Part shown: one piece after another, positions 1 through 64,000 of the stretch
Layout: every line of letters begins with the position of its first letter
Numbering within the stretch: the first letter of the stretch is position 1
Source of the DNA: Prorocentrum cordatum
Taxonomy: Eukaryota
Assembly: GCA_963575745.1 (NCBI GenBank)
Contig: CAUYUJ010000225.1
Coordinates: 310,001-374,000 of the forward strand
Length of the DNA: 64,000 bases
Direction of reading: 5' to 3'
Made by a program: the position numbers and the translations under genes
Notes under the pieces: generated by a model
What the model saw: only the letters and a program-made list of their open reading frames with translations
Database searches by the model: none
Told to the model about the DNA's origin: nothing

Positions 1-99
1 TGCGTGCTTACCGCCGCCTGCCTCCTGCGTGCCTTCCCCTCCTGTGCTCAGCTCGGCCCCCAAGGCCTCTGGAGCCTCGGGAGCGGCTGCCGCGGAAAG

Positions 100-300
100 A
101 CTCGGGGGGGAAGGCGCTGCACGAGTCGCACAAGCTCGGTGAATGGGCTCACCAAGTGCTGCATGGTGTTCTGCCACGAGTGTGGCCGCTATGCGACCAA
201 AGATCTCCGCCCCCTGGCGGTGGCCTGTCTCGGCCGTTCCGGGAAGGGGGCCGAGTCTCTCCGAGTTTGTCATGGCTCTGCCCAAGGAGGGAGGGCCCCC
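100..300 (+). mobile_element. 3' remnant of a non-LTR retrotransposon ORF2 (HxSH...CxxCG zinc-knuckle region), frameshifted
   Basis: Adjacent frames give LHESHKLG (from ~117) and MVFCHECGRYATKDLRPLAVAC (from 163). The same motif type recurs at ~59770-59880 (+, behind an RNase H motif) and ~60560-60650 (-). Confidence 0.5.
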
Positions 301-1254
301 TCCACGTCGGTTCGTGCAGTGAGGCAGGCGCGTCTCGGTGCCGAGGCTCGGGCTCGGGCTCCCGCGACCGAGGGGCCTGCCGAACCTTCCCCAGCGGCTG
401 ACGTCTTGCCGAGGTGTGCCTTCGGGCGGTGCCTGCCTGGGGCGCTGCTGCACGGAGCCCTGGGCAGCTCTGAAGGTCTGCCCACCTCGGCGACGAGGAA
501 GGCAGGACACGGTACCGCCCGATATTTGAAGGGCCACGGGATTCCCAAGGTCGTCGGTGTTGGTGTCTACTCTCCTCGATGATGTTGAGGTCCTGTGCTC
601 TGCGCCGCGTGAACGGCATCATATTGAATTCTTCTAGTTGAATCACCCCTCCTTCTTCATCGTCCACCTCCTCCACCTCCCCTGGTGAGGGTAAGGAGGA
701 AGGGGGATACGAAAGATGTGTGTTGAGGTGTTTTGCGGGATCTAGATGGATCCTCAAACAGTGCCTACACTGAGGGGGTCAAACTTGCTTTCTGATGTAT
801 TGGCGCTGGTGGCCAACAACTTCGTATGTTGCCAACGGTTCCTGGCAAACTCTTTTGATAGTCGGGATTCCGTATGCTACCAGCGATGACAGGCGGTTCG
901 CGCCATGGGGTCCCTCCTCCTCCTCCTCCTCCTCTTCTTCCTCCTCCCCCTCCTCCTCATCTTTTTTTTACGTTAAACCAACCTGAGCAAGAAGCTGTGG
1001 CATCTGTGAGATCAGAAAAAGGAAAGTGCAATAACGATTCGGGTCAACAAACCTGGCGGGCGCCACGGAAAATATGAAAGCAAAAACACAGGAAAATAAT
1101 TGGAATGAGAGTCGGCGCCCGCCAGGGGTGACGACACTCACCTCAATAGGAACTCGCCTCCATCATCACCGTTGTAACATTCAAAAAGACACTGTAATAT
1201 TAATGGTGACTGCCGTCGAGGCTCAGCAATGAAGTGAGTCAGGCAATGCCATGC

Positions 1255-1915
1255 TTGGGCTGCTACCCTTGCGCAGTATGTCAACCCCATCCTATCCCGA
1301 TGCGTTGCCCAGCCGCCCCAAGCCAATTGTTTCCCATCGGCATGTGAGCAAGCGAAGGCAGAGTGCAACTGTTGGGCTGCTAGCAAAAGTTTAAGACTGT
1401 GCTGCTGTTATGCAGCAGGCCGATAAAAAAGTGAGGTGGGCACCGAAGTGCATTGCTGCCAGCAACGATCATGTAGCAACGCCCCGCTCGGAGCAAGAAG
1501 CAGTTGTGACTGAACGTAGTAAAGTGTGAGACGTCCCTCTGGCCTGTGTAAGCCCCCCGCATGCCAGCAGTAGGCCCGTTCTTCGGTTCCTCGGTGGAGG
1601 GCGCAACCGTTTCGTCTTCTTGTTGCCAAGAGTGTGGGGTACGAAGCAAGGTCTGATACAGGCTGTGTGCAATTGTTGGGCTGCTACCCTTGGGGACTTA
1701 TACACAATTCTTGGGCTGCTACCCTGAGTCTCTCAACAAAGTCAATTGTTGTAGTGTACTAGAGGCTGGCCTGAGTAGGTTGGCCTGCTGATGGATCACC
1801 ATGGTCCTTGGGGTGAACTGTGTTCAGGCAAACATACTAAGGCACGTATTGGGCTGCTACCCTTAGGCAACCAAAAAATGTGGCGATACGGTATGCAATT
1901 TTTGGGCTGCTACCC
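1255..1915 (+). repeat. Six irregularly spaced copies of the 15-nt motif TTGGGCTGCTACCCT
   Basis: Copies start near 1255, 1372 (partial), 1676, 1711, 1849 and 1902. Several are preceded by (TG)CAATT. Confidence 0.8.
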
Positions 1916-2325
1916 TCCTCCTCCTCCTCCTCCTCCTCCTCCTCCTCCTCCTCCTCCTCCTCCTCCTCCTCCTCCTCCTCCTCCTCCTCCCCCCCTCCTC
2001 CCCCCCTCTCCGACGTTGCATTTTTTGGAGTGGTTTGGGCCCCTGGGTATCTTGGCAACTTCCCTGGGGCTGACCTTCCATCAAGCAGAGTCCTTGGCCG
2101 CCCTAGGGCCAGGAAACAGCCCCCAGATGCCGCAGGCGTGCGCAGAGAGGTGTGCCACCGCAGAGTTTTGCGCGACGCCCTGATCTATGCCCCCTCCTCC
2201 TCGTCGTCCTCCTCCTCCTCCTCCTCCTCCTCCTCGTCCTCCTCCTCCTCCTCCTCCTCCTCCTCCTCCTCCTCCTCCTCCTCCCTTCTTCCCCCGCCTC
2301 CCCCATCCCATCCTCCTCCTTCCCC
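1915..2325 (+). repeat. (CCT)n microsatellites flanking a ~90-bp dispersed repeat (~2100-2185)
   Basis: Pure CCT runs at ~1915-1990 and ~2195-2285. The segment CCAGATGCCGCAGGCGT...GCCACCGCAGAGTTTTGCGCGACGCCCTGA recurs at ~6885-6970, again followed by (CCT)n. Confidence 0.85.
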
Positions 2326-4600
2326 CCCCCACTTGGATTGCCAAGCGTTGCACCCCGCCGGGTTGTCCGTTTGTCCGCCCGTTCGTCTGTGTGTCTGTCT
2401 TCCCGGCTCTCTGAGCCGCGGCGTTTTGAGCTTCGTAGCTCAGGGGCGCGTCGGCCACCGCCGCCCTCTCCCTTGTTGGTGGCCCTGACGAAGTTGGGGG
2501 AGAGGGTGCCGAAACGCGCCCACAATCAAGCAAGGCATGAGGGTGCAAACCCGATTTGTCAGACTGATGCTCCGGCGGGGCCCGTGCTCAGGGGAGGCTG
2601 CAGTATCGCTCAACGATGTGCTGCTTATCCGAACCTGCAGGGTAGGCCCTTTCCCACATGCGTGCCTCGGTGCAGATTGCGCGCCTCGTCTCGGTCGTCG
2701 TCGTCGTCGTCGTCGGCGCCGTCGTGGTCGTGGTGCGTGTTGCTCTGCTCTGGACTTGTTTCCCTCATGCACTGACCACCCACTTGGATTGCCAGGCGTT
2801 GCGCGCCGCCTGGCTGTCCGTTTGTCCGCCCGTTCGTCTGTCTGTCTGTCTTCCCGGCTCTCTGAGCCGCGGCGTTGTGAGCTTCGTAGCTCAGGGGCGC
2901 GTCGGCCACCGCCGCTCTCTCCCTTGTCGGAGGCCCTGACGAGTTTGGGGGAGAGGGTGCCGAAACGCGCCCAGAGTCCAGCGAGACACGAGGGTGCAAA
3001 CCCGACTTGTCAGACTGATGCTCCGGCGGGGCCCGTGCTCAGGGGAGGCTGCACTATCGCTCAACGATGTGCTGTTTAACCGAAACTGCAGGGTGGGCCC
3101 TTTCCCACATGCGTGCCTCGGTGCGGATCGTCTGCGCGCCTCGTCTCCGTCGTCGTCGTCGTCGTCGTCGTCGGCGCCGTCGTGGTCGTGGTGCGTGTTG
3201 CTCTGCTCTGGACTTGTTTCCCTCATGCACTGACCACCCACTTGGATTGCCAGGCGTTGCGCGCCGCCTGGCTGTCCGTTTGTCCGCCCGTTCGTCTGTC
3301 TGTCTGTCTTCCCGGCTCTCTGAGCCGCGGCGTTGTGAGCTTCGTAGCTCAGGGGCGCGTCGGCCACCGCCGCTCTCTCCCTTGTCGGAGGCCCTGACGA
3401 GTTTGGGGGAGAGGGTGCCGAAACGCGCCCAGAGTCCAGCGAGACACGAGGGTGCAAACCCGACTTGTCAGACTGATGCTCTGGCGGGGCCCGTGCTCAG
3501 GGGAGGCTGCACTATCGCTCAACGATGTGCTGTTTAACCGAAACTGCAGGGTGGGCCCTTTCCCAAATGCGTGCCTCGGTGCGGATCGTCTGCGCGCCTC
3601 GTCTCCGTCGTCGTCGTTCGTCGTCGGCGCCGTCGTGGTCGTGGTGCGTGTTGCTCTGCTCTGGACTTGTTTCCCTCATGCACTGACCACCCACTTTGAT
3701 TGCCAGGCGTTGCACGCCGCCTGGCTGTCCGTTTGTCCGCCCGTTCGTCTGTCTGTCTGTCTTCCCGGCTCTCTGAGCCGCGGCGCTGTGAGCTTCGTAG
3801 CTCAGGGGCGCGTCGGCCACCGCCGCTCTCTCCCTTGTCGGAGGCCCTGACGAGTTTGGGGGAGAGGGTGCCGAAACGCGCCCAGAGTCCAGCGAGACAC
3901 GAGGGTGCAAACCCGACTTGTCAGACTGATGCTCCGGCGGGGCCCGTGCTCAGGGGAGGCTGCACTATCGCTCAACGATGTGCTGTTTAACCGAAACTGC
4001 AGGGTGGGCCCTTTCCCAAATGCGTGCCTCGGTGCGGATCGTCTGCGCGCCTCGTCTCCGTCGTCGTCGTTGTCGTCGGCGCCGTCGTGGTCGTGGTGCG
4101 TGTTGCTCTGCTCTGGACTTGTTTCCCTCATGCAGTGACCACCCACTTTGATTGCCAGGCGTTGCACGCCGCCTGGCTGTCCGTTTGTCCGCCCGTTCGT
4201 CTGTCTGTCTGTCTTCCCGGCTCTCTGAGCCGCGGCGTTGTGAGCTTCGTAGCTCAGGGACGCGTCGGCCACCGCCGCTCTCTCCCTTGTCGGAGGCCCT
4301 GACGAGTTTGGGGGAGAGGGTACCAAAACGCGCCCAGAGTCCAGCGAGACACGAGGGTGCAAACCCGACTTGTCAGACTGATGCTCCGGCGGGGCCCGTC
4401 CTCAGGGGAGGCTGCAGTATCGCTCAGCGATGCGCTGGTTAACCGAACCTGCAGGGTAGGCCCTTTCCCAAATCCGTGCTTCGGTGCGGATCGTCTGCGC
4501 GCCTCGTCTCGGTCGTCGTCGTCGTCGTTGTCGTCGGCGTCGTCGCGGTCGTGGTGCGCGTTGCTCTGCTCAGGATTTGTTTCCCTCATGCAGTGACCAC
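2325..4600 (+). repeat. Tandem array of five ~455-bp units
   Basis: The unit start CCCACTT(G/T)GATTGCCA recurs at ~2328, ~2779, ~3237, ~3690 and ~4142. Length differences are mostly in an internal (CGT)n run. The terminal units are the most diverged. Confidence 0.95.
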
Positions 4601-4639
4601 CACCACCACCCCTCCTTTTCCTCCTCCTCCTCCTGCTCC

Positions 4640-6880
4640 TCCTCTTTCCTCCTCCCCCAATCCCCGCACGTAGGTCGGATGAAATTCGTGGTCGGTTAGC
4701 TCGCTCGATCGTCCTGTTGCTGTAAGAACCGCGCTCTGGCAGCTCGGGCATGCTGTGCAATCAACATCGGGTCAACATTGGCCTGTCTCCGAATCGAGTT
4801 GTGCAAATACAAACTTATAACGAGAGGTTGCACAGCAAGGAGTCTGTCCTCACTCGTCATGGCTCGGGCGATTCCCAATCGGCGATCAAGGCTGACCCCA
4901 CACGAAGCAGACGAGACCCACACGGAGCATCCCACAACAACGGACAAGACAAATAATGCCTCTGAATGTCACTCTCGCCAGGGCAACCGAATTTGCAAAC
5001 AGCGTGGACCTGGAGAACCCTCCGCTCCGTCGTCCACCCACCCGCCACCGTCTTTAATGCCGAGGCCTGCCAAGCTGGGGGAAATCCAATCAGACACTCT
5101 TTGAGCATCTGCCAGCTGCACACCGCTTTTGCCTGCCTGGACGGGGGGCCTCGAGGCCCATTTCTCGAGGCGCTTGAAAATGGTGGCACCCAAATCTTCT
5201 TTGAAAAGCTCCAGCTCGCGGACCCGCGAAATCGTCCTCTGCACAAGGACCCGAATCCCAGGAGACAGCAGCTGCGCCTGGCAGAGGGCGTCAAAAGCAA
5301 CTCTGACAGGGGCACGGAGGCGAGGGCAAGCAGGGAAGCCATCAGCAGCGGCCGCGAGCTCCTGAACGAACGACGGCTCGACCCAATGCGCTGGAGACCA
5401 CCTGTCCTTGAGCCGGGAAGTCACGGGCAAGTGGGTCCTCACTGCCTCCTGCTGCTGCTGCCACAGTCCACGCCAGTTGGTGATTGTGCCCCTCGCAGAC
5501 CTCTAAAGAACCGACACAGACTGCACACGCATCGATTGGGGTCTGAGACGGGACCACTGTCGAAGGGCGAGCAGTTGCTCCAAGGGGAAAGTATAGGCAG
5601 GGAGATGCAAGACCTTGTGGAGCGCCCACGACTCCCATCGAAGAATGGGCCAGGGCAGGGGAGTAAGTTGGGAGAGGTAGCTACACTTGGACACCGCACG
5701 CGAATTATAAAGGGTCACCGCTATCGAGGGGTCGGCCTTTGTCGCAGCAGTGTCTTTAATCACCCCCACGCACCCTCTGAACGCACGAAACCACACAAAC
5801 TCTCGGGTAGCTGCTGGGCCGATTCACACCCCAAGATATTCAGCGGTATCAGATATGGAAATCTGGGCCCATTGAAGGACATACTGGGTGAGCTTTTCAC
5901 GAACAAGACCTTCCAACCGCAGTGTGAGAGGACCCGAGACAGAGATTATGTGGAATGTTGGAAGCTTGAGGCAAAGGCCTGCAAACAGCCTGGCCGCATA
6001 GAACGAGCCCGGCAAACGCACCAGCGCAACAAGCTCTCTCACCGCCACCCCCATGTCATCCGCACAGGCCCCCACCTCCGATCCTGGATGCTTGCGCAGC
6101 CTGCTACGCATGTCGCGAATTAAAGGGTACATCACAAGCGCCCACAAGCTTCCACTCGCAGGGTCGCCCTGCATCAGCCCCGATCCCACAACACAGAACA
6201 CAGAACCGCAATGGCAAGCCCTGCAGTGCAACACATGCTGAGGCGAAAGCATATGTGGCCCTCAGAAAGAGACGGAAGCCTTCAGAGAGACCCACCAGCT
6301 CCAGAACGCGCCAACGAAGCATGTGAATCAGAGAGGGGAAAGCGTTCCCAACGTCGAGGAGGAGGATGAGGAGGAGGGAAAGATTCGAGGCCGCATTCGG
6401 GAGCATACTGGAGATCCTAGCAGAGGTCTCGAGCAAAATTATATGGTCTAAGAACTTTATACCCAAGACATATCCGCGCTGATCGCGATGTGCATCCTGA
6501 GTCAGGATGGGCTTCACATGATGATTGCACGCCGTAGCCAGAATCTTAACATCAGTGCTCTTTAGCGCCAAGGGTCTGGTCGCTGCAGATTCTCTTACCA
6601 CAAAAGCCGCATCCTCAGCAAGTCGGCCCTCGGGGGCGAAAACGAGGAGAAGCTCATTCAAATCCACAGGCGGCGGAAATCCCGAGAGCAGTTCCAGGAG
6701 GAGACCATCGAGCACGGGCGCAGCTATCTTCGCGTTCTTCCACGCCGCGTACGGAAGCCCATCAGGACCCGGGGCCGTGGGAGAAGCACGCTCACGAGTG
6801 CGTCGCAGCATATCTTCAGTGGGCGGACTCATCTCCGACCAATCAAAAGCCTTGATTGGCCTTCCGTCAACTGGTTGTTG
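4640..6880 (-). mobile_element. 5'-truncated, frameshifted non-LTR (LINE) retrotransposon: RT domain, C-terminal cysteine motif, short 3' UTR, ending in a (GGA)n-rich run
   Basis: Motifs in order: TAPGPDGLPYAAWK, TRPLALKSTDVKIL, DQRGY, LLDVGNAFPSL, (frameshift) SGLMQGDPASGSLW, GACADDM (~6055-6070), AEYLGV, then CKFGCPGESDIQRHYLSCPLLW (~4930-5000). Final stop at 4696. Confidence 0.93.
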
Positions 6881-7639
6881 ACTGCCCCCAGGGCCCGAAC
6901 ACAGCCGCCAGATGCCGCAGGCGTACGCAGAGAAATGTGCCACCGCAGAGTTTTGCGCGACGCCCTGACCTGAGCCTCCCCCTCCCCCTCCTCCTCCTCC
7001 TCCTCCTCCTCCTCCTCCTCCTCCCAATCCTCCTCCTCCTCCTCCTCCTCCTCCTCCTCCTCCTCCTCCTCCTTCTCCTGCTCCTCCTCCCTCCTCCTCC
7101 TCCTCCACCTCCTCCTCCTCATCCTCCTCCTCCTGGAGGCAGAATGCGTGCCCTTTTTCCTGGGCCGGGGAGCCTATCGTAAAGCAGCTCCGCGATGCTG
7201 AGAGGACGGGCGGCGCCGAGGCGGTCCTGCGAGGGGAAAGAGGCGGAGAAAGGGCAACCGAATGGGAGGACGTGGAGAGGAACGGGGGGGGAAAGGAGGG
7301 GGATGGGGGGGGGTGAGGCGGGGGAAGAAGGGAGGAGGAGGAGGAGGAAGAGGCGGAAGAGGAAGAGTGGGCCGCAGAGTCTAGGGGGCGAGGGAGAGAG
7401 GGAGGGATGGAGGTCGGAGGGGGGGGGGGGGGGGAGAGGCAGGGGAGGAGGGGCGGAGGCAGAAGACAAGCACCCCTCGCCGAGTTCTGCCCGAGCAGCC
7501 GGCTGGCGACCAGAGAAAGGCAGGCCCGCGACCGAGGGCACCGGCGCGAACCACGGCACCCGACGTGGGGGGAGCAGAGATATTTCGAGATAGCGGACCG
7601 CTGCTGTGCCGGAGCGTGCTCCGACAGGGATTCCGGGGC

Positions 7640-7750
7640 GGGCCCGGGCGCAGCCGCGAGGGCCCCACGGCGAGGCCCCGAGAGAGGCGGGGCACCCGGG
7701 CGTCCGAGGAGGCGCACGTGAGCAGTGCGAGGCCCCACGGCCCCGCGTCC
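7640..7750 (-). CDS. Candidate internal exon of a host gene (DAGPWGLALLTCASSDARVPRLSRGLAVGPSR)
   Basis: AG|G acceptor-like junction at 7752/7750 and near-complete G/C at third codon positions. The donor is not determined. Confidence 0.35.
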
Positions 7751-7889
7751 CTTGGGGGGGCAGCTGCTCAGCGCGGAGCCGTGTGTTTGAGAGTCCTGGG
7801 GCCCGTAAGCAGCCCCCGGGGTTACGTTGTTCCCGTCCTACTTAAGGACCGCATCCCAGAAGTAATCTCGAGCACCCAGAAAAGTTGGG

Positions 7890-8114
7890 CGCCCGAGTTC
7901 TCCGGGGTAACTCGGGTCCGGGGCAACTCGGGTTTGGGTTCCCGAAAAACGAACCCGAGTTATCCCTGACCCGAGTTATCCCTGATGATTCGGGGCTCTG
8001 GACGCCCGAGTTATCCGGGGTAACTCGGGTCCGGGGCAACTCGGGTTCGGACTCCCGAAAAACGAACCCGAGTTATCCCCGACCCGAGTTACCCCTGATG
8101 ATTCGGGGCTCTGA
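7890..8114. repeat. Two tandem ~113-bp units, each an imperfect long hairpin
   Basis: GGGGTAACTCGGGTCCGGGGCAACTCGGGTT pairs with AACCCGAGTTATCCCCGACCCGAGTTACCCC. A degenerate relative lies at ~30690-30790. Confidence 0.85.
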
Positions 8115-8732
8115 AAAAGTGTCAACAGAGTGTCGAAACAGTGCCGAAACAGTGTCGGGCGAGTGTCTCCTAGGGCCCGGCACGTGAAAACCCTTGAGTT
8201 TCGGTACTTTCCTGGGCGCTCGAAATTCTTCCTGGCGATCAAAGCTAAAGTAGGTTGGAGCATCATAACCCGGGGGGCCGAAGTCGGAGAAAACCGCATG
8301 GGGGTTGGAGAACCAAACAGAGATGTCGGATGTCTGGGCGGCGTTCGCTATCGGCATGCGCTTCTGTCCTGTAGGCAACGACGCACGACTGGTACAGCTG
8401 CAAGTCGGACTTCGGAAGAAAACGGCTGGGGCTCAGAACATGGATGTCTGCACACCCGACTGATGCCCCAGCGGGGGTGCCCGATACCCCGGCAGGTTCG
8501 TGTCGTGACGATTCTGGCGTGTGTTCCTGACACCGCGTGAATCGTTCCTCCTGGAACGATCGGCAGCCTTTCGACCGCCAGACCTTCCCATATCGGCGAG
8601 AGAGCGTGATCCACTGCCGCTTTACTGTGGAAGATTCCCTCCCTCTTCCTCCAGAACCCGGGGGTCCCCCCCCCCCTCCGAAAATCCCCCCCCTGCTGGA
8701 CCCCCCCCCCCCTCCCCCGGCAAAACCCCCCC

Positions 8733-9667
<935 letters not shown>

Positions 9668-9834
9668 TAACCCCCCCTCCCCCCCTCCCCCTCGAAAACC
9701 GGGGGGGGTCACTACCGGTTCGAACCCCCCCCCCCCCTCGAAAACCGGAGGGGGGCCACTACCGGTTCGAACCCCTCCCCCCCCTCACCGCTAGCAAACG
9801 ACTCCCGGTCGGTCCCAACCACCGTCCGCACCAC

Positions 9835-10295
9835 ATCCCCACTGTTGTTCCCAGCGCCACTGTCCTTACCACCACTGCCCCCACTGGTTCCACCACCGTC
9901 CCTACTGTCCCCACCAGTGCCCCCCCCACTGTCGCACTGTCCCCACTGTCCCCACCACTGTTCCACTCTCTCCACTTTCTCCACGACCCCAACCACTGCC
10001 CGACTATCCCCACTGTCCCCACTGTCCCACTGACTCCTCCGCTGTCCCACTGTTCCCACCACTGTCCCCATTGTCCCCTCCACTGTCCCCAATGTACCTC
10101 TATCCCATTGTCCCACCGCCGTCCTCGCCACCGCCGTCACCACTGTCCCCACCACCACTGTACCATCCACTGTCCCACTGTTTCCACCACATTCCCGCTG
10201 TCCCCGCACCACTGTCCCCACCACCACCGTCCCCACCACCGTCCCACTGTCCCACTGTTCCCACCATTGTCCTCACCACTGTCCCTACCACTACC
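9835..10295 (+). repeat. Degenerate CCACTGTCC minisatellite
   Basis: Dozens of CCACTGT(C/T)CC units. Confidence 0.9.
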
Positions 10296-10886
10296 GTCCC
10301 TACGCCCGGTGCCTGGACCCTCCCTGGAGCCCGGGGGGCCTGGGGGGCCCAGGCCTGAGGCCAGAGCCTGGAGCCCGGAGCCCGGGGCCCGCGAGCTCGC
10401 GGGGCCTGGGGTCTGACGCCAGACGCCCGAGGCCTCCTCCTCCTCCCTCCTCCCCTCCTCCTCCTCCCCTCCTCCTCCTCCTCCTCCTCCTCACCCTCCT
10501 CGATCCTCCTCCTCCTCCTCCTCCTCCTCCCCCTCCTCCCCCTCCTCCTCCTCCTCCTCCTCCTCCTCCTCCTCCTCCTCCTCCTCCTCCTCCTCATCCC
10601 CCTCATCCTCCTCCTGACGCCAGACGCCCGAGGCCTCCTCCTACTCCTCCTCCACCTCCTCCTCCTCCACCTCATCCTCCTCGATCCTCCTCCTCCTTCT
10701 CCTCGGTCCTGCATCGTCTTCCTCCTCTTCCATCTAGGATCCTCTACTGTGCTTTCCTTACAAGCCCCTGCCAAGCGCGCCGCTTGGGTGTTACAACTGC
10801 TGCACTACACACTTCCCGTCTGCCCCGCCGCCCAACCTCACACCTCCCCGCCTGGCAACAGTTCCTTCGATTCTGAATCCTCTGTC

Positions 10887-11066
10887 CTCGACCGCACGCG
10901 GCGTCGAGTCGCTCGCGGCGGTGAGGCCGGTGATCTCCACGGATGAGGCGTCCTTGGAGGTCAGCGCCGGCATCACGGGAGGGCGCTTGCCGCCGAGCTT
11001 CGAGAGCTCCTCGCCGCCGTACGGAACGACGTCCTTGCGGCGCCACTCCTCGCCGTCTCGCGGCTC
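10887..11066 (-). CDS. Candidate internal exon of a host gene (EPRDGEEWRRKDVVPYGGEELSKLGGKRPPVMPALTSKDASSVEITGLTAASDSTPRAVE)
   Basis: CCAG|GAG acceptor at 11068/11066, strong GC3 bias and non-repetitive peptide. A GAG|GA donor at 10887 would give 180 nt (60 codons); a GT donor ~10 nt upstream is also possible. Confidence 0.6.
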
Positions 11067-11240
11067 CTGGATCCTCGATCCTCCAACTACCTCTCGATCC
11101 TCCAACTACCCCTCGATCCTTGATCCTCCAACTACCTCTCGATCCTCCAACTACCTCTCGATCCTCCAACTACCCCTCGATCCTCCAACTACCCCTCGAT
11201 CCTCGATCCTCCAACTACCCTCGATCCTCGATCCCCGATC
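11067..11240 (+). repeat. TCGATCCTCCAACTACC minisatellite
   Basis: Repeated CTCGATCCTCCAACTAC(C/T) units, same GATCCTC core as 20520-21240. Confidence 0.9.
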
Positions 11241-11466
11241 CCACATCTCTTCCTCGATACTCAGCGGAACGGGGACGAGGGAAAACACAAGGCAAGGCAG
11301 AAGGACAGCAGCAAGCGGAGTCGGATAACGAATATCAACATCGGCATAAACATAGCAATCGGGAAACATCGCAAACAGGAGAACGGCCAGGCCGCGGCTT
11401 GGAAGGGTGAGGGAGAGAAGAACGACGAGGGCCAGGAGAAGCCCGAGGTGCAGAAGTCACTTGGCG

Positions 11467-11480
11467 ATCATCACCATAAG

Positions 11481-11541
<61 letters not shown>

Positions 11542-11959
11542 AGCAGCATCATCATTATCATCATCATCATCAACAACATCATCATCAGCATAACCATCCT
11601 CCTCCTCATCATCATCACCATCATCATCGTCATCATCATCAACAGCAGCACTACCACCACCTGCAGCATCAACATCAACATCAACATCAGCATCACCATC
11701 GGCAGTATCATCATCGCCATCATCACCACTATCCTCACCTTCATCATCAGCAGCATCATCATTTAATAGCCATCATCATACTCATAATCGTCATCACCGT
11801 CATCACCTTCATCTCTTCATCATCAGTATCATCATCATCATCAGCATCATCGTCATCATCGCCACCATCTGCATCATCAGAACCATCACCATCATCATCA
11901 GCAGCACCATCATCATCATCATCATCATCATCATCATTATCATCATCAGCACCATCATT

Positions 11960-12015
<56 letters not shown>

Positions 12016-12145
12016 GGCCACCATCATCATCACCACCAAGAGCAGCAACAACATCAGCATCATCACCACCATCAGCAGCAGCATCTGTATCGGCATGACC
12101 ACCCTCATCATCATCACCATATTCATTCAATGACAGAATCATCAT
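11467..12145 (+). repeat. Compound (CAT)n microsatellite with CAG/CAC/CAA variants
   Basis: Direct reading; it is the source of the poly-H/I/S/M/D ORFs. Confidence 0.97.
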
Positions 12146-12574
12146 AGCCGTTCTGACTCATGCAGTTGCTGAATCACTGGCCCTTCGGGCGCATTTGCGC
12201 CCCAGTGCTGCTTCCTTCCGTTCTCTCTGGACTCTCGATCCCCATCGTCGATGATCCTCCTTGCAGGAGCAACAGAGGTGGCCGGCGTAGAAGGAGGGGA
12301 CGTCTAACACCAGTGAGTTTGTTCTAACCAGCCAGGGAAGGGGCCTTGTCTAATGGAGGGTGCTGCACAAGGCACCGGACCTGCGCAGGGGGAGGGGCGC
12401 GTCTAGCACCAAGGATCGTTTGAAAATCAGCTTTGGGAGAGGCCATGTCTAATCCCGTCAGCCCTCTAGGGCGTGAGTGGTTCAGAGCGTTTCTTCATCC
12501 AACCCCTTTCTTCCCCTTCGGGGAGGGGCTTACCCCTCCCCCTCCCCCCAAGAAGGCATCGGCGAGAAGGCAAC

Positions 12575-12900
12575 GATCATTGATTTGATTTAGGTTTTGG
12601 GACCATGTTGGCACTCTGGGGTGGACGGGGGACCCTGGTATGGTATGGCCCCAAATGGCCCACGAGGCTCGATAGAATTCTCCAAGAGGGCCCCAAGAGG
12701 CCCCCAAGAGGCACCAAGAGGCCTCCAAGAGGTTCGAAGCTCCCACGAAACCCCCAAGAGCCCCAAGAGAATCCCCCGAGGCACCCAATACACTCTAAGA
12801 GGTCCCAGGACCGCGGAGGCCCCCAAGGCGCTCCAAGAGGACTGACATAAGCTTTCAAGAGATATCCGAAGAGACTCCGAGTGGCATCCAAAAGAGCTAT
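12575..12900 (+). repeat. CCAAGAGGC-type minisatellite element, copy 1
   Basis: Degenerate (CCCAAGAGG)n. The same family occurs at 52540-53175 (+) and as an inverted fragment at ~16175-16275. Confidence 0.8.
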
Positions 12901-13189
12901 GGCCATTCTGCTCGCCCTCCTCCTCCTCCTCCTCCTCCTCCGCCTGTTACTCTTCTTCCCCCCCTCCACCTCCACCTCCCCCTCCTCCTCCTCCTCCTCC
13001 TCCTCCTCCTCCTCCTCCTCCTCCTCCTCCTCCTCCTCCCTCCTCCTCCTCCTCCGATTCATCTTCCATCCTCCCCCTCCTGGGGTATGACGGCTTCCCC
13101 AGCCCGCTGTTCCACGGCATGCCCCTCCACATCCCTGATCAGGGCAACTCGCCTGGGCATCGTTTTTTGATGGGCTGGTGGGTTTATGC

Positions 13190-14890
13190 GAAGCGTCCAG
13201 AATAGAGGGTGCTGTGCAGGAGTAGGGGCACGTCTAGTATCAAAAGGGATGTGTTAAATAAGTTTGGGAAGGGGCTCGCCTAGCAGAGGGTGCTGCGCAG
13301 GGGCCTGCGCAGGAGGAGGGGCACGTCTAGCACAAAAGAGCTTTGGGGCGAGTCTGCTTGGGGAGGGGTCACGTCTAATGAAAATCAGTGGTGTAGGAGG
13401 GGCACGTCTAGCATCAAGGGTCTTCACGAATCAGCTTGGGGAGGGACCTTGCCTGGCAGAGGTTGCTGCGCAGCAGCAGAGCCCTGTCAAGGGGCAGGGG
13501 CACGTCTAGCACTGAGGAGATGTTTCACCAGCATGGGGAGGGGCCTTGTCTAATCGAGGGTGCTGTGCAATAGGGGAGGCCTGCGCAGAAGGAGGGGCGC
13601 GTCTAATATCAAAGGAGATTTCTGCACAAGCTTGGGGAGGGTCTTGCCTACTTAGCAGAGGGTGCTGTGCAGCAGCGGGGGCCTGCGTAGGGTGAGGGGC
13701 ACGTTTAGCACCAAGGAGTTGTTGTTGTAAATAGCGTTGGAAGGGGTCTTGTATGGTAGAGGGTGTTGTGCAACAGAGGAAGCCTGTGCAGGAGGAGGGG
13801 TACGGCTGGTATCAAAGGAGCTGTTTGAATCGATTTGGGGAGGAGCATGCCTACCAGAGGGCACTGTGCAGCAGAGGGGGCCTGTGAAGGGGAAGGGGTA
13901 CGTCTAGCACTCAAGAGTTGTGTTAATATTAGCTCGGCGAGGGGCATTTTCTAATAGGGGGTGCCGTGCAAGAGGAGGGGCACGTCTAGTATCCAAAGAA
14001 TTTCGAATCAGCTCGGGGAGGGGTTCTCGAATCAGCGTTGGACAAGGGGCACGTTTAGTACACAGAAATTGTCTTTTAATCATCTTAGGGAGGGGCCCTG
14101 TCTCACAGAAGGTGCTGTGCAGCAGAGGGGGCCGGTGACCGGACAGGGGCACGTCTTGTACCAAGGAGTTGTTGTTGTTTTTTTTTAATTTGCGTTGGAA
14201 GACACCTTGTCTAGTTAAGTGTGCTGCGCAACAAAGGAAGCCTGCGCAAGAGGAGGGGCATGCCTCGTATCATAGGAATTGTTTGAATCGGCTTGGGGAG
14301 GAGCTTGCCTAGCACAGGGTGCTGTGCAGCAGAGGGGCCTGCGTAGGAGGGGCGCGTCTAGCACCAAGAAGATTTGTTTACTTTGCTTGGAAAGGAGCTT
14401 GTCTAACAGAGGGTGCCGTGCAGGGCGAGGGGCACGCCTAGCACGTCAGAGTTTTTGATTAATCAACGGGGAGAGGGGTCTTGTCTAAGGGAGGGCGCTG
14501 TGCAACAGGGGAGGCCTTTGCAGAAGGAGGGGCGCGTGCTTGGGGAGGGGCTTGCGTGGCAGAGGGTGCTGTGCAACGAGGGACACGTCTAGCACCAAGG
14601 ACGTGTCTTTCTAATCATCTTGGGGGGGGGGCTTGTCATACTCATAGAAGATGCTGTGCAGCAGGGGGGGGGGCCTGTGAATGGAGAGGGGCGCGTTTAG
14701 CACCATCGAGTTGTTGTTTTAATCAACGCGGGGAGTGGCCCTCGTTTCATAGCGTGTGCCGTGCAACCGAGGAGGACCGTGCAGGAGGAGAGGCCTGCCT
14801 GGCATCAGAAGATCTGTTTGAAATCGGGTTGGGAGGAGCTTGCCTAGCACAGGGCGCTGTGCAGCAGAGGGCGCGTCTAGCACGAAGGCG
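13190..14890 (+). repeat. Diverged ~80-105-bp satellite, block 1
   Basis: Recurring GGGGCACGTCTAGCACCAAGG...AATCAGCTTGGGGAGGGGCCTTGTCTAATAGAGGGTGCTGTGCAGCAGAGGGGGCCTG. An outlier of ~1.5 units lies at ~12290-12455. Confidence 0.93.
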
Positions 14891-15096
14891 CTGCTTTTCT
14901 CCTCCTCCCTCCTCCTCCTCCTCCTCCTCCTCCTCCTCCCTCCTCCTCCTCCTCCGCCTCCTCCTCCTCCTCCTCCTACTCCTCCTCCTCCTCCTCCTCC
15001 TCCTCCTCCTCCTCCTCCTCCTCCTCCTCCTCCTCCCCCTCCTTCCCCTCCGCCTCCTCCTCCTCCTCCTCCTCCTCCTCCTCCTCCTCCTCCTCG

Positions 15097-15647
15097 TCCA
15101 CAGTTACTCAATATGAATACTGCTCTCCCTCTTCTCCTGATGACGGTTTGAAAGTATTAGCCCCCCACCCGCGTACTGTTTTTACACACAGGATTCCCCG
15201 GAGTTGGATTTCCGCCTGCATTTTTTTCCAAAATGCTGCTCTCGCTGAGGCGCCGGCCTAATTTTCGGGCCCCGCTCGTTCCGAATCGTGCTCCCGCTGC
15301 AGCTCTGGCCTCATTTCCGTGCTTCCGCTCGTTCCGAATCGTGCTCCTACTGCAGCGCTGGCCTCATTTCCGCGCTTCCGCTCGTTCCGACTCGGGCTCC
15401 CGCTGCAGCGCTGGCGTCATTTCCCGTGCCATGCCACGGCATGCAATGCAATGCTAGGTTGATACTACGCTTTGCGGTGCTCTTCTACGCCATGCCATGC
15501 CGTGCTCTACAATGCATCGCGTACCCTTTCGGGATCATTGCCCTGCTCGACATCCGACTGTGCGAGTAGAGAGGGGATCTACGCCATGGTAAAGGATGGG
15601 AGGGAGGGGTAGGATGTCAGATATGACGCGAGCGCACCTAGCTTGCC
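15097..15647 (+). mobile_element. SINE-like non-autonomous element, copy 2, between (CCT)n runs inside the ~100-bp satellite
   Basis: Colinear with 8733-9667 at both ends. The middle has short ATGC(A/C) repeats instead of (GCAC)n. Confidence 0.75.
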
Positions 15648-15734
15648 CTCCTCCCCCTCCGCCTCCGCCTCCGCCTCCTCCTCCTCCTCCTCCTCCTCCT
15701 CCTCCTCCTCCTCCTCCTCCTCCTCCTCCTCCCC

Positions 15735-18700
15735 CATCAGCTTGGGGAAGGGCCGAGTCTGATGGAGGGCGCCGTGCAGGGCGAGGCGCACGATCAGCAC
15801 CAAGAAGCCGTTGGTTGGCCCGCGGGGAATGGAGCCTTGCCTGAGAGAGGCTGCTGTCCAACAGGGGAGGCCTGTGCAGAAGGAGGGGCGCGTCTCCTCT
15901 CAAACGAGCTCGCTGCATAAGCTTGGGGAGGGTCATGTCTAGCAGAGGATGCCGTTCAGCCGCGGGGGACTGCGTACAAGGAGGGGCACGTTTAGCACCA
16001 AGGAGTTGTTGTTCTAACTAGCGTTAAAAGGAGTATAGTATCATAGAGTGTGTTGCGCAACAGAAGAGGCCTGTGCAGGAGGTGCACGTCTGGTACCACA
16101 GGAGCTGTTTGAATCGGCGTGGGGAGAAGCTTGCCTAGCAGAGGACACTGTGCAGCAGAGGGGCCTCGGCAGGGGGGCCTCCTGGGGCTCCTTGGAGGCT
16201 TCTTGGGGTCTCCCGGGAGCCTCTTCGGGCGGAAGGCTGGAGTTGTCGGTTCGTGTTTCCCCCTCGTGGGCCCCTCCTCGGGGCCTGCGTAGGAGTAGGG
16301 ACGCGTCTCGCACCAAGGAGTTGTTTAATCAGCGGGGGGAGTGGCCTTGTCTACTAGAGGGTGCTGTGCAGGGCGAAGGGCGCGTCTAGTGCCCACAACG
16401 GTTTGCGAATCAGCTTGACGAGGCGCTAGCAGAGAAGGGTGCTGTGCAGCAGAGAGGGGGCGGTGTAGGAGGGGCACGTCTAGCACTAGAGACTTGTCTT
16501 AATCAGCCTGGCGAGGGGCCGTGTCTAAGAGAGGGTGCTACGCAACACAGGGGGTCCGCACAGGGTCTCACGGGGCAACTCTAGCACAATGTGTTTCACT
16601 CATTAGCTTGGGGGGAGGCCTTGTTCAATAGAGGGTGCTGCGCAGGAGGAGGGGCACGTCTAACATCAAAGGAGCTGTTTGGACAACCTCGGGGAGGGGC
16701 CTGCCAAGCAGAGGGTGCTGTGCTTCAGTGGGGGCCTATAGGATGAGGGGCGCCTCTAGCACCCCCAAGCTTTTTTGGTAATCAGCGCGGGGGGGGCTTG
16801 TCCATTCGAGGGCGCTGTGCAGGAGGAGGGGACCGTCTTACACAAACGACTTCTGACACATCAGCCGGGGAGGGGCCCTGTCTCATAGAGGACGTTGTGC
16901 AACAGAGGGGTCCTGTGCAGGGGGGGGGGCGAGGGGCACGTCTAGTTCCCAAAGAATTGTGTGAAGATCACCTTGGCGAGGGGCATGGTCTAATAGAGGG
17001 TGCCGCGCAGGCGGAGGGGCATATCTAGTAACCAAAGCCTGTTGACTCAACTTGAGGAGGAGGCTTCTCCAGCAGAGGGCACTGTGCAGAAGAAGGGGTC
17101 CTGTGCAGGGGGGGGGGGGGGGCATGTCTGGCAGCAAGGAGCTATTGTGAATCAGCCTGGGGAGTGGCCTTTCCTCATAGAAGGTGCTGTGCAGCAGTCG
17201 GGGCCGCTGAAGGGGGAGAGGCATGTCTAGCACCAAGGGGTTCTTGCTTGACGTAGCTTCAGGAAGGGGCCTTGTCTGATAGAGGGGGGCGTGCAGGAGG
17301 AGGGGCACGTCCAACATCAAAGGGCTCATTGGATCAGCATGGGAGGGGGGCTTGCCCAGTAGAGGGTGAGTTGCAAAAGAGGGGGCTGGTGTGGAGGAGG
17401 TGTACATCCACGAAGGATGTTGTCCAACAGAGTGTGCTGTGCAAAAGAGGGGGCCTATGCAGGGGTATGTGTACGTCTAGCACCAAGGGGTTGATTAATA
17501 CGTTCGGGGAGGGGCCTTGTCTGATATACCAGTCCGTACACGGGGAGTGGCACAGAAGGAGGCCAGTGAAAACGGAGGGGCGCACCTAGCACAAGGGAGT
17601 TGTGTATAACAAGGTGTGTGAGGGGCTTTGTCTAATGGAGGGTGCTGCACAGCAGAGAAGGACTGCACAGGGTGAGGGGCGCGTCTGGCACCAATGAGCT
17701 GTTTTACTTCGGGCGAGGGGCCTTGCCTAATAGAGAGTGGTGTGGAGATGGAGGAGCACGTCGAATATCAAGGGAGCTCATTCAATCAGCGCTGGAGGGG
17801 GCTTGCCTAGCAGAGAGTGCTGTACAGCGGAGGTGGGCTGTGTAGGAGCAGTGGCACGTTTAGCACCAAGGAGACCGTGCAATGGGAGCGGCCGTGTCTA
17901 ATATATGGTGTTGTGCAAGGAGAGGGAGGCATGTGTAACACGAAGGGGATGTTGTCTAATCAACTTGGGGGGGGCCTCATCTAAAATATGGTACTGCGCA
18001 ACAGAGTAGGCATGTGAAGGGGGAGGGCCACAAGGACTTGTTTACATCAGCTTGGGGAGAGGCCTGTCTACTAGAGAATATTGTGAAGAAAGAAAGGCAT
18101 GTCTGTCACCTAAGAAGCTCATTAAGTCAGCTTCGGGGTAGGCTTGCCTAGCAGAGAGTGCTATGCAGCAGAGGGGGCCTGTTTCGGAGCAGGGGCGCGG
18201 CCAGCATCAAGGAGTTGTTTGTTATCAGCTAGGGGAGGAGCCATGTCTACTACAGGGTGCTGTGCTGAGGAAGGGGCACGTGTACCCATGATTTAATCAA
18301 ATCCGCTTGGGGAGGAGCCTTCTCTAATAGAGCACACTGTGCGGCAGAATGGGCCGGTGGCAGGGGGAGGGGCACGTCCAGCACCAAGAAACAGGTGGTT
18401 TAACCAGCTTCGGGAGGTGCCTTGGTCAATATAAAAGGTGCTGTGCACGGGGGGAAACACGTCTAGCACCAGCGTGGGGAGGCGGTGCCGTCCACGAGGA
18501 AGGGTACGTCTAGTACCCAAGGGATGTTTGAACCAGCTTGGGGAGGGGCTTGCCCAGCAGAGGGTGCTGTGCTTCAGATGGGGCCTACGCAGGAGAAGTG
18601 GCACGTCTAGCACCAGGGATTTTTTTTTTTTTTTTTTAATCATCTTGGGGAGGGCCCTTGCCTAATGGAAGGGGAGGCCGTGCAGGAGTACGGTCACGTC

Positions 18701-19445
18701 TAGCACCATGACGTCCTGTTGCAGATGCTTGGGGGGAGGCTTTGTCTCAGAGAGGGCGCTGTGCAGCCGATTGGCCCATTGAAAGGGGAGGAGCACGTCT
18801 AGCACCAAGGATTTGTTTAGAGCAGCTTCGGGAAGGGCCTTTTCTCATAAAGGGGACTTGTTCAGAAGGAGGGGCACGTCAAGTACCAAATGGGTCTTAA
18901 AGCAAGCTTGGGTGGGGGGCCTAGCCTAGCAGAGGATGCTGTGAAACAGAGGGAGACGGTGTAGAAGGAGAGAGGCGTCTAGCACCAATCGGTTTGTTTT
19001 GATCAGCTTTGGGAGGGGCCCTGTCTAATAGAACGTGCTGCGAAAACAAGGGGGCCTGTGCAGGGGAGGAGCACGTCCAGAACCACGGAGTTCCTTTTTA
19101 TCAGCTTCGGGAGAGGAATCTAATAGAGGGTGCTTCGCAGGGAAAGCGGCGTGACCAAGGATTTGTTTCAGTCAGCTTGGGGAGTGGCATGGTCTAAGAT
19201 AGGGTACTATGCAGCAGAGGGAGACTGTGTAGGAGGAGGGGCACATCGAGTGCCAATGTTCATCAGCTTGTGGATGGGGCCTTGTCTAACAGAGGGGGCC
19301 TGTGAAGGAGAAGGAGCTTGTGATCAAGTAAGGGCATGTCTAGCTCTAAAGGGCTTCCGAGATCAGCTTGGGGAGGGGCGTGCCTAGCAGCGGGGGCGTT
19401 GCAGAACGTGATGCGGGTCGGTGTAGGGGGAGGGGCACGTCCACT
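15735..19445 (+). repeat. Diverged ~80-105-bp satellite, block 2
   Basis: Same monomer as 13190-14890, several dozen degenerate copies. Confidence 0.93.
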
Positions 19446-20519
19446 GCCAGAGCACTGGACCATCGACAAACCACCAGACAACCAGATCGGAGGAACAGGA
19501 GACGTCCAGCTAGGACGCGCGCTGGAGCTAGCAAGAACCATAACGAGCTGATACGTGAGGTAATATGTGCACCAAACGTGCCATGAACGCCATGCGTGCA
19601 CCCGAACGCCACACTTCCATCCGAACGTCACAAATTTGCGGGCCGCCAAACTTCAAGCTCCACTGTGGGAACACCTTCGGGCACCATATAGTAGATGGCG
19701 CCGCATGGAGCGCGTTGTTCAGCATATGACAGACCGCGTCTCCGTCTGATGTTACGCGCTTGCGAACCTTCTCATGGGTCATCACGGGTATGCGCGCGGA
19801 TTCCATGCACGGTGGCGTGTGTTGCCTTGCTTGCTTGCGAGTTTAGGCGCTCGCTTGCTTGATGACTTTCCTGGCCGTTCCTCCCTTGCGTCCTTGATTG
19901 CTTGCCTCCCACGCACCCCATGGAGTCCAACGGAGTTCAATGGGTGTCATGGGCCCCGTGGGATTCCAATGGAACACGACGGGGCCCACTAACACACAAT
20001 GTAATCGAATTGGGCCCTGTGTGGGAAGGGGGTCCCTTTGAGCCTAACGGGCTCCTATGGGTATTCCAGGGGTGCCCCATGGAGCCTAGCAGTGTATTCC
20101 AACTGTATCCCAAATATACCTCAATGGAGGTCTGAGGAATTCCAATGGGTCCCATTGGTGTCCAAACGATTCCAACCAATCCATGGACGCATTTCAATCG
20201 AACCTAAGGGACACAACTGGAGGCCAACAGGGTCCAATGCCTTCCGACATGGATACTGGATCCCAAGATTTCCGATCGGGCAAAACTGCTCCCCCCCCTC
20301 CCTATAGGATCGCCAAAACAACTCGCCGGGAGGAGACATTGGGTGGCGGCGAGGGGAGCATCTTCCTCCTCCTCCTCGCACGTGGCCGCAGGCGGACACG
20401 TCCTCGGTCACCCTCGCTCGCGGCCGCGGCGGGTGCGGGCTACCTGCATCTTCCTCCTCCTCCTCCTCCTCCTCCTCCTCTTCCTCCTCCTCACCACCAT
20501 CATCGGTCCTTCTCAACCA

Positions 20520-21240
20520 TCCCCATCCGTCTCGAGCTTCGCTCCTCGATGTTCGTCCTGGATCACCCTCCTGCTCCTCGCTCCTCGTTCCTCCTCGATC
20601 CTCGCTTTCCTATGCGTCCTTCCCCTGCACGTCGATCCTCGAACCTCCTCCTCCTCCTCCTCATCGATCATTCTCGCCCTTTTCAGTCCTCGATCATCGA
20701 TCTTCCTCGATCCTCGCTCCTCCTCCATCCCGATCCTCATCAGCCCTGGATCCTTGATCCTCTTCCTCCTCGATTCTCCAATATAGATCCATCGCCTCGT
20801 CGTTCCACCTCCTCCCCTTCGATCCTCCCCGATCCTCGGTCCTGGATCCTTCTCGATACCCGCTGGTCGATCCTCGACCGTCCCCCTTCTAGATCCGCCT
20901 TCTTCTCTTCGATCATCCTCGACCCTGGGCCCTCTATCCTAGATCTGACTCGATCCGTCATGCCCCGATACTCGAGCCTGGAGCCTCGATCCTCCCCGAG
21001 GATCGAGGAGGATCGAGGATCAAGGAGGTGGAGGAGGATCGATGAGAAGGAGGAGGAGAATCGAGGACCGATGAGGATCGATGAAGAGGAAGAGGAGGAT
21101 CGAGGATCCAGGATCGAGGAGAAGGAGGGAGAGGAGAAGGATCGAGGATGAGTAGTAGGATGGAGGATGAAGGATGCAAGATCGAGAAGTGAGGAGGATC
21201 GAGGTTCGATGAGGGGGAGGATTGAGGAGGATCGAGGTGC
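20520..21240. repeat. GATCCTC minisatellite with an orientation switch (fold-back) at ~21000
   Basis: TCCTCGATCC units up to ~20995, then GGATCGAGGA units to ~21240. Confidence 0.85.
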
Positions 21241-21834
21241 AGTATACCCCCTCGTCGCCACTGAATGATTCCTCTCGGCGAGATTGCGGTTCGCGTTGCT
21301 GTTGGGGCTTTCACAAGAGCGGGCCCGCGAGTTAAGTAATCGTGCTAAGCCCGCTTCGTCTCCAACGTTTTTATTGATGCACATCAGGTGGTACCAAGTA
21401 ATCTTCGGAATTAGTTTACGATCCTGAGCGCCAAACTTTCAGCTGAACGCCGAACATTCGCAGGACGACAGACGTTTACCAGAACGGAAAGCTGCAGGAG
21501 GCTTAAGTGACTTAGGCAAGTTTTGTAAACCACATTGTGACTTACGGCAGATCCGTGGGCATATTAAGAAGGACTTGCCAGGGGTGAGTGACTTATCCGC
21601 CGGCCCTCTTGTGGGGCCACCAGGCTGTAGGCCGAAGGTTCGCAGTTTCCTGTGCCAGTTGCAGCTTCAAGCTTCCACTGTTACAGTTCTGCTTCTTGCT
21701 GCTTACTGTTCCTTGTTGACTTCTTGCTGCTTACTGTTCCTTGTTGATGGACCGCGCGAGGGGGGGAGGCCCAAAACGAGCTTTTTTACCACGGCCAACA
21801 CGTATTGTCTGAGTTGCTGGGGTGGGTAAAAATT

Positions 21835-23170
21835 GACACCCCTCACGCAGATCGGCGGGGTCAGGGTGCGAAAACATATGGGATTTGCAACATTTCTGAC
21901 ATTCGGTGGCACCCCTCACGCAGATCGGCGGGTTCAGGGTCCAAAAACATAGAGGAGTTGCTACAGTTCTGAAATTTGCTGGCACCCCTCACGCAGATCG
22001 GCGGGGTCAGGGTGCAACAAAAACAAAAGACTTGCCAGATTTCTGACATTCGGTGGCACCCCTCACGCAGATCGGCGGGGTTAGGGTCCAAAAACATAGA
22101 GGAGTTGCTACAGTTCTGAAATTTGCTGGCACCCCTCACGCAGATCGGCGGGGTCAGGGTGCAACAAAAACAAAAGATTTGCCAGATTTCTGACATTCGG
22201 TGGCACCCCTCACGCAGATCGGCGAGGTTAGGGTCCAAAAACACAAAGGACTTGCCACATTTCTGACATCCGGTGGCACCCCTCACGCAGATCGACGGGG
22301 TCAAGGTCCAAAAACACAAAGGATTTGCCACATTCCTAAAATTTGCTGGCACCCCTCACGCAGATCGGCGGGGTCAGGGTGCAAAAACGCATGAGATTTG
22401 CTACATTTCTGAAACTCTGTGGCACCCCTCACACTGATCGGCGGGGTCAGGGTCCAAAAACACAAAGGATTTGCCACATTCCTGCAATTTGCTGGCACCC
22501 CTCACGCAGATCGGCGGGGTCAGGGTGCAAAAACGCATGAGATTTGCTACATGTCCGACATCCGGTGGCACCCCTCACGCAGATCGACGGGGTCAAGGTC
22601 CAAAAACACAAAGGATTCGCCACATTCCTGAAATTTGCTGGCACCCCTCACGCAGATCGGCGGGGTCAGGGTGCAAAAACGCATGAGATTTGCTACATTT
22701 CTGAAATTCTGTGGCACCCCTCACACTGATCGGCGGGGTCAGGGTCCAAAAACACAAAGGATTTGCCACATTTCTGAAATTCGCTGGCACTTCTCATGCA
22801 GATCGGCGGGGTCAGGGTGCAAAAACACATGAGATTTGCTACATTTCTGAAATTCGGTGGCACTCCTCACGCAGATCGGCGGGGTCAGGGTCCAAAAACA
22901 TCCAAAAACACATGAGATTTGCTACATTTCTGAAATCCGATGGCACCCCTCACGCAGATCGGCTGGGTATTTGTAACATGTCTGAAATCCGGTGGCACCC
23001 CTCACGCGGATCGACAGGGCCAGGGTCCAAAGACCAAGAGGATTTGCTATATTTTTTCATATTCGGTGGCATCCCTCACACTGATCGGCGGGGTCAGGGT
23101 CCAAAAACACAGGGGATTTGCAACATTTCTGAAATTCGGTGGCACCCCTCACGCAGATCGGCGGGGTCTG
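21835..23170 (+). repeat. 73-bp satellite (~18 units) with 146- and 292-bp higher-order structure
   Basis: Core TGGCACCCCTCACGCAGATCGGCGGGGTCAGGGT. GGGTGCA and GGTCCA variants alternate, and ATCGACGGGGTCAAGGTCC recurs 292 bp apart (~22291 and ~22583). Confidence 0.95.
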
Positions 23171-23498
23171 GCTCACAAGAGACTTCCAACATTTTCAAAT
23201 TCGGGGAGAAGATTTGGGCACAGCATACGGGAGCAAATGGAAAATACAATATCGAGTACCACAATAGACTCGCCATCTCCATTGACGGCGGCATAAGCCC
23301 TTACGGAGAAGTCCCGCTGAGCTCCCGCACGGCCGAGAGGGCCCTTTGCCCAGGGCCCGGGGCCCCGGGCTGGAGGGGGCCCAGGGCCAGTGCCCGGGGT
23401 CCGTGGCCCGGGCCCCTGGGCCCGGGCACGACTATTCCTCCAGTGCATTTTGGGAGGGAGGGGGGGAGGGGGCGGGGGCGGGGGGGGGGGGGGCAGAA

Positions 23499-23707
23499 CG
23501 TAACTAGGGGAACAAAAAGTGGCATAGACATAAAAACTCGGAGGTCCTCGCGGATTTCTCGGCTCGGCGCTGGGGCCCTGGCGGCGCCTCCGGCGCCGCC
23601 CCTGGCGCGCTCCGCTCGCCAGGGAGGGGGCTTCAGCGCCGATCCGAGAAATCCGCCTGAACCTCCGAGTTTTGATGTTTATGCCACTTTTTGTTCCCCT
23701 AGTAACG
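23499..23707. mobile_element. MITE-like hairpin with ~80-bp imperfect arms
   Basis: CGTAACTAGGGGAACAAAAAGTGGCATAGACATAAAAACTCGGAGG is inverted as CCTCCGAGTTTTGATGTTTATGCCACTTTTTGTTCCCCTAGTAACG. Confidence 0.8.
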
Positions 23708-24043
23708 CCACCCCCCCTGCCGTGTGGGTTCAGCACCATAGACTGTGGTGCCCGAGGAGCGGTGCGTCATAGGGGGTGAAGGGTTCGGGGGGGGGGGCAT
23801 AGCCCGCGTTACAGTAGACGAGGTCGGAGGATCGCGCCGCATCGCCGACTCATCGGTGCCGCCGGCGTGAGGAAAGTCGGGCTCCGTATCGAGCAGCATC
23901 GCCGATGCATCGGCGATAGCGGCGCGATGCTCCGGCCTCATCTGCGCGTTCCCGTCTGCTCGATCTGATGCCTCGGTCCAACTGTATGGGTACAAACCCT
24001 CTCATCGTGGGTTGGCGGCGCGCACAAGGGGGTAGGGGGAGGG

Positions 24044-24150
24044 GGGAAGGCTTCTTAGAAGGAGGCAGCTTCTTAGAAGGCGCCGGCCCTACGTCTATAG
24101 ACGAGGCCCGCGCCCTCTACGAAGCAGGGGTGCTTCTAAGAAGCCTTCCC
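24044..24150. repeat. ~107-bp palindromic element
   Basis: Perfect ends GGGAAGGCTTCTTAGAAG / CTTCTAAGAAGCCTTCCC and central palindrome CGTCTATAGACG. Confidence 0.8.
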
Positions 24151-27100
24151 AGACATGCGACGTCCTGACTTTTTTCAGGACGGCGTCCCTGGAAGTCCAG
24201 ACCCTTTCCCTGGGGCTGGTTTTTCATCCCGAGTCGTTTTTCGACGGTCCCGGGGCCCCGCGAGGGCCCCCAGGGGCCGAAAAATAAGGAAAAACTCGCC
24301 GTCCTGATTTTTTCACGACGCGATCATGTCTGGGCTTTTCCCTCCCCCTGCCCCCCTCTGCGCGTGGCCGAGTGCGCTCCTCGCCGGCGCCCGCGGGCCG
24401 CGAGGCCCGCCGCACGCCCACGCGGCCCCGCCGGCGCGGGCGCGCCGGCGAGGCCGCGCCGGCGAAGCCGCGCCGGAGGCGCGCGCCGCCGCGCGCCTTC
24501 GGGGCCGCGGCCGCGGCGCTGGCCGCGGCGGCGGCGGCGGCGCGCGCCTTCCGCGCGGCGGCGGACGAGGGCGACAACGACGATGGCGACGACGGCGACG
24601 GCGACGACGGCGACGACGACGGCGGCGACGGCGACGACGACGACGACGGCGCTGGCCGCCGCGGCGGCGGCGCCGAGAGGGAGGCACACGGTGACGGGGA
24701 TTCGGAATCCGTGGATCTGTGATGCGGCCCGGGGAGACAAATAAATCGACACACATTCCAGGACCCCGTATGTTTTTACGTGTTTTCTGGGTGTTCGTCT
24801 TCCCCCCCGTTTCCCATATTTTCCAATACGTTCACAGAGATCAGCGTTTACTCGTGCTGGTGTTTGTTTTTCCCCTCCTGAATCTGGCGCGTCGGCGCCA
24901 CATCCATGGACAAGGGAACGCAACGCCCGACACATGGCGCCAGTGCTGCCTGCTTTGGCGACGGACCGCGCCGATGTGGTGTGGAAACGGGAGCTGTCGC
25001 TAATCCATGTGTGCGCCTCCTCGAAGCAGCTCCTGGCGGCTTTCTCCTCGATTGCAGCTCTCCCCTGGCTCCAGATTCGCCGTGCTTTGGTCGAGCTCCC
25101 GCCCTCAGACTGTGTCGGAAGTGTACCCCACAAGATGCGAAAACGCAGGGCGGAAAAACCGCCTCCAGAAAACCAGGAAATAGATCGGATATTCTTCAAG
25201 GTACCGCGGTTCCGGAAGCAAGGGTGGCGGCCAGGCGGCGGCCGCGGCGGCGGCCACGACGCGCACAGAGCTCCGGCGATGTGACTGCTTCAATCCCGGC
25301 TGCTTTTTTCCTCGGTTGCGGTCCCTGGGGGTCACTATCGGGCCCGGTGGCCATGAAGAAAGAATCCGAGACGGAAAACTACCCCTACGGAAGCGGTCGG
25401 TACCTCTGGGGCGGTTGAAACAAAGCACATCGGCGGGTGTCTGGGCTGACCGTTTCTGAGGGACTCATCGTTTTCTGCTGCCCCTCGAGTCGCCCTGGGG
25501 CGTCCACGATGTGCTCCAGATTTCCCTGGAGATCTCTGGATTTGCCTCGTATCTGGATGTACCTCGATTGTTCTGGCTTGCTCCCCGCAAATCAATGGAG
25601 CGACGAAAAGAAAGGGGTCTTACGCGAGATGACATAGCGACTCTACGCCGCAGCCAGCGCGGCATACTACACTGGAAACGAGGGCGCTTACGCGCGACCT
25701 CACGCGAGCAGCTTACGCTTACGCGCCAATGTCCATGCAAACGACCCCGTTCTTCTGTGCCGCTCAGTTGGCGAAAAGCCGTCAAACCCTTGGCGATCCC
25801 AGGCCTGGGCGTCGCAACCAAGTTGCGGCGGCCAACGTTCTGCTCTCAACCTCGGCCATCCGGGGGTGGCTTCCCAATCCCGGCCCCGGGGCTGGTCAAT
25901 TGGATGGTCCCGGGGAAGGGGTCGAGGCCCACGTGGCGCAAAAAATACGCCGTCGGAGGGGCAACGGCGGCGGCGGCGGCGGCGGCGCCAGCTGGACGAC
26001 CCGCACCCAGACCGCCCGTGCTGGCGGCGCGCAAGAGAAGGGGGGAGGGTCGGCGATGCGAGGGGGGCCTTCTGACACCTGGCGCGGCTCGAAGAGGTCG
26101 CGGCGGCCGGTCCTTCGCAGCGTCGGGCACTTGGGGGCTGCCGTCAGGATCTGGGGGGCATGAAGAAACGGCCCAGGGGGGGGCCCATGCCTCGAGAAGT
26201 CAGGCCGCCATCTGTCTGGGAATCCAGGCAAGGTCGGGCAGAGAGACACCGGACATCTTTGAGAGCCGGCGGGTCCGGTCTGGAGGATGCCTTCTGGGTG
26301 CCGCGGGCGTTCCAGAGTGCGCCGAAACGCTCTACGTGGAAGTTCCGGCAGGCTCGCTCGGGACCAATGCCTCTCTTCATCTGGGGCCTGCCCGAAGCAT
26401 GCCTTCACCCCGAGCCTCCGAGATCTCGCTTTTTTTGGCCAGGCGGACCCCCTCCCCCCGAGCTCTCGACCCCTCTGCGACGGCTTTCTCGTCCTGGGTG
26501 GCTCTCTGACAGCCCCAGGGGGGCACCGTAGACGCGCCCAGTCCGCAAGACAGCACGACGTCGGAGGCCCCAAGCCCAGGATTCCCGTCCGAGCCCGTTG
26601 CTCAATCCCATGTCCATTCCGCGGCCGGACCCATACGTTCGACTAGATTGCTGTCCCATATAATTAGCCCCAGAGACCCAGACCCTTGTTACCCAGGGGG
26701 CAACTCTTCGTTTTCCATCCCGGCTCCATTCTTGCTCGTCCTGGGGAACCGAGAGAGCGGCCCCCGGAGGCCGAAGCGAAGGGGCACCGTGCGGAATGCA
26801 CAAAACGATCCTCCGGGTGCCTGAGCCTGGAGCCACCTGGGGCTCGCCTCGAGATCCTCTGGGGCTCGCGGATGGCCCCCGAGGGCCGCAGAGTGTTTGA
26901 AGGAGGGAAGGGTCAGAGAGCCCGTAGGATGAGGACGATAGATAGAAGATTCCCCCCTCTGAGGTGAAGGGAGTGTCAAGGGACTGTCAAGAGGAAGGAG
27001 ACGCGAGAGGCTCAAGCTCCGACGTCATGTTTTTTCACTACGTCGACACCCAGAGGTCTGGACCCCTTCCTCAGAACCGGAGGTCTCATCCAGGGCAGTT

Positions 27101-27229
27101 TTTTGGGGGCGGTGCCTCCCGTCGTGATTCTGTCACGACGAGAGGAGGCGGGGCACGGAAAACACACACACACACAGAGACACACCTTTGGCGTCGCGGC
27201 CACGCGCGCGGCGGAGGGGCGTAGGGCAA

Positions 27230-27402
27230 CTCAAGCGTTAGTTTGGGCATGTCCCCCTACAGGCGGACTTTAGACGAACAGTTAAACATAGTGAAAAGTA
27301 TCCCCAGATGATGAACAAAAACTAGAAGAATCGTCCTCATACTATTTTTGGACTATTTTTGAATATTCCTCCTGTAGAGGGACATGCTCGATTTAACTTA
27401 AG
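27230..27402. mobile_element. AT-rich ~170-bp MITE, copy 1
   Basis: Terminal inverted repeats GGGCATGTCCCCCTACAGG / CCTGTAGAGGGACATGCTC. The interior matches 54376-54550 (TGGACTATTTT..AATATTCCTCCTGTAGAGGGAC). Confidence 0.8.
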
Positions 27403-27999
27403 CGGGAGAGCGCGGGCCAGGCCAGCTCACGCAGATACGCATTTTTGTCGGGGGCGTCGCGGCCACGCGAGCGTCGCCGCGGCGTAGGTCAAGTCAAATG
27501 GTAGCGCGCGGGCTGGACGCAGATACACACAGACACACTTTTTGCTCCGAGGCTGAGTGGTCCAACTCAGCAAGGCGGATGGCGGGGCCCGTTAAGGGTA
27601 ATTACCACCGAACCTTGTCGGTGGAGGCAGCCGACGAACGGTGCGGGTGCAGAAAAAGGAAACGCACGACAAGCAAGCGCACAGACACACTTTTGAGCGT
27701 CGCGGGCTGGGCTCAGCCTCGAGCCGTTCGACAGTAACCGCCGGCGCGCGCGCCGGCTAGGCAAGAACGACGCCACTCACGCGAAGCAGCGCAGGTCAAA
27801 AGCCAGCCAGAAAGCACGCACACACGCACACGCACGGAGAGCCGCCGAGGGCCGTCGAAGGCCGCCGGGCGCGCCTCCGCCAGCGCCAGGGGGAGGAGGA
27901 GGAGGAGGAGGAGGAGGAGGAGGAGGAGGAGGAGGAGGAGGAGGAGGACCGCCGAGGACCGCCGAGGGCCGCCGAAGGGCCCCGGGCCGCCGGGCGCAC

Positions 28000-28195
28000 C
28001 TCCGCCAGCGCCGCCGGCCGCTGGCGCGCGCGCGCGCCCGCGGCGCCGGCGGCGCGATCGGCGGGGCCGGCGGGGCGCACCACGGGCTGCCGCCAGCTGG
28101 GCGCCGGCGGAGCCAGCGCGACGGCGGCGGCGCGCATGCCGCGGGCGGTGGGCGCGGCCGCGGGCGGCAGGGCCGGGCGGCCTGCCCTGCGCGGC
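28000..28195 (-). CDS. Candidate Ala/Pro/Arg-rich internal exon of a host gene
   Basis: ACACAG|G acceptor and GAG|GTGCGC donor. Open frame PRRAGRPALPPAAAPTARGMRAAAVALAPPAPSWRQPVVRPAGPADRAAGAAGARARQRPAALAE. Confidence 0.4.
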
Positions 28196-29472
28196 CTGTG
28201 TTGCGGCGTGGTGGCGGCGGCGGCGGCGATGGGGTCGGGGGCTCGTGGATGGCGTGTGGCCACGGAGGCCCCAGAGCGACACGTTGTGCCTCACGAGCGG
28301 GTGCAGCAGAGGCCCGAGCACAAGGAACCTGCCACGGGGATCCCAGCCCCGAGACCCCAGGACGTCGATTGACTTTTGGTGTGGGAGCGTCACGCTGTCC
28401 ATAGCCAAACCATGGAAACCCACAAGAAGCCCAGGGCACCCTGGAGGCGAGCAGGGTGTTTCTTGGCATGGGTCTCCTCTGTAGCGTGTCGCTCCTCTCC
28501 GCGGGCAGGGAGGCTGGGGAAGGCTCGGGACACTGCGCGGACAGCGTGCCGCGCCGATAAGTGTGGTGGGCCAGGACTGGCGGAGCGACACGCTATCCAA
28601 AAATTCCTGACCGTAGAGGCTTCCCGCATGGGGTGGGGTCAGAGGGTCGCGCAGCATCGCCGATGCATCACTGACGCATCGGCGATGCATCCGCGACGCC
28701 GGCGATGCATGGGCAACGTCAGATTGGACACAAAAGGGATACACATCGAGCCGCATCGCACATGCATCGGCGGTGCGGCGCGATCCTCCGACCCCATCTG
28801 CTCTGATCACATCTAGGAGTCCTCAAGACGAGGAGGCCAGCGACAGCGGCCCGGACATTCAACGTTTTCCCAAAAAAACAACTCGATGATGGTTTCCCCT
28901 CGTTTTTTCCACGAACCTTGCGGCAAATTCGCGTCCCAGACCTCCAACGCATTCACTCAGTACAGAAAAATTTCACGGTTTTGGGCCTGTGGTGGCCCCT
29001 ACCTGGCCCTGGGGCCGTCAAAGAACGGCTCAGGATGAAAAGCTGGCCCTGGGGAAAGGGTCGGGACTTCTGGGAGCCTTGCACAAATCAAGACACCGGA
29101 TTCTTGGGGACGAGGGCGAGGGCGAGAAGGACGGCGGCGACAACAGCGGCGCGGGAGGGACGGGAAGAGGGGAGAGGAGGGAGGGAAGGTATGAGCCACG
29201 TGGGTCAAGGGAGGTCTCGAGGGAAGCACTGGGGGAAGAGGGCGTCAGGGCTTGTCCGGAGGTGGGCGCTGGCAGCTGCCGTGGACGGCGCTCGTCGGAG
29301 AGTGAGGGGGGCGGCACTGCCGCTGGCGACTGCTCACCAGGACTCGGCGGGAGGGTCCCCTGTCCTGCTCCCCCTCCTCCACCCCGATCCTCCGCCTCCC
29401 CCTGCGCTCCTGGCTTCGACCTGGAGCCCTGGAGTGCAGAAGGACGTCGGTGTAGCGCCACCCGCCCGCATC

Positions 29473-29497
29473 TGATGATGATGATGATGATGATGAC

Positions 29498-29579
<82 letters not shown>

Positions 29580-29625
29580 CTGATGCTGATGCTGATGCTG
29601 ATGCTGCTGCTGATGCTGATGATGC
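29473..29625 (+). repeat. (GAT)n/(GCTGAT)n microsatellite
   Basis: Direct reading. Confidence 0.97.
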
Positions 29626-29991
29626 GCTCCCACGACAGGCGGTGCCTCACGAAGGGAGCACGCGCGGAGCAAAAGAGGCGGCGCCCCGACGCAAGGTGTA
29701 CGAATCGATCCACCTTGCAGGAGAGTGGTTGGGGAGGGGCAGAGCACGAGCGCTCCTCGCGAAGCACACAGGACGTGTGCGAAAGAGGGGGCGGCGGCGG
29801 CGACGGCGGCGACGGCGACGATGACGACGAGGAGCGAGGGGATCGACGATGCCGACGACGCAGGATCAGAAAAAAAGACCCTGCGCTCGCACACACGATC
29901 TCTCTGTCTGTATATGGCGAGGAGGCTCTCTGTGGAACGCGCCATTGCAACAATCCCTCCCTCTCACTCTCTTACTTTCTCACTCCCTCGA

Positions 29992-30026
<35 letters not shown>

Positions 30027-31869
30027 CTTTCTCTCTCTCTCTCTCTCTCTTTTTTTTTTTTTTTCTCTCTCTCTCTCTCTCTTTTTCTTTATCGTGTTCT
30101 ATATATATCTCTTTCTCCCGCTCACACATCGGAACCCCTTGGTCCCTCGACGGCTGTGCAAGCAGAGGTCCTGGCAGAAGATCTTCGAGTACTCCGAGTC
30201 CCTGGGGAACGCGGACGAAGTAAGCTCCTCACGCGCGTCGACCTCACATCAGCGGGCTCGACTCATCTCGACTTCCCGTGGCGATCCTCCCTGGCTCGGG
30301 ATCGGAGGTCTTCAAATGGTCCAGTGACCACACGATCTGTGAATTGGAGGTGGTTCAAATGGCTTGGGACCAAGTCCAATGAGCATGTGTCAAGCTCATG
30401 GGGCCTCCTGGGTCCGAGAACAGTCTGGCGACAGTGCGTCCAACGGGGTCTTCGGGATTGCGAGGTCATCGGACCTGCTGTTACCACACGGACTGAGATC
30501 CCCAACTGGAAATCAAGGACCTCGCCGCCTGCTGCCCTCCAGAGACAGCAGCAGCGGCGGCAGCATCGCTTCTCTCCCCTCTCCCTCCAGCCATCGCTCC
30601 TACAAGCAGGAAGGATCAGAGTCCAGAGTCATCAGGGCGGGGGGTGGTGAGGGATAGCGCCTGAGTCGAGCCTCGGGGACCCAAACTGGAATTGCCCCGG
30701 ATCGGAGTTATCCCGGATAATTCGGGCGTCCAACCACTCCCGAACCATCGGGGCTTGGGGTGGTCAAGGGTAACTCCTGGTTCGTGCCTCGGGGGGCCCA
30801 AACTGGCGTTACCTCAGACTGGAGCTGCCCCAGATAATCGGCAGCGGGTCCTGAGGGAAACGGGTCCTGGATCCCAGGGCCTTCCCCCAAGACCCAGGAC
30901 CAGCTCTCTTCATCCTGAGTCGCTTTCTGGGAAAATCTCGGGGCCCTGGGAGGGCCCCGGGAAGCCGATAACGGCGAAAAGCCACCGGACCCGTTTCCCT
31001 CAGCACTCGCTTCCTTCACGGCGACTCCCTCTGCTTCTCCCCACCCAACCGCCTCCTCGTCCCCAGAAGATCTTATAAGGCTTCTGGGAGGTCCGCGGAG
31101 GCTCCCCGAGGACCGGTTCGTCATCCCGAATCGTTCTCGTCACGGTCCAGAGCGGGGCAGGGCCCCCGAACGCCGGAAACTGCCGAAAGCCTGCAGACTT
31201 TGCTTTACCACGACGCGAGGATGTCAGGGCGTCTCCCCCTCTGGCCTCTCCGTCGCGCCGCCTCGTGCCTCGTACGCCCCTCCGTCCTTTCTGGAAGCCG
31301 CAGGGTTAGTCAGCAGCGAGTCGGAAACTCGGATCGGATCGGAACGTGCGGCCTGCATCGGCACGACGTCGACATCGGATCGGAGCGGCGGCGCCAGGGC
31401 GCACAGCGGCGCCGTGCGAGCACCAGGGGGGGCGAATGGGGGAAGAGCGGAGGTGGAGAGGAAGGGGAAAAGGGGAAGAGGCCAGATGGGAGGAGGAGGA
31501 GGAGGAAAAGGAGGAACAGGAGGACGAGCAGGAGGAGGAGGAGGAGGAAGAGGAGGAGGAACAGGAGGACGAGCAGGAGGAATAGGCGGAGGAGGAGGGG
31601 GAGGAGGAGGAGGAGGAGAAGGGGAGGATCGTCGGAGCATCGGAATCGAGACGGATCGATCGGATCGAAATTGGCCCTTCCCTCGTGCATCCCGCCCTTC
31701 CCTCGCCGATGGAGCGCGCTGTGACAGGAAGCTCCATCCTGAGACTCTCCTCCCGTATTTTCCTCTCTCTCTCTCTCTCCTCCTCGCTTCGCCTCCTCCC
31801 TCATCCCCCTGTTCCTTCTCCTCTTCCTCCTCCCCGTCCTCATCCCTCACTCCCTCCTTCCCTCCGTCC

Positions 31870-31891
31870 TCCGTAGCCATTTTGGCTCAAG
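31870..31891 (+). other. Complete dinoflagellate spliced leader (DinoSL) integrated in the genome
   Basis: TCCGTAGCCATTTTGGCTCAAG is an exact match to the consensus DCCGTAGCCATTTTGGCTCAAG. It follows a CCT-rich tract and precedes a long ORF. Confidence 0.95.
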
Positions 31892-32178
31892 GCTTGGGTG
31901 CCGTACCAGGTACGGCGACCTCTCCAGGGGCGGCAGCCACGCGCGCTGGCCCGCGCCCCAGTCCCGCGCGATCCGCGCCTGGGCGGCCCGCGGCTGGCCG
32001 CGCCCGCTCGCGCAGCCCTCCGCCTGGCCCGCTTGCTTGGCTCGCTGGCGTTGGACCTCCCAGGCGCGGGCGCGCCGAGCCCGCGTGGCATCGGCGAGCG
32101 CGCCTGAGACGTGCACAGTCGCGCACGCTGCTGCGGGTCGCGGCCGCCGCGCGCCTCCTTGCTGCCCACCACAGTACC

Positions 32179-33711
32179 ATGGGCAAGGGAGGCAGCGGCA
32201 AGGGCCGCACGGGCGCGACGGGCGGCACCGCCCCCCCGCCGTGGCAGGGCGCGCCGCCGCCCCCACCGCCAGGCTGGTGGTGCGACGACTGTGGTGGCTT
32301 CAACGGCCCACAGGAAAGGCTATGCAGGTGCTGCTACCCAGGCCCTTCGGGCCCAGTCGGAGGAGGCGGGCATGGAGGCCCACCGCAGCAGCGGCAGCAG
32401 CAGCAGCAGCAGCAGCAGCAAGAGCATCATCCCCGCCGACGGAGCTCGACATCACCAGGGACGCCAACCCGCCGACGCTCCGTCTCCCGCCGCCGCAGAC
32501 GTGAGCGCGAGAGGCGAGAGGAGCGTCCGCGGTCGGGCTCGCGTGTACGCTTCGCGGATGAGCCCGAGCCCGACCCCGACGGCAATGGCGTCTCGGATGC
32601 CGACGAGGAGGTGCGCAGCCCAGCGCTCGGGATCCTCCCCGCGCTGCCGCAGGATGCGAGGCAGCACCCAACGTGGGTTGACCCTCCCAGCGACGAGCGC
32701 GCCTTGGCGGCGCACAGGCGGGCATTACGGCAGATTGCAGCTGCGACAGGGAAGCGCCTTCAAGCTTCCATCGACCTCGGGGCATCCGAGGAGATCATCA
32801 CAAGCCAGAAGCTGGAGTACAGCGTCCAGCTATGCATGATTATCACGGCCCGTGCGCCAGGTGAGCGCTGTGACCGCCAACGAGCCTACGTCGCCAAGGC
32901 CCTTGGCAAGCTCGAGCGTGCCCGTGAGGCGGTCGACAAGGCGCAGGAACGACTACAGGAGGCCGAGTCGAAGTGCACGCAGCGCGAGAAGGAGCATGAC
33001 AGGGCCAAGATGCTGCTGGACCAGCTCGAGGCGATGCAGGCAGGCCATGCGGCTGGAGGTGCAGCCGGCGACGTGGACATGGGCGCGTACGTGGAGGGCA
33101 CGCAGACGCCAGAGGCTGGAGGCGCGACGCCTCAGACGCCTCAGGGCATGCCTGTGCAGCTGGCGGCCATCGCGGAGCTCCAGAGCGGCCAGGCGACGCT
33201 CACGGCCCAGCTCAGCAGCTCGACGGCAATGCTGACGACGCTGCAGACGGCGATGGCGGCAGCAAGGACCCCAGCAGCTGCCGCCGAGGTCCCAGTCCCA
33301 CCTGAAGGCGGCGGCCCGCAGGTCAGGCCCTTCGCTGGCCAGCCCCAGCGACTGGGCCGCATGCCGACGGCCGAGAAGCTCGCTGCTGCACCCGCCTCCG
33401 AGGCCGCGGTAGCGAGCCCAGTCGACGGAGCAGCTGACCCTGCAGCTGCCGCCGGCCCCGCGCCGCCCGCGCCCGCGGCAGCTGACGGTGCACCAGCGGA
33501 GCCTGCAAAGGCCGACGGCGAGGACCTCGCAGTGGTGCGTGCTCGTGCCGCCACGGCACGCCGCGCCAAGCGCGAGCAGGCGCCCGCCGGGCCAGCCGCT
33601 GCTCGTGGACGCCATAGCCAGGCAGCAGCAGCTGGGCGGGCATCGAGGCCGTGGCAGCATCCCGGCCCCAGCTGGACGTGCAGACATCGCAGCGGAGTTC
33701 GGCGACCATGA
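32179..33711 (+). CDS. Intronless ~510-aa protein with a RanBP2-type zinc finger, poly-Q/RS-rich linker and coiled coil; resembles a retroelement ORF1
   Basis: First ATG after the SL (MGKGGSGKG). WWCDDCGGFNGPQERLCRCC fits W-x-C-x2-C-x3-N-x6-C-x2-C. Heptad region AYVAKALGKLERAREAVDKAQERLQEAESKCTQREKEHDRAKMLLDQLE. Strong GC3; the frame is open from the SL itself. Confidence 0.75.
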   Translation: MGKGGSGKGRTGATGGTAPPPWQGAPPPPPPGWWCDDCGGFNGPQERLCRCCYPGPSGPVGGGGHGGPPQQRQQQQQQQQQEHHPRRRSSTSPGTPTRRRSVSRRRRRERERREERPRSGSRVRFADEPEPDPDGNGVSDADEEVRSPALGILPALPQDARQHPTWVDPPSDERALAAHRRALRQIAAATGKRLQASIDLGASEEIITSQKLEYSVQLCMIITARAPGERCDRQRAYVAKALGKLERAREAVDKAQERLQEAESKCTQREKEHDRAKMLLDQLEAMQAGHAAGGAAGDVDMGAYVEGTQTPEAGGATPQTPQGMPVQLAAIAELQSGQATLTAQLSSSTAMLTTLQTAMAAARTPAAAAEVPVPPEGGGPQVRPFAGQPQRLGRMPTAEKLAAAPASEAAVASPVDGAADPAAAAGPAPPAPAAADGAPAEPAKADGEDLAVVRARAATARRAKREQAPAGPAAARGRHSQAAAAGRASRPWQHPGPSWTCRHRSGVRRP

Positions 33712-34861
33712 GACGGAGGCGGCGGCGAGGCGGACGCGGCACAGCCGCGACCGCAGCCCCCGCAGGCCCGACGGCTTCGAGATGGTCGGCGGCGCTGGTG
33801 CAGAATCGACGGGAGAGTCGACACTGGGGTGATGCAGCAGGGCAGGCGAGCTGCCGGGAGTGAGATGCCTGAGCCATCTCATAGCTCGCCTGTGGCTGCC
33901 AGCGCAGCCGACTTAGTGTCAGAACCCCTCGATCGGATGGAGTCCGATTCGCCTCCCCTCCTCGCTCCAGGCCGCCTTCGCCCTCCCTCCTTTGCCTACC
34001 CCAGTCCAGCTAACTGATCCAGCGTGCTGAGGCCAGAGATAGACGCAAGGCGTGCCTTGCCGTACGCATAGCTCCATGGACGTTGCAGCCAAATTTCGGC
34101 AGCAGCATCTTGGACTAAGTAGAAGGATGGGTGGAGGTTAGTCGGAGGGTCAGGTGGGTTCACGATTACTCTCTCGCCGCCAGCCGCCCTTTCTCCTGCC
34201 GCACTGCTGTCTGCAAACATGAAGTTATATACGTGGTGTTGACCCTACCACCAAATATGCCAAGTACGTCAGAGGCGGCTGATGTCAAGCATGCCTCCAT
34301 GGCTGGTGCTAGGGATGTAGCAGGTACAGCGGATTCAGGTCCAGGCCCCTGGAATTTGTCACGGAACTCTCTACTCAGATTGTAGGAAACATCTTGGGAG
34401 TTTCGATAGGGCGCTGAAGCTTCTATACTGCTTACCACGGTCGTGTCCTGCCGCACGCGCATTTCTATGGACGACGCAGCCAGATCTTGGCAGCGGCATC
34501 TTTCGCCAGTAGAAGGTTGGAAGGAGTTTCAGGTTCAGGATGGGTGCAGTTTGTGGAAGGATTACGAGCGAGGAAGCGACCCGCTCCTTTTTATCGCTCT
34601 CTCGCTCTCTCTCCGCCAGCCGCCCCGCCCCTCGCCGCTCCGCACATCATTGTATCCATCCCGCCTGCCCCTCGTGCTGATTGATGAGCCAGACAGATAC
34701 GACGTGCCTGGGTGCGTGTCAGGTCCAGGTGGCCATGGTAAGCAGGCAGCCAGGGCCTACGGGGCAGCTCCGTATCCCCCCCCCCCCGCCCGCGAGGTAC
34801 AGCGGACGGCTCGCCAGCCTGCTAGCGAGCATGCCCTATCTTTCTTGTTGCATGCTACCAG

Positions 34862-34898
<37 letters not shown>

Positions 34899-36444
34899 AG
34901 GGATGGATGCCTGGCGGGTCAGTCGGGTCGTTGAGCAGGATCGGACAGTCAGCGTGCGCACTCTCTTGCACACAAGTCAGCGCCATTTTGGCAGCTTATC
35001 TCTTGCACACAAAGCCTACAGGACCACCGTCTCCCTTTGCGCAGTCTGCTGCCTTGCCCGTCCCAGTCCCCAGTCCTGGCGCAGACCACGATTTCAGTCG
35101 CTGCCAAGCGAGCCTGTTCGCCTTTCGCCCTCTCGCACGGGTCGAGCCACACGGCTGTCAGCGAACGCTACATTCTTGCGTGTCTTAGACCGCGGTGCGT
35201 CTCGTGCATATGGGTTGGATTGGTGGGCAGGATTACTTGATGGAGGAGTTTCTCGGCGCGGCCCGTACACTCTCGCGAGCACTGCTCGTTTGCAGAGCCC
35301 GTGTGTCTTGCAGAGGAGGACCAGCGAGCGAGAAAGAAGAGGGATTAGGGCCCAGGTCTGCGTTCCAGCCTTACCCACTCCTCGTCTTCCTCTTTAGCAC
35401 TTTTCCTCCTCCTCCTCCTGCCCCTACTCCACAGTGCCCAGGCCATTGCTGCAAGCCCCTTTAGCGTTTGCCGGCCAAGCTGAATATTGTTGAGGGTGGG
35501 GGTTCAGGATGGATCGTAGGTGCGAAGATTCCTCCTGCGAGTGCCGTGCGATGGATCTTCCTCCTCGGCCGACGGCCGCCTGACGGCCACCTGTATCGGC
35601 ATAGAGGTTCCACATGGTGTTCCCAATGCGGTACCGCCATGCCTCATAGATGCCAAGCTGAGTCGTTGCCATTCGTCGGCAACCTCGAGCAGGGAATGTG
35701 GTCTGCGTCCCAGCCTTCCTCCTTCCCGCTTTACGTAATTCATTCCTTCCCTCCCTCTGCCCCTCCGCCCGAATGCCCTGGACGGGCACAGCAAGCCGCT
35801 GTCGCAGCTTTCGCGTTTGCCGCCCAGTTGCCCAGCTGAAGGGTGGGGATATTGCGCGGAGGTGGGAGGATTATGGTGAGGTGGGGTTGGTGCACTGGTA
35901 CTGTATACTGCAAACCTTAGGTGCCCGTGCGATCGCACTATTTCTGTTGCATCGCTAGCCGCAGCGCCACCGTAACTCGACAGGCTAGTTGCCTCAACGA
36001 GCAGGCAATCCAAAATCCCTCCGTCCTCCCTCCTCCTCTCCAGCACCCCTGGAGGCCGGCTGTGACAGTCAGTTCAGTCCTGGACCTCTCTCGAGCCACG
36101 GCTGCCAGTGGAGGAGCAACAGCAGCACACACTGGCGGCGCAAACAGTGCGAGTGGATCTCGAGCAGTGTTCGGGGCGTGATGAGCGGACACCTGCTCCT
36201 CTTGCCCTTTTTTCTTGTCGTCGTCTTTTTGTTTTTTCTTGTCATCCTTGTCCTCTTCGTCGTCCTCCTCCTCCTTCTCATCCTCCTGCACCTCTTCTTC
36301 TTCCTCCTCCCTCCTCCTCCTCTTCCCTCCTCCTCCTCCCTCTTCCTCCCTCCATTTCCGTCCTCATGTTCCTCTCCTCCCTCCTCAATCCGTCATCCTC
36401 CCTCTCTCTCTCCTCCCTCCTCCCTCCTCCGCCTCCTCCTCTTC

Positions 36445-36527
36445 AGCATCACGATCACCACCACCAGCATCATCATCAGCATCATAATCAACATCATCAG
36501 CATCAGTCGCATCAGTATTAAAATCAG

Positions 36528-36586
<59 letters not shown>

Positions 36587-36910
36587 CCATCACCTTATCA
36601 TCATCAGCATCAACAGTATCATCAGCATCGTCGTCGTGATCACCACCACCACCATCGTCATAATCAGCATTACCATCATCAGCATCATCACCATCAGCAT
36701 CAGCAGCAGCAGCAACAACATTATCATAATCGTCGTCGTCATCAGCACAATCATCAGCATGATCATTAGCATCACCATCATTATCATCATCAGCCGCATC
36801 ATCGCCAGCATCATCATCATCAGCATCACCGTCATTGTCATCGAATTCGTCATCGTCACCACTAACAGCATCATCCTCAACAGCATCACCATCATCGTCA
36901 GCATCGGAAG
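36445..36910 (+). repeat. Compound (CAT)n microsatellite flanked by (CCT)n
   Basis: Direct reading. Confidence 0.95.
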
Positions 36911-37242
36911 TATCATCCTTACTCCTACACCTGATCCCTCCTCCGGCGCATCCTCCGCCCTCATCCTCGACCATCCTCCTCCTCCTCCCCACCCTACGTT
37001 TTCATCCTCATTCTCCCCCCTCCTCCTCCTCCTCCTCCTCCTCCTCCTCCTCCTCCTCCTCCTCGTCATCATCAACTTCAGCCTTACGAGAGTGTGCGAA
37101 ACAACTGACAGCTCCCTCGCCACGGAACCACGGGGGAGCCTCGGGGCACAGTGACAGGGGCCTCCCTTTTTTCCTCGCGGGCGGCACGGCCAGCTGTATT
37201 TATCTCAAGCGTTGTGCCCCAGCATCCATAGAGGAAGCTGCT

Positions 37243-37446
37243 TGGGAGGCCTGGAAATGGGCACCAACACCAAGACAGAGGGCTGCCTCCACAGGGGGGA
37301 GGTGATCCTAGATTTCGGTGTTGGTGGTAATGTTTCGGCCACCTTGGAAGCCAGAATATTACCACCATCACCGAGATCGGGATCTTCTTCCCTCGGTGGA
37401 GGAATACCGCCGATCCTGGTGTTGGTGTCGACCTCTAGGCCTGCGA
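37243..37446. mobile_element. 204-bp palindromic MITE inserted in terminal repeat B2, with a CTGCT target-site duplication
   Basis: B1 reads GAAG-CTGCT-CAAAC; B2 reads GAAG-CTGCT-[insert]-CTGCT-CAAAC. The insert is self-complementary along its length (CACCAACACCA/TGGTGTTGGTG; TCGGTGTTGGTGGTAAT/ATTACCACCATCACCGA). Confidence 0.85.
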
Positions 37447-37836
37447 CTGCTCAAACAACTCACTGAATTCTGGAGCGAAGCTCCACTCCACGAAAAAAAC
37501 GGAACAGCGCAAAGGGAGGAGGCTGGAAGCCACACGCGCCACGGAAGCAGGCTGAAGCAAAACGTGCACGCACGAGTAGCCTTTGCCTTACGAGCGTGTG
37601 AGACAACTGTCAGCACTCTCGCCACGGAACCGCGGGAAACCTCGGGGCACAGTGACAGGGACCTCCTATTTCACACGGGCGGTGCGGCCAGTTGTATTGT
37701 CTCAAGCGTTGTGCCCCAGCGTCCACAGAGGAAGCTGCTCAAACAACTCAAAGAATTCTGAAGCGAAGCTCCGCTCCACTCGCGCAAACAATTATATATT
37801 GGGGTGGTGGTGGGACCTTCTCCCTAAAAAAAGCAC

Positions 37837-38575
37837 TCACGACAGCACAGCAGCAAAGGATGTAGACCCGAAGCATTCGATGCCGTTGACAAAGGCACTG
37901 GCTAGGGCTCTGGAAAAACGCTTTGGATGCTCCTCGGCCGCTCGAGTCCTAAAACGTCAATTCTCGTCTTTGCTCGATAAAGAGACGTGCTGCTGTTTCG
38001 TTCTGGAGCACCTTCCCTTGCAGAGCTTGCACCTACGGCCTAGAGACTCAAAGGGCAAAAAGCTAGCTACTAAACGAATCAGCCTCATCCAGGGCACGCC
38101 CCATTGACAGAAATCAGTTCGCACGTCACGTTTTCTTGCGCCTTCGTAAGTGAGCCATTTGAGGAGCCTCTTTTTTATGTTTATTGTTTTACGTAGCGAC
38201 GCCACCTGCGCGATACTCACCGTGCTTTTCATTGTTTTGCTGCCGAGCTCAATCTTCCAGGGTTCTCCTTCGTTCCGCAACACCGGAAACCCACGCATGT
38301 TTTCAAGATTCCGAAGAGGCTGCGGACCGCTGGGTCTAGCACAAGCCCGCGACCAGGACGCGCAGGGAGCCCCAAAGTGCATGCCCAGAACGTATCCAGA
38401 CATCACCCAGCCTCTGATGCATCTTACTAAGGTTCGCTTACACATATCGTGCTTGACTCCATGACGAATGCCGATGGCACTTGCAAGGTCGCCGAAATCG
38501 TGACATCTCTCGCGACAGTCTGGCTGTCCCCGAAAAGATCTCAAGCAAGAGCGGCACCATCAAATCACGCATAGG
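37837..38575 (-). pseudogene. Cytosine-5 DNA methyltransferase-like domain of the retrotransposon (disrupted)
   Basis: LLEIFSGTARLSR (motif I-like, ~38510-38550), frameshift, MHFGAPCASWSRA (PC motif IV-like), DFCQWGVPW, Cys/His cluster RCKLCKGRCSRTKQQHVSL, in-frame stop at 37957, then TRAAEEHPKRFSRALASAF. No ENV/ENP-like motif VI is visible. Confidence 0.7.
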
Positions 38576-38628
38576 CCAGTTGGCGCCTGCAGCGGCGCGG
38601 CAGCATTCAGCAGGATCCTCGGCACAGC

Positions 38629-39250
38629 CTACAAACACCTGCCGGCGTACCCCCTCACTAGCACAGAACACCGACATAAGAGCTCGTTGCCGAGGCCGAT
38701 CGCTTCCTCCCGGCCGGAGTCGCGCACGCTCTGCGTCACATTCTCCTTCAGCTCCACAGCGCGGATACTGCGCAGACGCAAGAGGGCCGCGGCCGCGGCG
38801 GGCCAGGCCATCTCGACGGCCTCCTCGAACTTGCCGACCTTCCAGCTCACTCTGAGCGCGAACGGGTGCAGAAGGACTATGGCTGTGACTCCTGCGCCGC
38901 TCGCGACGACGGGCGGGTGGCCCTTTCCCCAGGTTGTCCTCGACTCGCTGACCTGCCTGCCCGCGGTCGAGAACGCCCGCGCTAGTGCGGCCAATAGCCT
39001 GCCGCCCCCGCTGCCCGCCACGCTCTCGACGAACTCCTCGTTGAGGTGCTCGGCGACCGCGAGGTCCAGCTCTGGGGTGCGCATCTGGCCGAGGAACCGC
39101 GCGAGCTCGCCCTGCGTCCGATCGAGCTGGGCCACGCCGACGTCGCGCGCTACAGGCGCGCTCGGTCGGCGAGCCAGCCGCGCCAGTCGACGAAGATACG
39201 ACCACCGCGCCGGCGCCTTCACCGCAATGGTTTCCGGCATAGCGCGCCCC
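38629..39250 (-). pseudogene. Tyrosine recombinase remnant with internal deletions
   Basis: ELDLAVAEHLNEEFVESVAGSGGGRLLAAL resembles the N-terminal binding domain; IVLLHPFALRVSWKVGKFEEAVEM resembles the catalytic-Lys hairpin. It lies directly after RNase H. No HxxR or Tyr box is recognisable. Confidence 0.55.
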
Positions 39251-39544
39251 GGCAGCGCTCGCGCACCTCCGTGAGCGCCCTGACAGCCCCGAACCCGCCG
39301 TCGCACATGATCGGGAACTCCCACGGGCACTTGACGTCGTCGGCCCAGGCGCGCTGCCGGCTGCGGCGCAGGCTCGACCACGTTCGTTTGCAGTGCTGCC
39401 TGCAGCCGGGGGCGACCCCGCATCCAGGCGCTTCCAGCCGACCTGCGACGCCACTCAGAGAGAGCACTCCCCCCTCGCGAGCTGCCCCGCCCCCTGCGAT
39501 AGCTGCCTCCAGAGGCCTCCGGACAGGCACGGCGCAGCCCGCGG

Positions 39545-41778
39545 CGGGAGGGCTCGTCAGCAGCGTCCTTCTCACTCGGTGCCCACCGCGAACACAGCTG
39601 GGCATCCCATAAGAGAAGGATGGCCGCCAACTGGCTCTCGACACGACGCCGGCCTGGCGCGCTGGGCCCCCCTTTTTGGACCGAAAGCAACGCGCCCATC
39701 GAATTGGTCAAAGCCACCGCCCGCGCATCGACATACTGACGGACCTTCGCAATCTCCCCGACGACCCCGACCAGAGTTCGACCTTCAAGACAAGCGGTGC
39801 GTTCATTGCGCCCCCACGCCTCACTGCACTCAGCATGCCACTTTGCAGGCGGCAGACTAGCGTGAAGCCCGGGAACAGGGGGCGCCCCGCGTTCGACCAG
39901 TCCAACGTTCATCTCCATCTCCCCCTTCCTCCTGTAATCCTTCAAGCAGAACGTCTCGGGGGGTTGCCCGACTTCCCCCCGGGAAATGCCGCCCATCGGA
40001 GCATCTGCCAGCCTCGTCCAGCACCTCTGCGAGCGGACGAGCAGCGCAAATCCCAGGACCCCACGGAGACGCATCACAAGCGTATGATTTAGGTCCCCAT
40101 GGTTTGGTGAGGTCGCGCTCCAATAACGGAAGCAACGCCCGAGCCCACCGCAGTTCCCCCAACGCGGCAGGCCACGCATTACTCGGGCGATCTGGGTTCT
40201 TCTCGATGAACACGTACACGGCGCGAAAGCAGGACAGCAACTCCAAACGAAGAATCGCCTGGCGGGCGACGTGGCCCAAGGCATTGCGAAGCGACCTCCC
40301 CGAGCACATCCGCCTCCTGAGAAGAAACTCCAACGCGAGCCACACCTTCCACCTCCTCTCCTGCCGCGGTAGCATCCGCCCTTCTCCTGAATCGCTGAGA
40401 CCGAGAAGATCTCCCCCGACTGCGACGACATCGACCTCATGAGCTTCCAATACCACGGCCCGAACTGCTTCCAGTGACCCGGTAGTGATCTCACGACACA
40501 TCATGTGAACTCGAGAAAACTCAGACATTGTCGACATACACTGAGACGCAACCATCTTCCAGGCCCCCAGTCGGCCTGTGACCCTGTAACAGATCGGAGC
40601 TGGAAAACACCTGACCCAGGATCCTCTCGTGCATCGGCTGACACCGATGCAGCAAGTGCGCCCAGCCCATTGGCATGGCAGAAAGCCGAGGTCGGGCAAT
40701 GCCACCGGTGCGCTCGATATCGGAGCAGCTTCTTCATCCATTTCGCCTTGATGAGGGGGTGGATGGAAAAATGAGCATTTCGGGGGGTGTTCCGAACTGA
40801 AAGAAGGCATCCTTTGAACCGTACTGACCTACATACAGCTGCTCTCCGGCATCAAGTCGCGAACGAGACAAGCCTCCAGCCGTCGGAAGCTCGACGTGGT
40901 CGCAGCTTGAGAATAAGCAATTCGACTGCCGGCAGTCGGCAATAAGACGCTGGGCGCCACTTTTCTTGCGCACAGTAATAAGGCCCACGAAGGCGACGCC
41001 CTCCCCCTGCACAAACTCTACCATGTTCCGTAGGAAACAACATCTCCAACACCGACGCAGATCGACGAGCAGACCTGGGCAAGCCAGGATCATGGCATAT
41101 CTTCATCCCGCTCGCCTCAAGCCGCCGCGAGCCCACTGAGTTTGGCAACGCGCGCTCGCTCACCCACCCTTAGACTTCCTCGCGCCCACTCGGGCCCAAC
41201 AGTTGGCGCACGTCAATGAGGGCCGCCCCTCCTGGCCGAAGCGAGGGCAGAGACTCGCCCAAGGGAACTGCTGGACTCGAAAAAGCCTCGGCCGGCTGAT
41301 GCTCGAAAAAGCTTCGGCCGGCTGGCGCTGGGGAGAGCCAGAGACACCCCCCGCTGATACTCGAAAAAGCCTCGGCCAGCTGAGCATCCGCAGGGGGAAC
41401 TCCCATCCTGCTGCAACATTCACGGAGGTGCCCAGCCCTGTCCCCGCCTATAAAATCAGAGGAGTTGGCAGGAGCCTCGGGAGCGCCACCTAGATACATC
41501 TCAGACAGAACCCAGGCCGCATCCGAACTGAGCCTATTCAACAACTGCTCTGGCGAGTCTGGAAGACTGCTCAGCCCTGGGGGCCTAACAGCACAGATCG
41601 GATACATTTTCTCCGACGCCGTCACCCGAGTAGTTAAATCGCTGCCATTTGCCGCCAGCGTTGTTAGTAGCCGACCTGGCGCGCATCTTGAATGAGCCGC
41701 CTCATCAAGAGGCAGCGGGCCTCTCTGCGTTGCCCGCTGCCGAGGGGGGCCATCCCCTGCAGCCGCGTGCGGGCTCAT
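39545..41778 (-). pseudogene. DIRS-type reverse transcriptase and RNase H (disrupted)
   Basis: VGLITVRKKSGAQRLIADCRQSN, SKDAFFQF, MPMGWAH (~40660), SVYVDNV (~40530), SYACDASPWG, LEGRTL, ALTNSMG and RWAPSEKDAADEPSR. Confidence 0.88.
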
Positions 41779-41837
41779 GACTTCCCACCCCCACCACGTC
41801 CACCTCCTCCGCCTGGGGGCTGGCGGATAAGGGCTCG

Positions 41838-43404
41838 TTATTATCGTGATTTCTTGGCTTGTTTCTGGATCAGCGATTCCTCTTCCAGCTCTTTACTGAC
41901 ATGCTCCACCAGATCTGGCGAGCAGCAGACGGTAGAGTTCACATGTTGGCGCCCCTCAAACAGATCCATCTTATCGCTCGTAATCGCGGGAGGCCCCGCG
42001 ACCGAAGAAACCGCGCCAGCAGATCCTCCTAGCTCCCCATCTCGGACCTTCTCAGGATACTGATATTCAATAGACTGCAGTTGGCGAGCTATCTTCTCAA
42101 TCGCGACAAGGTTTGACAAGTCAAGCTGATCGACACAGCCTGCTGACTCCAAAAATCCGCAGAGTCGAGCGTGTTCGGCAATCCCCCAATCAGCTGCATT
42201 CAATCTCGCCGTTGACCGCCACCACCTATGATGATATATGATGTTCTGAACCTGTGTTACGACGAGCCATGAAGCGAGCCACCCAAGTAGCATTTCTTGG
42301 CCCGTCGATAAGCCAATAGTCGATCGCGCTCACGTTCAAGCTCCCGGCCACACTGTTCCAAGGTCGCTGACGCTCTCTGGTAGGCGAATACTTCACCGGC
42401 AGGACACGAGCATCGCTGGCATCAGCATCTTCCCTCCGCCAAGCATCTGCCCTCGCCCGAGGCACCTTCTCCACCGCAAGCAGATCAGGACCGACGCGAG
42501 CAAGAGCAAGTTTACGATGACCAACACTAGCATCAGGCTGGCCAGCGCACTCGTCACCCGCTGCGATCGTGGCGCTGCTCTCGGTGCAAAGCCAGACCTC
42601 TGGCTCCGCTGCCGCAGGCTGCACGCCTCCGACCGCTAACGCCACAAGGTCCTGAGCCTCCTCCACCAGCCCCTGCAACACGCCTCCAGCTGGCTCAGCA
42701 CCCCGCCTGAAGTTGTACACGTTGGCACTCTGCATGCTGGCTGGGATGCTGCCGTCGGGACGAAAGGTTCGCACCCCTGTGATGTCACCGTTGTTCGGCC
42801 CGTGGTCCTCTTCGTAGAGGTCCCCGTCGGGAGTGTAGATCACCCAGCGAGTATCGCCTACGCTGGCCAGAAGCAGCACAGCGTGCCACAGGTCATCGTC
42901 GTAGCGGACCAGCACCTTACGTCCTGGAGCCAACGACGAGGACACCACCGCTGGCGCCGCCGCCGCGGCTGGGGCGCCCCCACCAGAGCCTGCGCCATTG
43001 CCTATGAACAGCTGCGGCGGCTCGCGACATCTCGCGCTCCTCCTGCCCAGCAGCAAGCCGATCACCAGCGCGACCAGCACCAGCCCGAGCTGCACCTCCA
43101 GCCTGAAGGTGAACGTCGAACCAGTTCCTGTCGCACACTCTGGCCCCTGAAGCTGCTGCGCAACCAGGCGCTCGAGTGCCGCACACTCCGCCGCCTCGCC
43201 TGACCCTATGCACTGGCACACGCAAGGTGGACAACTGTCTTGTGGCGCCGCCGGAATGTCAATCAGACTGTGCAGACCGAAAAGAGCATTTTGGTCAGCA
43301 TTTAGAACAACAAGGGGTCCACCTGCATGCGGACCAGGGAGCCCTTCCGAGCCACACACGCTACGGAAGCAGACTGAAGCAAGACGTGCACGCACTAGTA
43401 CCAT
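41838..43404 (-). pseudogene. gag-like ORF of the YR retrotransposon (frameshift near 42230-42290)
   Basis: 392-aa plus 150-aa ORFs with VLVRYDDDLWHAVLLL, WVIYTPDGDLYEED, DARVLPV, WLIDGPR and DQLDLSNLVAIEKIARQLQSIE. It lies between A1 and the RT. Confidence 0.75.
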
Positions 43405-46400
43405 CTACATCATCAGCATCAGCAACATCAGCAGAATCCGCAGCATCATCATTCTCATCAGCATCATCAGCATCCCTCCTCAAAATTTATGTTTGTCATG
43501 CTTATCCCTGCTCCTCCTCCACCTCCTCCTCCTCCTCGTCCATCCCTGTCGCACACCCAGACGTGTTGGTAGGGCCGGCTGGGCGTTTCGCTTCAGGCTT
43601 GCTCATCATGTAAGTTCCTGGCGCCTGAAATGTGCGGGTCACTTTCAAAATGTGGCTCTCGCCCTAGCGCTGCGCACATTCGAGCTAAAGAGCTGCAACA
43701 GCTTCAGGGAGGGAGGGGGCCGTTTTCAACACGGGGCCTACCATGCGAAGGAATGGCGTATTCCAGGAAGGGAAGGGCGTATTCCAGCATCGCTGGTGAG
43801 TCACGGGCTTACTACGCTTCTCCTCCTCCTCCTCCTCCTCCTCCTCCTCCTCATCATCATCATCACCACAACCATCATCAGTGCTTGCGCCGAAGAAGGG
43901 CGAGAAGTGCCGCGGGGCAGCCTGCAAGCACCCTCCACCTCATTGGAGGCCACTTCTCCTCCTTTTTGTCATGACTGGGGCCTTGGGGTTCCCGCTGATG
44001 CCCCTCCTCCGCCTCTGCCCCAGCCGTTGACGCTTATTGCGGGAAAAAAACAAAAGCGGTCCACAATCGGGAATATGCAGAGGGCAAGTGGATGTGCACA
44101 GCATGTAAGGATCAGGCTGGATCGTCGACCCATCAGATAGCCCGAGCTTGGCCGAAGACCCTAGGGGCCATAACCTAGTTGGGCTCAGAGTATCCAGATA
44201 ATTGAAGCGTCCTCATATTGTGCAAGATCTGCTGCTCTTGCACGAGCCTCGGCTCCAGAGGCCTGAAAAGGAGCCTGCAATACTTTCACTCTCAGCAGCG
44301 GCGCCGCTTCTCAGATGTCTAGGGCGTTGAAGCTTCAACACCCCAAGTGAGTCAAGCATTATCCAGTGATTTCCAAGCCGCCAATTCCCTTGGCTCAGTT
44401 TTGCAAGCAACCCGTGGGACAGCTTTCCGACGCCCGCGCTTTATTTATATGCTACCTCAGCGTCGCAGGCGCCCGGTACCTTCTTGTCGCCGCGCTGGGC
44501 AATCGCGGTGGATCGCCAGACTCTTCCGATAGCCGAATGGTCCTCCTCCATCCCACCCCTCCCTGTAGCACGCCGAGGCCGGTCGAAAGGGCGGGCTGGG
44601 CGTTTCGCCTGACTCCTCCTCACCATTTACGATGCTGAAATCTGAACTTTGCAAGGATCGTGCGGATGGAGGGCGGGCCGTTTTCAACATGTGGCTCTCG
44701 CCGTAGAGCCGCGTACGTGCGTGCTACAAATGTGCAAGAGCTTCACGGTTGGAGGGCACCCCATATTAAAGATATGGCTCTCGCCTCAGAGCTGCGCACA
44801 CTCGTCGTAATCGTTTGCAGCAACTTCACACATGTAGGGCAGCCCTTGTTTTTGTTGAAAAAAAACTATCGCCTTAGCGCGACGTTCATTCGTCTTAACC
44901 ACCGTTGCCCACAGTTTCAAGGATACAGAACAGTCCCTTCTCAAAATTGTGCTCTCGCTTTAACGCCGCGCACATTCGTCTTACGAGTTTCCAGCAACTT
45001 CGAAGGATTATCAGGCATAACGTCCCAAAGCCAGTGTCTTGGCACGATGTCGGAATGTCGGGGCGTAACAGTCACGTTGATTCGCGGTGTTGAAGTTCCA
45101 GGAATGGGACAGTTCTGGCACAGTTCTGGCTTTTCAAACGGTTGCCTTCGAACGCGGCACTTCTCTCAGTGAGAATGAATCCTTGTAGGAGCCTATGAAG
45201 AGGGAACTTCGAGGGAGGGTTGATTGCAATCTCGTTGTTGATTTTACACTGGTCCTCCCTCCTCCTCCTCCTCCTCCTCCTCCTATTGTTATTCCTCCTC
45301 GTCCTTCTCCTCCTCCTCCTCCTCCTCCTCGAGGCCAGGGGCGGAAGCTGTGGCGCTGGCTTTGAACCGCATGGAGGCCAGCAGGCGCTGGATGGCGACG
45401 TGGGAGGGGCACCCTGGTTTCATCATCTTGCAAAGCCTCGGGAGGGCAGGGGGGGAGAGGGCACGGGAGCGAGAGGCCAGGGCTGGAAACGACGGAAGGG
45501 AGAAGCCGGCGCTGGAGACGACAGGAAGAGAGGGGAAAGAGAAGGAGAAGGACGGGGGGGAAAGAGGAGGGAAGGAGGAAGAGGAAGAGGAGGAGAAGGA
45601 GGAGGGCTCATTGAGCCAACACGTTGCCTTTGGCCCACTGAGGAAGGATGAGAAAGATGAGGGGAGGGGAAAGGATGAGGGAGGAAAGGTAGAAGGCGCA
45701 AGAGGCGGATGTGAAGGAGGAGCATGATCAAAGAGGCCCCCGGCAGGGATGACAGAGGGAGAAGAAGAGGGGCGAGGAACCCATGACGAGACCAGGAGTG
45801 GGAGGAGGGGAAGGAGGATGGGGAAGGAGGATGACAAAAGGGAGAGCGGGGCAGGAGGAGGAGGAAGAGAAAGAGGAGGAGAGGAATGACCAGCGAGAGG
45901 GGAAGGTGCAAGAAAGAGGGAGCACCTTAGCTGCAATCTTTGACCTGTGTTGACGGGGGTGAGGGCTTGGCATCAGTGGCCCCACATGTGGCCAGGGATA
46001 CCCCAATCGTCCAAACCACCCACCCACCAAGGAGCACGGGGACCGGGAGTCCCATGCGAGGCCTGAACCCAGGACTGTCGCCGGCTGCAGCTCGGCAGGC
46101 TGGGCTGGACGGAGTCCAAGGAGATTGGGACCGAGCCTGTTGCGTGGCATGCTGGCGCAAAGGGCGATCGAACGGAGTGCTATGGGTGGTGTTTCAGGGG
46201 GAAGGGGGCGTGGGGAGTCAAGACCCAGTTCTGGGCAACCCCTCGGTTCGAGAGGACTGCGACGAGGTGCGCGCTCCCCTCCCGACGATATCCCCCATCA
46301 GCACCGACCCTGCCTTCCTAAAACCGACGCGAAAGATGATCAACGAGAGGGGGAGGCGTGAGAGAGGCAGCGCCATAGCTGCAATATTTGAAATGTGGTG

Positions 46401-46654
46401 GCGAGGGTGGGTTCTTGGTATGAGGGACCCCACATCTGGGCAGGGATATCCTGATCGACCAGGCCAGCCAACGTTGAAGATAACCCCGAAGGGTCTTGAA
46501 CAGCCCCACGCAATAATGGGAAACAGCTTGATTCTCCCGCGGGCTTATTGACGGATTGGGACCCCGACAGCACTTGGGAATAAATCTTCCCCCGCGGCCG
46601 CCACCGCACGGGCCTCCGCTAGAGACGTCGCCGCCGCCGACGTTGTCATCCCTC

Positions 46655-52020
<5,366 letters not shown>

Positions 52021-52539
52021 AAAGGTTTTGCTAGCGCCGCTACTACAAAGTCCTCCCGCGTGTGGGGTCGCCCAGAAGGCATTGTCGATGGGACAACTAA
52101 CCGCCAAACTGTGTGGAACACGGCGGTAGTATTCTCTGGCGGCGACGGCGACGAAGACGACGACGAAGAGAAGGAGGCGACGACGACGAATACGACGACG
52201 ACGAAGACGACTCGATTGGAGACGCACTGAATTCTATTGCAAGCATTTTGTGCCAACGTGATCGAAATCCCTCCCGCGTGCAGGGTAACCCAGGAGCCAT
52301 TGTCCATTGGGAGAAATTCCCCGGCTCAACGGGCCAAGGGCGTGCTAAGATCTCCGGTAACCGGTTAACAATATTCTAGTTCGCGCGCGCGGGGCCGCCC
52401 CTGGGGGTCCCCGGATGAAAAGTACACCGGGACACCCCCGGGACACCCCCGGGACACTCGGATCAGAGATGGCAGACTGGGCAATTTTTCGACACCCCTC
52501 ACGAGGATCGTGGCCCCCGAGGGGAGGGGCGCAATCGAC

Positions 52540-53175
52540 TATCCCCCCCTCCTGACCCAAGAGGTCCCCAAGACTGCCCAAGAGGCCCCCGAGACGCCCA
52601 AAGAGCGCTCCAAGACGCCGATGATGACCCCAAGACGGCCCAAGAGGCCTCCAAGTGGCCTCCAAGAGGCCTCACAAGAGGGCCCGAGAGGCCAAAATCA
52701 TCAATTTTACGACGGTTTTGGAAGAATTTTGGCCTTGTCGCCTTTTCGGCCATCCGATGCTCCAAGACGGCCCAAGAGGCCCCCAAGAGCGCCCCAAGAC
52801 GGGCCAAGAGGCTTCCAAGAGGGCCCCAAGAGGGCCCAAGAGGGCCCCGAGACGGCCCAAGAGGCGCCCAAGACGACCCAAGACGGCCCCAAGAGGGGCC
52901 CAAGAGGGGGACCACGAACCGAAAACTCGAGCCTTCCGCCCCAAGAGGGCCCCAGGAGGCCCCGAGAGGCCCCCAAGAGGCCCCCAAGAGGCCCCAAGAT
53001 GCCGCCAAGAGGCCCCCAAGAGGCCCCAGGAGGCCCCCAGGAGGCCCAAAAGAGGTCCCAAAGTTCAAAAATGCCTCCCAGGCGCCCCCGAACGGCTTCT
53101 CAAAAGATCCCAAGAGGCCTCCCAAAGAAGCATCTTGACGACGACCCTGTTTGGCCCCAAGAACACACAAGATGC
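52540..53175 (+). repeat. CCAAGAGGC-type minisatellite element, copy 2
   Basis: Degenerate (CCCAAGAGG)n containing CACGAACCGAAAACTCGAGCCTTCCGCCC, whose inverse lies at ~16222-16255. Confidence 0.85.
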
Positions 53176-54233
53176 CAACGAGAGGCTTCCTCCTCCGCCC
53201 CTTCCCCTACCTCCTCCTCCTCCTCCTCCTCCTCCTCCTCCTCCTCCTCCTACTTATCTTTATCCTCCTCCTCTCCTTCTCATCGTCTCCTCCTCCTCCC
53301 CTCTCCTTCCCCATCCTCATCTTCCTCCTCCTCGGCGGCGCCACAATAGCCCTGGGCCCACGGCGAAGCAGTAGCGATCATGCAACATGGGCCAGCGGAA
53401 TGAGCGAAGCGATTGAATTACCACCCAACTATACTCACCACGGCGAACAACATTGGGAAACTAAATCTCCAGCGGCGGCGACGACGACGAAGCCGACTCG
53501 AGGGCTCAATTGGATATGCGTCGACTTCTATTGCAAACATTGTGCGAACATGCTCGTATTCCTCCCGCACGCAGGGTCGCCCAGCAGGCATTGTCCACTG
53601 GCAGAAATAACCACCCAACGATATTCAGCACGGCGAACAACACGTAGTGGGAAAATAGTTCTCCAGCGGCGACGACGACGACGATAACACCAGATTTCGA
53701 ACTGCAGTGGCTGCGGCGGTGATTCTTCTGACCCCGCAACCCAGGCACAGCGGCGAGCCTTCTCACCCACGACTTAGGCATGACGGTGAGGCTCCTGACC
53801 CCCGACCCAGGCACGACGGCCTACTGCTTCTTCTCCTCCTTCTCCTCCTTCTTAGGGAAGCGAACTCTATACACCGACGCTTTTCCCGACACTGCGCTGA
53901 AATTCGCACATGAACGCGGATTCTGGTGTATATGGGATCCTGGTGTATGCATTTTCGCTGTTTGCCCGGGACATCGGGGAAAAATATGTACACCACACCA
54001 CCCCAGCGTCGTTCCCGACCTTCCAAAAGTCATGGGATTCTAGAAACAGCCCGCCACTGGTAATGTACACGCTCCAGCTTCCGACTTCTCCTCCTCCTCC
54101 TCCTCCTCCCTCTCCGCCTTCTCCTCGCTCTCCTCCTTCTCCTCGCTCTCCTCCTTCTCCTCCTCCTCCTCCTCCTCCTCCTCCTCGTCGTCCTCCTCCT
54201 CCTCGTCCTGGCGATCTGGTCGCACTGGGGAGG

Positions 54234-54274
<41 letters not shown>

Positions 54275-54375
54275 CAGCAGAGGCGGCGCCCCGGTCGGGC
54301 GGCGGCACGGGCGGGAAGCCTGCCGGGACGGCCTGCTGAGCGCTCCGGGGCAGCACCGCAGGCATTACAGCGGCT

Positions 54376-64000: not shown

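Follow-up and report, generated by a model that had tools for sequence, protein, structure and literature searches.

DinoSL-tagged retrogenes of dinoflagellates were reportedly described by Slamovits and Keeling in 2008. A DinoSL sequence encoded in the DNA is presented as an established mark of retroposed mRNAs (PMC7245778, PMC6050394, PMC5585692), and for two Symbiodinium genomes the share of retrogenes among all genes is given as about 23% (Song et al. 2017, PMC5585692). For the spliced leader (SL) genes of Fugacium, the sequence that follows the SL is described as starting with GU or GC (PMC6616646). The definitions stated in surveys of dinoflagellate retrogenes leave out a poly(A) tail and a target-site duplication, both of which are hallmarks of LINE-mediated insertion. 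The ORF1 protein of LINE-1 (ORF1p) is composed of a coiled coil, an RRM and a CTD.

The locus described here carries the full DinoSL TCCGTAGCCATTTTGGCTCAAG at 31870-31891 on the plus strand, encoded in the DNA and identical in 22 of 22 nt. Within the window, i.e. the whole 64-kb stretch of DNA that was analysed, it is the only occurrence even at up to three mismatches, and the 15-nt relic form of DinoSL finds this same site alone. None of 100 shuffled controls contained a match. The perfect 22-nt leader reported in an earlier note on this DNA is therefore an exact and single match, and its location directly downstream of a CCT tract was likewise correct: a C/T-rich tract (31740-31869, no strand assigned, G+C content about 0.60) adjoins it and contains TCCGTCC just 5' of the leader. 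The G+C content steps from 0.60 to 0.82 precisely at the 3' end of DinoSL and falls to 0.50-0.58 beyond approximately 34000, so that the region appears as a foreign-looking island in its surroundings. The bases after the terminal AAG of the SL are GC (31889-31893).

The presumed 5' UTR of the copied mRNA (31892-32178, plus strand) is 287 nt long, begins with GC and has a G+C content of about 0.8. It contains no ATG in any of the three frames and no TTT. A perfect 17-nt palindrome (8+1+8) is located at 31900-31916, 8 nt downstream of the SL. The predicted RNA fold of SL plus leader is unremarkable (z = -1.42, with 6 of 100 shuffled sequences equally stable). Rfam families, 5S included, were not found at the gathering score anywhere in the window, and a search of 31700-32200 returned only two chance-level mir-H2 matches (E 4.3 and 6.7). 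The 3' part of the leader (32068-32178, plus strand) is a conserved block that is in frame with the ORF and reads GRAEPAWHRR...LLRVA...AHHST. It is identical to the homolog P0008 in 24 of 34 residues, compared to 32% over the entire P0008 match, and in a near-identical contig all 10 differences among those listed are found 5' of 32052. Why a block of the leader should exceed the protein in conservation is a minor puzzle of some value.

The main ORF in the ATG frame extends from 32179 to 33579 on the plus strand. Its G+C content by codon position (0.77/0.61/0.76) is coding-like, which is the case for none of the other long ORFs among the 13 checked. As the earlier note had stated, an ATG is present at 32179; its sequence context is ACCATGG, and no other ATG lies between the leader and this one in any frame. 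The ORF had also been called intronless, and homologous proteins are indeed collinear with it in single tblastn matches that show no intron-like breaks (P0008 over 32068-33648, P0006 over 32227-32868). The stop-free frame said to be opened by the SL, in contrast, starts already at 30919, where a stop-to-stop frame begins that crosses microsatellites and the leader. Two of three frames are open between leader and ATG, and the chance of 95 stop-free codons at this composition is 0.44; the openness of the frame is thus nearly trivial.

The ORF was further thought to continue to 33830, which overlooked a frameshift ahead of the C-terminus. If read on unchanged, the ATG frame ends with a stop codon at 33709-33711. 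The conserved C-terminus of the family (HRGRGSIP...RHSRDRSPRR..., 33578-33832, plus strand) is encoded in a different frame, which follows that of the ATG by one base, and is terminated by a TGA at 33830-33832. The break is located at 33577-33583 on the plus strand, where the homolog P0018 carries on in the +1 frame and where the window lacks about four residues plus a number of bases that is not divisible by three. This copy is therefore frameshifted near 33580. Within the C-terminal segment, all five differences listed are silent and affect third codon positions. The same is true for 11 of the 15 differences listed among related contigs within the ORF, a pattern that would fit purifying selection on a host gene and on the ORF of an active element alike.

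RanBP2-type zinc fingers follow the spacing W-x-C-x2-4-C-x3-N-x6-C-x2-C. Near its N-terminus, the encoded protein contains a C4 finger of this type, WWCDDCGGFNGPQERLCRCC (32275-32334, plus strand, residues 33-52), which was assigned by pattern and family profile. It fits the spacing, and its W, C, N, C and C positions are invariant across four family members. A finger profile built from these four sequences matched Nup153 in the PDB with E 3.5e-10 (best single finger, i-E 1.7e-5), followed by RanBP2 (1.3e-5) and TAB2 (9e-4), with RBM10 and ZRANB2 among the weaker matches. Pfam does not call the finger of the window's own copy, neither in the whole protein at E ≤ 1 nor in the finger alone at E ≤ 0.1, and PF00641 remains below its cut-off of 27 bits in the homologs P0016 (21.0 bits) and P0017 (16.1 bits). 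The RanBP2 finger proposed earlier is thus supported by spacing and profile but not by Pfam on this copy. Across the family, Pfam gave only sub-threshold matches, namely to families of the coiled-coil type and, for two distant homologs, to a zinc ribbon.

The finger is followed by an Arg/Ser-rich basic tract (32419-32553, plus strand; 18 R and 7 S per 45 residues) and by the core that defines the family (32626-33057, plus strand). Three elements make up the core on this strand: the motif LGxLPALPxxARxHxxWxxPP (32626-32688), a hairpin of helices (32695-32847) and a 67-residue helix, a probable coiled coil (32857-33057). The AlphaFold prediction of this helix, with a pLDDT of 86.7, is consistent with the coiled coil that had been proposed, and the conserved core as a whole is modelled as all-helical, with plain helices. 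For the core, Foldseek found no PDB match at E ≤ 1e-3, and the highest Z in VIA wide was 7.2, within a group of tied coiled-coil and helical-hairpin entries.

The family was recovered by an exhaustive HMMER protein search, with 18 matches at E ≤ 1e-3 and nine at E ≤ 1e-10. Two of the 18 are unnamed proteins of Prorocentrum cordatum and Polarella glacialis. Members are 18-47% identical across genera; the longest match has 597 aa, and none is fused to a reverse transcriptase (RT). P0008, P0006, P0011 and P0022 are encoded on contigs of 0.9-4.1 kb, with roughly 2.7 kb of extra sequence in the 4.1-kb ones. Word-index protein searches were less productive: none of 8000 scored candidates passed with the whole protein (P0001), none of 3204 with residues 140-300, and the family alignment A2 retrieved two close fragments only. 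Low-complexity words probably swamped these searches, since the exhaustive search did recover the family. No usable matches to the protein were found in the ESM Atlas. Scans of metagenome contigs (queries: the window core, P0017) and of viral contigs (queries: P0008, the window core) gave no match, and the exact 31-nt pattern of SL plus leader is absent from prokaryote genome contigs. The family is small, unnamed, unstudied and dinoflagellate-specific. A role as putative nuclear RNA-binding or Ran/ubiquitin-binding proteins may be proposed.

Downstream of the ORF, the 3' untranslated part (33833-34030, plus strand, with an undefined 3' limit) decreases in G+C content from 0.64 to 0.58-0.50 and includes a C/T-rich stretch at about 33950-34003, but no A-run. 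A poly(A) remnant was not found, as no run of six or more A occurs across 33833-37000. The search for a target-site duplication yielded only a C/T-rich word of 10 nt, which does not lie directly next to the leader. The reported absence of an RT held throughout: no RT or endonuclease domain was detected among the ORFs of the whole window with a length of 150 aa or more (179 found, 53 of low entropy dropped, 126 analysed) or among the 51 plus-strand ORFs with a length of 50 aa or more overlapping 33700-42000. A BLAST search of the region against the window returned the self match and one weak match of 95 nt, and repeat finders reported satellites and microsatellites only.

Three DNA sequencing runs contain part of the stretch (X1-X3), and X1 contains 0.41 of the sampled words; the runs listed as containing the stretch include no RNA run. 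In X1, a contig of 383 nt matches 31890-32264 from its 21st letter onwards, with 11 mismatches and one 12-nt gap. Its first 20 letters differ from the SL, and similarity is lost exactly at the terminal AG of the leader. Non-SL sequence in front of an AG is what would be expected of the trans-splice acceptor of a parent gene, and we infer that the contig may represent such a parent.

The observations are best explained by a DinoSL-tagged processed retrocopy of a host gene mRNA, present as a frameshifted copy, to which we assign a probability of roughly 0.6. The copy is probably decaying, and the locus is of a known kind. According to this model, the mRNA of a host gene from the RanBP2-finger family would receive the 22-nt SL by trans-splicing; the protein it encodes would combine an N-terminal finger and an Arg/Ser-rich tract with a helical core, which includes a coiled coil, and with a C-terminus of RS-like type. 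The leader-tagged mRNA would then be reverse-transcribed in trans by the enzyme of some retroelement, and the cDNA would be inserted into a C/T-rich, repeat-rich and gene-poor stretch. The insert would be complete at its 5' end, with SL, 287-nt UTR and first ATG, and the frameshift that the copy now has near 33580 would sever the conserved C-terminus. An origin by reverse transcription is suggested by the full SL, the G+C step at its end, the intron-free ORF and the contig that diverges at the AG. These features uphold most of the earlier description as a recent, 5'-complete retrocopy of a trans-spliced mRNA, with "recent" fitting the undecayed leader. They do not extend to the label "ORF1-like", as Pfam reveals no ORF1-type domain and the core has no specific match in the PDB. 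With its C-terminus cut off, the copy is more plausibly a young retro-pseudogene than a functional gene, provided that the indel does not stem from an error of assembly. A transcript of the retrocopy that is spliced again at the internal AG of the leader would read DinoSL + CCATTTTGGCTCAAG + GCTTGGG..., whereas that of the parent would read DinoSL + GCTTGGG....

Among the alternatives, a DNA-level duplicate of an older retrogene, which would have gained its leader once by retroposition elsewhere and been copied together with its flanks as a segmental or tandem duplication, is unlikely, though more probable than the others. In X1, related contigs reach beyond the stop codon and across the presumed 3' UTR, at least as far as 34062. 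The flank up to 34400 is itself repeated, with these following 350 nt occurring in up to seven different contigs; DNA-level duplication may therefore be involved. The lack of a poly(A) remnant and of a target-site duplication at the locus agrees with such an origin, and multi-copy genes are described as common in dinoflagellates (PMC7245778). Against this reading, the SL is missing from the one related contig that covers the leader, and the G+C step coincides exactly with the leader. The downstream repeat may also belong to an unrelated family, as the similarity of one contig begins only at 34026.

It is improbable that the junction is an artefact of assembly or library, i.e. SL-bearing sequence derived from cDNA or transcripts, or a mis-join, beside the C/T microsatellite. 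The contigs displayed from X1-X3 include none that spans 31891/31892, so that the junction of SL and leader has no independent confirmation among them. None of them spans 33580-33593 either, where those of X1 and X2 break off; both are gaps in coverage only. In X1, two contigs carry the SL joined to other sequences, and one has non-SL letters in front of the leader. The junction adjoins low-complexity DNA. The missing bridge says little, given that X1 has less than half of the sampled words and that its copy of the leader differs. Furthermore, the window contains no N, two X1 contig joints (31833>31867 and 31833>31871) connect the C/T tract with the beginning of the SL, and a frameshifted sequence that lacks poly(A) is unlike a fresh cDNA contaminant.

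The earlier note had suggested as a possibility an ORF1-only, non-autonomous retroelement, i.e. a leader-capped retroposon without RT whose own mRNA is recopied repeatedly by an RT acting in trans. Under this unsupported and very doubtful reading, the conserved leader block at 32068-32178 could conceivably act in cis, copies might be re-expressed from the T-rich box of the leader, and the insertion in the window would be a young one that has already acquired a frameshift. The ORF does exist in more than one version, since different X1 contigs overlap the same ORF positions (e.g. four at 32784). The protein has a zinc finger of a nucleic-acid type, a basic tract and a coiled coil, RT is absent in cis, and a basal promoter in the DinoSL of full-length retrocopies is proposed in PMC12014239. 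On the other hand, no further copy that begins with this SL was observed among the contigs, the only relative that covers the leader being devoid of it. Poly(A) and a convincing target-site duplication are missing as well. Neither Pfam (E ≤ 1 for the protein, E ≤ 0.1 for 10 homologs) nor the fold searches uncovered an ORF1-type domain or fold, the relatives are as divergent across genera as given above, and matches of up to 597 aa include no RT fusion.

We give very little credence to an SL RNA gene, or a pseudo-SL gene, that happens to precede a family gene and in which the 22 nt would be the donor exon and the intron would start at GC. The full SL is followed by GC, which is a permitted donor in Fugacium (PMC6616646), and the palindrome is located only 8 nt further downstream. 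Yet a U-rich Sm-type motif is missing, with no TTT in the next 287 nt, and the single SL in 64 kb forms no array and has neither 5S nor another RNA family beside it in the window. The related copy retains the downstream sequence and the palindrome without the SL, and this sequence passes straight into a conserved ORF. A viral origin was rejected by inference from the G+C content of 72%, the microsatellite-rich surroundings and the homologs in dinoflagellate nuclear genomes.

The proposed processed retrocopy shares with described DinoSL-tagged retrogenes the DNA-encoded SL 5' of an intron-free ORF, which is accepted to arise when a trans-spliced mRNA is reverse-transcribed and integrated again (PMC5585692, PMC6050394, PMC12014239). 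In contrast to these, the leader is complete at 22 nt and single, neither truncated nor a tandem relic, the ORF is frameshifted, and poly(A) and a target-site duplication are not visible. As such retrogenes are very common in dinoflagellates, the locus represents expected biology and no new mechanism. It is a clean first-generation example with a complete leader, a sharp insertion boundary and a possible parent copy, which together could help to show how cDNA integrates, here without poly(A) or target-site duplication. Dinoflagellate SL RNA genes, as described in PMC6616646, also present the full SL followed by GC; here, a conserved coding sequence follows in place of a U-rich Sm-type site, and there is neither an array nor a 5S neighbour. 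LINE-1 ORF1p and ORF1-only derivatives resemble the predicted protein in being basic and probably oligomerising, in having a long helix and in lacking an RT in cis. In contrast to these, Pfam and fold searches gave no RRM, CTD or CCHC signal, and the locus has no poly(A) or target-site duplication.

The likeness of the protein to Nup153 and RanBP2/Nup358 is found in the profile matches of the family's finger. ZRANB2 consists of a finger and an RS domain, which is mirrored by the Arg/Ser-rich tract downstream of the finger in the window protein. Compared to RanBP2-type proteins, however, the window protein has a single finger, and its remainder is without a known relative. The locus thus far reveals an apparently dinoflagellate-only family in which a RanBP2-type finger is combined with RS-like tracts and a confidently predicted helical core.

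The exact 22-nt dinoflagellate spliced leader (DinoSL, SL), TCCGTAGCCATTTTGGCTCAAG, is located at positions 31870-31891 on the plus strand and, as the earlier note had described, directly follows a C/T-rich (CCT) tract at ~31740-31869. Its 21-nt core has a single match in the 64-kb window with up to three mismatches permitted and none in 100 dinucleotide-preserving shuffles, so that the SL is real and not a chance match. The truncated 15-nt relic form of the SL occurs in the window at this site only. In 100-nt windows, the G+C content rises from 0.60 at 31800-31899 to 0.82 at 31900-31999, ranges from 0.61 to 0.82 across the ORF and then declines to 0.58-0.50 past 34000; the copy is thus a compositional island that is bounded 5' by the SL, with its edge at the leader. 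The feature is best read as a DinoSL-tagged processed retrocopy of a known kind with a complete leader, to which we assign a probability of roughly 0.6. A second occurrence of the SL core word, CCATTTTGGC, which retains 12-13 of 22 SL letters, is found at 34983-34992 (plus strand), ~1.1 kb past the ORF stop. This word may be the aged remnant of a different retrocopy, or simply a coincidence.

The 287-nt leader (31892-32178) contains no ATG in any frame, and the first ATG after the SL, at 32179 as previously proposed, has the context ACCATGG and therefore looks like a normal start codon reached by scanning. The ORF itself is a genuine gene copy. Its G+C at the three codon positions is 0.77/0.61/0.76, with second positions dropping to 0.38-0.57 in 32500-33130, and this coding-like pattern is absent from all 12 other long window ORFs checked. 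The stop-free frame that the SL had been said to open carries no weight: the ATG frame is open stop-to-stop from 30919, ~950 nt 5' of the SL and across a (GGA)n microsatellite, and 95 stop-free codons have a chance of 0.44 at the composition of the leader, where two of the three frames are open. Nor does a single frame continue through 33830. The ATG frame terminates at 33711, and the final 250 nt of the interval 31870-33830 belong to an open stretch of the next frame (33413..33832).

P0018, one of the homologs found by protein search, tracks the ATG frame to ~33590 in tblastn and then the next frame at 33575-33814 (E 8.7e-14), where the match includes the conserved C-terminal motifs. Relative to P0018, the window is short of ~4 residues plus some further bases, not divisible by three in number, at about 33577-33583. 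Downstream of the break, the five contig differences listed are all silent third positions of the second frame, which marks it as the coding frame in the relatives. Contigs of X1 and X2, two public DNA sequencing runs, stop at ~33580-33593, a hint that relatives carry extra letters there. The predicted product of the window copy would be without the family C-terminus, and the frameshift is probably disabling; either the copy is a young pseudogene or the break is an assembly indel. Among the 15 differences listed inside the ORF, beside which the contigs have 171 others, 11 are silent third-position changes and four are residue-changing. This fits purifying selection on the protein and is compatible with a host gene or with the ORF of an active element.

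The origin of the copy was assessed with the public runs that partly match the region, three from DNA (X1-X3) and none from RNA, with X1 covering 0.41 of the sampled words. One X1 contig of 383 nt aligns to 31890-32264, but only from its 21st letter on, and the alignment contains 11 mismatches and one gap of 12 nt. This hints at a closely related copy with non-SL sequence before the same AG where the window has the SL. Such an arrangement would be expected of a parent gene with a trans-splice acceptor. Two further X1 contigs contain the SL followed by different continuations and point to other SL loci. The ORF is collinear with its protein homologs in tblastn, without intron-like breaks. Neither a run of at least six A nor an A-rich 20-mer is present in 33833-37000, and in the search for a target-site duplication the sole word that the 70 nt before the SL have in common with the downstream region is the C/T-rich 10-nt CTCCCTCCTT, which is not adjacent to the SL. 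The 3' end is undefined for these reasons, with candidates at ~33950 (where a C/T-rich stretch begins), at ~34026 (where the similarity of one contig starts) and beyond 34062 (as far as a related contig extends). Just 3' of the copy, 34030-34400 is matched by up to seven different X1 contigs, one of which runs from 34357 back into 34034; the copy is thus adjoined by a distinct family of repeats, probably arranged in tandem. The missing A-rich trace, the lack of any other shared word, the undefined 3' end and these neighboring repeats would also suit an older retrogene that was duplicated at the DNA level, a rather improbable origin. An artefactual SL-leader junction, with which the lack of a bridging contig among those displayed from X1-X3 is consistent, is distinctly unlikely.

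The surroundings of the retrocopy are gene-poor and repeat-rich. No other window ORF of at least 150 aa contains a Pfam domain above cut-off. Microsatellites are dense, e.g. (GGA)47 at 31489-31628 and (TCA)n at 36443-36905, and (TGATGA)n is found at 29473-29624, 11863-12014 and 55091-55800, with inverted copies 17-26 kb away. Extensive satellite arrays, spaced at 9 and 12 nt, occupy 46600-52100 and 62800-64000, with a G+C of 0.39-0.47 and a strong C-over-G skew (down to -0.64), while the remaining window has 56-65% G+C.

The bolder idea of the earlier note, an ORF1-only non-autonomous retroelement carrying the SL as its own 5' end, is very improbable. The reported lack of a reverse transcriptase (RT) holds: excluding 53 microsatellite translations (entropy <=3.4) from the 179 window ORFs of at least 150 aa, no RT or endonuclease was found in the remaining 126, nor in the 51 ORFs (>=50 aa, plus strand) that overlap 33700-42000, where the sole match was a sub-threshold SR-25 inside a microsatellite. 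The region is single copy within the window. Several distinct X1 contigs overlap the same ORF positions (e.g. four at 32784), so that more than one version of the ORF exists, be they alleles, strains or paralogs, contig depth not being equal to copy number. A limited portion of the literature contained no description of a leader-capped retroelement. The AlphaFold model of residues 125-294 (15-sequence alignment, mean pLDDT 86.7) is all-helical and consists of a hairpin and then a 67-residue helix; it gave no PDB match at E<=1e-3 with Foldseek and only tied coiled-coil and helical-hairpin rows in a wide VIA search (best Z 7.2). Nothing in either search resembles a LINE ORF1 protein, so that "ORF1-like" is a label without evidence. 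An SL RNA gene is highly improbable: the SL is followed by GC, and GU or GC begins the sequence after the SL in Fugacium SL genes (PMC6616646), but the next 287 nt contain no TTT and hence no U-rich Sm-type site, the window holds no SL array, 5S or Rfam family, a relative retains the downstream sequence without the SL, and the sequence after the SL leads into a conserved ORF.

Within the leader of the retrocopy, the block at 32068-32178 (containing AEPAWHRRARLRRAQSRTLLRVAAAARLLAAHHS), just 5' of the ATG and in frame with the ORF, is identical to the homolog P0008 at 24 of 34 positions, compared with 32% identity over the whole match. In P0008, the equivalent stretch lies within the predicted ORF, 3' of an upstream Met. 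All ten differences listed for a near-identical X1 contig fall at 31926-32051 and none in 32052-32264; if differences were even over 375 nt, the chance of this would be ~(162/375)^10 = 2e-4. Both observations argue for constraint on the block, which would be either an N-terminal extension (initiated at a non-AUG codon, or at an upstream start that this mRNA form has lost) or a 5'-UTR element. The RNA fold of the SL plus leader is unremarkable (z = -1.42).

The encoded protein is a member of a family that is specific to dinoflagellates and had not been described before. When 1.84 billion representative proteins were searched exhaustively with HMMER, 18 homologs were returned at E<=1e-3, nine of them at E<=1e-10. 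Identity to the window protein is 84-94% for three fragments and 25-57% for the others; the longest homolog has 597 aa, and none of the 18 matches in this protein library is fused to an RT. Two of ten homologs looked up are annotated as "unnamed protein product" of Prorocentrum cordatum, one also under Polarella glacialis, and the other eight are encoded on contigs of 0.9-4.1 kb. P0004, a fragment that corresponds to 32840-33050 and is 84-87% identical to the window protein, is labelled Pyramimonas sp. (green alga) in EukProt, probably owing to dinoflagellate contamination of that transcriptome. The alignment shows, in order, a zinc finger, a tract rich in Arg and Ser (18 R and 7 S among 45 residues), an acidic stretch, the conserved motif LGxLPALPxxARxHxxWxxPP, the helix region EYxVxLxMIIxARxPGxRCDRQR, a long helix, the motif AIAELQSGQ...LTTLQT and the C-terminal motif HRGRGSIP...RHSRDRSPRR.

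The spacing of WWCDDCGGFNGPQERLCRCC matches that of RanBP2-type fingers. Pfam made no finger call on the window protein (E<=1) or on the isolated finger (E<=0.1), and PF00641 stayed below its cut-off of 27 bits in two distant homologs (P0016, 21.0 bits; P0017, 16.1 bits). For a profile built from four family fingers, the best matches are solved fingers of Nup153 and RanBP2 (E 3.5e-10 to 1e-5), and TAB2, RNF31, RBM10 and ZRANB2 rank next. On this profile match the predicted finger is accepted as RanBP2-type, as first proposed, with Pfam silent on the window copy itself. A single such finger beside RS-like tracts and an oligomerising helix suggests, from domain make-up, a nuclear adaptor that may bind RNA, Ran or ubiquitin. 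The layout of the family would resemble that of ZRANB2, in which a finger is likewise combined with an RS region.

Follow-up and report, generated by a model that had tools for sequence, protein, structure and literature searches.

A stretch of 64,000 nucleotides from Prorocentrum cordatum (assembly GCA_963575745.1, contig CAUYUJ010000225.1, positions 310,001 to 374,000), here called the window, holds a decayed retroelement whose last coding domain resembles a DNA methyltransferase. The locus raises the question of whether this domain, designated X, belongs to the element and what its role there could be.

The region from 43417 to 37081 on the minus strand is one degenerate tyrosine-recombinase retrotransposon of the DIRS order. 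Its split direct repeats are ordered A1-coding-B1-A2-B2 (Table 1), and the coding parts follow each other as a gag-like region, reverse transcriptase (RT, with the motif YVDN), RNase H, a recombinase remnant and X. A1 and A2 share 90% identity over 51 nt (43400-43350 versus 37578-37528) and 81% over 68 nt (A2 at 37528-37595). With 84-91% identity between B1 and B2 and coding parts matching far beyond chance, the preliminary description of a split-direct-repeat element holds. The gag, RT, RNase H and recombinase parts and the domain containing LEIFSGTARLS, GAPCASWS and DFCQWG were likewise recovered where it had placed them, on the minus strand. B2 is split by a foreign palindromic repeat of 196 nt (37247-37442), which forms a hairpin when folded (z -7.5) and reaches a summed contig depth of ~3,700-4,400, compared to 2-20 in the element interior. 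Two young, intact relatives, L020 and L007, have the same split repeats with A2 in the same order; their A copies are 100% and their B copies 97-100% identical.

Table 1 Features of the element in the window
Feature	Position	Strand	Basis or remark
A1 (5' split-repeat member; element 5' end)	43350..43417	-	adjoins (ATC)n-type simple repeat
Gag-like region, two frames	41844..42846	-	blastx to Polarella glacialis P0074 and cluster mates
RT fingers/palm	40491..41072	-	RT/RNase H profile positions 196-381, E 1.4e-36
RT thumb and RNase H, two further frames	39541..40486	-	profile positions 384-571 (E 2e-42) and 592-706 (E 2e-21)
Tyrosine-recombinase remnant (N-terminal domain and Lys-box region)	38632..39330	-	identity to P0167 and P0166
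X, compact C5-cytosine-methyltransferase-like, last coding domain	37840..38553	-	X profile, E 8e-52 to 1e-53
B1 (first copy of 3' repeat)	37585..37779	-	84-91% identity to B2
A2 (internal copy of 5' repeat, between B1 and B2)	37528..37595	-	match to A1
B2 (element 3' end)	37081..37491 = 37491-37447 + 37242-37081	-	match to B1

None of the open reading frames of the window matched a Pfam family, even at E 10, and the coding parts were identified through relatives. In blastx searches, the window was colinear with relatives of 1150-1770 aa from gag through X. The gag-like region, for which no Pfam family was found, aligns at 26-31% identity with residues 153-476 of P0074 and its cluster mates, a segment that precedes their RT. 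The RT fingers/palm region matches about 30 long relatives and contains YVDN at 40538-40527 (-). YxDN occurs in 19 of 20 relatives, and YVDN is the native RT motif of the family rather than a lesion. Weak RVT_1 matches were obtained for 10 of the 22 relatives scanned, one of them exceeding the Pfam cut-off, and relative P0090 matches PF00336 above the cut-off over the RNase H motif. RNase H-type strings (DAS..., WAPSEKDAADEPSR) lie within 40100-39450 (-). The RT/RNase H relatives include sequences from Symbiodinium spp., P. cordatum and 'Skav' EukProt models.

The copy in the window is an old, low-copy insertion and, as had been suggested, dead. Its three RT/RNase H matches, obtained with profiles built from relatives, each lie in a different frame, which requires at least two frameshifts. 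Within X, motif I (LEIFSGTARLS, 38545-38513) is separated by one frameshift from the remainder, which comprises the PC motif (GAPCASWS, 38373-38350, Cys codon 38364-38362) and DFCQWG (38115-38098) followed by a Cys/His cluster, all on the minus strand. The ENP motif and nine residues are lost, and an in-frame stop is present at 37959-37957. With the recombinase truncated and RT, RNase H and X frameshifted or stopped, this copy itself is functionless.

At 39330-38632, the remnant of the recombinase shows 59-62% identity to both P0167 and P0166, the latter named as a P. cordatum protein. A recombinase profile matches P0167 with E 5e-24 and the window only weakly, at profile positions 100-121 and 258-284; the identity of the remnant was therefore recognised indirectly, through P0167 as intermediate sequence. 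In the window, the regions of the Arg-I box and the C-terminal Tyr are missing or unrecognisable, and the distance from RNase H to X is ~997 nt, compared to 1108-1458 nt in intact relatives.

In intact relatives, the linker between RNase H and X in the pol ORF contains the whole recombinase gene, which is read in the +1 frame. Among 31 loci with a recombinase directly upstream of X, it lies in +1 in 27, and the other four are frameshifted and end in +1. In 16 loci, X, the recombinase and the end of RNase H are all present. Fifteen of these have a pol frame without stops over 1108-1458 nt, and RNase H and X share one frame in 13; the third frame contains 23-30 stops over the linker in the listed pairs. 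The nested ORF carries the motifs YxRPGE, SKTG, RHGGAS, RGRW and RY and matches Pfam Phage_integrase (E 1.6e-4). Foldseek with its AF2 model returned Cre/Tre (E 2.6e-6), XerA, XerH and Tn1549 Int on top, whereas a sequence search of the PDB with a profile of the nested ORFs found no recombinase. A sister lineage has the recombinase after X.

Eight pairs of relatives were compared over the linker. For the three closest, identity is 0.49-0.62 in the recombinase frame and 0.25-0.42, near that of the third frame, in the pol frame; for the five more distant pairs, all three frames are similar (0.23-0.33). The linker of ~400 aa is stop-free in the pol frame but unconserved as a protein, and for this reason it may serve as a bridge for ribosomes from RNase H into X. 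The earlier expectation that the methyltransferase-like domain stands last, downstream of the recombinase, is correct insofar as X is the last coding domain; the two are not simply consecutive modules. Nor do they form one ORF in intact copies, a possibility raised at the outset, since X shares the frame of RT/RNase H and the recombinase lies in +1.

Two observations could suggest that the terminal domain does not belong to the retroelement and is either an unrelated insertion or an ORF that arose by chance: it has no Pfam match, and it follows a truncated recombinase in a heavily rearranged element. Against this, 50 of 80 RT/RNase H relatives have a pol ORF ending in X, which in intact relatives is fused to RT-RNase H in their frame. 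A phmmer search found 606 X cluster representatives at E<=1e-3 (89 at E<=1e-10), with Polarella glacialis as a named source; among the best 150 of the 606 matches, 20 are proteins of 1140-1460 aa with X at the C-terminus. The window copy is colinear with X-bearing relatives, and B1 starts ~60 nt past the end of X, as in L020 and L007. In a tree of X, two element architectures (28 of type I, 25 of type II) separate at SH-aLRT 100 without mixing, so that X co-diverges with element architecture. On these grounds, we reject an insertion or chance ORF, which is extremely improbable, and the data support X as an integral, selected part of the element family.

X has a length of 215-250 aa and is strongly diverged. 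It keeps motif I (FxGxG, SAM-binding), the acidic residues that follow strands 2 and 3 and the catalytic Pro-Cys, and has Glu-Asn-Pro instead of ENV, with FxGxG, PC and ENP in the order found in DNMTs. Columns that are invariant or at least 90% conserved include F5, G7, D26, D34, P61, C62, E126, N127 and P128, as well as C156, C181, C189 and H196; this Cys3-His cluster occupies the place of the target-recognition domain in larger DNMTs. Of 73 near-complete copies of X, 70 are stop-free. In all 26 pairs compared, pN is far under pS; for the 11 that are unsaturated, dN/dS ranges from 0.05 to 0.23. X thus evolves under purifying selection.

The AF2 model of the intact member P0006 (pLDDT 94.3, pTM 0.89) gave 31 Foldseek matches at E<=1e-3, C5 methyltransferases throughout among the matches listed, at modest TM-scores of 0.34-0.46. 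In a structural scan against 48,161 chains, 13 C5 methyltransferases rank first, led by DNMT3A (Z 11.3, rmsd 3.6, 183 aligned), with DNMT3B and M.HhaI at 11.1. Generic Rossmann dehydrogenases come next, at Z<=9.4, which leaves a margin of ~2 Z units over unrelated Rossmann folds. The best structural matches share with X the order of motif I, Pro-Cys loop, Glu-Asn and an Arg/Lys-rich motif VIII-like strand. They differ in having 12-16% sequence identity to X, in being recognised by Pfam and in possessing a target-recognition domain, where X has its Cys3-His cluster after the motif VIII-like strand. A profile of 48 X members matches DNMT2 (4h0n, E 5e-4), both motif I and the PC motif being aligned to their counterparts, and 8 of 11 listed matches are C5 methyltransferases. 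Model and motif order together support a C5-cytosine-methyltransferase fold for X, in line with the initial assignment.

Known DNMT catalytic domains are longer than X by ~100 residues, and a search for motifs IX and X and the target-recognition domain identified none of them in this domain. For these reasons, and since it has ENP rather than ENV, X could bind without methylating, or act on RNA. Binding without methylating would make it a pseudo-enzyme or a module for nucleic-acid binding; conceivable tasks are holding or flipping a base of the cDNA or circular intermediate, bringing in host DNMTs as DNMT3L does, or employing its Cys/zinc cluster in another step of the recombinase pathway. The conserved Cys3-His cluster, the modest TM-scores and the failure to reach the PF00145 threshold fit such a role. 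However, the most conserved residues of X are the catalytic and SAM-binding ones (F5/G7 of motif I, D26, D34, Pro-Cys, Glu-Asn), precisely those which pseudo-enzymes such as DNMT3L lose, and purifying selection on X is strong. Moreover, the nearest named neighbours of X by language-model features (0.90-0.91) and structure (TM 0.69/0.77) are ESM Atlas clusters of compact phage proteins of similar size (212-243 aa), partly annotated as DNA_methylase; this is a lead without alignment or E-value, with PF00145 in under half of the members (35-46%). We regard loss of methyltransferase activity as unlikely.

A role as a DNMT2-like RNA (m5C) methyltransferase, acting on the element transcript or host RNA instead of cDNA, appears more doubtful still. 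DNMT2 is the best sequence-profile match of X, companion domains are described as absent in DNMT2-type enzymes (PMC12344493), and methylation of RNA has been considered for the LINE-borne DNMT (de Mendoza et al., PMC5890265). Yet the DNMT2 match spans just motifs I-IV, which are common to all C5 methyltransferases, both structure searches rank DNMT2 under DNMT3A/3B, M.HhaI, DIM2, MET1 and DNMT1, and the position of X at the pol end suits action on the RT product.

One of the closest known systems is SymbioDIRS-Dnmt3, described in PMC5890265. It too is a DIRS-type element of dinoflagellates, its repeats are arranged A-coding-B-A-B, and its pol ORF combines RT with a domain of the cytosine-methyltransferase type; the recombinase has an ORF of its own, and two architectures coexist. 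The SymbioDIRS-Dnmt3 domain was detected by Pfam PF00145 and falls together with eukaryotic Dnmt3 (de Mendoza et al. 2018, PMC5890265). In contrast, PF00145 is annotated in none of the 80 RT/RNase H relatives (precomputed), matches none of 22 relatives at E<0.01, and matches 5 of 48 X members at E<=10 (best 0.019), none reaching the Pfam threshold. X is also ~100 aa shorter, with ENP and the Cys3-His cluster. Because none of the 80 relatives is annotated, X seems distinct from the SymbioDIRS-Dnmt3 domain, in keeping with the distinct lineage that the preliminary description had considered possible. For SymbioDIRS-Dnmt3, the text of PMC5890265, as far as available, describes pol domains in varied orders and a reshuffling of the ORFs, and no recombinase nested in pol.

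PAT-like and DIRS1-like elements carry a Dam-like methyltransferase domain and a 'long ORF overlap' (Piednoel et al. 2011, PMC3266345). They share the RT-RNase H-methyltransferase pol layout, PAT also the split direct repeats, and an extensive pol/recombinase overlap in which one frame is a stop-free bridge; their enzyme is described as an N6-adenine type (PMC3266345), while X is C5-type by motifs and fold. In DIRS1, according to the same account, the recombinase ORF comes ahead of pol and overlaps it in part, with the catalytic portion outside the overlap. In the X family, the recombinase ORF, catalytic part included, lies wholly inside pol between RNase H and X.

Taken together, we consider it probable that the window holds a dead member of a DIRS-order family with a pol protein of RT, RNase H, a ~400-aa linker and X, a recombinase overprinted in +1 and X as a putative C5 methyltransferase of cDNA. 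In the lineage of the window copy, the whole recombinase gene is overprinted on the linker, whose stop-free pol frame would carry ribosomes on from RNase H to X. X would be an active SAM-dependent enzyme supplied in cis within pol, and may methylate newly made element cDNA before the recombinase inserts it. This role mirrors the one proposed for DIRS-borne DNMTs such as that of SymbioDIRS-Dnmt3 (PMC5890265). What is new is an entire recombinase gene in another reading frame inside the pol linker of intact relatives. Through methylation of its cDNA, each new copy may come to resemble the heavily methylated DNA of the host.

Only one element of its kind is present within the 64-kb window, and its features are compiled in the table below. 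In self-comparison, the copies of its split direct repeats follow the order A1-coding-B1-A2-B2. Features of the order DIRS are present, namely reverse transcriptase (RT) and a retroelement-type RNase H, for which the window matched the profile with E values of 1e-36, 2e-42 and 2e-21. A tyrosine recombinase takes the place of a DDE integrase in the relatives, and its truncated remnant in the window was recognised via P0167, a related protein. The unusual termini of the order are found as split direct repeats in the window and in the metagenome loci L020 and L007. Repeat order, profile matches and recombinase remnant uphold the preliminary description of a split-direct-repeat YR retrotransposon, and all strings quoted there were found in minus-strand translations. 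No useful Pfam match was obtained for 10 window ORFs at E 0.1 or for 6 at E 10. Among the relatives, RVT_1 was matched in 10 of 22 proteins (one above the cut-off), and PF00336 was also matched.

Features of the retrotransposon in the Prorocentrum cordatum window
Feature	Position	Strand	Basis
Whole element	about 43417-37081	minus	stop-to-stop ORFs and three-frame translation
YVDN	40538-40527	minus	translation
RNase H-type strings	about 40100-39450	minus	translation
LEIFSGTARLS	38545-38513	minus	translation
GAPCASWS	38373-38350	minus	translation
DFCQWG, followed by Cys/His cluster	38115-38098	minus	translation
Repeat A, A1 and A2	43400-43350 and 37578-37528	minus	self-comparison, 90% identity
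Repeat B, B1 and B2	37779-37585 and (37491-37447 + 37242-37081)	minus	self-comparison, 84-91% identity

The last coding domain of the element, referred to as X, was analysed in an alignment of 48 members, from which the conserved columns and the X profile were derived. Invariant or nearly so are F5 and G7 (FxGxG), D26, D34, P61-C62 and E126-N127-P128, as well as C156 (in DFC), C181, C189 and H196. In the family, the motifs follow the order of C5 methyltransferases, from motif I (FxGxG) through motif IV (Pro-Cys) to motif VI (Glu-Asn-x); the spacings of 57, 66 and 29 residues between motifs are constant. The search with the 48-member profile matched DNMT2 (4h0n) with an E value of 5e-4, with motif I and Pro-Cys in register, and C5 methyltransferases accounted for 8 of the 11 listed rows.

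The AlphaFold2 model of P0006, an intact member, reached a pLDDT of 94.3 and a pTM of 0.89. Foldseek yielded 31 matches in the PDB at E ≤ 1e-3 (prob 1.00, E 2e-4); the rows shown were all DNMT3A/B/C, DNMT1, MET1, DIM2, DNMT2 or M.HaeIII, with modest TM-scores of 0.34-0.46. A Foldseek-independent scan of 48,161 chains placed C5 methyltransferases in all of the top 13 positions (Z 9.4-11.3), including DNMT3A (Z 11.3, rmsd 3.6, 183 residues aligned) as well as DNMT3B and M.HhaI (both 11.1). Short-chain dehydrogenases came next with Z values of 9.4 or below, and the margin of X over generic Rossmann folds is about 2 Z units. Since fold, motif order and profile match agree, X is assigned to the C5-methyltransferase fold, and its predicted structure is that of a DNMT catalytic domain. 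The DNMT-like last domain postulated earlier is thereby borne out: all Foldseek matches shown are C5 methyltransferases and the Rossmann methyltransferase fold is present in the model.

Pfam does not recognise this domain. PF00145 was absent at E<0.01 from 22 proteins, from the precomputed annotation (0/30 and 0/80) and from the window ORFs; it matched 5 of the 48 X members at E ≤ 10 (best 0.019) and did not reach the Pfam gathering score in any of them. Known DNMT catalytic domains exceed X in length by approximately 100 residues. Neither a target-recognition domain nor motifs IX and X were recognised in domain X, and a Cys3-His loop and a long C-terminal helix fill that part of the model. 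The nearest named neighbours of X in the ESM Atlas are compact phage clusters, partly annotated with PF00145, which we regard as a lead only. The ESM Atlas rows for P0006 further contain X-like models (TM 0.69-0.78 by query) in clusters with RVT_2 (94%) or rve/SH3_retrovirus. These models hint, again as a lead only, that an X-like domain may also occur in Copia-type LTR elements.

When a 200-aa ORF (38559-37957) was used as phmmer query against 1.84 billion cluster representatives, 606 relatives of X were found at E ≤ 1e-3, 89 of them at E ≤ 1e-10. Fragments, or ORFs of about 250 aa from short contigs, make up many of the matches. The best 150 include 20 long proteins (1140-1460 aa), which carry X at the C-terminus. 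By blastx, the window is colinear with the long proteins over a gag-like part (42846-41844), RT (41072-40500) and RNase H (40500-39450), followed by about 900 nt without a match and then by X (38553-37840). Named X members are from Polarella glacialis; the named sources in the RT-based search also comprise Symbiodinium spp., Prorocentrum cordatum and 'Skav' EukProt models. A possible intron in X, with GTGAGT at about 38220, was rejected because relatives align without interruption across this position.

A near-complete X was found in 73 metagenome loci and is free of stops in 70 of these. Between related sequences, pS greatly exceeds pN in all 26 pairs, and dN/dS ranges from 0.05 to 0.23 in the 11 unsaturated pairs. 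X is carried by 50 of 80 proteins whose RT/RNase H part is related to that of locus L002, another metagenome relative. Other copies of the element thus keep the domain, which is integral to the family and not an unrelated insertion. The Pfam-invisible DNMT-fold domain is present in elements of at least Symbiodinium, Polarella and Prorocentrum.

The architecture of intact relatives was determined from 80 loci, obtained by a degenerate-pattern scan of metagenome contigs (12-sequence alignment), and layouts were read with profiles for RT/RNase H, recombinase and X. In 31 loci, designated type I, the recombinase immediately precedes X. Its frame is +1 relative to X in 27 of these, and the other four are frameshifted and end in +1. 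The RNase H end is also present in 16 of the 31 loci; the X frame is stop-free over the entire gap of 1108-1458 nt in 15 of the 16, and RNase H is in the same frame in 13. Based on the stop-free gap and the common frame of RNase H and X, RT, RNase H, linker and X form a single pol ORF, in which the whole recombinase ORF (360-490 aa) is nested. The possibility that YR and DNMT constitute one ORF, raised in the preliminary description, did not hold: X belongs to the pol frame and the recombinase is nested in the +1 frame of the linker.

In the three closest of eight pairs, the recombinase frame is 0.49-0.62 identical, compared to only 0.25-0.42 for the pol-frame linker. The latter values resemble those of the third, non-coding frame, where 23-30 stops were counted for the listed pairs; in the five pairs at greater distance, identities are similar in the three frames (0.23-0.33). 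Since it is free of stops and has an identity like that of the third frame, the linker is kept open yet unconserved. The nested ORF features the motifs YxRPGE, SKTG, RHGGAS, RGRW and RY (R-K-R-W-Y set). Its match to Pfam Phage_integrase is weak (E 1.6e-4, below the cut-off), and when the recombinase profile was searched against PDB sequences, no recombinase appeared, only one chance myosin row. The assignment as tyrosine recombinase was therefore settled by the fold search: the AlphaFold model (pLDDT 73 overall, 80-95 in the catalytic part) gave Cre/Tre (E 2.6e-6), XerA, XerH and Tn1549 Int as top Foldseek matches.

In the second layout, type II, a gap of just 365-726 nt separates RNase H from X, and the recombinase is a separate ORF 3' of X, as seen in 13 loci. 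A quick IQ-TREE run on X separated type I (28) from type II (25) without mixing (SH-aLRT 100), with 17 members untyped. The type II sister lineage, whose X domains group in a clade of their own, comprises loci L044-L080, e.g. L045:758-3952 and L048:885-7344. The split repeats of the window recur in young type I relatives: in L020, repeat A (334-407 and 6296-6369) is 100% and repeat B (6186-6300 and 6405-6519) 97% identical, and in L007 the A copies and the B copies are each 100% identical. Among public RT/RNase H-related proteins, 21 of 80 fuse this part to the recombinase in one frame, three of them also with X. They fall in the range P0200-P0271 and consist of metagenome ORFs and models from Prorocentrum cordatum, Symbiodinium and 'Skav'. 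Such fusions could arise by genuine programmed frameshifting. We consider them unlikely to be real products and read them as annotation artefacts; probably the models jump frames via predicted introns, or the copies are frameshifted.

The copy in the window is a relic. It has about 997 nt between RNase H and X, with a recombinase remnant in this interval, which identifies it as type I with deletions. The recombinase-like piece is 62% identical to a P. cordatum protein, so that the host is a GC-rich dinoflagellate; its Arg-I box region and C-terminal Tyr region are absent or unrecognisable. RT and RNase H are scattered across three frames. X retains FSGTA and PC; it is frameshifted after motif I, has lost ENP (9-residue gap), has an altered PWRKRT and an in-frame stop (37959-37957), and reads EHP in place of PYP. 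The earlier verdict that this copy is dead is supported by the truncated recombinase, the three frames of RT/RNase H and the frameshift and stop in X. The YVDN string is not a lesion, because RT motif C reads Y-x-D-N instead of Y-x-D-D in 19 of the 20 long relatives (YVDG in the remaining one). The second catalytic Asp of RT is therefore replaced family-wide, in elements that look active.

The repeat copies in the window diverge by 9-16%. Summed contig depth in the element interior is only 2-20 at ≥85% likeness (contigs of the best run, with 39624-40077 lacking contig cover), which indicates few close copies; the copy is old and has few close relatives. Compared to the interior, depth is about 3,700-4,400 (run X1) at a 196-nt near-perfect palindrome (37247-37442) that interrupts B2 and folds into a long hairpin (z -7.5). 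This palindrome is probably a MITE-like or foldback repeat that occurs at very high copy number in the genome. In the 5' flank (43256-43700, 44673-44839), summed contig depth amounts to 26,000-62,000. This flank contains a simple repeat of (ATC)n type. An 84-nt unit (43634-43717) is also present, copies of which at 44673 and 44756 show 67-77% identity. Many contigs loop back inside 43634-43689, suggestive of tandem or satellite repeats. Immediately 3' of the element, 36200-37080 is made up of about 900 nt of triplet-based low-complexity sequence, CCT/CAT/CATCAG-rich on the plus strand and translated into poly-Asp/Glu/Met or His/Ser runs depending on the frame.

The closest system is SymbioDIRS-Dnmt3 of Symbiodinium, which shares host group, repeats and a DNMT in pol with the present element. 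According to the accessible text, its domain was found with PF00145 and falls in the Dnmt3 clade (PMC5890265). Such a domain is absent from the 80 annotated RT/RNase H relatives (0/80), Symbiodinium and 'Skav' models included, a distinction drawn indirectly from PF00145 annotation and the published description. PAT-like and DIRS1-like elements are described, in the text available, with a Dam-like methyltransferase and a non-overlapping catalytic part of the recombinase (PMC3266345); the RT-RNase H-methyltransferase layout and the 'long ORF overlap' are common to them and the present family. The domain at the PAT methyltransferase position is here of C5 type and not Dam-like: a Dam-like N6-adenine methyltransferase after RNase H was not found in 22 + 12 long proteins (no Dam-family match at E<0.01), and weak PF02086 matches in 3 of 48 X members cover the shared SAM motif. 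Ngaro elements, in the same source, have no methyltransferase domain and usually no ORF overlap (PMC3266345), unlike the present family with its methyltransferase-like domain and fully nested recombinase ORF. The accessible literature, in which subscription journals are scarcely represented, yielded no prior description of X or of the nested recombinase, including PMC5890265, PMC12344493 and a 2026 DAM preprint.

The analysis shows X to be a DNMT-fold domain fused to pol. Its SAM-binding and catalytic residues are conserved, it is subject to purifying selection, and it is reached via a stop-free bridge across the recombinase gene. By analogy to SymbioDIRS-Dnmt3, for which methylation of cDNA has been proposed in the text available (PMC5890265), X would methylate cytosines of the element's cDNA, a role we hold to be nearly as probable as not. 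A DNMT-fold module without catalytic activity, to be weighed between the missing target-recognition domain and the retained catalytic residues, appears improbable to us. An RNA methyltransferase, to be weighed between the profile match to DNMT2 and the structural matches to DNMT3A and DNMT3B, appears more improbable still.

The main case of mobile elements taking up a host silencing mark is that of cytosine methyltransferases carried by retrotransposons. To our knowledge, those of dinoflagellates have so far been known only as PF00145-detectable domains (SymbioDIRS-Dnmt3, SymbioLINE-Dnmt). With a second, Pfam-invisible DNMT-fold domain, present counts would underestimate methyltransferase carriage by these elements. 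X would also offer a very small DNMT scaffold for study, and a recombinase fully nested in a pol linker free of stops offers a clear example of overprinting and translational bridging that can be put to the test.

As a tentative joint reading, X may represent an unrecognised minimal clade of C5 methyltransferases, in which a Cys3-His zinc module replaced the target-recognition domain, and which perhaps derives from compact viral enzymes and not from Dnmt3. It would have been captured once by a DIRS-type element before the split of Suessiales and Prorocentrales and would now reside in dinoflagellate DIRS elements counted as 'without DNMT' in PF00145-based surveys. Expressed only as a pol fusion, translated through the stop-free bridge over a fully overprinted recombinase, it would methylate the single-stranded or circular cDNA intermediate. 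If this is true, DIRS elements of dinoflagellates would as a rule methylate themselves, and the Symbiodinium case would be no oddity.
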